Below are positions 1-64,000 of a stretch of 64,000 nt of DNA, one piece after another (position 1 is the stretch's first letter; each line of letters opens with the position of its first letter). This DNA is from Sphagnum compactum (Eukaryota): positions 7,874,001 through 7,938,000 of the forward strand of contig OZ234494.1 of NCBI GenBank assembly GCA_965153455.1, given 5' to 3'. Below the pieces are notes generated by a model. The model worked only from the letters and a program-made list of their open reading frames with translations, was not told the DNA's origin and searched no databases. The position numbers and the translations under genes are program-made.

Positions 1-21
1 CTGGAAAGCTGCAAATTTTAC

Positions 22-2588
22 CCAATGCGCATGTGTATGGACGGGGCCATGGTAAGCTCGTGAAGCAAACTCTGAGAAATATTGAGGAACTGACAACCCA
101 AGGAATATTGAGATGCCGACCACAAAGAGGTTCCGTGTCATATTTAAGTTGGTAAATTGAAGCACCGAAAGTCCAGTTCCCACTGAATTCAACAAGAAAA
201 TACACAATCCAAATGATGAGATTGAATGCATGGCTGTATGTGAGTATACTTGCAGAGTTCATCAAAAGTCATTTTCCTACAAACTGAAACTGTCATTATT
301 TATCAGGAATTACACTTACCAACCATTCCAAAAGTAATACACAGAATAGCAGCTACAATGGGTTGTGGTATGGCAGCAACGATTCCTCCAAATTTTCCTG
401 CATCCAGAAAATGACCCATTTGGTCAAAACAGTTCAATTCTCTACAGACAACTAAACAAACATATGTATTCACCAACAGCGTTTAGTACTCACCAAAAAT
501 AGAGAAAAAAAGCATGAAAATGGCAGAGATCTGGATTACTCTCCGACTTCCAACACGAGTGAGTCCAACTAGCCCTATATTTTCACTGCAAAAGACAACA
601 ACAAAATGAGACTGAAGGTCGACAACAAACACTTCATTAGTCCTCAGAGATTATCAAATTCAAGTCCTTCATATTCCCCTGTCGTAGTAAGTAATCATGT
701 TTTTACACTTACGGAGCAACAGTTGCACCAGTGAAGGTGCCAAAGAATCCATTCAACAGAAGACCAACTCCCTGCCATCCAATTCCTCGACTGATGACAG
801 AAGGTGGTGGGGGAGTTGCTCCTGCCAATCGAGACAGAGCATAAAAGCCACCAGTTGACTGTAAAAGGGCACCACACCACATACAGATATTCAGAAAAAG
901 AACAGAAATCACAAGATGTATGTCATTGCAAAAAGCACCCATTTGAGGGAAAAATTGATTACCTCGACAAGAGCAGAAAAACCTGCTGACATAACTCCAA
1001 ATGCATTCCCAGCATCAAAAGTTGGAGCACCCCATTGAAGAGGATAGGAAATCCTAACCCTGAGTTCGAATCAAAACACAAAGACTGAAATTCAGATCTG
1101 AGGGTGCTTCAAAAGAAAGACTCTCTTGAAGTCCATCAAGCGAAAGACATATTCATTCAGCACAATTACAATATACACTTCTTTCAAGAGAAAGGTAAAG
1201 AGCTCTTCTTACTTCAAGCAAGGTGTTCAATCAAGTAGATGATAAAATGATGGGAGTGTAAATTACCAGGGAGCATGTGAAACAAGACCACTTCGGTCAG
1301 TGCGGCAATGAAGTTGTCCAAGTGCAGATGCATGGTCGTAAGCTCCAGCTACGGTTAAAATAGTCGCATAGACCCATACAATCACAACTCCAAAGATAAT
1401 AGGGAAGAGCTCAAAGAAGCGAATATGGTGTATGAAGGGTACATGGGGTATTTGGATTTCCTTCAAGTGCTGTGCCCATCATCACAACACAATTAAAAAT
1501 ATCCATCATTGAGCAGGAGGAGAGGATGGAAGAATACCAAAAGATAAAGAGAGCACAAGACAAGCAACCACTACTGTACATAGAGTTATCAAAACTGATA
1601 CTCAAAATACAATTCAACAACAGGCCGTTTGCTTTCTTGCTCAAGATTCTATTACCTGGGAAAAGATCAATATAAATAGAAGAGCTGGAATGCCAATTTC
1701 AACACACTTTCCAACCTGATGGAAACAGGCAAAACAGGGGAAGTTTCTGTTATATATAGTCAGTCATCAGTCAAATCAATCAGGTTGTATGGAGTAGACA
1801 AAAAAAGAATCTGAAGAATGCAAACCAAAGACAGGGTATCAGGAAGATGAAGATTGAAAGGAGGAGAAGAGAAAAAACAGTACCCCAGGAAATCCATATT
1901 CCAAGAGACCCAAGCCCACCATTGCTGTGACAGGAGCTATAACAATGGGGTTGATGAACCTGCAGGTAATTTTCATCAAGAAGAAGCACTGCAACTGTGT
2001 TGAAAATATGTAGTTTATCAATGTCAGGAACTTTGGTGACACATTGCCTTAAAAAAAGAAAAAGAAAAAACAAGATTGTCATTTTTTTGTGAGTAACAGT
2101 TTGCCTCATAAGCTCTCACAGCTCCCACATTTGTTCAATGCTTGATCAGTAGAGCTGTGATGCCATCACTCAAGCAGCCAACAGCAGCAGTTCAATCACA
2201 ACCCATGAAGAAGAAGAAGAAGAGTGGTAATGTATGTTGACATCAGAAACAGCAAAAAAATTAGGTCTGATGGAATCCATGAGTCCTCCCTCAACTACAA
2301 AACTCGGGTTTGGATTTTTACCTTGCAAAAAGGCCCCACAGGCCACTAAATCCTAGTATGATGTTCAGTGCTGAGCCTGCTATGAAGGCTCCTTGTGTCG
2401 CCCTCATCGCATGACGAAATCTCTGCAGCAGCACACAAGGAGAAGGGAGAAATTACTACTTGTTGTGTAGACAGGAATACGATTTGTCTGCATATTTATT
2501 CGACTCTTCTGGGGCTCTGAAAGCTGTGCATTTTTTCTCAGGGTCACAGCAGTCTTGCAGTGGATGGAGATGCTGAGCGTTGATGGAG

Positions 2589-2628
<40 letters not shown>

Positions 2629-2827
2629 GGAGTGGGGTTTGCTTACCTCATGTGAGTCAGGAATGTCGATGATTGAAGGAGCATTGACAATAGAAAGTGT
2701 GATAGACAGAAAATAGAAGGAGTTTCCCATCACTGCCGGCAACCGAGAACCCAGAAAAGTCTGCAACAGAGTATTGATCGCTGAAACAAAAAGCGCACTC
2801 TGCACCACTCGCGATAAATCACTCTGC

Positions 2828-2866
<39 letters not shown>

Positions 2867-3625
2867 AACGATGATGCAAAGCTTGAAGAATTTTTTTGAA
2901 ACCAACAACATATACCCACTTCCTCTGCAAATTATTACTAATCCGAAAAGCAGCAACACCATTGCCAACCCAAAAAGAAATGGAAAACAAGACAAAAGAG
3001 CTCATGCTCAAGCTCAGGAAGAACCATCCTACCGACTCTCCGAGAATGCTGCGGAAAACAAGAGTTGGGATTAGCACCGTCGTCCCAAGCATGGTAAGGT
3101 AGTGCTGGAATCCTAAGATGATTGATTCAGCTGCACAAACAAACAAAAAAAACAAACAACAAAACACCCGCAAAAAGCTTCTTCCGAATTAGTCTCAAAT
3201 CTGCAAAACAAATACTTCTTCCTCTTCTTCTTCTTCTCCCCCATCACCATCACCAACTCAAACCCAAGTAACCAAACCAACAAAACTAAATGATCAGCCA
3301 TGTCCTGCATTATTATTCAGCTCGTAAACCAAACCCAGAAAACTAAGAAACCCATACAACAGTTCCAGGAAACCAATACACAATCCCCAAAAAAAAAAAA
3401 AAACAAGACAAAAAACAGAAAGAAAGTCCAAAACATACCACTACAAAGCTCAAAAGCTTGCAGCTAGCTAGCTAGCTAAATTTATTTTTCTGTTTCATGT
3501 GTTTTTTTTTTTCTTTGCTTTCTTTTTGTTTACTTACCCCATCGAGGGTTGTCATTGATACAGTAAGCCAGGTGAGGAAGCTGCTCCAAAGCAGGATGAT
3601 GCAATTCCTCTTGCTTGGTGGCCAT
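22..3625 (-). CDS. NAT: Nucleobase-ascorbate transporter (NAT / NCS2, xanthine-uracil permease family); 12 exons in window, 3' end lies beyond the left edge
   Basis: Hand-spliced with GT..AG at every intron and the frame preserved. Exons (minus): 3625-3538, 3130-3033, 2823-2647, 2422-2322, 1959-1884, 1715-1656, 1469-1267, 1059-963, 858-713, 585-494, 397-320, 182-22. Translation: MATKQEELHHPALEQLPHLAYCINDNPRWAESIILGFQHYLTMLGTTVLIP...TLLQTFLGSRLPAVMG...VGKCVEIGIP...CRTDRSGLVSHAPWVRISYPLQWGAPTF...STGGFYALSRLAGATPPPPSVISRGIGWQG...TVAPENIGLVGLTRVGSRRVIQISA...GKFGG...NMTRNLFVVG. Contains the TM1 QH motif and the NAT signature E-N-x-G-x4-T-R. Confidence 0.97.
2594..2624. repeat. (GA)n microsatellite in NAT intron 3
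   Basis: Visible run of ~15 GA units. Confidence 0.9.
2832..2858. repeat. (CA)n microsatellite just upstream of the NAT intron 2 acceptor
   Basis: Visible run of ~13 CA units. Confidence 0.9.
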
Positions 3626-3798
3626 TTAGACAAAAGGAGTCTCTTCTAGCAGCTACTACTTCTACTACTCAAAACCTCCACTCCAACTCCAACTCCAGCA
3701 ACAACAACAACAACGGCACAGTCCCTCTTCCTTTCTCTTTCTCCAACAAAATTGATACAAAGAAATTGGAATCAGCTGGAGAAGCTCCTCACAAAAGC

Positions 3799-3869
3799 CA
3801 ACAACAACAACAACAACAACAACAAAATCACCACACTCCCGTTGCGCATCCAAAGAGAGAGAAACAAAT

Positions 3870-3906
<37 letters not shown>
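3799..3906. repeat. (CAA)n and (GA)n microsatellites in the NAT 5' UTR/proximal promoter (CT-rich on the sense strand)
   Basis: (CAA)~8 at 3799-3824 and (GA)~17 at 3872-3906, 170-280 bp upstream of the ATG. Confidence 0.85.
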
Positions 3907-3909
<3 letters not shown>

Positions 3910-3934
3910 GGTTGTGGGTGGGACCAGAGAGAAC

Positions 3935-4110
3935 TAACTGCGGTAATAATAATGACCGGGAGACTTAACTAGTCAGTTACCAGTACACACTAACGGACAG
4001 GCGGCAGTTAACTTATTACTCCTGACCAGAGTCCCAGTCCAGTTACCACACCAGTAACCAGTTACCTGACCAGAGTCCAGAGTGACCTGACCAGTCAAAT
4101 CCTTTGACCC
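3935..4110. promoter_or_regulatory. Putative NAT proximal promoter with a cluster of MYB-core (CNGTTA) and TGACC motifs
   Basis: TAACTG 3935, CAGTTA 3974, TAACGG 3991, CAGTTA 4005, 4040, 4059; several TGACC including a W-box-type TTGACC at ~4104. Function is inferred only. Confidence 0.45.
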
Positions 4111-4119
4111 CTCAAATCC

Positions 4120-4610
4120 CAGTGTTTTTTTTGTTTTGTCTTTTTTTCGAATTATGGCTATTGAAAATCTCTAAAAGGCACTAATGATTTTAGTACTTTT
4201 TAATTTTAGTATATAGCATTTTGGAAAAGTAAATTTCTCTTAAACATAGATACTTCTATGTTTTTGGCGAGTCTACTTGAACCATTTATAGAAAGAAATC
4301 TGGCGATTTTACTTAATTATTTTTTCGAATTATGGCTATTGAGAATCTCTAAAAAAGCACATGATTTTAGTACTTTTTCATTTTAATATAGCACATTTTG
4401 GTAGAGTCAATTTCTTTAGACAAAAAAAATACTTCTATATTTTGGGGAGTCTACTTGAACCATGTATAGAAAGAAATCCGGCGAATTCCCTTAAATTTTT
4501 TTCCAATTATGGCTATTGAAAATCTCTAAAAGCCCTAGTAATGATTTTAGTACTGTTTTAGTTTTAATATAGCATTTTTTTGGCTATAAAGAGCCCCCAG
4601 CAGAAAAAAG
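4120..4610 (+). repeat. Short dispersed repeat element containing ~2.5-3 tandem copies of a ~180-bp unit
   Basis: AATTATGGCTATTGA(A/G)AATCTCTAAAA recurs at ~4150, ~4328 and ~4505. The same segment occurs singly at ~41015 and ~63378. Confidence 0.8.
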
Positions 4611-5021
4611 TCTACCCAAGATACACACTAACTTAACCCTGGTACTACTAAAAATGCATTCTAGTTAACAATCCAGTTAAACGTAACTGGCGGTGTGTGG
4701 AAATTTGAACCCGAACGGTCTTCTGCCGCCTTCAATGGGACAATCAGTCAGGCAGGGCAGGGTAGGGTTTCTAGCTAGCTAGCTAGCTAACTAGAGTTAG
4801 GTTTTCAGCAACCTGGGGTTTGGTACCAAAAAAACTTACTAGAGTTTTTATAGCTTTTTTTATCTATGGAAAGGCAGAAAAAAGAATTTACCGAGGGTCA
4901 GGCACCTCCTCCTTTACCTCTAGAGGTGCCTTTACCCTCGGTAAAAAAGTATCATATTTGAGGGCATTACCCTTAGTAAAATTTCTGCCTCAACCGAGGG
5001 TGGATGGATGGATGATGGATG

Positions 5022-5610
5022 GCACCTTACCGCACACGGCCGGTAGGGTTTAGGGTTAGGGTTAAAGGTTCCTCCCAACAAATTCTTTCTTTGGGTATAA
5101 TAACTAAGGGGCTTTTTTAGGGTTTAGGGTTTTTCACTCGATGCATCTTACCGCATATGGCCCGTGGGGTTTAGGGTTAATGGTTCCTCCCAACAAATTC
5201 TTTCTTTGGGTAAATATATAGCTAAGGGGCTTTTTAGGGTTTAGGGTCTTTCACTCGATGCATCTTACCGCATACGGCCCATAGGGTTTAGGGTTAATGG
5301 TTCCTCACAACAAATTCTTTCTTTGGGTATAATATATAGCCAAGGGGCTTTTTAGGGTTTAGGGTCTTTCACTCGATGCATCTTATCGCATACGGCCCAT
5401 AGGGTTTAGGGTTAAAGGTTCCTCCCAACAAATTCTTTCTTTAGGTATATTAACCAAGGGGCTTTTTAGGGTTTAGGGTTTTTCACTCGATGCATCTTCC
5501 CGCATATGGCCTGTAGGGTTTAGGGTTGAAGGTTCCTCCCAACAAATTCTTTCTTTGGGTATATTAAAATTTAAGGGGGGCTTTTCAGGGTTTAGGGTTT
5601 TTCACTCTAT
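5022..5610. repeat. Minisatellite, 5 x 114-121 bp, each unit containing plant telomere-like TTTAGGG motifs
   Basis: Unit anchor CTTACCGCA or a variant at 5026, 5147, 5264, 5382, 5496; each unit has GGGTTTAGGGTT twice and GGTTCCTCCCAACAAATTCTTTCTT. Confidence 0.92.
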
Positions 5611-8600
5611 CCATGTTTGTGAGGTTTTTTATCATGTTCCTAGTTAACCTATTTTGCCCAAGCTTAGCCTATTCTAAGCTTATTGTAAACAATGTAGGGC
5701 CCAAGGGTGTTCAGCTTTATAGTGTTCTTTTTGGTGTGCTTTTTCCACTACCCAGGCCCACTTAGCTCAAGAAGAATTATTATTATTATTATTTATTATT
5801 ATTATTAGAAGTAGTTTACCTCATTATCAAATAAAGCATATGGTTGGCTAGTTTTGGGTGAAATTTTTTTTTTTTTCTCAATTGGGTGGGGTCCCGTAAA
5901 GCTCTACCATGGTGGCCTTTTGATGCAACAACATAAGCCAAGAAGAAGAAGAAGAATGTAAGGAAGGAAACTCTATTGGGAAATGAGAGTGTGAAGTTAA
6001 CACCTAACAAAGCAAATGTTGGGTGACCTAAGTTGTTGGGTGAGCTAACCATGACACAAGAACTACTACCTTAGCTCGCTCACCTACAATGAATCATCCG
6101 ACCCCCTTACTTCTCTCCCATAGTTGTTGTTGTTTGTTGTTTGGAGATGTAAAAAAAGCTCAAAGAAAATTTTCTAGTGATCCCTAGATGCCATGTTACC
6201 CTAAACCCTAAACCCTACTTGTGAAGACCTATCGAATAAATTATTGTGTAATTTGGTGGCACGATTTAAAGTGATATTTGACCTTTGAGAATCGCTAGGT
6301 CTTTCTTTTCCTTTTTTTTTTTAGAAGGGCTCATTTTGTCCCATGGAAGTATCTTCTAGGTTTTGGGAGGTATCTCCCATTTTTCCATAGAGATCTTCTT
6401 CTTCTTTGTGTGTGTGTGTTTGTCCATTCAAAGCAAAAGCTTGTCTTTCAAACTCAAAGAAATCTTTGAGATTCAATATTAAAAAATTTAATCAGTTCAA
6501 ATCTTTATAGGAAGAATTTTATTTAGTTATGGAAATTATTTTAAGAACCAAACAAAAAATGGAATTCATTCAAAAAATTTGGATCAAGATGATGAAATGT
6601 AGAAAAATAAATAAAATACATCCCAACAAAATTCAAGTTTGAATATCCCTTTGGTTGAAATGAAACAATTTGTTTTCAAACTCCAACAATTACATGTACA
6701 ATTGCATTGAAATTTGTTTTTAAATTGCATTAAAAGCTTAAAACAATCCTTATTTATTAGAATGTTGCATATTACACAAAGTAATAGCAACATCATTTTG
6801 ATCAATTATAAACAATGTGATTTTACAATTAGTTAGGTTGGAGAATTGATGGCCACTAAACATTGGTTACAATAATTTCTCATTTGTCATTTTGATCCTT
6901 CTTAACACATTAAAACCCTCAACCAAATCTCAAAACTGTAGATCATGATCCTCATGCAATATTAGTTGAAACTTAATTCTATTCAACAAACTTTGATTGC
7001 ATGTAACAAACAACCTTCAATTGATCACCATGATTATTCACCTTCTTCAAGCTAGATATCTATTTTATTTCTTGACATGATTTTCCATCGCCCATTGTCA
7101 CAAAACACAATGCCTCCAAGTTTTATTGAAAAATACATTATCAAAATCATTGCACATATATTGAAAATGGACACAATACAAAAAGCAAAATTCAAACTCA
7201 ACAATTCAAAATTTCAACAATCATAAATTTATTCAACTTTTTGAACATGTGCAATTCTTCATTGAAGGCTTATTTAAAAATAAGATGGTGGTCACCACTA
7301 ACCTCAATTGATACCATTACATAGTTCAATTTTTCATATCGTTGTTTGTTTGGTTATACCTATGATTAATAAAAACACAATGAAATTTACAAAATTTGCA
7401 AAACACAATCAATTTGTAGCCCTTGGTCTACAAAGATATTATTGCAAATAACCAAAAAACTCAAAGTTTGAATAGTTTTTCAGATTGCTATATCCCTTGA
7501 CACCATTCTAAATTCAACATGAATGAAGGCATTTAACATCCTTGTTATCACCATGCTTCAACTAGTTTTGTAGGTGACATACTTTCATTTGAATTCCATG
7601 GATCTTTTATGAATCGCATGTTCAACAATCTCAATGTATATTTCCCTCACAAAATGTATTTTTTGAAATGCAATGTCAGAGCCAACATGACAAGCAATTG
7701 GCACCCCCAAGTCAAGCTCATTGGCAAAGGGCCAAATGAACTTCATTTGCATGCCACTAGATTTGAACCCATGTCTTTTTAAGTCCCAAGGTTCTATAAT
7801 GAATTATACCATTGAGCCCCCACAAGAGTTTTATTAAACCAAACATGTTATTCCAATCGCAATGACTTAATGTTGAAAACAAGGGATGCATCCCAATTTT
7901 TGAAACAATGATCACTATTGCCTCATCAAAGCCTTGTATGTCTTTACAACATCCAACATGTAACAATTGACAAAAGGATGATGATCCTCCATTCATGTAA
8001 AACTTCCAATTCTTGAAAAATCCTTATTGATAATTACAATGAAAAACCTTCAACAAAATTAAATAACAACAACAACAAATGATCACCAAAAAAATCTTTA
8101 AAAGAAAAAAGCAAGGTTCAACAAAAGAACCCAAAAAACTCAACAATAGTAAAGGATTTAGAATATAAAATACTAACTTCAAGACACATCAAATTCATCT
8201 TTATGGATTGTAAAGCCACATGCATTTAATGTCAAAAATTCTTTAAAACCACATACAACAAAATTACATGTATTAAAATAACAAAAATAAAAAACAACAC
8301 CAAAATTTTGGAAAGGTGGTTTGGCATTTTTCCCAACTCAACATTACACAATGTTAATATGTTTGATTTCTTTATATGTACTATATAGATTATCCTCCCC
8401 GAAGCTTTGAAGGACATAAGAATAACTTACATATAACAAAACATATTTAACATTGAATATATTTTTCAAATTTAACGATCCATAAATGAAAAAAAAAAAA
8501 GCAAATGTGTGAAAGCAATATATAATAGACATCAAAGCCTTAATATGTAACAAAATTCATTTTGTTAAAGAAAAACAATTCACACATTCACTATCAACTC

Positions 8601-11600
8601 CCAAGGGGGACACTTAGTGTAAAGTTTGAGATTTATGTGCATCAAACGACCATTTTTAAAGGGGTATTAAATAATTGCTCAACCTATTTTTTATAACCTC
8701 ATTATTATTTTATTTTTTAATATATACATATGAAATCCACCCTATATTAATTATAATCCATTATTCCACTTATTACTTACCCTATATTATAATTAAATTA
8801 ATAATTCAAAAAAAGTCCCCTATTTCACAAAAAAAAATCTTGTTTTTTTTTCACTACCCAAATTCATTAGGTTTTTACTAAAATAAAACAAAATTGACTA
8901 ATATGCAATTTGTATGGTTTTGGTTTAAAATGACTAGTTGATTAGAACATTTTTAGTGAAATGTTTTTTTAATTATTTTGGATAGTCGCATGTTGCACTA
9001 GATAATTTCTAATTACAAAATTATGACATGGATATACGAGGTTTCAAGTTAATATGATGTGGAATAACACGCCATGTCATCATATAATTTTCTTTTTCCC
9101 CTCGTATCTTGGAATCATAGATGACATTTTCATCATGACATATTATGACAAATTACATGTCATGAAAAAAATTTAGAGTGTTTTTTTCTTCTAATTTTGT
9201 TGACAAAAATGTTTTGACAACATTTAAGCATGACGTACATGTTTATGTATTCACCATGATGTATATGTTTGTAAATTGTATTTGTACAATATACATTAAG
9301 GCATGCATCCATCAAAAATTGAACCCTCTTCCTCATGGAAACACACAAAGGTCTTAACCACCAAATCACTTTAACACTTTATTAATAAATTAGAAAAAAT
9401 TTAAGTTTATCGTGTTTGGCATGAAAGTGTTTAGAAAATTCAAATTTTAACCTACATTCTTTTTTTGCAAAATTTATTTAAATGCTACAAATGAAAATAT
9501 GATCTTGAAGTTTATTCAATTATGTATTCGAACAAATTATTATAATTTACAAAAAATAAATTTACAATGCTAAAAAAACAACTTAGAATAACATTTCATG
9601 GATAAATGAACTAATTTGTTTTTGTGTAAATTGACCTAAAATCTTTGTAAATTTAATGTGAATTCAAAAGTGCATTGATTAAGTCTTTTCTATTTTAATC
9701 ATTATATGAAACATGTCCATTTTTTGAAAAATTACAAGTTCCTATTTTCCCCGATATCATTAGTAATATATTTATTTATTTATTTTTAAAAGGTTGTTAA
9801 AATGGTAGTCATCCATAAAAAGATTGCCACATTCAGTTATAAAAGAAATTTGTAATTAGAAATTATTTAAAATCTTTCAATATTATGGTTTTTTATGATT
9901 TATACTATAAAAATATAACATTATATATTTTCATTTGGCCTAAAACAATTTCAAAAAATATTTTTTTGATGTTCTTGCCCCCTTAAATTGACAAAAATTG
10001 GTCATAAGAAAAAATCATTAATTAAGTAATAAATATAGTTATTTAATTATCAAAACCATATTTATTTAAAAATATTATTCATACATTAATAACAATGATT
10101 AATTATACACTTTGAAAAAAAATCACAACAGTTTTTTTTAACGATGTAAGAATATATTTTACATTTTTTTCCATAATTTAATTTGATGAAATTTTGGGTT
10201 TAAATAGTTGGATTAAACCCCCCACCCCGCTCCCCAACCAAAATGTTTTTGGTTATGAATTTTTTTAATTTGGCAATTCTAGTTAAAAACAAAATGGAAA
10301 AAAATGCAAATTCAAGGAAAAATGTAAACAACAAAAGCCTTGCAAAAATATTGGGATAAAACATTTGAAAAAACAATGTTACTCCTAATGAGTAAACAAA
10401 ATTTAATAATTTTAATAATTTCAACCATAAACACATAAACAATTCCAACATCAAATTTATTTGAAAACTTTAAGTTGAATATTTGAGATCATTATAAACC
10501 TTGTCTAATTTTTTGAAATTTTAAAATAAATATTAATGACGTAACGGAGTTTGTTTTTTGTGTGCTGAATTCCACCATTTTGCAAACATAGAAAAGACCA
10601 TCAACATCAACAAAAGATTTTTTAATATATTTTATATTTTTAAAATGATATAATTTTACAATGGGTTTTAGGATTTATAATCAAAATATAAAAATATGTT
10701 AACAAATTTGTACGTCCATATATGGCTTATAACCAAAACATGGCTAATTTTTTTTATGGATGATCTTGAACAAGATTGCAAAATTGAAAAAATAAAAAGA
10801 TTTAAAAATTCATTGATGTCATTATTATTATCACCATTTATAATCCATTCATTCATTTATTTTTAAATGGAAATTTTTATTTCATATTTAAATTATTTAA
10901 ACATAAACTTGTAACAAAAATAGCTTTAAAAATTTGATAAAGTTTGTTCAAATATAAATAATAAATATAAATTATCGATAATTTTTCATATTATAAATTT
11001 TGATCCATTTTTTTAACTAATTTTTTTTTCATACTCCCAAAAAGAAATGGGGAAAAAATTAGGTATTATTATTGGGTTTTTTTCTATGTGGTGGCATGAA
11101 CATTCATAATAACAAACTTGTCCATGATGCTTAAAACAAACTAATGGAAAAACATACATTCTAATTTACATAAATGTGCAATAATTTAATATATGAAATA
11201 TTATAATTTAAAGGCTTACATGCATCTTAAACTTTATATGCATGAACATTTTGACCTAATCGTTAACCCATTCAAATATAAATGTGAGACTTCCCAAATT
11301 TTTATACATCCATTTCAAAAAATTGCAGTGAGTGCAAAATGCAACTCATGAGTGGTGGTTGCAATAAGATCAAAATGGATGATTCAATTCATGTAAAATT
11401 GTTGATAATTTAAAAAATGTGAAAAGATTCATTGAACCATTCAAGTATAATTGGCAAAATATTAAATTGCATGTGTTTTAATATATTATAACAAATGCAA
11501 AATTTGTGAATAATGGTTTTAATATATTAAAAGTGAATGGTTCAACTTTGATAATTGAAAAACTGTGAGAAAAATAAATTAATTATAATATAAATGTGAG

Positions 11601-13194
11601 GTTTGAGATTGTTGCATGCGTTTTAATAAATTATGGTAAGTGTAAAATGCAACTTTTAGGTAATGGTTTCAATAGGTTAAAAGTTGATAGTTTGAAAAAT
11701 GTTCAAAAAAATCACTAACCCATTTAATGCATTGTATAAATAAAGTTAAAGGATATTTCAATTTCCACGTCATCAATTTGAAATTATTAAATAATTAAAT
11801 AAACTTCAGAATACTCATAAGTGAATAACATAATGAATATAACAATTATGAATAATATTGACCATTAATTAGTGCAACAAGCCACTTGCAAACTTAAGAT
11901 GGTCAAATATAGTTGGAATGTAATCAAATCGAACAATAGCTGCAACGTGTGGGGTTGGAAAAGGACAAGATTTTTTTCTTGTGTTTTTTAATTAATTAAT
12001 TTATAATTTTAGCCAACAACCAATATATTGCATCCTATATTTTTATTCACATATTTTCTTTTTCTTTTTATTAATGTCCCCCTTAGGTATCAACTATTAT
12101 TGTTAATAATTTTTAAAGTTGAATGGATAGAATTATGGTTTGATAAGGTACTTTTGCATGTTGTCGCATTTAAAAAACATCACAAGTCTAATGTCTTGTT
12201 TTTCATGTTTCAATGTCCAAAATTATATTAATGTTGTTAATATTTAATGTGTTTAGATGATAAGATTTTAAAAATATTGTGGGAACATGTGGAACAATTT
12301 AGAATGAATATTATGAAAATCAAACATTCAAAAACAATTATTTGGACAAAATTGGAGTTTTGTCCAATTTATTTTAGTCTTAGCCATATTCAAGAAAACA
12401 TTAAAAAATAGAAAAAACACATTTTTTTTAAATGAGAAAAAAAAAGTAAATCAAATTTCACTTCATTAATGAATATAATTTATTAATTTTTGAACGGCTT
12501 GTAATAAAAACTTAGAAAGAGAATTGACAAAAGGCTTCCTATTTGATTTTTCAAGGTCCTCAATAATTTTGGAAATGTCCATCTTCTTATACTTTCACTA
12601 AACATGAAATACATTTTGAACCCAATTTTAGAATCAAGTTGTTTCTTAAATGACTACTAGGCTTCATGTTATTCAATTCTCTTGTATTGGGACGTCTAAA
12701 CCTTATAAATAAAGTGCCATCATCAACTTTTTAAAAGATGGTTGTTCAACATGGCTTAGTAAGGTCCTTGTCATAAATACAAAGATTGATAAAGTCATTT
12801 TCAACTAAATAAACATTAAAACATGGAAGGACATCAAACACATTTACATCATAGATCTTCATTCACAAAACTCTCATACTTGTCATTGTTAACAAATACA
12901 AGAATACAAATAATTTCTAATTTCATCTTTACGTTATAACCAAATTGCACTAAACATGATCATAACAGTACATGATGAATGAACTATAACATCAAATGAG
13001 AGAAAAATAATTAACAACAAAAGGACGTGAATGTAAATAAGCCAAATTGTTGAAGTCACAAAAACCAATGACACTTGTTAAAAAAATTTGCCATGAAAAC
13101 ATAAAAAATGAATGATGATTGAAATAAAACAAGTAAATATCGCAGAAAAAAATGTAATAAAAGAAAATACATTCATGCTAAAGGCAATAGGTGC

Positions 13195-14690
13195 CACTAT
13201 GAAAAAATATAGGGTTTTACAATTGGGCTTGCAACTGGATTTTTTGTTATAACAGATACTTGCAACTCATGGTATTTATATGGTCTTGAGTGTTAACAAA
13301 CAAGTTACAATAATTGCAACAGACACCCTATGTGTATACAATATTGTATATACGATGCAACTCACATGTAACTATATGCAAATTCTTTGCAATTAATCTT
13401 CACGTCAGATTCTCATGCACATTCCAACGTGGCGAACGAAATGCCAATGTGGTTTTTCATCCATTTATCAATGAATGACATATGTTAATACCTTTTGTAA
13501 CTTATTTACAACTATTTTACCACTAGTTTGACGAATATAATCTTTAATTATTTCAATCATCCATTTGATGAATGAATTATGTTTTAAAATTTTATAACTT
13601 ATTTACAACTATTTTACAACTCATTCAACAAATATATTCTTCCATTATTTCATTCATCCATTTGATGTGAATGGATTCTATCCCAATCCTTTGCAACTTA
13701 TTTATAGTTATTTTAGAATTATTATACAACTAGCTTGATGAATATATTCCTTCATATTTCATTCATCCATTTGACAAATGGATTCTAAATATTATTATCT
13801 TTTGCAACTTATTTACAATTATTTTATAACTAGTCTAACGAATATATTTTTTAATTATTTCATTCATCAATTTGAGCAATGAATTTTATTTTTATCCTTT
13901 GCAACTAATTTACAATTAAAGATGAAATGAAAATAAAGGATTTAGTGGCTAATTTGCAACTAGGTGTTTAAGTTTGGGTTTCAAAGCAATTGTATGGTAG
14001 TTGATTTTAGTAGTACTAAACAACAAAACTGCAACTGACAATGCAATTATACAAACTTCACACAACCATTATCATATTATTTTAATTATAATAGATAATG
14101 TTGAATTACAATGGACATCACTATTTATAAACATGAAATGGATTTGAAACTTTAAATAAATTTACATTCCATGTTGAAGAATACATTACAAAAAAAATTA
14201 AAAAATGTTTCTATCAAAAAACAATTTAACTGAATTTAAATATAATGCCCAAGCTATTTATAACAAACATTTTTCTTTATTTAAACAAATAAGTTGAAAT
14301 GTCATATATATTGGACAATGGAAATATATACACATGGCATGATTGTATGTGTTATTCAAGGCTGTACATTTGTTGTAAAGTAATCGTTGATTAATAATTA
14401 AATTTATCTTAGTTGTGATGCAATTGTTACATGTGACTAAAGTACAACTGTTAACAAAGTCAAACATGGTTGACTACAACCGTATATATAGTGTGTACAT
14501 TTTATTGTATAAATATACATCTTGCAATTAATTCACAACTATAATACAACTCCTTGATTTTTTGACATGGCATTTTATTTAGTAATTTGTCATATTTCCA
14601 TGGGGCAATTGTAATGAAATTGTATATTAGTTGTTTTAGAGCTCTAAGTGTAAGGTAGTCTAGTTGTCACGAACACAATTTCTCATAGTG
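13195..14690. mobile_element. Non-autonomous CACTA (En/Spm) element, ~1.5 kb
   Basis: Left end CACTATGAAAAAAT (13195); right end ATTTCTCATAGTG (14690; reverse complement CACTATGAGAAAT). Many subterminal TTGCAAC(T) motifs and ~5 internal ~100-bp tandem units (13495-13920). The 3-bp flanks TGC/CGT are imperfect, possibly a decayed CGC TSD. Confidence 0.75.
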
Positions 14691-17600
14691 CGTGGAGAAA
14701 GAATCAACATGCTAGTGATGGGGAAAACTTGACATGTGAGAAAACATGAACAACTTAAAGATAAAAGGAAATACAAATAAACCTTTTGAAACTACAAGTG
14801 GCACAAGTTGAAAGCTAACAAAATCATGACGATGGAAAAAAAATCAATTGACAAAGATGGCAAAGGACTATATTTATGGAAACTTTCAACCATAAATTGC
14901 ATCCATCAAGTTATCAATGGAAATTGAATAACTCGTACAAAACTCAACGATCAAATGCAATATTACCTCCATCTAAATAAATCCCAATCAATAACGCATA
15001 AAATGACAAGCTTGAATTGTTTGATGCAAATATTTGATATTATCCAAAAATCTTAATCCAACTTCTAATCACCACCATCAAATCAAAAGAAAAAAAACCT
15101 AATGCATTCGATATGAGAATAAAAAATTACATTAAAACAAAACTGCATCAACCATCTACATGTAGCAATCTTGTCCATGCCTTAAATTAAAACATATGCA
15201 TCATCAATTATGCACATTGACAAAAGATTATTTTAATATTTTAAGGTCTCAACCATTGATTTTGACAACATATCCAATCAACTTTTATTGTTTTAAAAAA
15301 GGGCCTTAAACATACCAAACACACAAGATCAAATTGTGTTGTTCAACTTGTTTCAATTGGAAGGATTATGCCCATTTGATTTAACATTATTTGTTGTATT
15401 GATTTTTTTTTTGGCATCATTGACCATTTGATCGATCAGATTGCAACTATCCATGGTTAAATAAAAATCACCAATTGACAAATTGATCTCCACAATGATT
15501 TCATTCATCTATATTATCTTTAAATGATCAACCTAGAACTATCCAATGGAGAAGATTTAAAGCTTTCATTCAAAAGATAAACCGTAAAACTACACAATCA
15601 AATCCCAACCATTGATCCTTTTGGGAAATTAGTGTATCTTGACTATTGAAAGTACTATTTATATATCCATTGATCATTTTGGGACATTGGTGCATCTTTA
15701 CTATTGAAAATACTATTTATATGATATCCATTGTTCCATATTGATCTTGTTTATGCTCTACCTTCTCACGGCAAACACATTTACAATTTGGATCCAAACA
15801 TAGTATTATGAACCACCAAAGCACATAACTAAATCCTTGCACGATATTTTGCTAAATATGCTTAAAATCAAGATTCAAAAATCAATTTAATTTTTAAAAA
15901 TTATATTTTGATCTAAAAAGATGTTGCATTGTATTAAAATATAAAGGTGTACATTAAAAGTGATTAAAAATAGAATTTTCAAATCATTTAAACTTTTAAA
16001 AGTCTTTTAAACAACAAAAAATATTAGTCACATTTTTAAAAAAAATGTTTTTGGGTATTCCATATTCATTGGATTCATTTCAAAATTTCTAACATGTTCC
16101 CATGACACATAAAAAAATTTGTTGTACAAGAATTTCAACATCAACTTAAATAAATTTTACCTTGATAGAAAATAAGACAATGGTCACATCTTGTTTTGGT
16201 CACTTGAATCCAATTTGCACCCATTTTCACTTGTCATTATAATTAGTTGACATGTTTTCATGTTTTGATAACAAATGTTCTTGTTGTATGTAAAACAAAT
16301 CTAATCACAATGTCATTGTTACTTGTTGGTGTTGTGTCATATCCAATAACTTTCACTAGATTATTTTGTTTGTGAATCATATTTTTATTCTATTAAAATA
16401 ATTTGTTTGAACTTTTATAGGAAGTTCTTTTCCATTTTTAAAATCTAATACATGAACTTTCTTTGTTAAACATTTGTTATTGTTATTTTGATTATTATTG
16501 TATTAAATTTATGTCTAATTATATTAGCTATTAATTTTTATATTGATGCGTAGGTTTGATATCTCTTGTGAATTTGTGAAATTTATTCATTATACAATTT
16601 CACAAATGTTTTTACAAAATATCAACTCAAATGAGTATTTTTCTTTGTTTGGTTCAATTTTTAAAAAAATTGATTACATTATTGCCCATTAGTGTATTTG
16701 TATTTTTACCCATTCTGAATGCCCAATACATTCATATAAATTATTATGATTTGCAAGTTCCAATTTTTTTAAGTTCTAATTTTAATTTGATCTTTCTATA
16801 TTTTTACGTATTTTTAATCATCTTGGTTTGTTCGTTGATAACATCATCTTGAATTTTTTAATTTTCAAAAATTTTGTGGACTTTCATTGCAACTTCCATT
16901 TGATTGCAGTGATATACTCTTTTGGAATGTAATTCACCCAATTCACCTTTTCACATGCATAGGAAATGAGGTTTTATGTTGATGAATATTTCATTTTATA
17001 TTTTTTGTAAATGTTTTTGGACGCCCATAATTGAATCATCTTTCTCCATTTTGTATATTTATTTTTTGTGATTCCCTATCTATTGCATTTTTAAAAAATA
17101 AATAAAATTAAAATATTGAATTATGTTCTTTCCAAATTTACATCTTGATTTATTTTTGTTAATTAATCTTAATTATTGATAAGAACATTTGTTGGATAAT
17201 CACACTTGTTATGTTTGGCATATTTTTTACATTTGGCTAAACCTTTGGTAGGCTAGGTGGCATTTTTTGGCACATTCATTTTTCAAGTTTTTCCTTGCAA
17301 TTTTTGAAGAATATAACCATGCATAATTTATACCTTCCCGTAGTGTTTGCATGCATAATAGATAATCACCATTTTTTTGAAAAATAACTAAAACGAAGTT
17401 GGATTACATAAGAAGAAGACATAAATTCTTACACATGTTCATGAATCAACTCAAGAAAAGTTGCAAGGCATTTCCCCAAATTTTAAGAATGTGTTTGCTT
17501 TTGGGGTCTTTATCTTAATGTTGGATTTTTTTGGCTTTTAAGTATAATTTTTTGGTTTGATTCAATCGTTTTTAAATGAAAGGGTTAACTTTTGTTTTGA

Positions 17601-20600
17601 TTTTTAAAATTTTAAACAAAGCATTGAAACCTTTGGTTCCAAGTGTTTTTGGGTTGTTGAATCTTGGTCCTAAATTCTATACAACTATTTGCAACCTTCA
17701 TGGACAATTATTTTTCTTTATAACTTTCAATTTTATTAAATGACCCCTTGATTGAGATAAAAATGTAATATTTATTTATTTAATATAACCTTGGAGGTTT
17801 TTTTTTTGTATTAAAAAACTACACAAGTAAAATGATAAGGTTCCACATATTAGTTATTGGGTAAAATTTATAACTCAATTATTTATACTAATATTATGTT
17901 TATTTTCAGAATTAAATCATAAGTAATATAGAATATACGCTAATTATTATTATTAGAAAAATATAACACATGTACAAAAGATTGATAATAAATATTAGTT
18001 GTTCATAGGTTCAATTAGTAAGATGGAGACTGTGTAGATTATAGGTAAAAGTTGAGAATAAAAGAGGTAGCACTAATGAGGTGGTAAAAGCTTGGTTAGG
18101 ACAAGGAGTTGATAAAGGCCCAAATGTAGTAACTTGAAAGTGCACTTACTTGGTTATAATGCACATTTGGTTTGTTTTGATTCTAGAACCCAATTTTATT
18201 TTTATTTTTTTGTTTTTTTTCCCCTATGGAAACAAACCAAATTTTGATGTCTATAATGACTTTGTAGGTGTCGTACATGGTTTTCATTATTTGAAATATG
18301 ATCTAATGTTGAAATGTTTATTGATGTGTTTTCAAAATTAAAATTGAACATTTCCTACATTATGTTTATTTAATCACACATGATCACCTTCCTTCTTCCA
18401 TCACCTTCACACCTTCAACTAAAATTCAAAAGTAAAAAAATAAATGGTGCCAAAATTCAATGCAAACATAAAATTTAAATCAAGGTGAAGGTGGTTTTAA
18501 TATGTGAATATTACATTTTAAGATACTAATAGGGTGGGAAATTTTTAATGTCCTTCATATAATACCTTTCACATAGTACCTTCTTTAATGCACACAATGA
18601 GAAAAAATAACACAAGCACCTCGAGAATATAAAAAAGTAATTAATATGGATAAATTTATGCTAAAATAATTTCAAATTTGCAAAGCATAATGTCAAACCA
18701 ATAATATATAAATTGCAAAAGGTTATATGGGAAAGAAATACTTGATTGGATGAAACAAAAACAACAATGATTATAAAACAAATGATGTAAAAATAAATGT
18801 TGATAAAAATAAAGACACGAGTGAAAGTTGTCAACTTCTAGCCATAGCCAAAACAAAATCCAAAAAAGGTTCCATTGAATTATATGCACCCTCCTTTTAT
18901 TCATATTTCTGAAAGAAAATTTTCATAGCTTCACAACCTTAAAATTTATTAATTTGGGATGTTCCCATAATTTTCCATATCATTAATCACAAATCAATAC
19001 CCACCTTGGCGAACATTATGGAAAGCCAACTCAAAGTGAAAATTGAAAAAAACTTGATCAAAATGCCTTGCAATGCTAATGATCCAGTTTACACATGTGA
19101 ATGTTTCTCTTATTCAATTTTCACTTGAATAAGAGAAACAATAATGGGGTTACTTGGATACATGTAAAATTCAATAATGGGGTTACTTGGATACATGTTT
19201 GAAGAAATTCTTGTACTGGTATTTGACATATTATGATGTACAAAAGACTAAGAATAAAATGTTGTAGTAGAATGATCATCAACCCAAAAGAATTGATAGT
19301 TTATTATTTCCAAAGGTTATGTTTTTCAACATATGTAAATACATGCAGGTGCTGCAAGAAAAGCCTATGTTAGAAAAAAATAGTTGTTGGGTTGGAAGAG
19401 TGACATAGACATTTGGGATAGAAAATCAAAGTTGTTCAACCTAGTGCAAGAAAGGAGCAACATTAACATCCAAATAATATTTTAATCCTTTTAGGCTATG
19501 TACAAAGCTCCTTGCAAAAGGGGTAATGGTCATAGTTTCAAAAATAACAATAAAAAAACACAACATTCATACCCTTATTCATGGTCCTTGGTACTCATGG
19601 TACTCATGGTACTAGAGGAAATTTAGGCCTTGAAGCTCAACATAAAGAACATTACTAGAAGAATGCATCCAAAAATATATGTCATGTAAAAGATTACAAA
19701 GAAGGTTAATTTTAATCACTAAAAGTTTAGATGATTTAGGAACATCCATCATTACCATTCAAGCCCAATGTAACAAGAAATATTATTTGCCACTCAAGAG
19801 AAACAATAATAGAAACAACAATTGCAATTGCAATTTCTATAAAAAAAATAAAAATTAAAGAGAAACAAGAAATGCATGTTTTCTTAAAACGTTTACAACA
19901 AGATAAAGTTATGAGTAATTTAAAAATCACAAGAAAATCCAACTATCAAAGAGTTGCATGCAAAGAAACTCAAATGCAAATTGTGATTATGATTAGAAAA
20001 AAAAACTTGTGATTCTATGTTTTTACAATTTTTGTCTTAGGAACCAAAAGCCCCCAACGAAGGGAACAATCATGCATAATAACAACATTCTTATCCTCTA
20101 CAATTGTGATGATAATAAACACGGGCATGTGCAAAAAATGGGGATCAAAATGATATTGTAAAAAACTTGGGCTCCACGTTGCTACACATTACCAAATGAT
20201 AGTTTTCCTTCTTATTATGTTCCCATACAATTATCAATAATTCATCATTATTTATGTCAATTTAAATTTCAATTACTAGAAATATGATGGACATGAAAAG
20301 ACACATATTAATTTGCCTTTTCATATCCATGTTGGTGGGTAAGGAAAGGGGCGAAATAGTTATAGGGTTAATAGATAATTATTTTGAAAAAATAAGAGGT
20401 AATTATTAGGAAGAAGTGAGGTAGTTAGGCCTGGAAACGAAGAAATTATATTTGGAAATGTTTTTTAATTTCCAAGGACAACCATATGAAGGATTATGCA
20501 ACATCAATAAGGAGCCTACGAAAGATTATAAAAAACCACCCACATATCAAATTTTCAAAATTCTTTTCATTGGAATATAAAATAAAGAAAATAAAAAATA

Positions 20601-23600
20601 GGACATTCACTAGGCAAGGATTGCATTAAACAAGGATTCACTAATCAATTAATTGCATGAGAGTTCCCTCAAATTGCCATGAAAGGTCATTGGTTGTTGA
20701 AGGTCAAGGGGAAAACAAGGGGAAAATGAAGCTTCCCCAAAGTTACAATATCATGTCAACGAAAGCAGAAGCTTGCCTATAATCAAAATTGCCATAAAGT
20801 TGTTGTGGAAGCTTGTTTAGAAGAACAATCATAACTATAGAATGGGGAAGGGGAATGATAAAGAAGTTGATGGAGAGAAGCCTAAAGAATTGAAATTACA
20901 ACAATTCAAGACAAAAAATAGAAAGGATAACGTGATTGGGAAAAGTTGCTAAAAGTTGATGATGCAAAACAAAGACATGAAGATAAGAAACACACATTCA
21001 TAGAGATTCTACAATGAACTCTAAACCCCAACAATTTGAAATTTTGTTTTCAAACCATTGGAATTACTCTTCTTTGATTTTCTTCAAATTTAAAGAACAA
21101 CTATTGAGTGTAGACCTAATTAATCATAATCCATCAAGCCCTTTTTTACTTTAAGTTCCTTGTTAAAATAAATCCTTCAATCGTGATGCCTTGGTAATCA
21201 ATAGATAACTACAACTCAAATTGACACAAAAACTTAAATTGCCCAACATAGGTCCTTACCAAGTAGGGCAATGATTAGAATCATCAAATAACCAATGGTC
21301 ATCATGATAGTTCTTAAATCACCAATAACATCCAAATATTTGGTTTTGACATATAACCATATTTCTAAAAAATATAAGATTGATCAAATACTTTTCTATG
21401 AAATTGTAAATTCTATGTCAATTAGTTCATGAAAACTATTGGTTCATCGAGGGGTTTGAAAAATATGGAACTATATGTTTTTTAATTTCTAACTAAAAAA
21501 AAATAGAACTAAAGGGTTTTTTTAATTCAAAAAACTAAAATATAATATTTTTTGATTCCTAAAATTTGACAAAGAAATCATTAGAAGATGTTGTCAAAAA
21601 ATCAAATAACCAACCCAAATTTAATGTAAAGAAGGCATATGAATCCAACTCAAATAAAAATTTCAATTTACTTAAGTTCAAATACCTAAATATTTCAAAG
21701 TACCTATTTCATTAGAAGAAATGCATATATGAAAAAAAAGAAAAGGTCTATAATAGTTTTTTTTTATTAAAAAATGTTTTGAGTGGTGACCTTTTGATAG
21801 GTTACACCACCAAGACAAATTAAGTTACTTTAATGTTGTCATTTCATGTTACCCCCATCATTCTTTACACAATTGGTACTACATTGACTTTGTGTATAGA
21901 TTGCCCTTGAATGCAAGATTATTAACTTTTTTGAAAGCACAATTATTTCATTTCTATTACTTTAAAACAAATGGGAAACAAAAACTAAAAAGTTGATTTG
22001 TATTTTGTATTTGTTTGAACAAATACACGAAACATGTAGTAAAGATTTTTTTTCAAGCCCAACCATTTTTCTTTTTTGCTTGGAAAATGCTAAGGATCCA
22101 CACTGTAACTTTGAATACATGGTTAGTAAACAAAGATGATTTTTAGATTCTTGTGAAATTGGAATGTTTCCTAATTTGCTTATTTTGTTTACGGACTAAA
22201 TGGATGACTCATGAAATGAGGATAATAATTTATAAAATTTGATGAATATTCTATTAGAGGCTAGTAGCTTATATATTATGTGCATAAATATACTTTGAAC
22301 ATGACTAGTTTGATCATGGACAACATGAAAACACACATGCCACCCTAGTGTACCAACACTTACATGAGTATTTCCACCTTCTTGAATGAGGTCTCCTAAA
22401 GGATATATTTCACCAAGGAAATGCTAGCTCCTAATAGCTAAAGCGATGTTTACACCCAATTCATTTCCATTTGAAGTCTTAGTTAGAGATCCAACCCACC
22501 CATACATTCATGAATGGGATTCATTAGATCTAAAGTTTACACATTTGGAAGTATTTGGCCAAAATCCAACAAGGATGATGATATAGCAAAAATAGATTGA
22601 GCTCATATATGACCAGACACATGCTACCCAAAGTTAGATCCAAAGCTTCACCAAACAAAAACAAGCTTTTGACATGATGCCAATGCATGCATCTTAATAT
22701 GACAAGTCACAATTGCGAAATAAAGTATCTAGAAAAATAATTTCAAATGAAAATATGATACTTCAAATAAGAATAGAACCTTGCAATTTTCAAAATGTGA
22801 ATGAGAGGAACTTTGAAAATGGGCAAAACCTTCACTCAAGCTAAGTTGCTTCCAATGGTGAAACTCAAAAGTTAGTTCATGAATGAGTTTCCACCATTAC
22901 CTACGTATATATGATTCCCACCAACCTTATTCATGCACCGTTGAGAGCATAACTCAAGGTTCAACACATGCACTTATTTCATTAAAACCTGAACCAAATC
23001 CATCTAAAATTTCCCAATCATTAGACCATTTGAAAGCCCCCTAAATATCTATACAACCCATCAAAACTAGGGAAAATTTCTAACCATGTGATTCACACCC
23101 ATTTTAAATTCCCAAAAAGTGTGGAGTTTAGAGAGATTAAATTTGGACTCCAAGTCATGACATAAGGTATGCCTAAACCATAAACCAACCTAGGTGTAAA
23201 CCAACCTAAAAAGGTCAGTTGTTTTTTACCTACTTTCTTGTTGGAGTTTCATTTATGTGTAAAGGGACAAATATGCTACAATTTAATTTGATAAATATTG
23301 ATTTTGTGAACATGATTTGATGTTTTTAAAATCATCAATCAATGTAAATATATAGACCAAACTAAGGACACATTTAAATAAATAACTATGTAGGCTAGTA
23401 AGTGACGAATGATTATCTAGTGAGGGGCGATAAACAATAAACCATATGTGCACAACACCAAGTGTTTCATTAGCTCCAAGAGATGAATAATTGTTATAAA
23501 CATCATTTTATGGTGTAGAACAAGGATGTCAATGTATGAATGTTTTCATTGTCCACAAGGGCTGAACATGAACTCATACTCCATTCCCTATTTCTTTGAC

Positions 23601-23611
23601 TATTAATGATA

Positions 23612-24242
23612 TTAGTGTGTACCCGGTGCATAATGCACCCGTCGAGCTCCCCCTCGCCCGGTCCTTCCCATTGCCCACTTCGGTTCTTTACCCCGTCGAC
23701 CCCCCCCCCCCGTCCTTCGCATTTTCCACTCCGATTCTTTAACCCGTTGATCCCCCCCCCCCGTTCCCCTGTTATATATAATTAACTTCCCGCCCCGTGC
23801 TGGCCCCCCCCCCCCCACGTGCTGGATGGATTCCAAACATTTCATCCATTTAAGCCGAACGAACATTTCATGCATCTCATCATCCGTCTATTGCCGGACG
23901 GACATTTCATCCATCCCGTCATCCGTCTAATTAAGCCGGATGGACATTTCATGCATCCCGTCATCCGGCTTAAATGGGGTGAAAGGAGGACAACATTTGA
24001 CAAAGCATGCATGGAAAGGGTGACTATCTACTGTCCAAGTGGAAATTGAACAGTGGACAGTCCACTCTCCACACCAAACACAACTGGCCAAAAAAATCCC
24101 CTTCCTCTCCCCCCCCCCTCCCTCCACCCACCCCCCAAAACCTCTGTCCCTGTCACCCGTTGCTTCACCGGGTGACATCCCTCCCCCACCCCCCAAAACC
24201 TCCGTCATAGACACAGAGACTTACTGAATTAATATATTAAGA
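23612..24242 (-). mobile_element. Non-autonomous Helitron, 631 bp
   Basis: On the minus strand: host A | TCTTAATATATTAATTCAG ... GGTGCA-TTA-TGCACC hairpin, GGGTACACA, CTAA | host T. This gives a 5' TC, a 3' CTRR, a subterminal hairpin, an A-T insertion site and no TSD. It is a GC/CpG-rich island in AT-rich flanks, with three ~40-bp internal tandem units (23860-23970). Confidence 0.85.
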
Positions 24243-26073
24243 TTTCCCAACTATTTATCGCGGGGCTGAATAGTCAATGATTAACAATTAAAACGTTGTA
24301 TTACAGATGTTATATTTATGAATGAAAATTTGGATTTTGATCACACTTCCATGGGGCATGCATTTGGGGGAGTTGTTGCATAATGGATGAATAGTTGGAA
24401 AAGTGAATTTCACTTCCTTTTAGAAAGTGTTTTGAGAAGTTGCACAACAAATGAAAATGAGCTTCCCAAAGGAAAATGGACGGTGCATGAACTTTAGGAA
24501 GCCATGAAGTTGCCTCCAGCCCAAGAGGAGGCGAACAAAGGGATATAGAAAGATGGCCCAAGTATTGTAGGGACATCGAATGATAAATGAACTTGGGGAA
24601 GGCATCCCATCTTCAAATGGAAGTGGATGAGATAGTACATCCTATTGTCCAATTTTGGATGTTTGATGTTCCAAATTTGGTCTATTGTCCTACTTTCTCA
24701 ACTAGCTCCGTTTTCATCCCTTATTGAACTTTGTAAAAGTTTGACAATGTTTTCACAAATTGGCATTTGAAGGAGAAAATAGATAAGTAATAAATATACA
24801 TACATTTTACCACCAAACACATGGCATTTATTTCATTGAAAAAAAGCATCTAATTTTTTGTCAGGCATACTTTTAAAAACTTTTTATCATGAAATTGGGT
24901 ATTTTCAAATGAATTGTGGAAGGCTTTTTTTTTGGTTGTTGTTGGGCACTTGTCCTATAGGCTATGTAACACCATTGTTACATCCTAGTGCCACATTCCT
25001 TGCACCTATTTTTAATGCTCCCTAAGAGGACCTAGTTCTAGGAAAGAAAAATTCTCAAAGTTGCTTGCTAGCTACTGATTCACTCAGCATAGAATTCCAT
25101 TTATAACTGACAATTGGCAGTTGTTGTAAAGAACCTTTGTAGTTTTCCAAATTTTTTTTATAAATTTAAAATATTAATATTTAATATTTAATATTTAATA
25201 ATATTAAAATATTTATTATTATTATTAGTTATTGGGTCTTACAGTCCCAATCTGAATATTTCAAACAATTGGCAGTCAAAATAGGTAAGTATAAAAGGTC
25301 TCCTTTATTTTTTGAATTAACCCAATGGAAATGATTGTGCCATGTACTTCAAAAGTGTAAAGCTTCAGTTCTTTGGAAAGTCTTGTAAGGTGAGGTTTGA
25401 ATTCTTTATATTTTTTCCAACATGCCCTCTTGAGAATGATCATAGCAGCTTTTCAGGTTCAGCCATGATTAGATTATTTAATAAAAATTCTGAAATTAAA
25501 AAAAAATTATTATTTGTTTGAAAATGTCAAATTCTAAGGAAATTAGAAAGGGAGTCTTTTTTGAAAATTTTGGTGGAAAACCACCCAGGAGCTTCTTGCT
25601 TTAGGCCAATCTGCCATTGCAAAGCAAGTATCCAAGAATTGACGAGATTTTTCTCTATCCCATAATATGGTGAAGCATTATGTATCCCCAATTTTGCAAA
25701 AAGAAGTAATAAGAAATGTTGCAAAAAGTCTCAATATGTTAGAGGTTCCGAGTCAAGAAACCAACCAAAGAAACTACCTTTATTTATTTCTGAAAATTCA
25801 CTTTTTTTTTTTAATGGGGGGGGGTGTCAAAGTGGATTTTCAAAAAATATATATTCATCACCGAAGTGACAAACTTGAAAAAGTATTATGATATTTAGCA
25901 TTTAACTTTTATTTTTTCACAAGAATTAATAACATTGAAAATGGGTGGCATGTACAGGATTTAAGCATTTTGACAATGTGACATGTGACATGGAAGTCTC
26001 CAAGTGTTTAGGCAATATTGTAAATAATACAAATTTGAAAACCCAATATGATATATTAGAGAAATTGGTAAAT

Positions 26074-26416
26074 TCACCCTGTCCTCACTCTCTCTTTGGG
26101 CCTCATTTCACCCCCAAACCCCTCTTTCAGTGGTATCTGCAAAGTAAGGAAATTTTATTAAATCTGGGTATGAAATGCTGAAACTCAGCATTTAATGCAC
26201 AAGGTTCGATAGTAATCATCGTTATATGTTTTCGGGTTCGACACAGTAGTGCTAAATAAGTAAATATAATTTGGAGTTTCTGTTTCGGCATCACAGTTTT
26301 TGATTTTGAAATTTTCGACAAAACTAAAAATAATATAAAATTAGTGCCAAAGCTGAAAAGGTACTACCGTATAGTAGCTGCACAGGTAGGAGCAGTGAGA
26401 ATATATGTAGCAGCAG
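26074..26416 (+). repeat. 5' part of an unclassified dispersed repeat (copy A), interrupted by the MULE at 26417 and resuming at 38046
   Basis: 26074-26202 is a close reverse complement of 43307-43428. 26372-26416 joined to 38055-38310 aligns with the reverse complement of ~43035-43290. Confidence 0.75.
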
Positions 26417-27059
26417 GGCTTGAGTGAGCCAGCACCCACCAGTGTACCATCCAAAAAATCCCGTTCTGGGATGAAACTGTCCCCTAGGGGTCAGTTTACT
26501 TGGTCAGTAGATATTTCTTTCTTCTGCTCCTTTTTATCCCAGTTATATTTTTTTCCATAGCCCAGTTTTTTTTCTTTCTGGCAACAATTTTATTATCACT
26601 TTTTTTTGGCCCACCCCTGACCCCAAGTTTTTTTTTGGGAAGCTCCTACCTACCTTCCAAACCTATACCCTAAACCCTAAACCCCAACCCACCTACCCCC
26701 TTCTTCCTACCAACCCACCTACCTCCCTCATCCTGCTGGCCCCCTCCCCACCCACCTCCTCTTGCGCTCACTAATCATCGCCAGAGCTTCAGGAGTGGTG
26801 CTCGTCATCAGGAGCTTCAATGTAGTGGTAGTTGGAGCGTGAAAGCAAGAGGAGTTGGGAGCTTCAGGGTTGCTGCTCATCGTTAGGAGCTTCAATGTGG
26901 TGGCAGCAGGAGCGTGAAAGCAAGAGGAGCTAAAGTGGGAGCTTGAAGGCAAGTTCCCTTCTCCTTTTTTTTTTCTTTTTTTTCCTCCTTTGCTGTGAAG
27001 AAGGCGACGCCATTGTCGATGCCGTCATCATCCTCTTCTCTTCCTTTGCAACTGCTCAA

Positions 27060-28170
27060 AATGATGACAAATAGCTACGTTGCTCGTTGTTGTTTTGATA
27101 TGGGTTGCAGGCAGGAAAAAACGACGACGAGCAATGTAGCTACTTGTTGTCGTTCTCCTAAGGGATACAAGCAGGCAAAAATGATGAAAAGTAACTATGC
27201 TACTCATCGTTGTTCTACTATGGGTTGTAGGCATGAAAAAATGACGACGACGAATAGCGTACCTGCTTGTCGTCATTCTCCTATCGTTAGCAAAAGAATG
27301 ATGATAAGCAGCCATGCTGTTCATCATCATTTTGTTTTTTTTTCAGCCATGAACAAGGATGATGAGTGTAAGATTGTCATCCTCTTCAAATTTCGAAGCA
27401 AGTGCAAGTAATGACGACAAGCATCACTGTTGTTCGTCATCATTCTAGTTGTTTTCCAAGAGGAAGAATGACGATGAACAATCGCACGCTACTCGTCGTC
27501 ATCCTTTTTTTTGTTTTTTTAACAACTGCGAAGGAGGATGATGAGCATAGCTCGTCATCCTCTTGAAGCTCTGAAGCAAGTGTAAGTAACGACAACGAGT
27601 AGCAACGCTCATCATCTTCTTCAAGTTTGGAGGCTTGCGTAAGTAACGACAATGAGCAATGCAGCTACTTGTCATCGTTCTAGTTTGTTTTTTTTAAAAA
27701 GAATGATGATGAACAACCGCGCTGCTATCATCATTTTTTTTTGGAGTTGTGAAACAGGACAATGAACACAGCTTGTCGTCCTCTTCAAGTTCCAAGGTAG
27801 GCACCCAGTAATGACGACGAACAACACGGCTGCTCATCATCGTTTTAATTCTATTTTTTTAAAATGACAACAATTAGTCATGCTATTCATTGTCACTTTT
27901 CTTTTTGCAGTTGTGAAAGAAGATGATGAGCTGTGCTCGTCATCCTCTTCAAGTTTTAGGGTAGGCGCTCGGTAACGACGAGGAGCAGCAGTGTCATCCT
28001 TCTAGTTATTTTCCAAGAGCGAAAGGACAACAACAAACAGCATAGTTGTTTGATGTCATCCTTTTTTTATAGTTGTGAAGGACGACAACGAGTAGTGCGG
28101 CTACTCGTCGTCATCCTTTGTTTTTATTTTGCACTTGTGAAGGAAGATGACAATGCAATTCATCATCTTC
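27060..28170. repeat. Degenerate array of ~60-bp palindromic units (GACGACGAG...CTCGTCGTC) inside the MULE
   Basis: Examples: ACGACGACGAGCAATGTAGCTACTTGTTGTCGT (27121) and GACGACAACGAGTAGTGCGGCTACTCGTCGTCATC (28081); well over a dozen variants. Confidence 0.7.
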
Positions 28171-28401
28171 TTCACAGCTGAAGAGGAAGTGCCAGATCAC
28201 AATCATAAAAACATGGGCGCTTGTCTCGCATCGAATGATGAACGTTCATCATCATCAAATTTTTTTAGTTGCTACCTATAAGCTCCTTCTGGTTGTCTCT
28301 GCTTTGCATTCGCACAGTTGGTGAAAGAATGGAAAATGCTAAGAACTAAAATAATGTTATGTTGTTTATGTTTTTGTTAAATGCAAACTTGAAAGAAAGT
28401 A

Positions 28402-30079
28402 ATGAATGTTGGAACATATCAACAAGTTTCAGCAAACATTGTAGATGGCATGGGAGGTGTCATGAATGACAAACATTTGGAGGCTAGGGTGATGGGACAG
28501 CAAGCGAATGTTGAGAATGTGGTTCCATTGGTTGGAAGTGAAATTGCTGAAGAAGAAGAAGTGCAAGTGGGTGAAGATGTTGGGGAAACATCTAATGGAG
28601 ATGATGATCAAGTTGAGATGGATTTGGGAAGAACTACTTAATGATAAAGGACCAAGAAAATGTGGTTCTTGCTCCTCCAATGCTGAAGTAAGAGAATGCA
28701 AATGAGGATGTTGATGCACATATTGATAGAGGTGACATAACCATTGAACTTCACGTATTATTATTATTACCCCACCCATCCTTTCAAGTGGAGAGGATGG
28801 GTGGGGTTTTCTTTTTGTCAAATTCGTGATTGCAATACCTTCTTAAATTGTGGTCCTTAAACCTTTACATGCCCCACCTTCCTTTTCCATGTCAGAAGGT
28901 GGGTGGGGCTTTTCTTTTTAGTGCAACTCTAAAGGCAATACTTTTAGGCTTTGTATGTGATATTGTTATTTTTAGGGTTTGCTTCATTTTATGCAAATTT
29001 CAATATTGGAATTTAGCAATATTCTCATTCAGTGTTTTATTTTATTTTCTTTCTATGCAATACCCTAATCTTGTGTTATAATCTTGCATTTATTTATGCA
29101 ATACCTTCATTGTTTAGGGGATAACCTTCATCTAGAATATTAAGTCTCACATTAAGTTTTTTTTTTTTTTTGATTTCAAATGTGGTTGCCCGCCCCCCCC
29201 CCCCCCCCCCTAAGTTGCCATAGAAGGTGTCCATTGGGCAAGGGGTGGGCCCAAATTTACTTGTAGGGTTGATGGGTGCAATGCATCCTATACGGCCAAG
29301 TATAACTTGGTGTGACATTTGTGGGCATGTCACAATGTTACCATGGAACTGAGCAAGCGCGGACACCCATCTACTCGGGAACAGGGCCTGAGGGTTCAAG
29401 ACCACACGGCAATGGATGCACAAGTCTTAAATAACCTTTTGGCACAATTTTGTTGCAATGAATAAAAGGGTATTGTTAGGGCTAAGAAGCACGCATTCTT
29501 GGAGTGGGATAGGTTCTAGGTTGATTTGTAATACACACCTAAATTGCCTAAGCCCACATTTGTGAGGCTAGCTTTTAGCCACATTCTCCGGCTTTTTGGC
29601 ATATTACATGGGGTGTGGGGGCCATGCCTCTCAATGTGCATGCCATGTTAAAGCATGATGAGGACCTTGCACTTGTGATTCAAACGATTCGAGTTGGGTA
29701 TGCAAAGGCATTCAAAGACGCTTGGATGGAACACGACTGGAAGTTTACATCAAATAAGATAGTGCGGCATAAGGATATTGGCCTTCTTAAGCAATACCAT
29801 GATTCAGAAATGATTCATGGTCAGTATGTTTCCAATAATGCCATACTAAATTTTATTTGAATTCTAGGTTTTAGAATTCATATGCAATACTTATTATGTA
29901 TTGTTTGTTTTAGGGTTCGAGGCACCACTAAGGAGGTGTTTGTGGTTGATGTTATGGACGCAACATCAACTAATCACAAGGTTTTTACGCGACGACATGC
30001 CCATAATGCAAAGTTCACATTAGCGCAATACATGAAGGCCAATGGGATCCCATCCCCTTCCAGTAGTTACACAGATTAA
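28402..30079 (+). pseudogene. Decayed multi-exon C2H2 zinc-finger gene inside the MULE (core 29214-30079; probable acidic upstream exon 28402-~28686)
   Basis: Frame from 29214: VAIEGVHWARGGPKFTCRVDGCNASYTAKYNLV*HLWACHNVTMELSKRGHPSTREQG... = C-x4-C-x12-H-x4-H (29262-29333). After several stops and a frameshift it continues into ORF 29615-29860, then a GTATGT..TTTAG intron (~29825-29913) to ...VRGTTKEVFVVD...SSSYTD*. Linkage of the acidic exon is inferred. Confidence 0.7.
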
Positions 30080-30419
30080 GGAATCCCATAATATATCCCA
30101 CTTTTGATTAGGGTGTTGTTTTGATCTTTAGGATTTAGGGTAGCAATTTATTGTTGAAGCAACCACATGTTCCCTGTTTTAGGCTGGGGTTCTTTTGGAC
30201 TTGAGCATTTCTTGCACATTTTTGTAACACATGTAACCCATGTTTTTTATTTAAAGCATTTTACTTTCATTTTGCACCATCTTGTGTTAATGGTTAAAAA
30301 TACATAATTCACATATTTTTATATGTTTGATTGATAAATTTATCAAAACAATGATTCTAATCTTGCACTCCAACCACAAAATCTTTATTTACCCCCAAAA
30401 ATTAGATGTTCAAACCTAA

Positions 30420-30970
30420 AAAGGAAAGTGATACCCTCATGTGGGTATTCTGTAAACACCATGGATTGAATTATTTTGGTCAAGGTTATTAGAGGGGTAT
30501 TGCTTTTGCCCATAATTACTCAATGCAAATGCAATACCCCTATAGGGGTATATTATAACTCCTTCGAGGTCCATAACATATTAAAAAAGTCCTAAAGAGG
30601 TATTGCATAGCCTTAACAAAACTTAGAAGAAACGCATTGCCCCCATGAGGGTACTTTATAAACACCATGGATTGAATTATTTTGGTCAAGGCTATTGGAG
30701 GGGTATTGATTATGCCCAAAATTACTCAATGCAAATACACCCTCATAAGGGTATTAAAAATCCTAAACCTACAGGGAAAATATTCTATAAACACCATGGA
30801 TTGAATTATTTTAGTCCATGCTATTGAATGGGTATTGTTTGTGCCCATAATTACTTGATGGGTGTGCAATACTTTGCTTATGTCAAAAATCTTTTGGGCT
30901 TCATCACATATCTTTTGAAACCCATAGGGGTATTGCTTAAACCTGCAAGGAAAATAATACCCTATTTGGG
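30420..30970 (+). repeat. Internal MULE tandem array (GGGTATTG-rich), ~3 units
   Basis: AAACACCATGGATTGAATTATTTT at ~30455, 30661 and 30790; reverse-complement related to the array at 35980-37290. Confidence 0.8.
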
Positions 30971-31602
30971 GTAATCAATGTGGCTAGTTTTGTAATATCT
31001 TCATTCCAATACATTGGTCCATTAGTGAATTATTGTCATTTATGATGTTGAAAACGAATTTAAACTATAATTTTTAATAAAAATATTAACAAGTTAAAAC
31101 AATTAAGCAAATATTTTATCTCTACAAATGCAAAATAAAATAAATTCATATATTAATTAATTAATTATTTTACTTAAAATATTTTCAAAATTAAAAATTG
31201 ATAGATTATGCACCATTTATATTTTTTGAATCATAAACAACCATTCATTTATTCAAATAAACTTCACATGTGTTTTAGGTTTAATAAAAGATGAAGAAAA
31301 AAATATTTTAATATATTTTAATACAAAAGGGAATACAAATTGAAGTGTGACAATTAATGATCATGGGCGCCATTATTTGATATGTTATTCCCTAAATTTC
31401 AATTTACATATAATAAACATGAGATTACATGCATTAATTAAATATACATCATTAATAAGTTTTTTTTGGATAGGTTGAATACCCCAAATAATGTTGAAAG
31501 ATATGTGATTGACCAAAAAACATATACCGGACAATGGTATTGCAATTTAATTTCACCCTTTTGGCCATGAGCAATACCCTTTGGAAGTTTAAGCAAAAAA
31601 TA

Positions 31603-32202
31603 CTAAGTGTGAGTCCAATGGTAAAAAGTAATTTCTGCCACATCTGGCCATGTGTAAAGCCATTTGATGGAAAAGTGGGCCAAACAACCACACTTGATTG
31701 ACCTCATGTGGTTGGGGTCTTTGCGGTGGTCTTTTGGCCCATAACCACATTCATACCTACAAAACATAGTTTACATTCAATCAAATCAAAAGACACAAAA
31801 GTGATTAACCCTAAAACTTCCAAAAATGACCAATGGAAAGGGTTTATAGGTTTTGAAAACATACCAAGTATGTCCAAGTTGATTCTTTATTGTTGGTTTT
31901 TTTACATCATGGTGAGGGGACAAATTCTTGGAGATGTTCCACTTAATCGCAATTTGCATATCCCTTCGTTCACCCTACAAAAACTTAGAAACACGAGCAT
32001 TGGGGGATGTATGCGTTTTCAATTGCCACCTTGTTTTGGCCTGCATGCCTAAACCGATCTTTCCACGCCAAGTCCACATTCGAAAAAGGTAACTTTGCCA
32101 AGTTTTAGATTTTGATGGATTGGGACAATAGAGTTCGACCCATGTTTTCAATTGCTGAAGGAATAACCATGTAATAGGAATCCCCAACTTATGAAAACTC
32201 AT
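31603..32202 (-). pseudogene. Truncated MULE/SWIM-family transposase, N-terminal DNA-binding region only (2 exons)
   Basis: Exon ~32202-31865: VGDSYYMVIPSAIENMGRTLLSQSIKI*NLAKLPFSNVDLAWKDRF...AYIPQ/(fs)RVSKFL*GERRD...KPTIKNQLGHTW. Intron GTATGT..TTTGTAG (31864-31757). Exon 31756-31603: YECGYGPKDHRKDPNHMRSIKCGCLAHFSIKWLYTWPDVAEITFYHWTHT*. From recall this matches the YxCxxGPxD...RGCxxHF...HxxH pattern of plant MULE-derived SWIM proteins (AT4G13970/AT1G60560 type); no DDE domain is visible. Confidence 0.75.
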
Positions 32203-32894
32203 GGAACACCCTCACAAGTTTACAAATTGTAATAACCCTAATCAATAAAACCCTTAAACCTTACAAGTGAATCTTACCACAACCCATCAACAAACAATAG
32301 TTTACAAATGGAAAAAAAAATCACGCGACTATCTTATGGTTATTTAAACTTACGCAAAAAAAACAAAGTGCTATCCTCCTGGAGATAATCAATTGAATAT
32401 ATGTAGGGCTTTCAATCTAGATGTGCAATACCCACATGCAAATGATATTTCCATGACCATCCATATACAAGGGGGAACAAAACACCCCAGTAAAATAAAA
32501 AACAAAAAAATCACTAATTAAACCCTAATTTGAAAAAACTAAATGAAAAGTAAAATGAATAGAAAACATGATGTGTTTCTTACCTCTTGTTTTGGTCTTG
32601 CTTATGAGCCTTTCTCCATTCTCTTTGAGAGAAAAAAAAAATGTATTGTGGCATATATGTGCAAATGCAAAATCCCCCCCCTCCACCCAAATCCATATTA
32701 GGTTTAATTTTAATTAGGTTTAAAAGGTGCAAAAAGTCATAAATATTTGTTATTTCCATAACCCAAAATTCTAAAACCTTAGTGCTAACATAAATAATTG
32801 TTAAATCTAATCCACATTGCTTAAGTACATCATTAAAACAAACAAATCAAATTGTTTTATCTAGGCCCTATTGTTTGATCTAGGCCTCCCATGT

Positions 32895-33450
32895 GTACAA
32901 CATGCATTAAATGTGTTGGCTTTGCAATACCCCCCCCCCCCCCCCCCCCCATCGTGAAAAACACTCTTGACATAGAACTTGTAGTACCCTAATTGGGGGG
33001 GTTTCACATACTCCAGATTTTCAAAAGATTCTGCAATACCCTCACAACACGTAAAAACTACATGTTTACAACTAATGCCTATTTGTTATACCCTTACATA
33101 GGGGGATGATAATTACTTTAATCTTGCCCTTATTAATTTTGCTCAATGAACAAGACCAAGTTCCATGCAATATCTTCACTTTATTCTTTCCTGATCGTTT
33201 TCGACCCTTGGGGGGTTTATTGCAATGGCAACCATGTAGGTAGGTGTAGCCATGTAGGTGGGGTTTGGTAGGTACCTACTTATAGTGTTGATAGGTAGGT
33301 TAGTGGTAAAGCGAATAGGTGGGTGGGGATGAGTTAAACACATCTTAAATTTATAGGTGAGTAGGTCGATGGGGGATAGTGGGGGGTAGTAGGTAGGTGG
33401 GTGGGAAAAGTTTCCCAAAAAAAAAAAAAACTAGGTGGGGGGCAAGGCTG
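32895..33450. repeat. Internal duplicate of the MULE right subterminal region (second copy 37318-37810)
   Basis: Shared blocks include TACAACATGCATTA, AAAACACTCTT..AGAACTTG, TTCACTTTATTCTTTCCT and GGCAACCATGTAGGTAGGTGTAGCCATGTAGGTGGG. Confidence 0.85.
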
Positions 33451-35979
33451 GGCTCCATAACATATCTTTTGGAATTTGGAAAGGTATTGCATTACCCACA
33501 TCATTTTGCAATAATATCATAAACCGTGAAAGAAAAGATTTTTTAAAAAGATATTGATTCCATGCTCATTACATCATGCTAGACACAATGATTCAAGTAA
33601 ATGAGGCAACATCCTCTCCCTCATGGTGGAGTGATTGGAAACATGGGATTTCCTTCATCTTTTAAACAACATCTTCCATCCTCATGGTGGATTGATTCAT
33701 TTGAAAACTAACCCAAGGGACAAGATTGAATGTTCAAAATTTGCAAGGAAAGTAGTGTATAACAACTTTGAGAGAAAAAAGAACTCACAACTATGGAGCA
33801 TTACCTCTTGAACTTTCTAGAGTTTGCACGGACTTTCACTTGCACTTGCAGGACCTTTTGACTCTCGCCCACACAACAAGGACCTTGGACCCTCGTGCGG
33901 ACTTTTGCTCCCACTCATGGGACCTTGGACTCCTGCTTGCACTTTCAAGACCTTTTGTCTCTTGCGCGAACTTTTGCCCCACTCTTGAGACCCTCAACTC
34001 CCGTAATTTGATATTATCTTGATTTTGAGTTAGTTGATTAGGCAAATGATTTTCAAAGCTTTGGAAATTGCTTATCGTTTCACTCTACATGTTTAAAGTT
34101 TTAGTTTTCATGAGTTCATTACATATCTATAGGTACTCAATGAAAGCCACAACAAAAAGATTCAAAGAAAATTACAAAATCTAACCCAAATTTGGGTTTT
34201 CAAAAACTTTAAATTGGTATTACACATTCAATGTTACACACACTAACCATGGCATTGCTAATGCCTTCAATGGGTTGATGATTTTTAATAAAGTTCATGT
34301 AATGTAATATCCACCTTTGATGTAGGGGATGCATGAAAATGGAGACAAAATTGTGACTACGAAATTATTTTGGGCTAGACTTTTTGTAAGTTGATAGTAT
34401 ATTAATTTATAATCATCATAAATAGTGGATCATGTTGCATCCATTACAAGGTGATTACATACCATAGCCCAACTAATGAACTCAATTGCTACTTTCAAAG
34501 CATTTGAAGCACAAATTTGAAACAACCGTAATTTGAAAAAAATTAAAGGTTCTAGAAACATCATATGAAAAATGCACCTCTAAAGAAAACCCCACCTTTG
34601 CCCCACCTTCCTCCTCCATCAAATGTTTAATTAAAAATTCTACCAAATTAAAATAATTTATGCAAACATTATATCTCTAGAACTGCAAAAATATATAATT
34701 TCACACATTATTAAACTCAATATATCATCATTTAGTACATTGTAAACTAAAATTTACATAGAATTAAATTACAAGGACTAAATTTACATAATACTAGTAA
34801 CTAATATTTCAAACTTCAATTAAAATATTTCAACCTACATAGAGATAATATTCAATTACATAAATTAATAAAATATACAATGTTAATAACTTATCTTCTG
34901 GAATTTTTAATTCTCATTAAAAATAAATTTTACAAAAAAATTGCACTATACAGAACCATGGGTTTACATATATTATTTAAATTTAATATATATTTTCCAA
35001 TAAATTCTTATCTTATTTTAAATAAATATGAAGACATTTATATATATTAAAAAGAAAAAATATATAATTCCATAGTATCATCAATTATATATAATTTACT
35101 ACTCAATATGTTATAGATAAAAATATATTTAAACCAATATTTAAGCCAATATTATACATCATTAAAAACAAATTACATAAGAACTTGTGTTATATCTTTA
35201 TAAAATATAAAATATTACCAACCTACTATTTAATTATTTTAAGTTATAAATTATTATTACATGTCAAAAAACATTTAAGTAAAATTTCAATCATACATAG
35301 GATTAATTTATGCGAGAGACCATTAAAAAAATTAGAAAATCATGTGTTTTAATTAAATTTTAATGCTTTCATGCATTAAAATATTACAAAATTAGAGACT
35401 TTATGTTTTTATTTTTAAAAATGAGTTTATAACTTAAAAAGGGAAAAACATAAATATGTACATCATTGAAAAAATGTTAAGCCTGAATTTTTTATTTTTT
35501 TATTTTGACAAACTTTGAATTCTAACATTAATTAGTAAATTTTACATTAAACCCTAAACCCTTGTACCATCAATGTGACCAATTTTCCATTACGTTCATT
35601 TTTATATATGTTAAATCATATTGTAAAGTGAATAAATAATTTTGAAAACATGGATTTCATGATATATTTGTAGGGAATCGAGTATTTTAAAAAATATTCT
35701 TATGTTTCATGGTGAATACAAATATCCCATGATGATGCAAGTATTGCATTTAAATTTCATAACTTTGTTCAAATGACCTTTTACCATCAATGTGAAATTT
35801 TTTGCAATACCTTTATTTACTTGAATCAATATGTAGGGCATGTTATATTGAACATGGAATAAATATTTTGAAAAATATCCTTTTGTTTCATGGTTTAAGA
35901 TATTATTGCAATATGATGCAAGTACTACTTTCCTTCTAGGTTTTGGTATGACTATGCAAAACCCCTCCAAGTTTGAAAA

Positions 35980-37290
35980 GATATGTTACGGAGCCCACTG
36001 TATTTTTGGGACAACTTATAAAGGGTATTGCAGGTGTAGTGTGTAATTTTAAAGCATGAGCAATATCCCTCCAGTAGTGTAGACCCATGGGGTTTAATTA
36101 TTGAATACCTTAATGATGGTATTGTTTTCCTTGGAGGTTTTGGTAAGGCTACACAATACCCCTCTGCATGTCAAAAGATATGTTATGGAACCCAATGTAT
36201 TTAGCCCATGGTTTTTACTGAATACCCTAAGTAGGGTATTGCTTTGTTCGTAGGTTTTGGTAGGCCTATGCAATACCTTTGCACATTTCAAGTTATGGAG
36301 CCCAATGTATTTTTGGGATAACCTAAAGGTATTACATGTGTATTGTGTAGTTTTGAAGATGAACATTACCCTTCCAATAATGTAGACCCATGGTGTTTGA
36401 TTATTGAATACCCTAATGAGGGTATTAATTTCCTTGTAGGTTTTTGTAGGGTTATGCATTACCCCTCCGCATGTCAAAATATATGTCATGGAAACATATG
36501 TATTTCTAGGATACCTTGAGAGGGGTAGTGCACGAACAATACCCATCTAATAGCCTAGACCAAAATAATTTAGCCCATGGCTTTTATAGTGTAGCCCAAT
36601 GAGGGTAATGCATCCCTTCTAGGTTTTGGTAGGGCTATGCAATACTCCTCTAATCTTTAAAAAAAATGTTATGGAGCCCTATTTATTTCCAGGATACCTT
36701 GCATGGGGTATTGCAAGTGTATGGAGTAGTTTGCACATGAGCAATACCCCTTTAAAAGTGACATAACCCCTTGGTGTTTAATTACATAATACCCTAATGA
36801 GGTTATTGGTTTCCTTGTAGGGCTATGTAATACCCCTCCACGTGTCAAAATATATGTTATGGAGCCCAATGTATTTTTGGAATCCTCAAGAAGGGTATTG
36901 CCAATGTATTGAGTAGTTTTGGGCATGAGCAATACCCTTTTGATAGCCTAGACCAAAATAATTTAGCCCATGGTGTTTACAATGTAATGCAATGAGAATA
37001 TTGAAATCGTTTTAGGTTTTGGTAGGGTTATGCATTACCCCGTGATGTGTCAAAAGATATGTTATGGAGCTTAATGTATTTCTGGGATACCTTGAGAGGG
37101 GTATTGTCATGTGGCCCAATGAGGGTATTGCAAGTGTAACCCAATGAAGGTATTATAATTTAGCTCAATGAAGGTATTGCATTCCTTCTAGGTTTTGGTA
37201 GGGCTATGCAATACTCCTTGACTTGTGAAAGGATATGATATGGAGCCCAAACTATTGTTGGGGTACATAGAATGGGGGATTGCACGTTCA
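35980..37290 (-). repeat. Internal MULE tandem array of ~190-bp degenerate units rich in GGGTATTG/CAATACCC
   Basis: ATATGTTATGGAGCCC-like anchors at ~35981, 36178, 36481, 36666, 36852, 37058, 37234. Confidence 0.85.
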
Positions 37291-38939
37291 TTGAGTATGT
37301 TGTTTTATGAACCTGAGTACAACATGCATTAGATGCATCTAAATTGAACTAAAATTCCATATTGCTTTGATTATCCACTTGGTTTGCAATACCCCCATGG
37401 AAAACACTCTTTGAGCAGAACTTGCAATACCCTTATATAGGGGGTATTAAATACTTTAGTCGTCCCCTTATTTATTTTGTTTGAATGAACAAGAGCAAGC
37501 TTCATGCAATACCTTCATTTTATTCTTTCCTCATTGTTGTTGATCGTTAGGGGGTCTATTGTAGTGGCAACCATGTAGGTAGGTGTAGCCATGTAGGTGG
37601 GGTTTGGTAGGTAGGTTGGTGCCAGGGCGGGTAGGTGGGCGGGGATGAGAGTAACACATTTTTAACTTATAGGTGAGTAGGTAGATGGGGAAGAGTCTAG
37701 TTTTAATTTCAATATATAGGTGAGTAGGTCGGTGGGGGACAGTGGGGTAGGTGGGTGGGTGGGAAAAGTTTCAAAAGCAAAAAAGAAAGAAAAAAGGGTG
37801 AGGGGCAGGCGGGGAGAAAATAAAGTTCCCAAAAAAAAAACAGAGATCAGGGGAAAAAAAAAACCTGGGAAAGGGGGTTTAGGGAGAAAATAAAGTTGCA
37901 AAAAAAAAAAACTAAGATCAGGGCTGAAAAAGGGCAAACAAAAAGAGTCAAGCTGCGATGGCGCAGGGATAGAAAAGAGAATCCTAGGAGTGCACCATCC
38001 ATCCATCCACGTTGGTGCACTGGTGGGTGCTGCTTCACTCTGGCCTAGCAGCAACAATGGAGGCGCTCAGGAAAAAAGAAGACAGGATGAGACTCAGGGT
38101 ACCTACCGCCAACCTACCACCAAAATTGATGGTTTTCTCAGTTTAACCCCATGTTTGCATGCTAATGTACTTGTTTGCATGTGTTTTTTGAATCTCACCA
38201 CCCCCCCCTTCTTTATGCCTTTTAGAAACATGGTCACATAGTTCCAACTCAAAGGAACTTGGTGTTGTCAGTGGAAGGACAGAAACTACCTTAGTACCTT
38301 GGGCAGCTTCAACATTAATCATAGTGTTTGCCAAAAAAAAGTGGAAAATTCTCAAAAAAAAACATTTTTTTTCCAAATTGGAATGTTTATAAAGGGTAAA
38401 TTTTTTTCAAAATGAAAAATTCCAAAATTAATTAATTAATGAATTAATTATTTGACAGACATGTGTTGAAGCTGCACCTGTACTAGAGTACTATAGGTAT
38501 GTATGCCTAATAATTTCCTTGAATCTTAGTGAAGACAAAAACCGAGATGCCTCCCAGTTTGAGTGAGTGAATGGAGGACAGACAAATGGGACCCAAGGGA
38601 CTCAATGCTATTAAAACCCTAGCATTCCATATGTTTGTTTTGTTGTGAACTTTGCAGAGGGAGGGGGGGGAGAGGCCCAACTTCCAAGAGAGACCAAAAG
38701 TGTAGAAGTTTTCTCATGTGGGTATTTTTTGAACTTTGTGCAAAAAAAGTGTCGGAAACAAATCGAAATAATAGCAACAATAGCTGGCCTGACTTCTCAA
38801 GCTAGGATCCTCTTTTCCTATGGCATACATAGGGCTTTTTAGGTACCTTGTGTTGTATCCATGATTGACCTAGTTGACTAGAGTGTACTATTTGACTGGC
38901 ATTTCATTGTTAAAGGAGGAGAGAGAGAGAGAGAGAGAC

Positions 38940-39303
38940 ACCCCTATGGAACCACGTAGTTTTTTCATTTGGTCCCACAATTTGAGGACCCTTCCATGGT
39001 TTTGGCCTTGTTACCCCTATGGAACCACGTAGTTTTTTCATTTGGTCCCACAATTTGAGGACCCTTCCATGGTTTTGGCCTTTTTACCCCTATGGAAGAA
39101 CCATGTAGTTTTTAATATAGTCCACAATTTGAGGACCCTTCCACAGTTTTGGCCGTGTTACCCCTATGGAACCATGTAGTTTTTTCATTTGGTCCCACAA
39201 TTTGACGATCGTTCCATAGTTTTGGCCTTGTTACCCCTATGGAACCATGTAGTTTTTCATTTGGTCCCATAATTTGAGGACCCTTCCATGGTTTTGGCCT
39301 CAT
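38940..39303. repeat. Minisatellite, 5 x 73-74 bp, high identity, preceded by (GA)n
   Basis: CCCCTATGGAA at 38941, 39014, 39087, 39161, 39234; unit ...TTTGGTCCCACAATTTGAGGACCCTTCCATGGTTTTGGCC. Confidence 0.95.
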
Positions 39304-40929
39304 TACTCAACTAATTTCTCCTTTTTAAAAAGTTATTTGTTTGAATTTTCCAATGTCAAAAATGACTCAAAATTCAATATGTATTGTATCTTAGGTCTAA
39401 AAATGATGAAAATAAACTCCATTAAACCTTACCCCTTGAGGGCTTACCGACACTACCACGCCCTAACTTAGTTTCATATGTTAGTTTTGATTTTATTGGA
39501 TTTTCAATGACAATATTGTTAAACTCTTGCATCCTAAACCTTTGGAAACCACCTCAAAGCACCTTTTACTCAATGTACAACAAGGGGCTCCGTGATTTGG
39601 GAGTTCTCAACACAACAAACAAAACAAAATACTTCACTTTAATTGATAGATTACTCTAAAATTGGAACTATGAGTTTTTTTGTGGGTAGGTCATTTTTTA
39701 GAGCTTCTTGGAAATTTTTTTTTGTTATAATTATTTCTGGTTTGAACTTGCTATGAGGGCCAAAGTTGTTGCCGATATATGGATTGTATCCCTAGTTATA
39801 TATTGTAATGCATTTTCAGGCTCAGCAGTAATTTTTTTTAAAAAATAAATGTCAATTTTTCTTTAAATTATTTGTTTGAAATGTCAAAAAATCAAGGAAA
39901 TTACAAAGGAGGGAAATACAAAAATTGGTGGAAACCTGGGAGCCAATCCACCATTGCAAAACATGCATTCAATAATTGACAACATTTTTGTATGTTGTAA
40001 TTTGGGGGAATATTATGTCTCCTCATATAACAAATGTTATAAAAGGTTTCATTATGTTATGGGTTTGTAGTTAAGAGAGCCTACCAAAGAAGCTACCTAT
40101 ATTTATTGCCAAAATCAGTTTTGAAAAAGTAAAATAAGTATTTGACACCCAATTGCTGAACTTGAAAATGTACTACAATATTCGTGTTATTTAAAAAATA
40201 ACCTTGCCTTTGGGGTTTTTTTCATTTCTATCCACAAAGGGAATAAACTTCATTGAAACTAGGTTTTAAATGGGTTTAAGATGTAGAAATGGTTTAGTAG
40301 CCAATTCATGAATTAGCTTTTTGTCCATAGTCTAATGGATAGAGTCTTGACTATTTCGGTTTGCTAGTCAATTGCTTAGTTCATTGTTCATGCATGATAC
40401 CTAAGTAGACTCCTTAGGTGACCGATAGATACATCAATACCGTGGTAATAAAAACTAAAAACGAGTGGTGCACTTGTACATTTGGTTGAACTTGGGTGTA
40501 CAATACAAATATGAGCATATCTATTGAAGGACATAATAATCAGGTATGACCACATTTGTAGGTATATCAAAGTGATATTCATATGGGGGTGGGTATGAAC
40601 TTAGGGATTGCGACATTGAAACTAGAACAACGTGATCTTATCTTTAACAATTGTGGTATTGTAATCGATGCCATTACCTTAGTCAAGCTTGTAGGTGGCA
40701 AGGACATAAGGAAGGAGCATGACAAGGGCATTAGGTTTAGGGTTTAGTGTGCCCATGCTGAAAAACTTTTCCTATTGTGGTTGTCTAAGATTGTGGCAAT
40801 CTTCTTGGGCTTTCAAAATTGTGTTTCCTTTGAATATCATTCGAGGGCATGTGTAGAAGGCAAATGGTTAATCATGTGTTGTGTGCATGACATGACATTG
40901 TATGAATCAAGTTCAAACACCATACATGA

Positions 40930-41128
40930 TACCATATCATTCCTTCTATATTTTTGGCTACCTACTTGAACCTCCTGTAGAAATCTGGCGATTTTTTTCC
41001 TAAATTTTGGTTTAATTAGTGGCTATTGAAAATTTCAAAAAGCACTTGATTTTAGCACTCTTGATTTTTTAACATAGAATTTTGGCTATATATATATATA
41101 GCCAGCAAAGAAAAAGAAGAAAGGCTGA
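40930..41128 (+). repeat. 3' part of the short dispersed repeat family also seen at 4120-4610 and 63197-63476
   Basis: TCCTTCTATATTTTTGGCTAC..GAAATCTGGCGATTTTT..GGCTATTGAAAAT..TTTTGGCTATATATATATATAGCCAGCAAAG. Confidence 0.75.
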
Positions 41129-42499
41129 TTCAGGCCCTTCACAAAAAGTGAATTGCAATCATGAAAGTCAAGGAGTCCATATTCATCCTTCAAAACGCCT
41201 TCCCATGGATGAGAAAGAAGCCCATTGCTATAAGGGCAACTTTAGGTGAGTAGACTAGAGCCAGCTCTTCTTTGGATGCTCTTGAGCTTTAGGGTTTAGG
41301 GTTTAGGGTAATCTTACATAGGCAATGAAGAAGTTAGAACTTTGGTGGCAGGTCTTAATGTAGATTCTGAAAACAAGGCCAAGTACAGCTCCAGTCTCCA
41401 AAATTCTGGGTATGTCAGATTCTCTACCAGTCTAGGCTAGTGCATATTGCACACCCAACTCAAGGAAACAAACTTATTTGGCCCCTCTCAAATTGAAAGA
41501 TGAAAAAACCCAAAAGTGGATGAAATTTTAAAAACTTATTTGGAGTAAAAAGACCAAATTGAAAGATGGAACAAGGGATGTGTCACACTATTATTGCCTT
41601 GCCATTTACATTGAAAAGTATCTTTAAGACAAAAGAAGAATTATGGAAATTCAAATATTTCACCATGCAAAAATGTAATCTTCAAAAACACCCTTTAAAA
41701 GAAACCAAATCCTTCAAGATATCATAAGTCTATAACAAATCTCAAGTTTCAACACAAGCCCAAAATATTATCTTTCAAAAGTTCTCATATAAAAATAGAC
41801 CTACTACTTGGGGGCCAAAATCCATTAAGCTACTATACTATATAATGAATTTAAACACAATACCCTTGCCTTGGTAGGCAAGGCCAAAAACCCAAAGTGG
41901 ATGAATTTGACTCCACTAGCCAGGTATATAATAGTGGGACATAAGTGTGATTTTATTCATCTTAATTAGTTCATGGGTGTGCGCTCATATTTTCTTACTT
42001 TTGAGACATAGTTGTAAGTGTGTTTTTGTTGGGTCAATTTTGTGATGTAGTCAAAGTGACCATCATCCATAGGAAGAATTAGTCAATTTTGACAAATAAT
42101 TGAAATATGAAAGTAAATAAATTTAAACATCCTTCAATAATTTTTGTCTACCTACTAGAACCAAACTAGATGGAAATCTTGTGATTCTTGAATATCTTTT
42201 TTTCGTTTATAAATTGACTAACACCTTTTTCACTAGACAGAAAAAAAATATTGAATAACTAGTTCAGTTTTCTTGCATGTGAAATGCGGATGGTTAGGAG
42301 ATTTAACAATGGTTATAAATGATCAAGAATGACACCTTTCATCTAGAAATGAATGTAAGATAATTTCTAAAAAGCAATGTTGGTAACTTTGTGTGAAACA
42401 AACTTCAAAATTTTCGTGGACAAAAAAGGTTAACCTGTAAGAGCCTAATCCTTTTCTACACCCAATTACTCTCTTGGAACACTTACTAAAAAAATCGGT

Positions 42500-43428
42500 T
42501 CAATTTACTAATCAAAATACCATAGTGCATTATCTAGTTTGGCATCATGTGCTAAATAATTAATTTTTTTCATAAACAAGTTTGGCAATATAAATGGTAA
42601 TTTCTGAGAATTTTGACCTCATATTATGCCAAATTAAAATTATTTTGACAATGATGATTGATCTTTGCATTTAATATCCATAAAAAAAAATCTCAATAGA
42701 AGAGTAACACCTAGTACTAGGTGATAATATCATAGCCTCATCACAATTCTTGGTTGCAAGCACTAGGGAATCCACATTATCCAACAACTTGAGTGGGTCA
42801 TAGTAGAATATTACAGCCACTGCTAAGCATAGGTAAGTAAGTGATTAATAAAATTTCTAGAAGCACTAAGTAATAAAAATAAATACAATAATAAACCCCA
42901 AATACAACCTACACAATTGTCTCGTGTTCTTAAATTTTTGGCTATTGATGGGTATATATAAAATTTCTTTAACTTTGGACAGTTTGAGCAATTAATTTCA
43001 AGGAATTTTAGTATTTAAAATATAATAATATAATTACTGCCAAACATGAAAAGGTTCTCCAGTAGTACAACGCGAGAACCCTGAGTTTGATCATAAACGG
43101 GGTGAGATTTTCAAAAAACCTGCAACAAAAAAAAAAACAGTACACTATCGTTCAAGAGCAGTGAAACTCAGAAGACCATCAATTTTTGTGGCGAACTTAA
43201 AGTTTCATCTTGTCTTTCCTTTTTCCTGAGCGCCTCGACTGCTGCTGCTATCTAAATTTCCACTGCTCTTGCCCGTACAACAACTACTAATGAATACTCA
43301 CGTACGTTGTGCATTAAATGCTGAGTTTCAGCATTTCATACCCAGATTTAATAAAATTTCCTTACTTTGCGAATACCACAAAAAGAGGGGTTTGGGGGTG
43401 AAAGGAGGCCCAAAGACAGACAGGGTGA
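42500..43428 (-). repeat. Uninterrupted copy (copy B) of the unclassified repeat that hosts the MULE
   Basis: Revcomp begins TCACCCTGTC..CACCCCCAAACCCCTC..ATGCTGAAACTCAGCAT.. and then contains the empty site TAGCAGCAGCAGTCGAGGCGCTCAGGAAAA. The distal part resembles 25450-25900 and 39820-40200; the distal boundary is approximate. Confidence 0.7.
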
Positions 43429-46400
43429 CGTTACGGATAACTCTAATATTCCAAACTGCTAATTGAAGTATGAGTTGGGATGTTTTACTACTACTTATGT
43501 TACAGGTGACCATGGAAGAGATTTGTGCTACAAGGAAGCATAGAGCCCCCCACCTCCAAAAAGAATGTAGTGGTACCATCCACGGCTCTTCTGGGAGAAG
43601 AAGTTGTTAGCAATGTTTGCTCATTACAGAGCCTGCCTGGTGTCAAAACACCTTCAATCCTAATGAGTGGATTCATTCCAAAGTCATGACAATCGCGGTA
43701 TTGGCAAGATGTACATTTGGCAAAAACACATTATCCCCCCATACGTAACTTACTTACTTCTCCAAAGAGTACATTACCAGCAGCTGCTTTACTTTCCACT
43801 TGTGTACAAGAAATTCATTTTTTTCATGCTGACTTTACAAATGGCACACTTGCATTTTAAAATAGGGTTGAGTGATGAGAAACTCCCCTTCCATTTTTGA
43901 GAATTCCATTTTGATGAGCTGTTTTGTAGGGAATCCAAAGGAACACTTAAAGACCTATCTAGGCTATGGGAAATTGAAAGGTTATTTTAAAAGTTACATG
44001 AAATTTACCAAAGGGTTCTTTGGGGATTATCAAATTTGCCTACATAGGGAGTTACATAAGGCCTACTTAGGAGACTACTTACTTAATGAAACACATAGGG
44101 GTTTATTTAAAGAATACTTAGGGGATTTTCAAAAAGGTTACCTAGCAAAACACCTAGGGGCTTATTTAGGTTATGGGATAGTTAGAGGGTTACATAAAAC
44201 CTAATTTTGAGATTAGTTAGGGATTTTTAAATTAAGGGATGCATAAAGATTGTTTAGGAGATTGTTTAACATTATTTCATAATATAGAAGGGGGTTACAG
44301 AAGGCCTACATAAGTAGGTGGGTAAATAAATATGTGTAATCGGTAAATAAATACCCCATGGGTAGGTAAATATAAATAATTGGCCCATGGGTGGATAGGT
44401 AGGTACCCTATCGGTAAGTTGGTAGGCAGCCCATAAGTTGGTAAGTAAGTAGCCTAGGGGTAGGTAAATGTTAGGCACAAAATTAACACCTTATTAACAC
44501 CTTTGCCTGAGTCAATCCCCTTTGCCCCTTAAAGAGCATCCAAGGGGTGTCATAATTTGGTAATCACCCTTTTAGCCTATTTTATCCCAACTCCAAGTAA
44601 CCCAATCACATTATATAACAAAACTTACCAGAAAAAATTATAGCTAGATCACCTAAAGTATCTCCGCCTTTATCTTCTACCTAAAATAACCTAATTAACC
44701 TAATGCATGGGTCTGGTATTTTGCCCAGTAGAAATCCCTCTCCACCCTTGTTGATTTTGACTTTCACCTGTCCTTGTTTGATCCAAACAACAACCTCATT
44801 TCTTATTCACATATTCCTTTTCCTCTTATTCAACTATAACCAATTTAAAACCTAAACAAGTGAATTACAACATGAACACAACATACACAAATAGAAATAA
44901 ACATTTTTCACATCAAACCTTCACACATAAAGGAAAAAGGGGGAATTACATTAGAGTTCTTAATTCCTAGTTGTTGATCTCTTATTCCAACCAAGCTCTT
45001 ACTCATACTGGATAAAATCATTCTCTTGCTTATAAGCAGCTCTATCTTTTCTTTCTTTCATTCTTTTTCTTGTTTTCACTTATTCTCCACTCCCAACCAC
45101 ACTAACAACCATTACCTACTCAAGCTCCTTGAAACCAGTTATCTTCTTACGTATTTCCCTTACTCCCACACAAAAGGCATACCTTATATTCCCACTTCTA
45201 GGTTAGACCCCTCTTCTTTCCTTCCTATATTTCTTTTTTATTCCTACTTGCTAGGCCTAGCATAGGTTCTTTGTACTTCTTCTTCCTTTCACCCTTGAAT
45301 GGGACCTCCCTTGAAAACCTCTTTTGAGTAATTGCCATCACCAACTAGTGATGCTTCCACCTCCATCTCCATTGTGCTGCTTACTTGGGCGCACTTGGAA
45401 AGCCCACCTGCTCATAATGCAGTAGCCTCCTCACATTGCTTTACCTCGTCATGATACATCCAACCCCCCATTAGTCCAAATCTTCCAATCCCCATCATCA
45501 CTCCTCACTCCCTCTTACACAATATTCGTCAATTAGGAAATGGAAGGGTGGTCAACAATGTTTTCCCCCCTTTAAGCTTTAAGAAGAATAAACGATTCCT
45601 TACAAACTATTCATCAATTAGGAAATGGACGAGTGGTCAACAATATTTTCCCCCTCCAAGCTTTAGAAAGAAGAAACAATTGTTATCTTGACCTAAACCT
45701 AATTCCTAGTACCTTCTTCAAAGTCACCTATGTCATATCCATACCTCCTTGTCCAGCAGACCTAGCCAACCTAGGTGAAGACATAATAATTTTGTTTTAA
45801 CCTAGTCTTATTATCCTACCACTCACCTTATCCTGACCAGGCCACCCGTCCCCTGTTTTGGATCAAATCAACCTACTACCTTATACCATGAACCTTGGAT
45901 TAACCCCAAAACTTCATCAGTCAACTTATTTATGCTTAATCAAAACTAGGTTAGGTTAATTGGGGCCCAACAATAAGTAGGCCCTAACCTAGGTAGCTAT
46001 CTATATCTTTTAATCTAAGTAGATTTTTATCTAATTGAAAAAGAACTATGGTAATCACTTTTGAGAATCCATCCCTAGTTTTGACAAATAATTCTCACTT
46101 TGATGGACTTATGGATAACTTGAAAGACAAAACGAATGAGCACAACAAGGCCCAAAACAAGGATTAGCTTAAGGACAACTTTACTATGTATCTAACCTTT
46201 GAAAACCATTGGATTTTGACCAAGCTTTTTCTTTCAATTTTGTGAGGTACATGGTTACCAATCATCCAGAAGAAGACTTAATTTAGCTGCAGGTCATAGA
46301 GGACATTTGGAATTTTTAGGATTCCTACATTGTATTGGTCACATGCTGGAACTTCTTGTCTAAATATGGCAATTTCAGCTTTTTTTGGGCCCTCAAAATA

Positions 46401-47450
46401 CGGTGACTTTGGGCATTATTTCAAGAATAAATCCTTTGTAGGATTGGCACTGCCTTTTCTTTGGTCACCAAATGGCAAATTTTTCCAAAAGCAAAAAAAA
46501 CATTAGTTAATTTTGACTTGGCAATGAGGCAGCAATTATACTCAGTTCTTTTCTTTTTTATTTTTCATTTTGTATAGGTTCTACATGTCATGACTTGAAG
46601 GTCATAACAAGTTGATCATATGATGACTCAAAGCCATATAGTTGTATAATTTGTTGGCTATATCACTATTGTGCAATGTAAATACATGGTGATATGAAAA
46701 AAATGTTGAACTTCAATGTAAGTTTCTTACCAAAAAAATTGTAATTAAGATTTTATTTTTGAAGTAGATGTGAAAACAATTCTGGAAGACCACTGAAATA
46801 TGAGCTCCTTCTTGTACATAGGTGGTCATATATACAAATCCCATGTCATTCTTTGAGAAGTACCATGTTGTTAAAAAAACCCCTTGATAATAACCATGGT
46901 TGATTAAAAAATGAATTTCAAAGTGAATTTTAGTATGCCAAGTCAACAAAAACCAATGCACAAAACAATTCTGTTCATTCTAAAGCTAGGTACTTATAAC
47001 AAGGTTTCTATTTGAAGAGTATCATCTTAACGGGGCCATGCCTCTAAGCAAGGCAAGGATGAGGATTACGCATTCACTTGGGTCTTCCACACCTTGACAC
47101 TAGAAGTAGCTTGAATCTTATGGATACAAAACAAGTGATAAGCAAGCAAGCCTCTTTAAAATACTTAGTAAGTTTAAACTAGCTTAAAAGATTAAATACT
47201 TTGGACTTAAGTAGGCAAGGGCAATCAAATGATTTGATAATCCACTTATTTCAAAGATCCAGCCCCATGTACTACAGCTCATTCTATTGTATCCTTGTGC
47301 AATTTTAGCTTAATTATGTTTTTAATCTTTTTTTTGTTAATTAATAAAAAATGTTATGTATTTGAAGTGAAATTAGATTTAAAATCAAGTGAAAAAAAAT
47401 AAAATTGTATGGAACTTGTTTTTTATTTTTAGTAGTTAGAGGATCTCTAA

Positions 47451-47670
47451 TGGTGCTCAGTATGTGACCCCCTGCAAATGAAAATTGGATCAAGAAAAGT
47501 CAAAACATGCCAGTTTAGCTCAGCAAAATGGTTTTGGCCTAGCATTTTTGCATGGTTCGCTCAGGCACATCAAAGGGACAGCAAGGCCGAAGACCTGCTG
47601 TTGATTGCCTAGATAGTTTGATTGGTCTAGGTGGGTTGCTATTACTAGTCTCCCAACTGTTTGCAGTGCC
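47451..47670. repeat. Truncated copy of the MITE-like element at 59955-60392 (opposite orientation)
   Basis: TATGTGAC..AAAATTGGATCAAGAAAAGTCAAA and TGATTGGTCTAGGTGGGTTGCTATTACTAGTCTCCCA match the revcomp of 60340-60390 and 60046-60094. Confidence 0.75.
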
Positions 47671-50600
47671 TGTTTAAGTCTTATGGGTAGGGTTTGGAAA
47701 AAAGAGAATAACTAGACTTGGATGTGAGAAATTCTCATTGGAACTGGTTAGAATTTTTTTTCCTTCTCCATTGGTGAAAAAGTATGCATTCTATACACCT
47801 GACAACGCCCCTGTACACACCGTGAGGGATGGATGATGGATGGACAGAAAACACTTTTCCATTGGGTTCCCAAGAGGGTTAATCTCAGTTCCCATTTATG
47901 CAGCCTATCTACTAACAACCCACTAACCCTTACCTATATACTAAACACCTATATTCATCTAGTTATTTAGTAACCACCTATTATCTTACCTACCCACAGG
48001 GCCTATCTTTTATAGGGTAACCTAAGGATAGGTCACCAAGGTGAAACCTGAACATCAACTCAATTTGGGTTCATTTGCAATTGACTCATACTTACTTTTA
48101 GGGTATAGTCTACATATGGTTGTTTTTATTCATACACTTGTGATAATTGACTATTAGTTGATTATGTTGCCCATGTGGTAGTTTACTTATTTTCCAAGTA
48201 GATTGTAATTAAACTACACATACATTCTGAACAAAATGTAGATTTCATTCATTATAGCTAACCATAGTTTGTCACTTTGAAGCCAATGTTAAAAGTAGGT
48301 GGTAGGGTTATTGTGTTCATATTTGGACATAATGTTATGATCATCTTCCTCACCCTAAACACTTACACACCATGGCTCCAAGTTACTCAACAACAATGTT
48401 CCATTAAGGCTATGACAACTGAATTGGGAGGTCGTGGATCTCGAAAAGCTAATTGAACCAAACCATCGAGATTGTATTCAATTGAAGCAAATATCAAATG
48501 AAAGGAGTTTTGATGATTACAACATCACAAAAGTGGGAAAATGTTTAAACATTATTATAGGTTGTGTTTTTTTTATGACTTTCTTTTCGTTAAGTAGACA
48601 TGTTGACTATACATCCAAAAATGACCAATTGCTTACAACATGTAAATTAGACATTTGATTAGCAATTCAATCAATCGAACATGACATAATGTTTAATTAT
48701 GTCTACCTTGTCACATTCGTTTTGATTAAAAACTAGTAAGTAGGTAAATGGTCAATATTTTGATACACCTACTTATTTCATACCTACATGCTAACAACCC
48801 AAACCTACTTACATGCCTAACCATTACTTACCAACCCCAAACCTACATATCACTAACCTACCTGCTTACAACCTACCAAGTTTACCTGTTCACATACTTA
48901 CATGTTATTAGGTGGAACTATGGTTAGGAGGATTATTTGGACTCTCACAATCATAGTTTTTTTGGATTGTCTATGAATTTAAAATGTAAAGTCATATTTA
49001 ATACGAACATTATCAAAATTTTAATTATCCATGTTGGAATAGACTTTAGTGGAAATCATATTTAAAATTATGGATGAATTATAAGAAAATAATGGATTCA
49101 TAATCGACCTTTGAAATGATGACATTAAGTTTTTCATGCAAATAAAATGAAATATACAATTCAAAAATTATGCCACAATAATATAAAAATAAAAATTGAA
49201 AAATAGACCACCATCAAATGAGGAATTTTCAAATAGCATGCATTGAAACATTGTCAATGTTTTTTAATTTAAAAAAAATTAAATGTAATGATTTTTTTCA
49301 TTTACAATCTTTTTTTTCATATTGAAATATTCAAATTTTCATATCAAATTTTTAACTAATCATATGTTTAATGATATCTAAGAGGTGGTTTATGAATATT
49401 TTTTATTAAAAAACATAAGGGATAATTATAGTATTATAGTTTGATAATTATTATAATTGTAAAAAAATTAGTTCATGTAAAATATAAAATTACAAAATAT
49501 CAAAAGTGAATCATTTAACCATGATTTTGCTCTACTAATTTTGAACTTTCATATCACCAATCTATCTATAACTTACCTATATGCATATCTACCTACTTAC
49601 AACTTACCTACCTTACCATTTCCTTGCTTATTGACAAGGTACATACCTATTCACCTACTTCCCTCCCTATGTGACTATTAAAATTTTTGGGGTATAATTA
49701 AATGAAAAAATGTAAAGAATCATCCATGTTATTGCTTGCATACATTATTAATTTCATACTAGTTACATACATGACAATGAGATTGACAAGGTGGGGTGGG
49801 GGGGCGGGGGGGGGCGGGGGGGAGTAACACATTTACATGCCTAGGCACATCAAAATTTCTAAATAACATGAAAAATGATTTAAATCTAATAAATGTCACG
49901 AATTGCAAATCACATTGCATCTTAAATGATATATATTAGTTTTTATACAATGTGTAAGTGGATATCGTATAACATGGTAGTGTTCAATATGATTAAATTA
50001 AAAAAACAACTCAATAATATTGAATGTACCCACCTTGGGAGGGGGGGGGGATAAATTTTATACCCTTAAATGTTTTTGGACAAATAGTTTAATCACATAT
50101 GCTCTTGTAATCACCATGCTAGGGGCACAAAAGACATGTTTTGTAGTAGTGTAAAAAGTGTGATGTGCTTATGCATTTTTATGGCAAACCACAATCCAAA
50201 ATCATGTGATGAAAACTAGACTGTGTTGCACAATAAACTCAAGAAAAATAGGATGTCATATCAAGATATGTTTGTGGTTGGAATGTGATAAACCACACTT
50301 GTCAAAGTAGTTTGTCCAAGAATTGTACCCCAACATCAAATCATTCAAAAGTGATGATTGATTTATCATTACAAGTGCACAAGAACTTGCAATGTGACAT
50401 TTACACAACTTGGGTATAATAAGTAAAGACAAGATGATTCAACATATTTAAATGCAAATTGTTCAAGTGTTTTGAAATAGGTCTAAGACAATGTGCCATG
50501 CCTTCATTTCATAGAATAATAATTCCATTAACAACAACATCAATCTACAATAGTGCACAGACATTAAATTACAATAATGATTGGCTTGCCAAAGATTCAT

Positions 50601-53600
50601 TTAATGTAATGTAAATGATAGATTTTTTCTAGGTTTAGTTTTACATACTTTATGTTCATTGGTAGATGATTTATAATACATTACAAACAATCTCCAATTA
50701 AAACAAATGCACATACGTGGTTGACTAAAGGGTCATAAACAAAATTCATTGATTTATTGTAACTAAAATCAAAATTGTGTTGAATCAATATATTATAACT
50801 TTATTTGAATTTGGGTGAAAGCACATTGTAGTGACCCCCTTTTGGGCACTTTTGGGTCTAGTATTATAATACATAAAATATAATTATTTTAAAAATATGG
50901 TACAAATTTTGAGTATCAAATTTGGTTTTTGGGCCTTATAATTATTATTTTTATAAAATCAATGTTATGTAATATTATTTTTAAAATAATAATAAATTTC
51001 ATTATCTATATTGAAGGATCCATGGGTGTATAATTTACATTGGTATAATAGGGCCATTGTTTTGTTTTGATTGCATTAACTTTAAAGTTTCATTAGTCAT
51101 TAAATAATCAATTTTAATGAAATAAAAAAATGGCCCATTTAGATATGCTTGTCATCTTCCATGTGAATGTGATTATTTGTCATATTTTTAATTTACCACA
51201 CATTCGTCGGATATTTGTTGAAAAAAATAATTTTTTGGGATGAAAATTTTCAATTTAGTCACATGGTATCCAAAACATGTGCAAATTATGTGAAATGACA
51301 TGGTTCAATATACCTTCAACTTTCATAAAAAATAAAAATCATTTAAATTATTTTAAAAGTATATTTGTGTTTTTGAATAAACATCTACATTACATTTGTT
51401 TTCACAAATATACTCCAATCTCCCACTTTATAAAAAGATTGACATAATTATTTTAAAATATCTTTCCTAGGTTATATTTTAACATAATATGCAAAACTAT
51501 TATGAGATTCTTTCAAAAGTTTGAGGTGGCATAGATTCAAACATGCACACCCCTGAAAAGTAGTACAATGCGACACCCTAAAGGGGTCATTGTAATATGC
51601 TTTCATCCATTTGTTGATGCGTGTCTTGTGTTCACTTGTTTATAGGAACTTAACATTCAAAATTCCTTGTTAGTTGTTATCCTTGAATTTTTCCAAAAAC
51701 TTCAAGTTGTTCTCTTTTATTCAATACTAGCATAGTTGATAGGCATGTTTTAACTTGAACATAAACTAGCACTTCACCTTGAAATTCCTAATTTTCACAA
51801 TCCAATTGAGAAATAATTAGGTGATAAAATCAACATTATGACCTTTTAAAATTATACAATGCAATTTTTAGCAACAAGTAATGACATAAAACAAGAAAGT
51901 ATATTTGTAAAGTTTATATTGAGCAACTCCTAAAATGTTTTCTTCAACACCCCTAAGGTGTTTTTGACTATATATTTTCCCCTTATTATAATGTATGTTA
52001 AAGTTTTTATAATACAATGTAACCTTGTGAAGATTATTTAAATGACGCCATTAACCAAGTTAGAGCATCACCAACTATTCATGTTATATATAGGACCATT
52101 AACATGCAAACACAAGAGAAAAGTGGAGCTAAAATCAATCTCAACAAGACTCGAAATCACCTTAAGATATTTTGGCCTTACCATCAATCCTTTTGAATTT
52201 TGAAAGTAAATGTGGTTTGTCACACTTTGTATTTTCTTTCGAAATAAAAGTCAATGTTGGACATGATTAATTTGGCCACCCAATCTATCAAAAAATGAAA
52301 CTAAGGAAGGGCAAAAACTTCAACTAAGAGGATGAGAGGCTAAATTATGTTGGATTTCTTTCGTGTCTCACCAAACACCAACACTACCAAATTTCAATTT
52401 CATTCATTGTTATTTTATGACTATCTAGGATGTGCCCATTGTTAAGTTGGGGATATTGATTTTTTAAAAAACAATGCCCATGAGGTGATGAATTGAAATG
52501 TTTGTAACAATCTTTAAGACAAACCAATATAGTGAATTAAAGGTGGTTGACATCAAGGTTGGAACCAAAAAAAAATGGAAAATGAAAATGGTAGCAATGT
52601 TTGTGAATGCACCAAGGTTTCAATATGTTAAGTAATTAGGTGGGTGCTAAGTGATGAAGGTTGCATAGCCAACATGAAGGCAAGATGCTACCCAATTTGA
52701 GCTCAAGTTGTTGTCACAATTGAAGTTACTTTAGTTACTTGTGAAAAATTTGACATTCTCTACAACTAAATGGCATTGTTTTTTTCACCATGTTACCATA
52801 GTTGATAGCCATTGACAATTCATGCAATTGCATTGCAACATTTGATGATAATTAAAAAAGCTTTGGCATTGATTTGATGTTATAAACACTCTTGGAAAAT
52901 TGTGAACACTAGTACCCGCTTGCACCAATTTGTTTGCGATGTCACTTCCCATTCACAACAAGTCCATTGCCCAACCACAAACAACACTAACTTTTTCATT
53001 AATCCCATAAAGTGGTCATTCATTTGAAGACATTAGGGTTTATTTTAAAGTTCAAATGTGTCATTAATCATTCCATTTGGTTTTCAAATTGTCATTTGAA
53101 TTGATAATAAGATGCCATTTCAAAGGCAAAGTTGATTCATGCAACCATGTGCTTGAATTGGGAGCTTAATTTGAAGTTGTAATAAACTCTTGGGGTTGAG
53201 GGATTTAGAAGCTACCAAAGTGTAATAAGATGTTCATATTATTACCACAAAATGTCATCTATGTTATTTCGTAACACAATGCAATGAAGGAAGCATGAAG
53301 GAATAAGGTTTTTCCTTCCTAAAAATCCTCATGGATTTCATTAAATGCTAATTATAGTTAAATTCATTTTGGTTCAACATGCAATCATGCATTTGCAAGA
53401 TTGCTACAAGACATTACTACAAGATTTGCAAACAAAATAAAACAAAACACTAATTGAAAATAGTTGTTCAACATTTCATGATTGTTGTTGGCACTTAGAC
53501 ATAAAGATTGTCATTGCACATGGATGGAGTTGGTGGGCTATAGCAAGGGAGATGATGGTGGTAGGGTCCAATGTTCGTGATGACAATATGGAATGCAACA

Positions 53601-56600
53601 TTTGGGAGCTCTTAGAACTATAACAAATGTTTAGCCTCACGACAGTGGGGCTTGTAGTTGATAGTGAAATAAAACTGAAATGGGGCCATGACATTTATTC
53701 CTAGAATATATAGGTGTTGGATATAATGGACTGTTTCAGATGCTTTTAGGAATGAATAACCTTGTTTATGAGCAAAAAAGGTTAAATGTGTTCATGATTT
53801 TCATATTGAGAGTAGAAAAGAACTTCATACATTACCTTTTAGAAGACACAAAACATACAAAGTAACTCAATATTACTTATAAAGTTTGTTAGCCCATGCA
53901 AATGTCATTGAATCTTTTGTCATGATTCATAATGGCCCATATGCCCATTGAATAGCTTTTGGTCTTGTAGTAGCAATAGTCAATGACATGGAGTTTTGAC
54001 TTTGAACATAAATTTAATATTAATCAATGACACTGATAACTAATGGCAATCCACTCAATTATTGTTAGAATCCTTCCATAACCCTCACAAGCTCAATATC
54101 TTGTGGCCAAGGTATTCGTTGCGTACATATTATATTCATGGTAACAATACATTCACAAAGGACCATGCAAATTGAAAACTTGTCTACCATGAAAAGTTCA
54201 TTGCATACGTATTCAATTGCATGCACAAGCTTACAAATTGCTTAAACAACCATGATTCCTAAGGGTATATAGTACATTGACAATCTAATATAATATAACT
54301 TTCAATGTTTCACACAATTGTGCAATATAAGCAATTTAATTACAAAGAAGCTTTTCATCTAACTTCGGTTATCACAAATTAAGTCATCACAAATTGGGGA
54401 TGCCATGTGGTTGATCTTACCTTTCACTTGGTCCCCCAAGTCTTGAGTTTGTAACAACATACACACACATGAAAGTGGACATTAATGGAGGACTAGAACA
54501 TTCCTTAGATCTTGAAAATGTGTCTGAGTTATCACTTCATCCTCAACAAAACAATATTCTTCTCGAAAATAAAAAATTACACGAGAAAGAAAGTAGTTGC
54601 AATTATACAAGAAGGTGCACAAGTTGAACAAAAGAGCCAAATATTGTAGTGTGAGTCATCATGTCAAACTTCTAGGGATTTCTATAAGTGATGGTTTATA
54701 TGTGAACAATATTAAGACTATCTACACATGTTGCACAAATACTGAGTCGAATGATACAAGGCAAAACATCTCTTTGCTCCACAAGTTTTCGTTGTGAATT
54801 TATCCCTCTCATGTGTTTTCCATGCACAATGGTATGTAGGATGTGCCTCAAGCAAACCAATCTTATAGTTGGATTCACAACAGTTTGATCTAAGGTACAT
54901 CAAGGAAGTAATCTAATGAAAGAATGTCCAAATTATGTGGTGACATGTTGCAGAGGTTTTTAGCAATTTCTTCTTCATCAAACATGCAGCCTTGACAACT
55001 ACTACTATTGTAGCTGATTGGCTGATGGAATCTGGGAAGCAGACAAATTCTTGCTATCTAAGAATGTTGTGCAAATGTTATGGATCTGGCCATCTCTTTT
55101 TGCCCAAGTGAAGATCAGTGCAAAAGTTATCTCCCACAACCTCTCTGTCTCATCGCACAATTTAGGATCTGAATTCTGCCCAACCAAGTAGTGAAAAATT
55201 GTATAGTGATTCTCTTTCTGATTTTCTCTAATTTTGTTTCCAGTTTGCAAACAGGAAGCTCTGAGCGGTTTATATTCCAAGATGGGCAAGTAGTCTAGAG
55301 GAGAAATATCAATATGATGGAGAATGCCAGGAGACATGTTACAGGCCCTTCTGACCAGGTAGCCAGCCAGGATTTGCCATTCCTGATGAGTTAGGAAAAC
55401 AGGTCTCGTGTTGTCTAATGCCGATTCTGTGTTTCCAGTTTGGCAACTGACTGCAGAGCAAGCTTGGGAGGATGGAATGGCCAACCTCTTAATGACTTGC
55501 TTTCTTGAAGAGAGCTCATCTAAGCCATCACAGAAGCTCATGAGGTGATGAGCTTCACAGAGCTCTCTTCACAAGGTGATGACTTAGCAACAACTCACCT
55601 GATGACAAGAATGAATGATTTGAGAAATTTGCATGTTGCTGAGGATGCAACCACATTACCCAGACCCAGCACTGACTATCTCTGAGTTCATGATTCACAA
55701 CTGGATCAGAACAAGTGGGCATCTGTCGAGTGCAACTCAACATGCATCATCAACTGAGTGCCAGCTTTTTTGATGTGTGTCAGTCACCTGGTATGTGATC
55801 AATTCTTCATCAATTTCTTCCTTGAAACCAATTGGTAATGTGAGTCGAGTGAAATGCAAGTGTTGGTATTCAGACCTTCAAGTTGGCAATGGTCATGCCA
55901 ATCCTTGGACCAGACCACGAATTCACATGATATCATGTTTCCTTTGACTAAGGCAATCAATCCTCCCCGTTCTTCCAAGATGTGGAATAGACCACATCCT
56001 TTGATTTGGGGGGGGGCAGGTGGGGTTGAGACTTGAGACTCAGCCCATACTCTGAGCGTTGTAGAATTTTTGATTCTGGTTAGCTCAAACCCTATTCAAG
56101 CTTTGCAGGAACAACCACCCATTCCTTCAGCTTACAGTCTGCCTAACTAAGAGGTTCCTGAAGAGATAGATGCAAGGGAACTGAACAAGGAATGGAGAGG
56201 ATGCAGACAGGCCATGTAGTTGCTGTATGGATTCAACATGAATAACTACAGCAGAAAGAAATGAAAATAGAATTTCGGAAATCAAAAGCCTTACAGAGTG
56301 CTGCTCTGTTGCTGGGTTGAAATTCACCATTGCTTCCAACAACCAGATATCCATTGCTCCATCCTTGTGTCCGATGCTACTAAGGTTACTTTCTTCTCGT
56401 AAGTCTGATGGAAACCCCCCTTCCTTGCTTGGTCACATCTGTATCGATGATCTTCATTTCACAAGGAAGCTGCTACTAGGGTTGGTAGATAAAATCCTTG
56501 GAGCAAAGATTTCTTTCTGGGGATACAGAAGTGCGAAGAGAAGAAGAAACTCTTGATGAAGACGATGACAACAACCAAAGACGATTGTTGGGTCGTTCTG

Positions 56601-56617
56601 TAAAGCTTGGAATTGGT

Positions 56618-56745
56618 TCATGTGCATCAGATCCCTGTCCATCCTCCTGTCGAGCTCCTTAGGTCATGTGCATCAGATCCCTGTACTTCCTCCTGAAGAG
56701 CTCCTTGGGTCATGTGCATCAGATCCCTGTCCCTCCTCGTCTCGA
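56618..56745. repeat. Three tandem 46-bp units directly upstream of the 56841 gene
   Basis: TCATGTGCATCAGATCCCTGT at 56618, 56664 and 56710. Confidence 0.92.
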
Positions 56746-56840
56746 GTTCCTTCATCCGCCGTCCCCTGTTTTCCCGGCGTGCGAGACAGACAGATGCAGA
56801 GAGCTATAAGATCCTGGCGCAGGTGAGGTGAGGTGAGGCT

Positions 56841-59084
56841 ATGAAGGAAGGAACGATGGGGGATGTTGGGTTGCGCAACCCTTTCGTGTTGCGAGTGGGG
56901 CAGGTGATGAGCGGTTTTGGCGCTGGCTGTGGCTTGGGCATTGGTGTGGGGGTTCCAATCCCTTCTTTGGGTATGGATGTCTCGTTGTTTTCGCGTTCTT
57001 TGCAATCTCAGGTAGCTTAAGGATTTTTCCATGTACCTAGGGGTGAGGAATCATTGTTCAGGAGGGAGCGTGGCACTGCAGACATACCAGGGATCAGTGG
57101 AGTCATGAGCGCAGCACAAGGTGCCACAAGGCGCATTGGTGGCAGCCATCACGTGCAAAGTCTGGTACGTTGTTGCGAGCCTCATAACACCCCAGTGTAG
57201 TTTTTCTTGCTGAAATCAAAGCGCACATTGTTGCCGTCATGAATGAATTGATGCAGCAGCAAACCTTAAACCCTAAACCCTTGCTGGCAAGCCCTCTTAG
57301 TGCAACCCCACAGGAGCCCCACAGCGGTTTCCCACCTCTTACAATTGCAGATCTTCACATGCTGCGGCTCCTGCTGATCAAGTGTGTCAGATAAGGAGAG
57401 TGGGCATCAAGAATTTGCAAGCTGGAATTGGGTGCGGAGTTGGGATAGGCCATGGCTTTGGTGTTGGTCAGTTTTCTCCTCCATGCTTGCTTGCCTCACT
57501 TGCTCACTCCCTTGCTTGTTGACAACAATTTTGCATTCATGCTGTCTTTCAGCTTCATTAATGCTCGGTCCCTGTATGCTGAAATGCATCAATTGTACAC
57601 TAAGCTTGTACCTGAAAGCTTTGTGACATCTTGGGTACACAAACAAAGAATCAATTGTATACCCAAGATTCTTCTGAGGCACAAATCACAAGTGATCAGT
57701 CTTCAAGATGCTCAACTGAGTCATGCTGAATGAACTGGAATCCACCAAATATTGTTGTGGAATTTCAGGATCCAGATGCCCAGTAGTGTATTGTGGAATA
57801 GGGGCAGAGTTTAACAGTGACTGCAGAGAAAGAGCAGGAGGTGATGATGATGATGATGATGATGATATGGAGTTGAGGGTTTGGCAGGCATTGCGCTGAA
57901 ACCAGGGGTGGCACAACAGGCAGTGCACTTGTTTCAGGTGTGTTTTTTGTGGTTGTTGCATTGTGATGGCAATGTGTTGACTGTTTCTAGTTTATACATA
58001 AAGCATTCTGTCAGACATGAAATAGGTGTAGACTTTTCTTTCCTTGACTGTAACTTAGATCTAATACATGGAACCAATTGCACACCTGTAGGTGGGTGTT
58101 GACCAACATTGTTCTGCAGCAAATACGTTTCTTGCTTTTGATACAGCACGACTGATATCTCAACCTTGTTGTTTGTAATGGTGTAACTGCTTGGGAAAAA
58201 ACTATACCCCTTCACTACTAGTTCCACTTGGACATGTTTTCCCATGTAATTTGTCATGCACTGCTTTCCTGATTGATGGGTTGGGACAGGAAGCTGTTTC
58301 TGTGTTGAAAAATAAATTGCTGTCGAGAGTGGATGGTGGTGGCAACCAGGTGGAAGCACTTCCTGGAATTCGAACTGGATCAGCCCAACCTGGGACTGTT
58401 GTATCACCAAATTCAGAGCAAGGTCGCATTGTGCCATCCATCAAGCACTCTGATTCTGAGGTTGTCATATCAGACCTTGCCTTTGTTCTACTTCTGATGT
58501 TAGCTAGCTGGTTAGACAGGGCTTTGTGTGGCACCTTCTCGGGGCTGGATTCCTATTCCAGTGAAGCTGTCGTTGGATGCTTAGGCTTGTCTTATGCAAT
58601 TCTTATTCAGGTGGAGAGATTGCAGACTCAAAATGAGATCCTTCGCACTGTAAGCACTTCTTGTTACCACTTTTAACTGCTAGCTTTTTCCTTGCACATA
58701 TACATGTACTGTGATCTGGATCATCATGATGTGCACCATCTTGACTGCTTCTTTTCGCATCCCTGTCTGGGACTCTATTTCAGTTCCAAGAAAGGGTACA
58801 CTGGGTTCTTCTTGACTTTTCAAGTTTTTATATGTTTCTTTGACACAATGCCAAAGTCTTCTGTTGTGTTTTATGGGCCTTTTTGTGTAAAGCTTTTGAG
58901 GCATCAGGAGAAAATTGAGGAGCTTGAGCAACAAAATGCTCTTTTACGAGAGGAGCTGAACAGTGAGCGCAACATTGGCAACAGAGCTATCCAGGATCAT
59001 TATGCTAGACTTCCTAACTTGCACCAACCAAGTGATCGTGCAATTTGTTTTTCTTGTAGGAGACGGGCTCGCCGAAGAACCTGA
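56841..59084 (+). CDS. Conserved plant protein of unknown function, glycine-rich N-terminus with C-terminal coiled coil and CxxC-basic tail, ~246 aa, 7 exons
   Basis: Exons 56841-56970, 57082-57164, 57391-57466, 57888-57937, 58290-58460, 58611-58649, 58893-59084 (741 nt, in frame, GT..AG). Translation: MKEGTMGDVGLRNPFVLRVGQVMSGFGAGCGLGIGVGVPIPSLDIPGISGVMSAAQGAT...IRRVGIKNLQAGIGCGVGIGHGFGVGIALKPGV...VERLQTQNEILRTLLRHQEKIEELEQQNALLREEL...AICFSCRRRARRRT*. Recalled family motifs NPFxLxVGQVxxGFGxGCG, AGIGCGVGxGHGFGVGxAxKP and CFxCRR. The exon 5 donor is weak and uncertain. Confidence 0.88.
57843..57866. repeat. (GAT)n microsatellite in intron 3
   Basis: Visible run of ~8 GAT units. Confidence 0.9.
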
Positions 59085-59954
59085 CAATGTCAGTCATTTG
59101 ATGCTTCCCTCCATTATATTTGGGAATAGAAACAGGAGTATTTTGGTTGAAACTGTGCTTGCTGCTTTGTATTTGTGTTCTTCTGAACTGTTGCATGTTG
59201 TACCAGTTTCAAGCTGAAGTGTGGAAATGCTTTTGTTTCTTGCCAATCATGGCAGAACAAATGCCTTACTGCTGGTTTCAAGAAGGTATAAGTGCAGCCT
59301 GTGATCATAGCCTAAGAAGTGCCATGTGGGTGCACATATGTGATGATGATTTGTCATGGTTTTTGAGAATGTGCTTAGACCATGCCCAAATGATGGAAGG
59401 ATTCCCTCAAGCTGAGCTCCTTGAAACTTGACCCAAGTAGAGTTTCACATGGATGGTAGTATAGGAGTCTCTTTTTCCAAGTCACAAGAGCATGGAATGA
59501 AGGATAAACTGAATGAATGATTCTTCCATTTTGTGACAGGCGTAGTAGTACTACTACAGCTAATCTGTGATCCTGTTATCTGTCAGATCGTGGCATCCAT
59601 TAAGGTTGAAATGCCAGAATCTTCAGCTCTGCTGAGTAGTGGAATACTCAAGGTGATGAAGTGGGTGCAGGATTGTGTTCCTGTAGCCCTCATGTTTGTT
59701 GGTGGGATAACTTGCATACCATTTTGGATGTGGTAGACATTGGTAGAGCCTGACAAATTGGGTGTGGGTGGATCTCCTCTAATGAGATTATTTAAGACCC
59801 TTTCGATAATAAATCCTCCAATAGAACTCAAGCTAAAAACTAAACTGCCTGGGATTTTCATGAGAACACCCTTCAGTCTCTTGATTAGTTCCAATATAGT
59901 CTTTGGTTTCCAGGCCAAACCTATTGCCAAGTGTCCACCTAGCAGCATCCCCAG

Positions 59955-60392
59955 CAGTACTCCGTATGTGACCCTGCAAAAATATATCTCACCTTCAAGT
60001 CTGCAAAAATATATCTCACCTTCAAGTTTAGTTTGTGAAAGTGGGACTGCAAATAGCTGGGAGACTACTAATAGCAAACCACCTAGACCAATCATTGTGA
60101 TTGGCCAATTGGAAACAGCGAGCAGCAATGGGATCATTTTTATTAGAGTCTTCTCTCAAAGGTGAAGACATACTGCAAATAGCTGGGAGACTCCTAATAG
60201 CAAACTACCTGGACCAATCATTATGATTGCCAATTGGAAACAGGGAGCAGCAATTAGATCATTTTTTATTAAGCTCTTCTCTCAAAGGTGAAAACATATT
60301 GGGCAGGCAAAAACCGTCTTGCAGAGCCAAACCAGCGTGATTTGACTTTTCTTCATCCAATTTTAATGTGCGGAGTCACATAGTGAACACTA
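59955..60392. mobile_element. MITE-like element (~440 bp) with imperfect TIRs and internal tandem duplications
   Basis: Left CAGTACTCCGTATGTGACCCTGCA vs right revcomp TAGTGTTCACTATGTGACTCCGCA. Internal 27-bp (59974-60027) and ~125-bp (60046-60298) duplications; a second partial copy at 47451. No TSD recognised. Confidence 0.55.
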
Positions 60393-62294
60393 AGGCTTGA
60401 TTTCTAACACTAAGGGATATGCTCTAAGGCTTGATTCCTCAAGTTCAACAAATTTAATTTAAGAACCTTCAACTTGTTAGGTGAACCTTTGGTTCTGGTT
60501 TGGACACTTGAGCAAGTTTTGGTAGGTTCTCAGGTGCAGGTTTGAGTTCGGTTTTTCAAATTTCTAAACCTTAGGATTCCAATTTCAGCACTTTTTTAAA
60601 AATCCAATTGAACACTTTGGGCTTAGTTTGAAAATTGAGTCCAATTCCACCTTATTACAAATATTGTTTTGGTTTTCATGTTTATGGGTGTGAATTGAGA
60701 AACAATTAGTACATTCTGTTGAATTTGTTAAAGATCGCTAGAGGCCCAAATAAAAAGGGGTATGGGTGAAAGTCTTTAGAGAATGTAAATCACACTTAAG
60801 ATTTATTTCTAGTGTATTTTGAGATACCTTTATAAGTACAATTTTCTCCACCCTAACATCAATGTTCTAGCATTTATTAGTAACTTGGGGCCAATTTACA
60901 ATCCAAAAATTGCTCAAAGTTGGGCCCAAGTTTTTTTGGCCCTGACTCCTAGTGTAAACGGGCCTCAAATGGTACCTTTATTTTGATAATGTTGTCCTAC
61001 TTGGGCTTTACCTACCACATAATGGTTCCCAATGGATGATGCACAGGTGTAGGTCACATAACCATCCCTTGTGAGAAATCTCAATGCTTTGATTGATTAG
61101 GTCATCTATCCAAGTTACAACCTATAACCTGATATAATTATATAACTTGATATAATTTTATTATTATTTATGTAATTACGTAAAGATTAAAATTGGTAAT
61201 TTATTTGGTGATTAGATTTTATAATTAAATTATGATTTGATCATAATTTCAATTAATGTGTATTGATTCGTATATAATAATTCATATGAAAAGTTTTTTT
61301 CATATTATTATGCATGTTGAATCACATTAAGAGTCATGTGATGTGTAAATTTAAAATTTTTTGTTTAATTTTTTTTTGGTTAATATATAAGTGAATGTTT
61401 ATAACTTTTAAAAACACTTTCATTCAAGAAAAAAAAAGTTGTTGTATGAGTGCAAAGTTTTATAAAATAGAATTATGAAAGGAATTAAAATTTTAATCTT
61501 ACATTTTTTTTAATATAATTTATATGTGTATGAAATCCATGATAAGATAATGGTGTGACATATTAGTTATACATAAAAAAAATAAAAAAAAATGAAAGAA
61601 ACAAAAACATAAATTTTCATAGTTGTATAAAAAATATACATAATTTCGATCTTAAACCCACTTATGATTTACATGTCCATGCAATTTTTAAAATTTTCTT
61701 TGAATTTTGCAGATCATGTGTAGTAGGTACATGAAAATGGAACCCTAAACCCTTCATATGGTCTTTCGTTCATGGACGATTCCAAAGACGATTATCAAAA
61801 ATAACTATCTCATTTTCAAGCTTAACTACATCTTTTTATAATTAAATTTTAAATAAATATCTTTCATCTTTACTAAAAATTATTTTCATTTTATAACTAT
61901 CTCACTCTTTTTCCCCATTCATCAACATGGATATTTAAAAATAAATTAACATGTGTCTTTTCATTTCCATAAATTGTATGTTAACTTAAATTAAACTTGA
62001 TATTTAACATAAATAATGATGAATTATTGAAAACCATATGAAAACAATAAGAAAAAATAAAATAATTCATTGTCACTGGTAGTGCGCAGCAGTGTGGAGC
62101 TCAAGTTGATAAATAGGTATAAGGCAGAAAACAAGCTGCCAAGGAGCCAGATAAAAGGCCAAAGCCAAGGTGGGCTTGATTCCAATAATGCCCCTGGCTG
62201 AGTTAATTGTTTTTTGAGTGATGGGCCAATCAAATTGACGATTTAAATGATCACTGGTCTGACACTTCTGAGCTTTGGGGGGGGGGGGGGGGGG

Positions 62295-63476
62295 GGGATT
62301 TCACCAAATGATGACTTTTTTTTCTTTTTTTTTTTTTCCAAAGTGGCAAAAGTTAAGTGTTTTTTGTTGCCAAAATTCTAATTTTTGTGGCCAGATTCTA
62401 TACTAAGTTCCAGCAGGTAGGTAGCCCAAAATAAAGAAGGAATGCTAAGTGTTTTGTTATGTACTTTCATATTTTCTAATAGCCAAACATGGTTAAATCA
62501 TCTTATGGAGGATCGCCATTTGGGCTACAGTACAAAATTGGAAAATAAAAAACCTGGGTCACCGTCACCGACTCCTCCCACTAACTGAACGTGCTATGAA
62601 GAACATATTGAGGAACACAATGGGAACAGTTATGGGAACCCATTGGGAACACATTGGGAGCCAAGAAAAAATGAAAAAAAATGAGAAAAAAAATATTAAT
62701 TAGGGAAGTTAGAGTAAAATTTACCGTCAGTGAGGAACGCCTCGTTAGGTACGCGTCGTCCCTGATTGTTTAGCGTGGTATCCAAGATCCTCAAAATGCC
62801 GGCGCTAGACTCTACCCAACGCTGTTGCTTAATAAATGCCCAACTGCAGTTACTGTTGCATTCTCTAGACGTGTAGGCGCCAGTATTTTCGCCAAGAAAC
62901 AATTCGCCACTTGGCGACCGAAGAAAATACAGGGCCTGCGATTTTCTGGAAAGGATTTTCTGGGGAAAAATCCTCCCAAATTCGCCAGATTTCTAGGAAA
63001 AACAACTGTTGAGATCGCCATATTTAGACGACTCTATATAGGTCCTTTTGCAAGTTGCCAGTATTCTACTTTTTTTTCTGACCTGTAGCCAGATTTTGGC
63101 TAAGTCCTCTTGTGGAGTATCGCCAGTTCACCTACCTCATGAAATTTGGGGAAAAAAAAACCCCCCTGAAACTTGGCGAACTTATTAGTGACGGTCAAGT
63201 GTTATTTTTGTCAATTTTGTATTATAGCCAAAGTGGCGATGATCAACAGGCAGATTTAATCAGATTTGGCTTCAAGCTAAATATGAAAGTAAAATTTTGA
63301 AACATCCTTCTATATTTCTGGCTACTCTACATGAAGCATATATAAAAATCTGGCAATTTTTCTTAAATTTTGGTAGAATTATGGCTATTGAAAATCTCGA
63401 CAACCACATGATTTTATCTCTTTTTAAAATTTTATTCTATCTTTTTGGCTATATAAAGCCAGCCAAAACAGATCTG
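62295..63476. repeat. Cluster of three related short dispersed elements (62295-62558 minus, 62881-63168 minus, 63197-63476 plus)
   Basis: Shared head CA(A)G-T-run-(C)AA(A)TTT...TGGCGAT..CCA/CAA..GA(T/C)TTA..C(A)..(T/C)TGGCT; further decayed copies at ~42020-42190 and ~46225-46500. Confidence 0.65.
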
Positions 63477-63797
63477 ATCTTTCTTCTCCCATCCCTTCTT
63501 CTGTTGCATCTCCCCATGTGTCGCTTTGCTTCCTGATCCATCTCTCATCTCGATCTTTCCTCTCTTTGATGTTGTTGGAATTGGCTCGGCTTTGTTATTG
63601 GATATGAGCAGCGTCTACAAGTTTCGTGTGGAGGTTTCGCAGCTCAACTGCAGGCATTGCGGGATTTCTTTGATTATTGAAGCGCTTGAAAACCGAGCAG
63701 CATCTCGACGTAAAAGCAAAGAAACTGATTCTGTTGCATTGTGTTGTTGTGACGTTGCGGCACCAGTCGCGGGAAAAAGAAGAAGAAGAAGAAGATC

Positions 63798-63981
63798 ATG
63801 GCAGATGTCGATCAGGGCAGCAGATCTTCTTCTACTCCGGTAGCTAATTTCCACACCATGCAGCACGCTCCTCCGGTGGTGAGAGTTGGCAGTTGTGTGA
63901 ACGCGTTCTTGCAGCTGTTCGAACGGAATTCTTTAAGCAAGCGCTTCTCCTTAACTCCTTCCAATCACCGCCTCTCGAGAG
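63798..63981 (+). CDS. First coding exon of a gene continuing beyond the window; possibly TRM/LONGIFOLIA (VARLMGL/DUF4378) family
   Basis: ATG 63798 in good context (ATCATGG) follows a CT-rich leader. Open frame MADVDQGSRSSSTPVANFHTMQHAPPVVRVGSCVNAFLQLFERNSLSKRFSLTPSNHRLSR ends at a consensus donor AG|GTATGT (63982). GSCVNAFLQLFE resembles the GCxxxFxQLFD N-terminal motif recalled for TRM proteins; the product call is tentative. Confidence 0.65.
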
Positions 63982-64000
63982 GTATGTATATATCATTTGC

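Follow-up and report, generated by a model that had tools for sequence, protein, structure and literature searches.

Structure of the element

The window analyzed here is a stretch of 64,000 nucleotides of Sphagnum compactum DNA. It contains a Mutator-like element (MULE) of 11.6 kb, measured from one terminal inverted repeat (TIR) to the other, in which a zinc-finger (ZF) gene and the remains of a transposase gene converge. The features of this locus are as follows.

26408-26416, plus strand: left target-site duplication (TSD), 9 bp, 8/9 identical to 38046-38054
26417-26449, plus strand: left TIR, 33 bp, matching the right TIR at 28/33 positions; same ends in family-A copies
26450-28380, plus strand: left arm, degenerate repeats of ~55-60 bp without GGTATTGC (repeat analysis and motif count)
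28381-28731, plus strand: ZF exon 1, acidic and repeat-like, with 5 stops in the window copy; inferred boundaries
28732-29179, plus strand: ZF intron 1, with 4 GTATTGC copies; acceptor decayed in the window copy
29180-29823, plus strand: ZF exon 2, coding for the finger, a GRP-containing basic linker, a long basic helix and a helical domain
29914-30079, plus strand: ZF exon 3, stop codon at 30077-30079 (family alignment)
30080-31602: inter-gene spacer, with 7 GTATTGC copies and a motif array at ~30411-30975 (repeat search)
31602-31610: deletion breakpoint, 3.4-4.0 kb lost, which took out the transposase's catalytic and SWIM regions (alignment gap)
31603-32143, minus strand: MULE transposase stump (tblastn with an intact sister transposase; siblings match PF10551)
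33380-37425: extra right-arm segment of a subfamily, common to copies C13 and C2b (alignments)
38013-38045, minus strand: right TIR, 33 bp, pairing with 26417-26449
38046-38054, plus strand: right TSD, pairing with 26408-26416

Both TIRs begin with G and the TSD falls within the 8-11 bp typical of MULEs, which bears out the ends proposed in a first-pass annotation of this DNA (G-starting TIRs of ~33 bp, 9-bp TSD). Among relatives with both ends, 11/14 have a TSD of at least 8/9 identity at the called ends. The deletion breakpoint was placed by alignment to four sibling copies (C6, C13, C2b and C18). The extra right-arm segment is bounded by a duplication (33082-33441/37422-37805) and holds an inverted copy of the spacer array (~35700-37300). 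A repeat search of the window detected units of ~185-205 bp at 35.9-37.3 kb; the arrays are degenerate, and TRF gave short parts only. An Rfam search of 26000-38500 returned no match. ZF exon 2 is interrupted by 4 stops and shifts frame near 29606-29621, and most of the transposase is gone. The window copy is, as first annotated, dead: an internally deleted relic of an old Sphagnum-type MULE lineage.

The transposase stump comprises exon 1 (~32143-31865), an intron and the start of exon 2 (31756-31603), and aligns to residues 1-153 of the intact sister transposase. The ATG homologous to that of the intact copy lies at 32143; the earlier call (32202-31603) had the stump right and its start wrong. 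Because the stump lacks the catalytic domain, its assignment as a MULE transposase rests on sibling copies. PF10551 was detected in two of five family-A sibling proteins (33.2 and 29.1 bits, cut-off 27.6) and reached 26.9 bits, just below the cut-off, with the intron-cut exon of the intact copy. The intact transposase of the lineage is a predicted 789-aa DDE/SWIM protein that keeps the catalytic residues D293, D359/360 and E482 and contains CxxH. The relatives thus carry a MULE-family DDE transposase with the C/D-x2-H motif, a region deleted in the window copy.

The zinc-finger gene and its protein

The first-pass annotation had placed a ZF remnant at 28402/29214-30079. The gene is present, and its likely model now consists of 28381-28731, 29180-29823 and 29914-30079. 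Exon 1 was modeled from the open frame in a family alignment of 30 loci, the window translation and donor counts. An intron matching the one before exon 3 is spliced in RNA contigs of a sister family and in two annotated Sphagnum proteins (P0358 and P0413). A GT..AG joint was found in sister-family RNA contigs from 3/4 runs; the intron-2 joint was not seen in the polyA run, and two runs had read depth inside intron 1. Stranded polyA reads on the exons point to expression of the sister-family gene.

The full accessory protein, as predicted, is ~320 aa long, with one C2H2 finger, a GRP basic linker, a long basic helix and a helical domain. In the window copy, the finger (29256-29333) follows the pattern C-x4-C-x12-H-x3-H/H. 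Across the 30 loci the four ligand columns hold C in 19/30, C in 30/30, H in 29/30 and the last H in 28/30. Pfam zf-C2H2 matches 4/11 family-A members (best E 1.3e-4), with 12.8 bits against a cut-off of 25.2 for the first member, and the Pfam search gave no match for the family-B finger; a TFIIIA match had E 7.5e-5. The fold model predicts two strands and a helix for this region, which together with the ligand pattern is consistent with a classical beta-beta-alpha C2H2 finger.

The helical domain belongs to no described family. The exon-2 fold model is weak (pLDDT 62, pTM 0.31); none of 95 Foldseek rows reached E<=0.001, VIA-align found generic helical hairpins only (best Z 6.4), and ESM Atlas placed exon 2 in unnamed clusters only (0.88-0.90). 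The part after the finger reached 0.92-0.93 to unnamed Basidiomycota clusters, which we regard as a lead only. We considered a bZIP identity for the basic helix and dropped it, because its N...R spacing does not fit and VIA-align's match to NFIL3 is a generic one.

The ZF proteins of four families (A-D) are 33-47% identical, with the finger and basic segments conserved. The recognition helix has N at +3 and R at +6 in family A, and L at +3 and Q/K at +6 in family B.

Co-inheritance and selection

A ZF match lies within 13 kb of at least 58 of 156 transposase matches, where 2.3 were expected, and in 53 of these 58 pairs the genes converge, as in the window. This agrees with the linkage proposed at first; the other 98 transposase matches had no nearby ZF among the matches listed. 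Convergence is common without being universal, since family D appears tandem. The transposase and ZF trees both split (A,D) from (B,C), the transposase being the more conserved protein; in the ZF tree the key split has support of 92/91 (unstarred) and family A is unresolved.

The ZF gene evolves under constraint, a point that the first annotation had proposed to check (dN/dS below 1). Subfamilies of family B have dN/dS of 0.24-0.28 (upper confidence limits 0.38-0.44). A ZF dS of 0.27-0.32 beside a transposase dS of 0.04 suggests recombination. In family A, N/S is 1.02 for singletons and 0.45 (p=5e-4) and 0.42 (p=0.02) for shared variants. Row B5 of the family-B transposases carries an insertion and is misaligned (23 stops), so its pairwise value was left out; the row was kept in the 3-row B3 consensus. 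At the sequence level these results establish the ZF gene as a genuine accessory gene, which four families have inherited together with the transposase and which is under purifying selection. This is the organization of MuDR and upholds the proposal of a two-gene MULE lineage with a C2H2 second gene.

The sister family also supplied the intact relatives that had been sought. The ZF gene is intact in its younger elements; an intact, apparently recent copy lies at G000:C14:3478511-3493070, and a second stop-free copy lies on C17. Among 26 listed family-B TIR pairs, 11 have a listed ZF and no listed transposase, one of them confirmed; deletion between internal repeats that flank the transposase can explain this form.

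A conserved internal motif

The motif-rich non-coding arrays noted at first are real. GGGTATTG, the word then singled out, has 23/25 of its window copies inside the element, and GTATTGC has 34/34, with 16 copies in 35700-37520; GGTATTGC occurs 27 times in the element against 0.4-1.1 expected from Markov models of it. The conserved core is GGTATTGCA, not GGGTATTG. This core is common to families A-D and dense in the non-coding DNA of all four; only its upstream flank differs between families. blastn between the families returns almost only coding matches, and the motif-bearing non-coding DNA is otherwise unalignable. The intact copy has no motif in its coding DNA. Like VANDAL elements, the moss elements carry their motif densely packed in tandem repeats of non-coding DNA, in introns and ahead of the transposase gene.

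A putative self-regulator

The ZF gene and the motif layout suggest a self-regulating element. The reading we favor, with a probability of about one half, is that the motif is a binding site for the ZF protein, which would in this way maintain expression of the element genes. As a sequence-specific DNA-binding self-regulator, it would recognize clustered GGTATTGCA in the introns, the spacer and the regions upstream of both element genes, and keep both transcribed in methylated chromatin as an activator or anti-silencer. It would act in trans on every family with GGTATTGCA, while the transposase would act on the TIRs and the internal words would be dispensable in cis for jumping. Among the points counted against this reading, a single C2H2 finger alone reads only 3-4 bp, and recognition-helix residues differ between families while the core is constant. 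In its favor, VANC21 sites occupy comparable positions, namely introns and the region upstream of the transposase (PMC5735166). Methylation-type decay in young family-B copies occurs everywhere and is not lower near motifs (CG decay 14/480 within 100 bp of a motif, 18/985 beyond 300 bp); the decay spectrum is a weak proxy for anti-silencing, since both models predict methylation of silent copies.

Somewhat unlikely, yet the strongest competitor, is that the motif serves to recruit a transcription or chromatin factor of the host and that the ZF protein has another job, most probably as a MURB-like integration helper acting via the transposase. A fixed host binder would fit a core that stays invariant in four families while their fingers diverge, and mudrB is described as apparently required for integration (PMC6446971). 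The genome holds 4131 copies of the motif against 784 of a control word of the same dinucleotides, an excess counted for the favored reading; that the control word still occurs so often, and that many listed motif matches are isolated, was counted for the host factor. On the other hand, the motif clusters at this lineage, 53 of the first 100 listed matches having a listed ZF or transposase match no more than ~10 kb away (hand count). The core flanks and the helix residue at +2 (Y/W) also separate (A,D) from (B,C), which may reflect shared ancestry of four related families.

An improbable reading has the transposase bind the internal motif and so activate the element, as the AtMu1 transposase does at its TIRs, with the ZF protein as cofactor. 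The AtMu1c transposase alone binds and hypomethylates its cognate termini, and the more conserved protein of the moss elements is the transposase, matching the conserved core. However, the AtMu1c peaks are at TIRs (bioRxiv 10.64898/2026.08.24.746577 for both observations), whereas the moss motif is absent from the TIRs of the element and from its outer arms (0 copies in 1964 bp at the left end and in 525 bp at the right end). It is also absent from 4/4 MITEs with family-A-type ends, a family of at least 40 near-full copies. These absences from TIRs and related MITEs indicate that the motif is not needed in cis for jumping.

We give equally little credit to a ZF protein that binds the motif and represses, as a self-limiting control of copy number. 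The anatomy is compatible with activation and repression alike, and elements with an open ZF gene and no transposase are common; however, the internal-repeat deletions account for that form, and the known plant analogues VANC and TnpA mainly activate. It is very improbable that the gene is a neutrally evolving passenger, whether a piece of a host gene captured in Pack-MULE fashion or part of another, nested element: MULEs often capture host DNA (PMC6446971) and a host paralogue is conceivable, as own-genome protein searches scored the best 150 of 423-650 candidates, but shared-variant N/S below 1 and co-inheritance largely refute it for this multicopy, spliced, transposase-linked gene, which lies inside the same TIRs in several families and has no named host-gene family among the homologues listed.

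Comparison with known systems

Among the closest parallels is VANDAL21 (Hiun) with VANC21. According to PMC5735166, it too is a MULE with an accessory gene and a dense short motif in non-coding tandem repeats, in the accessory-gene introns and upstream of the transposase; its accessory protein likewise varies more than the transposase and includes a variable, repeat-like region. The parallel first drawn thus holds for motif density and placement. It fails for the VANC domain and for a family-specific motif. No Pfam match to DUF1985/DUF287 appeared at E<=1 in 11 family-A members, the intact exons or P0358; the moss protein has a C2H2 finger instead, and it is encoded by a two-gene element with clear TIRs. 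Each VANDAL family has a VANC motif different from that of others (PMC5735166, PMC10398659), whereas the moss core is common to families A-D. Binding and hypomethylation are properties of VANC that in the moss protein would be putative.

Maize MuDR also has two genes inside its TIRs, the convergent mudrA and mudrB, and a 9-bp TSD. Its TIRs are hundreds of bp long, whereas those of the moss elements measure 33-37 bp, and one moss family appears to depart from convergence. That no C2H2 accessory gene had been described in MULEs was too strong a statement. Thin precedents exist: the aphid MULE Spectre has a C2H2 ORF beside its transposase, and C2H2 is listed for the two-ORF Mutyl group (PMC6446971, accessible part, where text and table disagree on the Spectre ORF number and the Mutyl orientation). 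Mutyl of Yarrowia also has short TIRs. The likeness, to elements of other kingdoms, is one of layout, in that the transposase is accompanied by another ORF that has a C2H2 finger or a DNA-binding role, and the accessible parts of PMC6446971 and PMC5014426 report no motif arrays for either. CACTA/Spm TnpA is a transposon-encoded sequence-specific regulator (bioRxiv 10.64898/2026.08.24.746577, accessible part), of which the moss protein would be a putative counterpart. TnpA is of transposase origin and has the termini as its sites of action, whereas the moss motif avoids the ends; hhalign of the ZF protein with transposase exon 2 and exon 4 gave a probability of 0.1% (shallow profiles, these two exons only).

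The moss lineage is undescribed in the literature searched, which covered few subscription papers. We consider it possible, though rather doubtful, that it embodies a second, independent anti-silencing system, in which a non-VANC C2H2/helical protein would bind clustered GGTATTGCA and free a whole MULE lineage of methylation or silencing, with ZF-only elements supplying it in trans and ZF modules swapped between subfamilies. Many MULE families would then share one key, as opposed to the family-private keys of VANDAL. Few systems of transposon accessory proteins acting as sequence-specific self-regulators are documented (VANC, TnpA). An unrelated protein family, a candidate motif and intact copies in the same genome make an independent bryophyte origin directly testable, and a ZF protein that demethylates its targets could serve as a programmable anti-silencing tool.

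The moss transposase also resembles a seed-plant SWIM-type MULE-derived family, which we take to be that of Arabidopsis AT4G13970/AT1G60560 (30-38% identity over exon 2, E down to 3e-48; 34% to a Vitis protein). The first catalytic Asp is absent from two seed-plant proteins inspected, whereas the moss protein keeps D293 and sits in elements bounded by TIRs and TSDs.

The element in the window

The first-pass annotation had described a two-gene Mutator-like element (MULE), and its TIRs, TSD, C2H2 zinc-finger (ZF) remnant, transposase stump and motif copies all hold up with slightly changed coordinates.

Features of the element and of its surroundings (window positions)
26417-38045: MULE copy; TIRs 28/33 identical, 9-bp TSD 8/9 identical
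Within the element, plus strand: C2H2 gene remnant
Within the element, minus strand: transposase stump, aligning with an intact relative over the latter's residues 1-153
4141-4574: unrelated tandem array outside the element, period 177 bp
5051-5614: unrelated tandem array outside the element, period 118 bp
38940-39300: unrelated tandem array outside the element, period 73 bp
60046-60298: unrelated tandem array outside the element, period 126 bp

Both genes are broken. The ZF gene contains five stops in exon 1 and four stops plus a frameshift in exon 2. Relative to four siblings, the transposase gene has lost 3.4-4.0 kb near 31602, including the catalytic and SWIM parts. The element holds 23 copies of GGGTATTG versus 2 in the remaining 52 kb of the window, and 34 copies of GTATTGC, which occurs nowhere else in the window; exons 2 and 3 of the ZF gene contain one GTATTGC apiece. 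GGTATTGC was observed 27 times, with 0.4-1.1 expected from Markov models. About 800 bp (33793-34596) are common to this copy and its sibling C2b and missing from the sibling C13, possibly because of an old insertion.

Relatives in the genome

The window corresponds to G000:C2:7874001-7938000. The ZF region has at least 40 scored DNA matches in the 382-Mb host genome, 39 of them (74-82%) besides the window copy, and the transposase stump also has at least 40. Nine loci where both match were fetched, a sample picked for co-occurrence, and they share the layout of the window copy. Protein searches added to this family (A) the young family B, families C and D, and fragments of E. The search for intact autonomous copies yielded a family-B element of 14.56 kb (37-bp TIRs, TSD 9/9) with both genes complete, encoding a 320-aa ZF protein (three exons) and a 789-aa transposase (four exons). 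Two of ten family-B stretches have no stop in either gene at aligned positions, and the TSD matches at 8/9 or better in 11 of the 14 elements having both ends.

Sibling transposases match PF10551 above cut-off, and the transposase matches a Ceratodon protein at 42%. It is related to a conserved seed-plant family of SWIM-type genes, of which it (L142:995-1819, minus strand, in a fetched relative) is the mobile counterpart; the first catalytic Asp is missing from both seed-plant proteins examined. Our literature search, made on main texts, found no paper on the moss lineage; the supplementary MULE files of PMC6446971 may contain moss elements.

A selected and expressed accessory gene

That the second gene is a genuine accessory gene, selected and expressed, is well supported. 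The first-pass annotation had asked whether the ZF gene always accompanies the transposase and evolves at dN/dS <1 among copies; the two genes are linked, and ratios below 1 were found between B subfamilies and for shared variants. A ZF match lies within 13 kb of 58 of the 156 listed transposase matches (2.3 expected; 53 pairs convergent, 3 tandem, 2 divergent), and 61 of 214 listed ZF matches have a transposase nearby; these counts are lower bounds among the matches listed, where an unpaired match does not mean an absent partner. Both protein trees put A and D on one side of a split and B and C on the other (support 92/91 for ZF, 100/99 for transposase); the ZF tree does not resolve family A. 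Among three B subfamilies, dN/dS of the ZF gene is 0.24-0.28 (bootstrap limits 0.15-0.44), and it is near or above 1 for the closest family-B pairs. At 30 family-A loci, non-deamination singletons give an N/S of 1.02, which is neutral decay following insertion; variants common to two or three copies give 0.45 (p = 5e-4), and those in at least four copies 0.42 (p = 0.02).

Transcript reads derive from related elements and not from the window copy. One stranded polyA run covers the ZF exons on a single strand, with zero depth in most of intron 1 and just beyond the 3' end. The GT..AG joint of intron 2 appears in contigs of three of four runs (three studies; one run is guessed to be RNA) and was not seen in the stranded polyA run; two runs show depth in intron 1. 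Two annotated Sphagnum proteins have the same exon 2-3 junction. A contig of run X11 connects an upstream stretch to ~4621 (L141:4119-4149 and 4621, in a family-B relative; a loose end matched by eye), which suggests a 5' UTR intron in the ZF gene.

Between B subfamilies (L141-L160) the ZF module diverges by ~14% and the transposase module by ~4%; the gap in dS (0.27-0.32 for ZF alleles versus 0.04) suggests that modules were exchanged by recombination between subfamilies. Of 26 B TIR pairs, 11 (7-9.5 kb) enclose a listed ZF gene but no listed transposase and five enclose both, so that ZF-only elements of this size look common. One was confirmed (L197, G000:C4:335401-344230): 8.8 kb with matching 9-bp flanks, exons 2-3 open and the transposase entirely deleted.

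Exon 1 of the ZF gene encodes an acidic, repeat-like stretch; a single C2H2 finger and a conserved GRP-containing linker follow. Its fold model contains a helix of ~44 residues and further helices (pLDDT 62, pTM 0.31). Pfam returned no family beyond the finger, a PDB fold search gave no match, no VANC domain was found, and comparison with two transposase parts revealed no similarity. Named homologues, among the best 120 of 323 listed, are exclusively Sphagnum balticum and S. jensenii proteins, which points to a peat-moss host; in a profile search, 453 of 1.84 billion representatives matched, the best 150 all short and unnamed. ESM Atlas features of residues 15-226 of P0358, an annotated Sphagnum ZF protein, match unnamed Basidiomycota clusters (0.92-0.93), a possible distant fungal relative.

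A clustered word and its putative reader

Families A-D have the core GGTATTGCA in common, at 0.65-1.65 words per kb; its flanks in (B,C) are unlike those in (A,D). Inter-family blastn finds only 3-6 matches, and these are nearly confined to coding sequence: the word has persisted through a turnover of the non-coding DNA. Copies lie in ZF introns, in the spacer between the genes and on the upstream side of the transposase gene; TIRs, outer arms and the intact copy's coding sequence have none. The whole genome contains 4131 copies of AGGTATTGCA versus 784 of a control with the same dinucleotides. The internal word looks selected. Young family-B copies show methylation-type decay (CG 2.1%, CHG 3.0%, CHH 0.54%, A/T transitions 0.05%), which is not lower near motifs.

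We surmise, with a probability of about one half, that the clustered word is a binding site of the accessory protein; this binding would sustain transcription of the element's genes within methylated chromatin. A host factor might occupy the motif instead, with the ZF protein as a MURB-like helper, a reading we hold to be distinctly less probable. That the transposase is the motif binder seems unlikely. Family-A-type ends also bound an abundant class of MITEs, 359-388 bp long (2527 first-look candidates, at least 40 scored). None of four members (L198-L201, G000:C1) contains the motif, so jumping does not require it in cis; these MITEs could be mobilised by a different family that shares their ends. 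The ZF protein as a repressor is as unlikely as the transposase as binder, and capture of the ZF gene is very improbable beside its linkage and selection.

An accessory protein that would act on its own element recalls VANDAL/VANC, which the moss element most resembles in layout; however, by comparison with PMC5735166 and PMC10398659, the moss lineage is not a member, since it lacks VANC domains and its families share one motif core. MuDR, whose two genes are convergent, is likewise a two-gene element. GTATT is common to the motif core and the VANC21 motif YAGTATTAY (PMC5735166), probably by chance. In family D the ZF gene and transposase appear to stand in tandem and not convergently, with the same motif between them (L191 1733-6769 and L192 1781-8141, on G000:C15 and C3; also at G000:C11:4955747/4968209). 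Elements of subfamily B1 carry ~470 bp of telomere-like repeats between both genes (L141:7403-7875).
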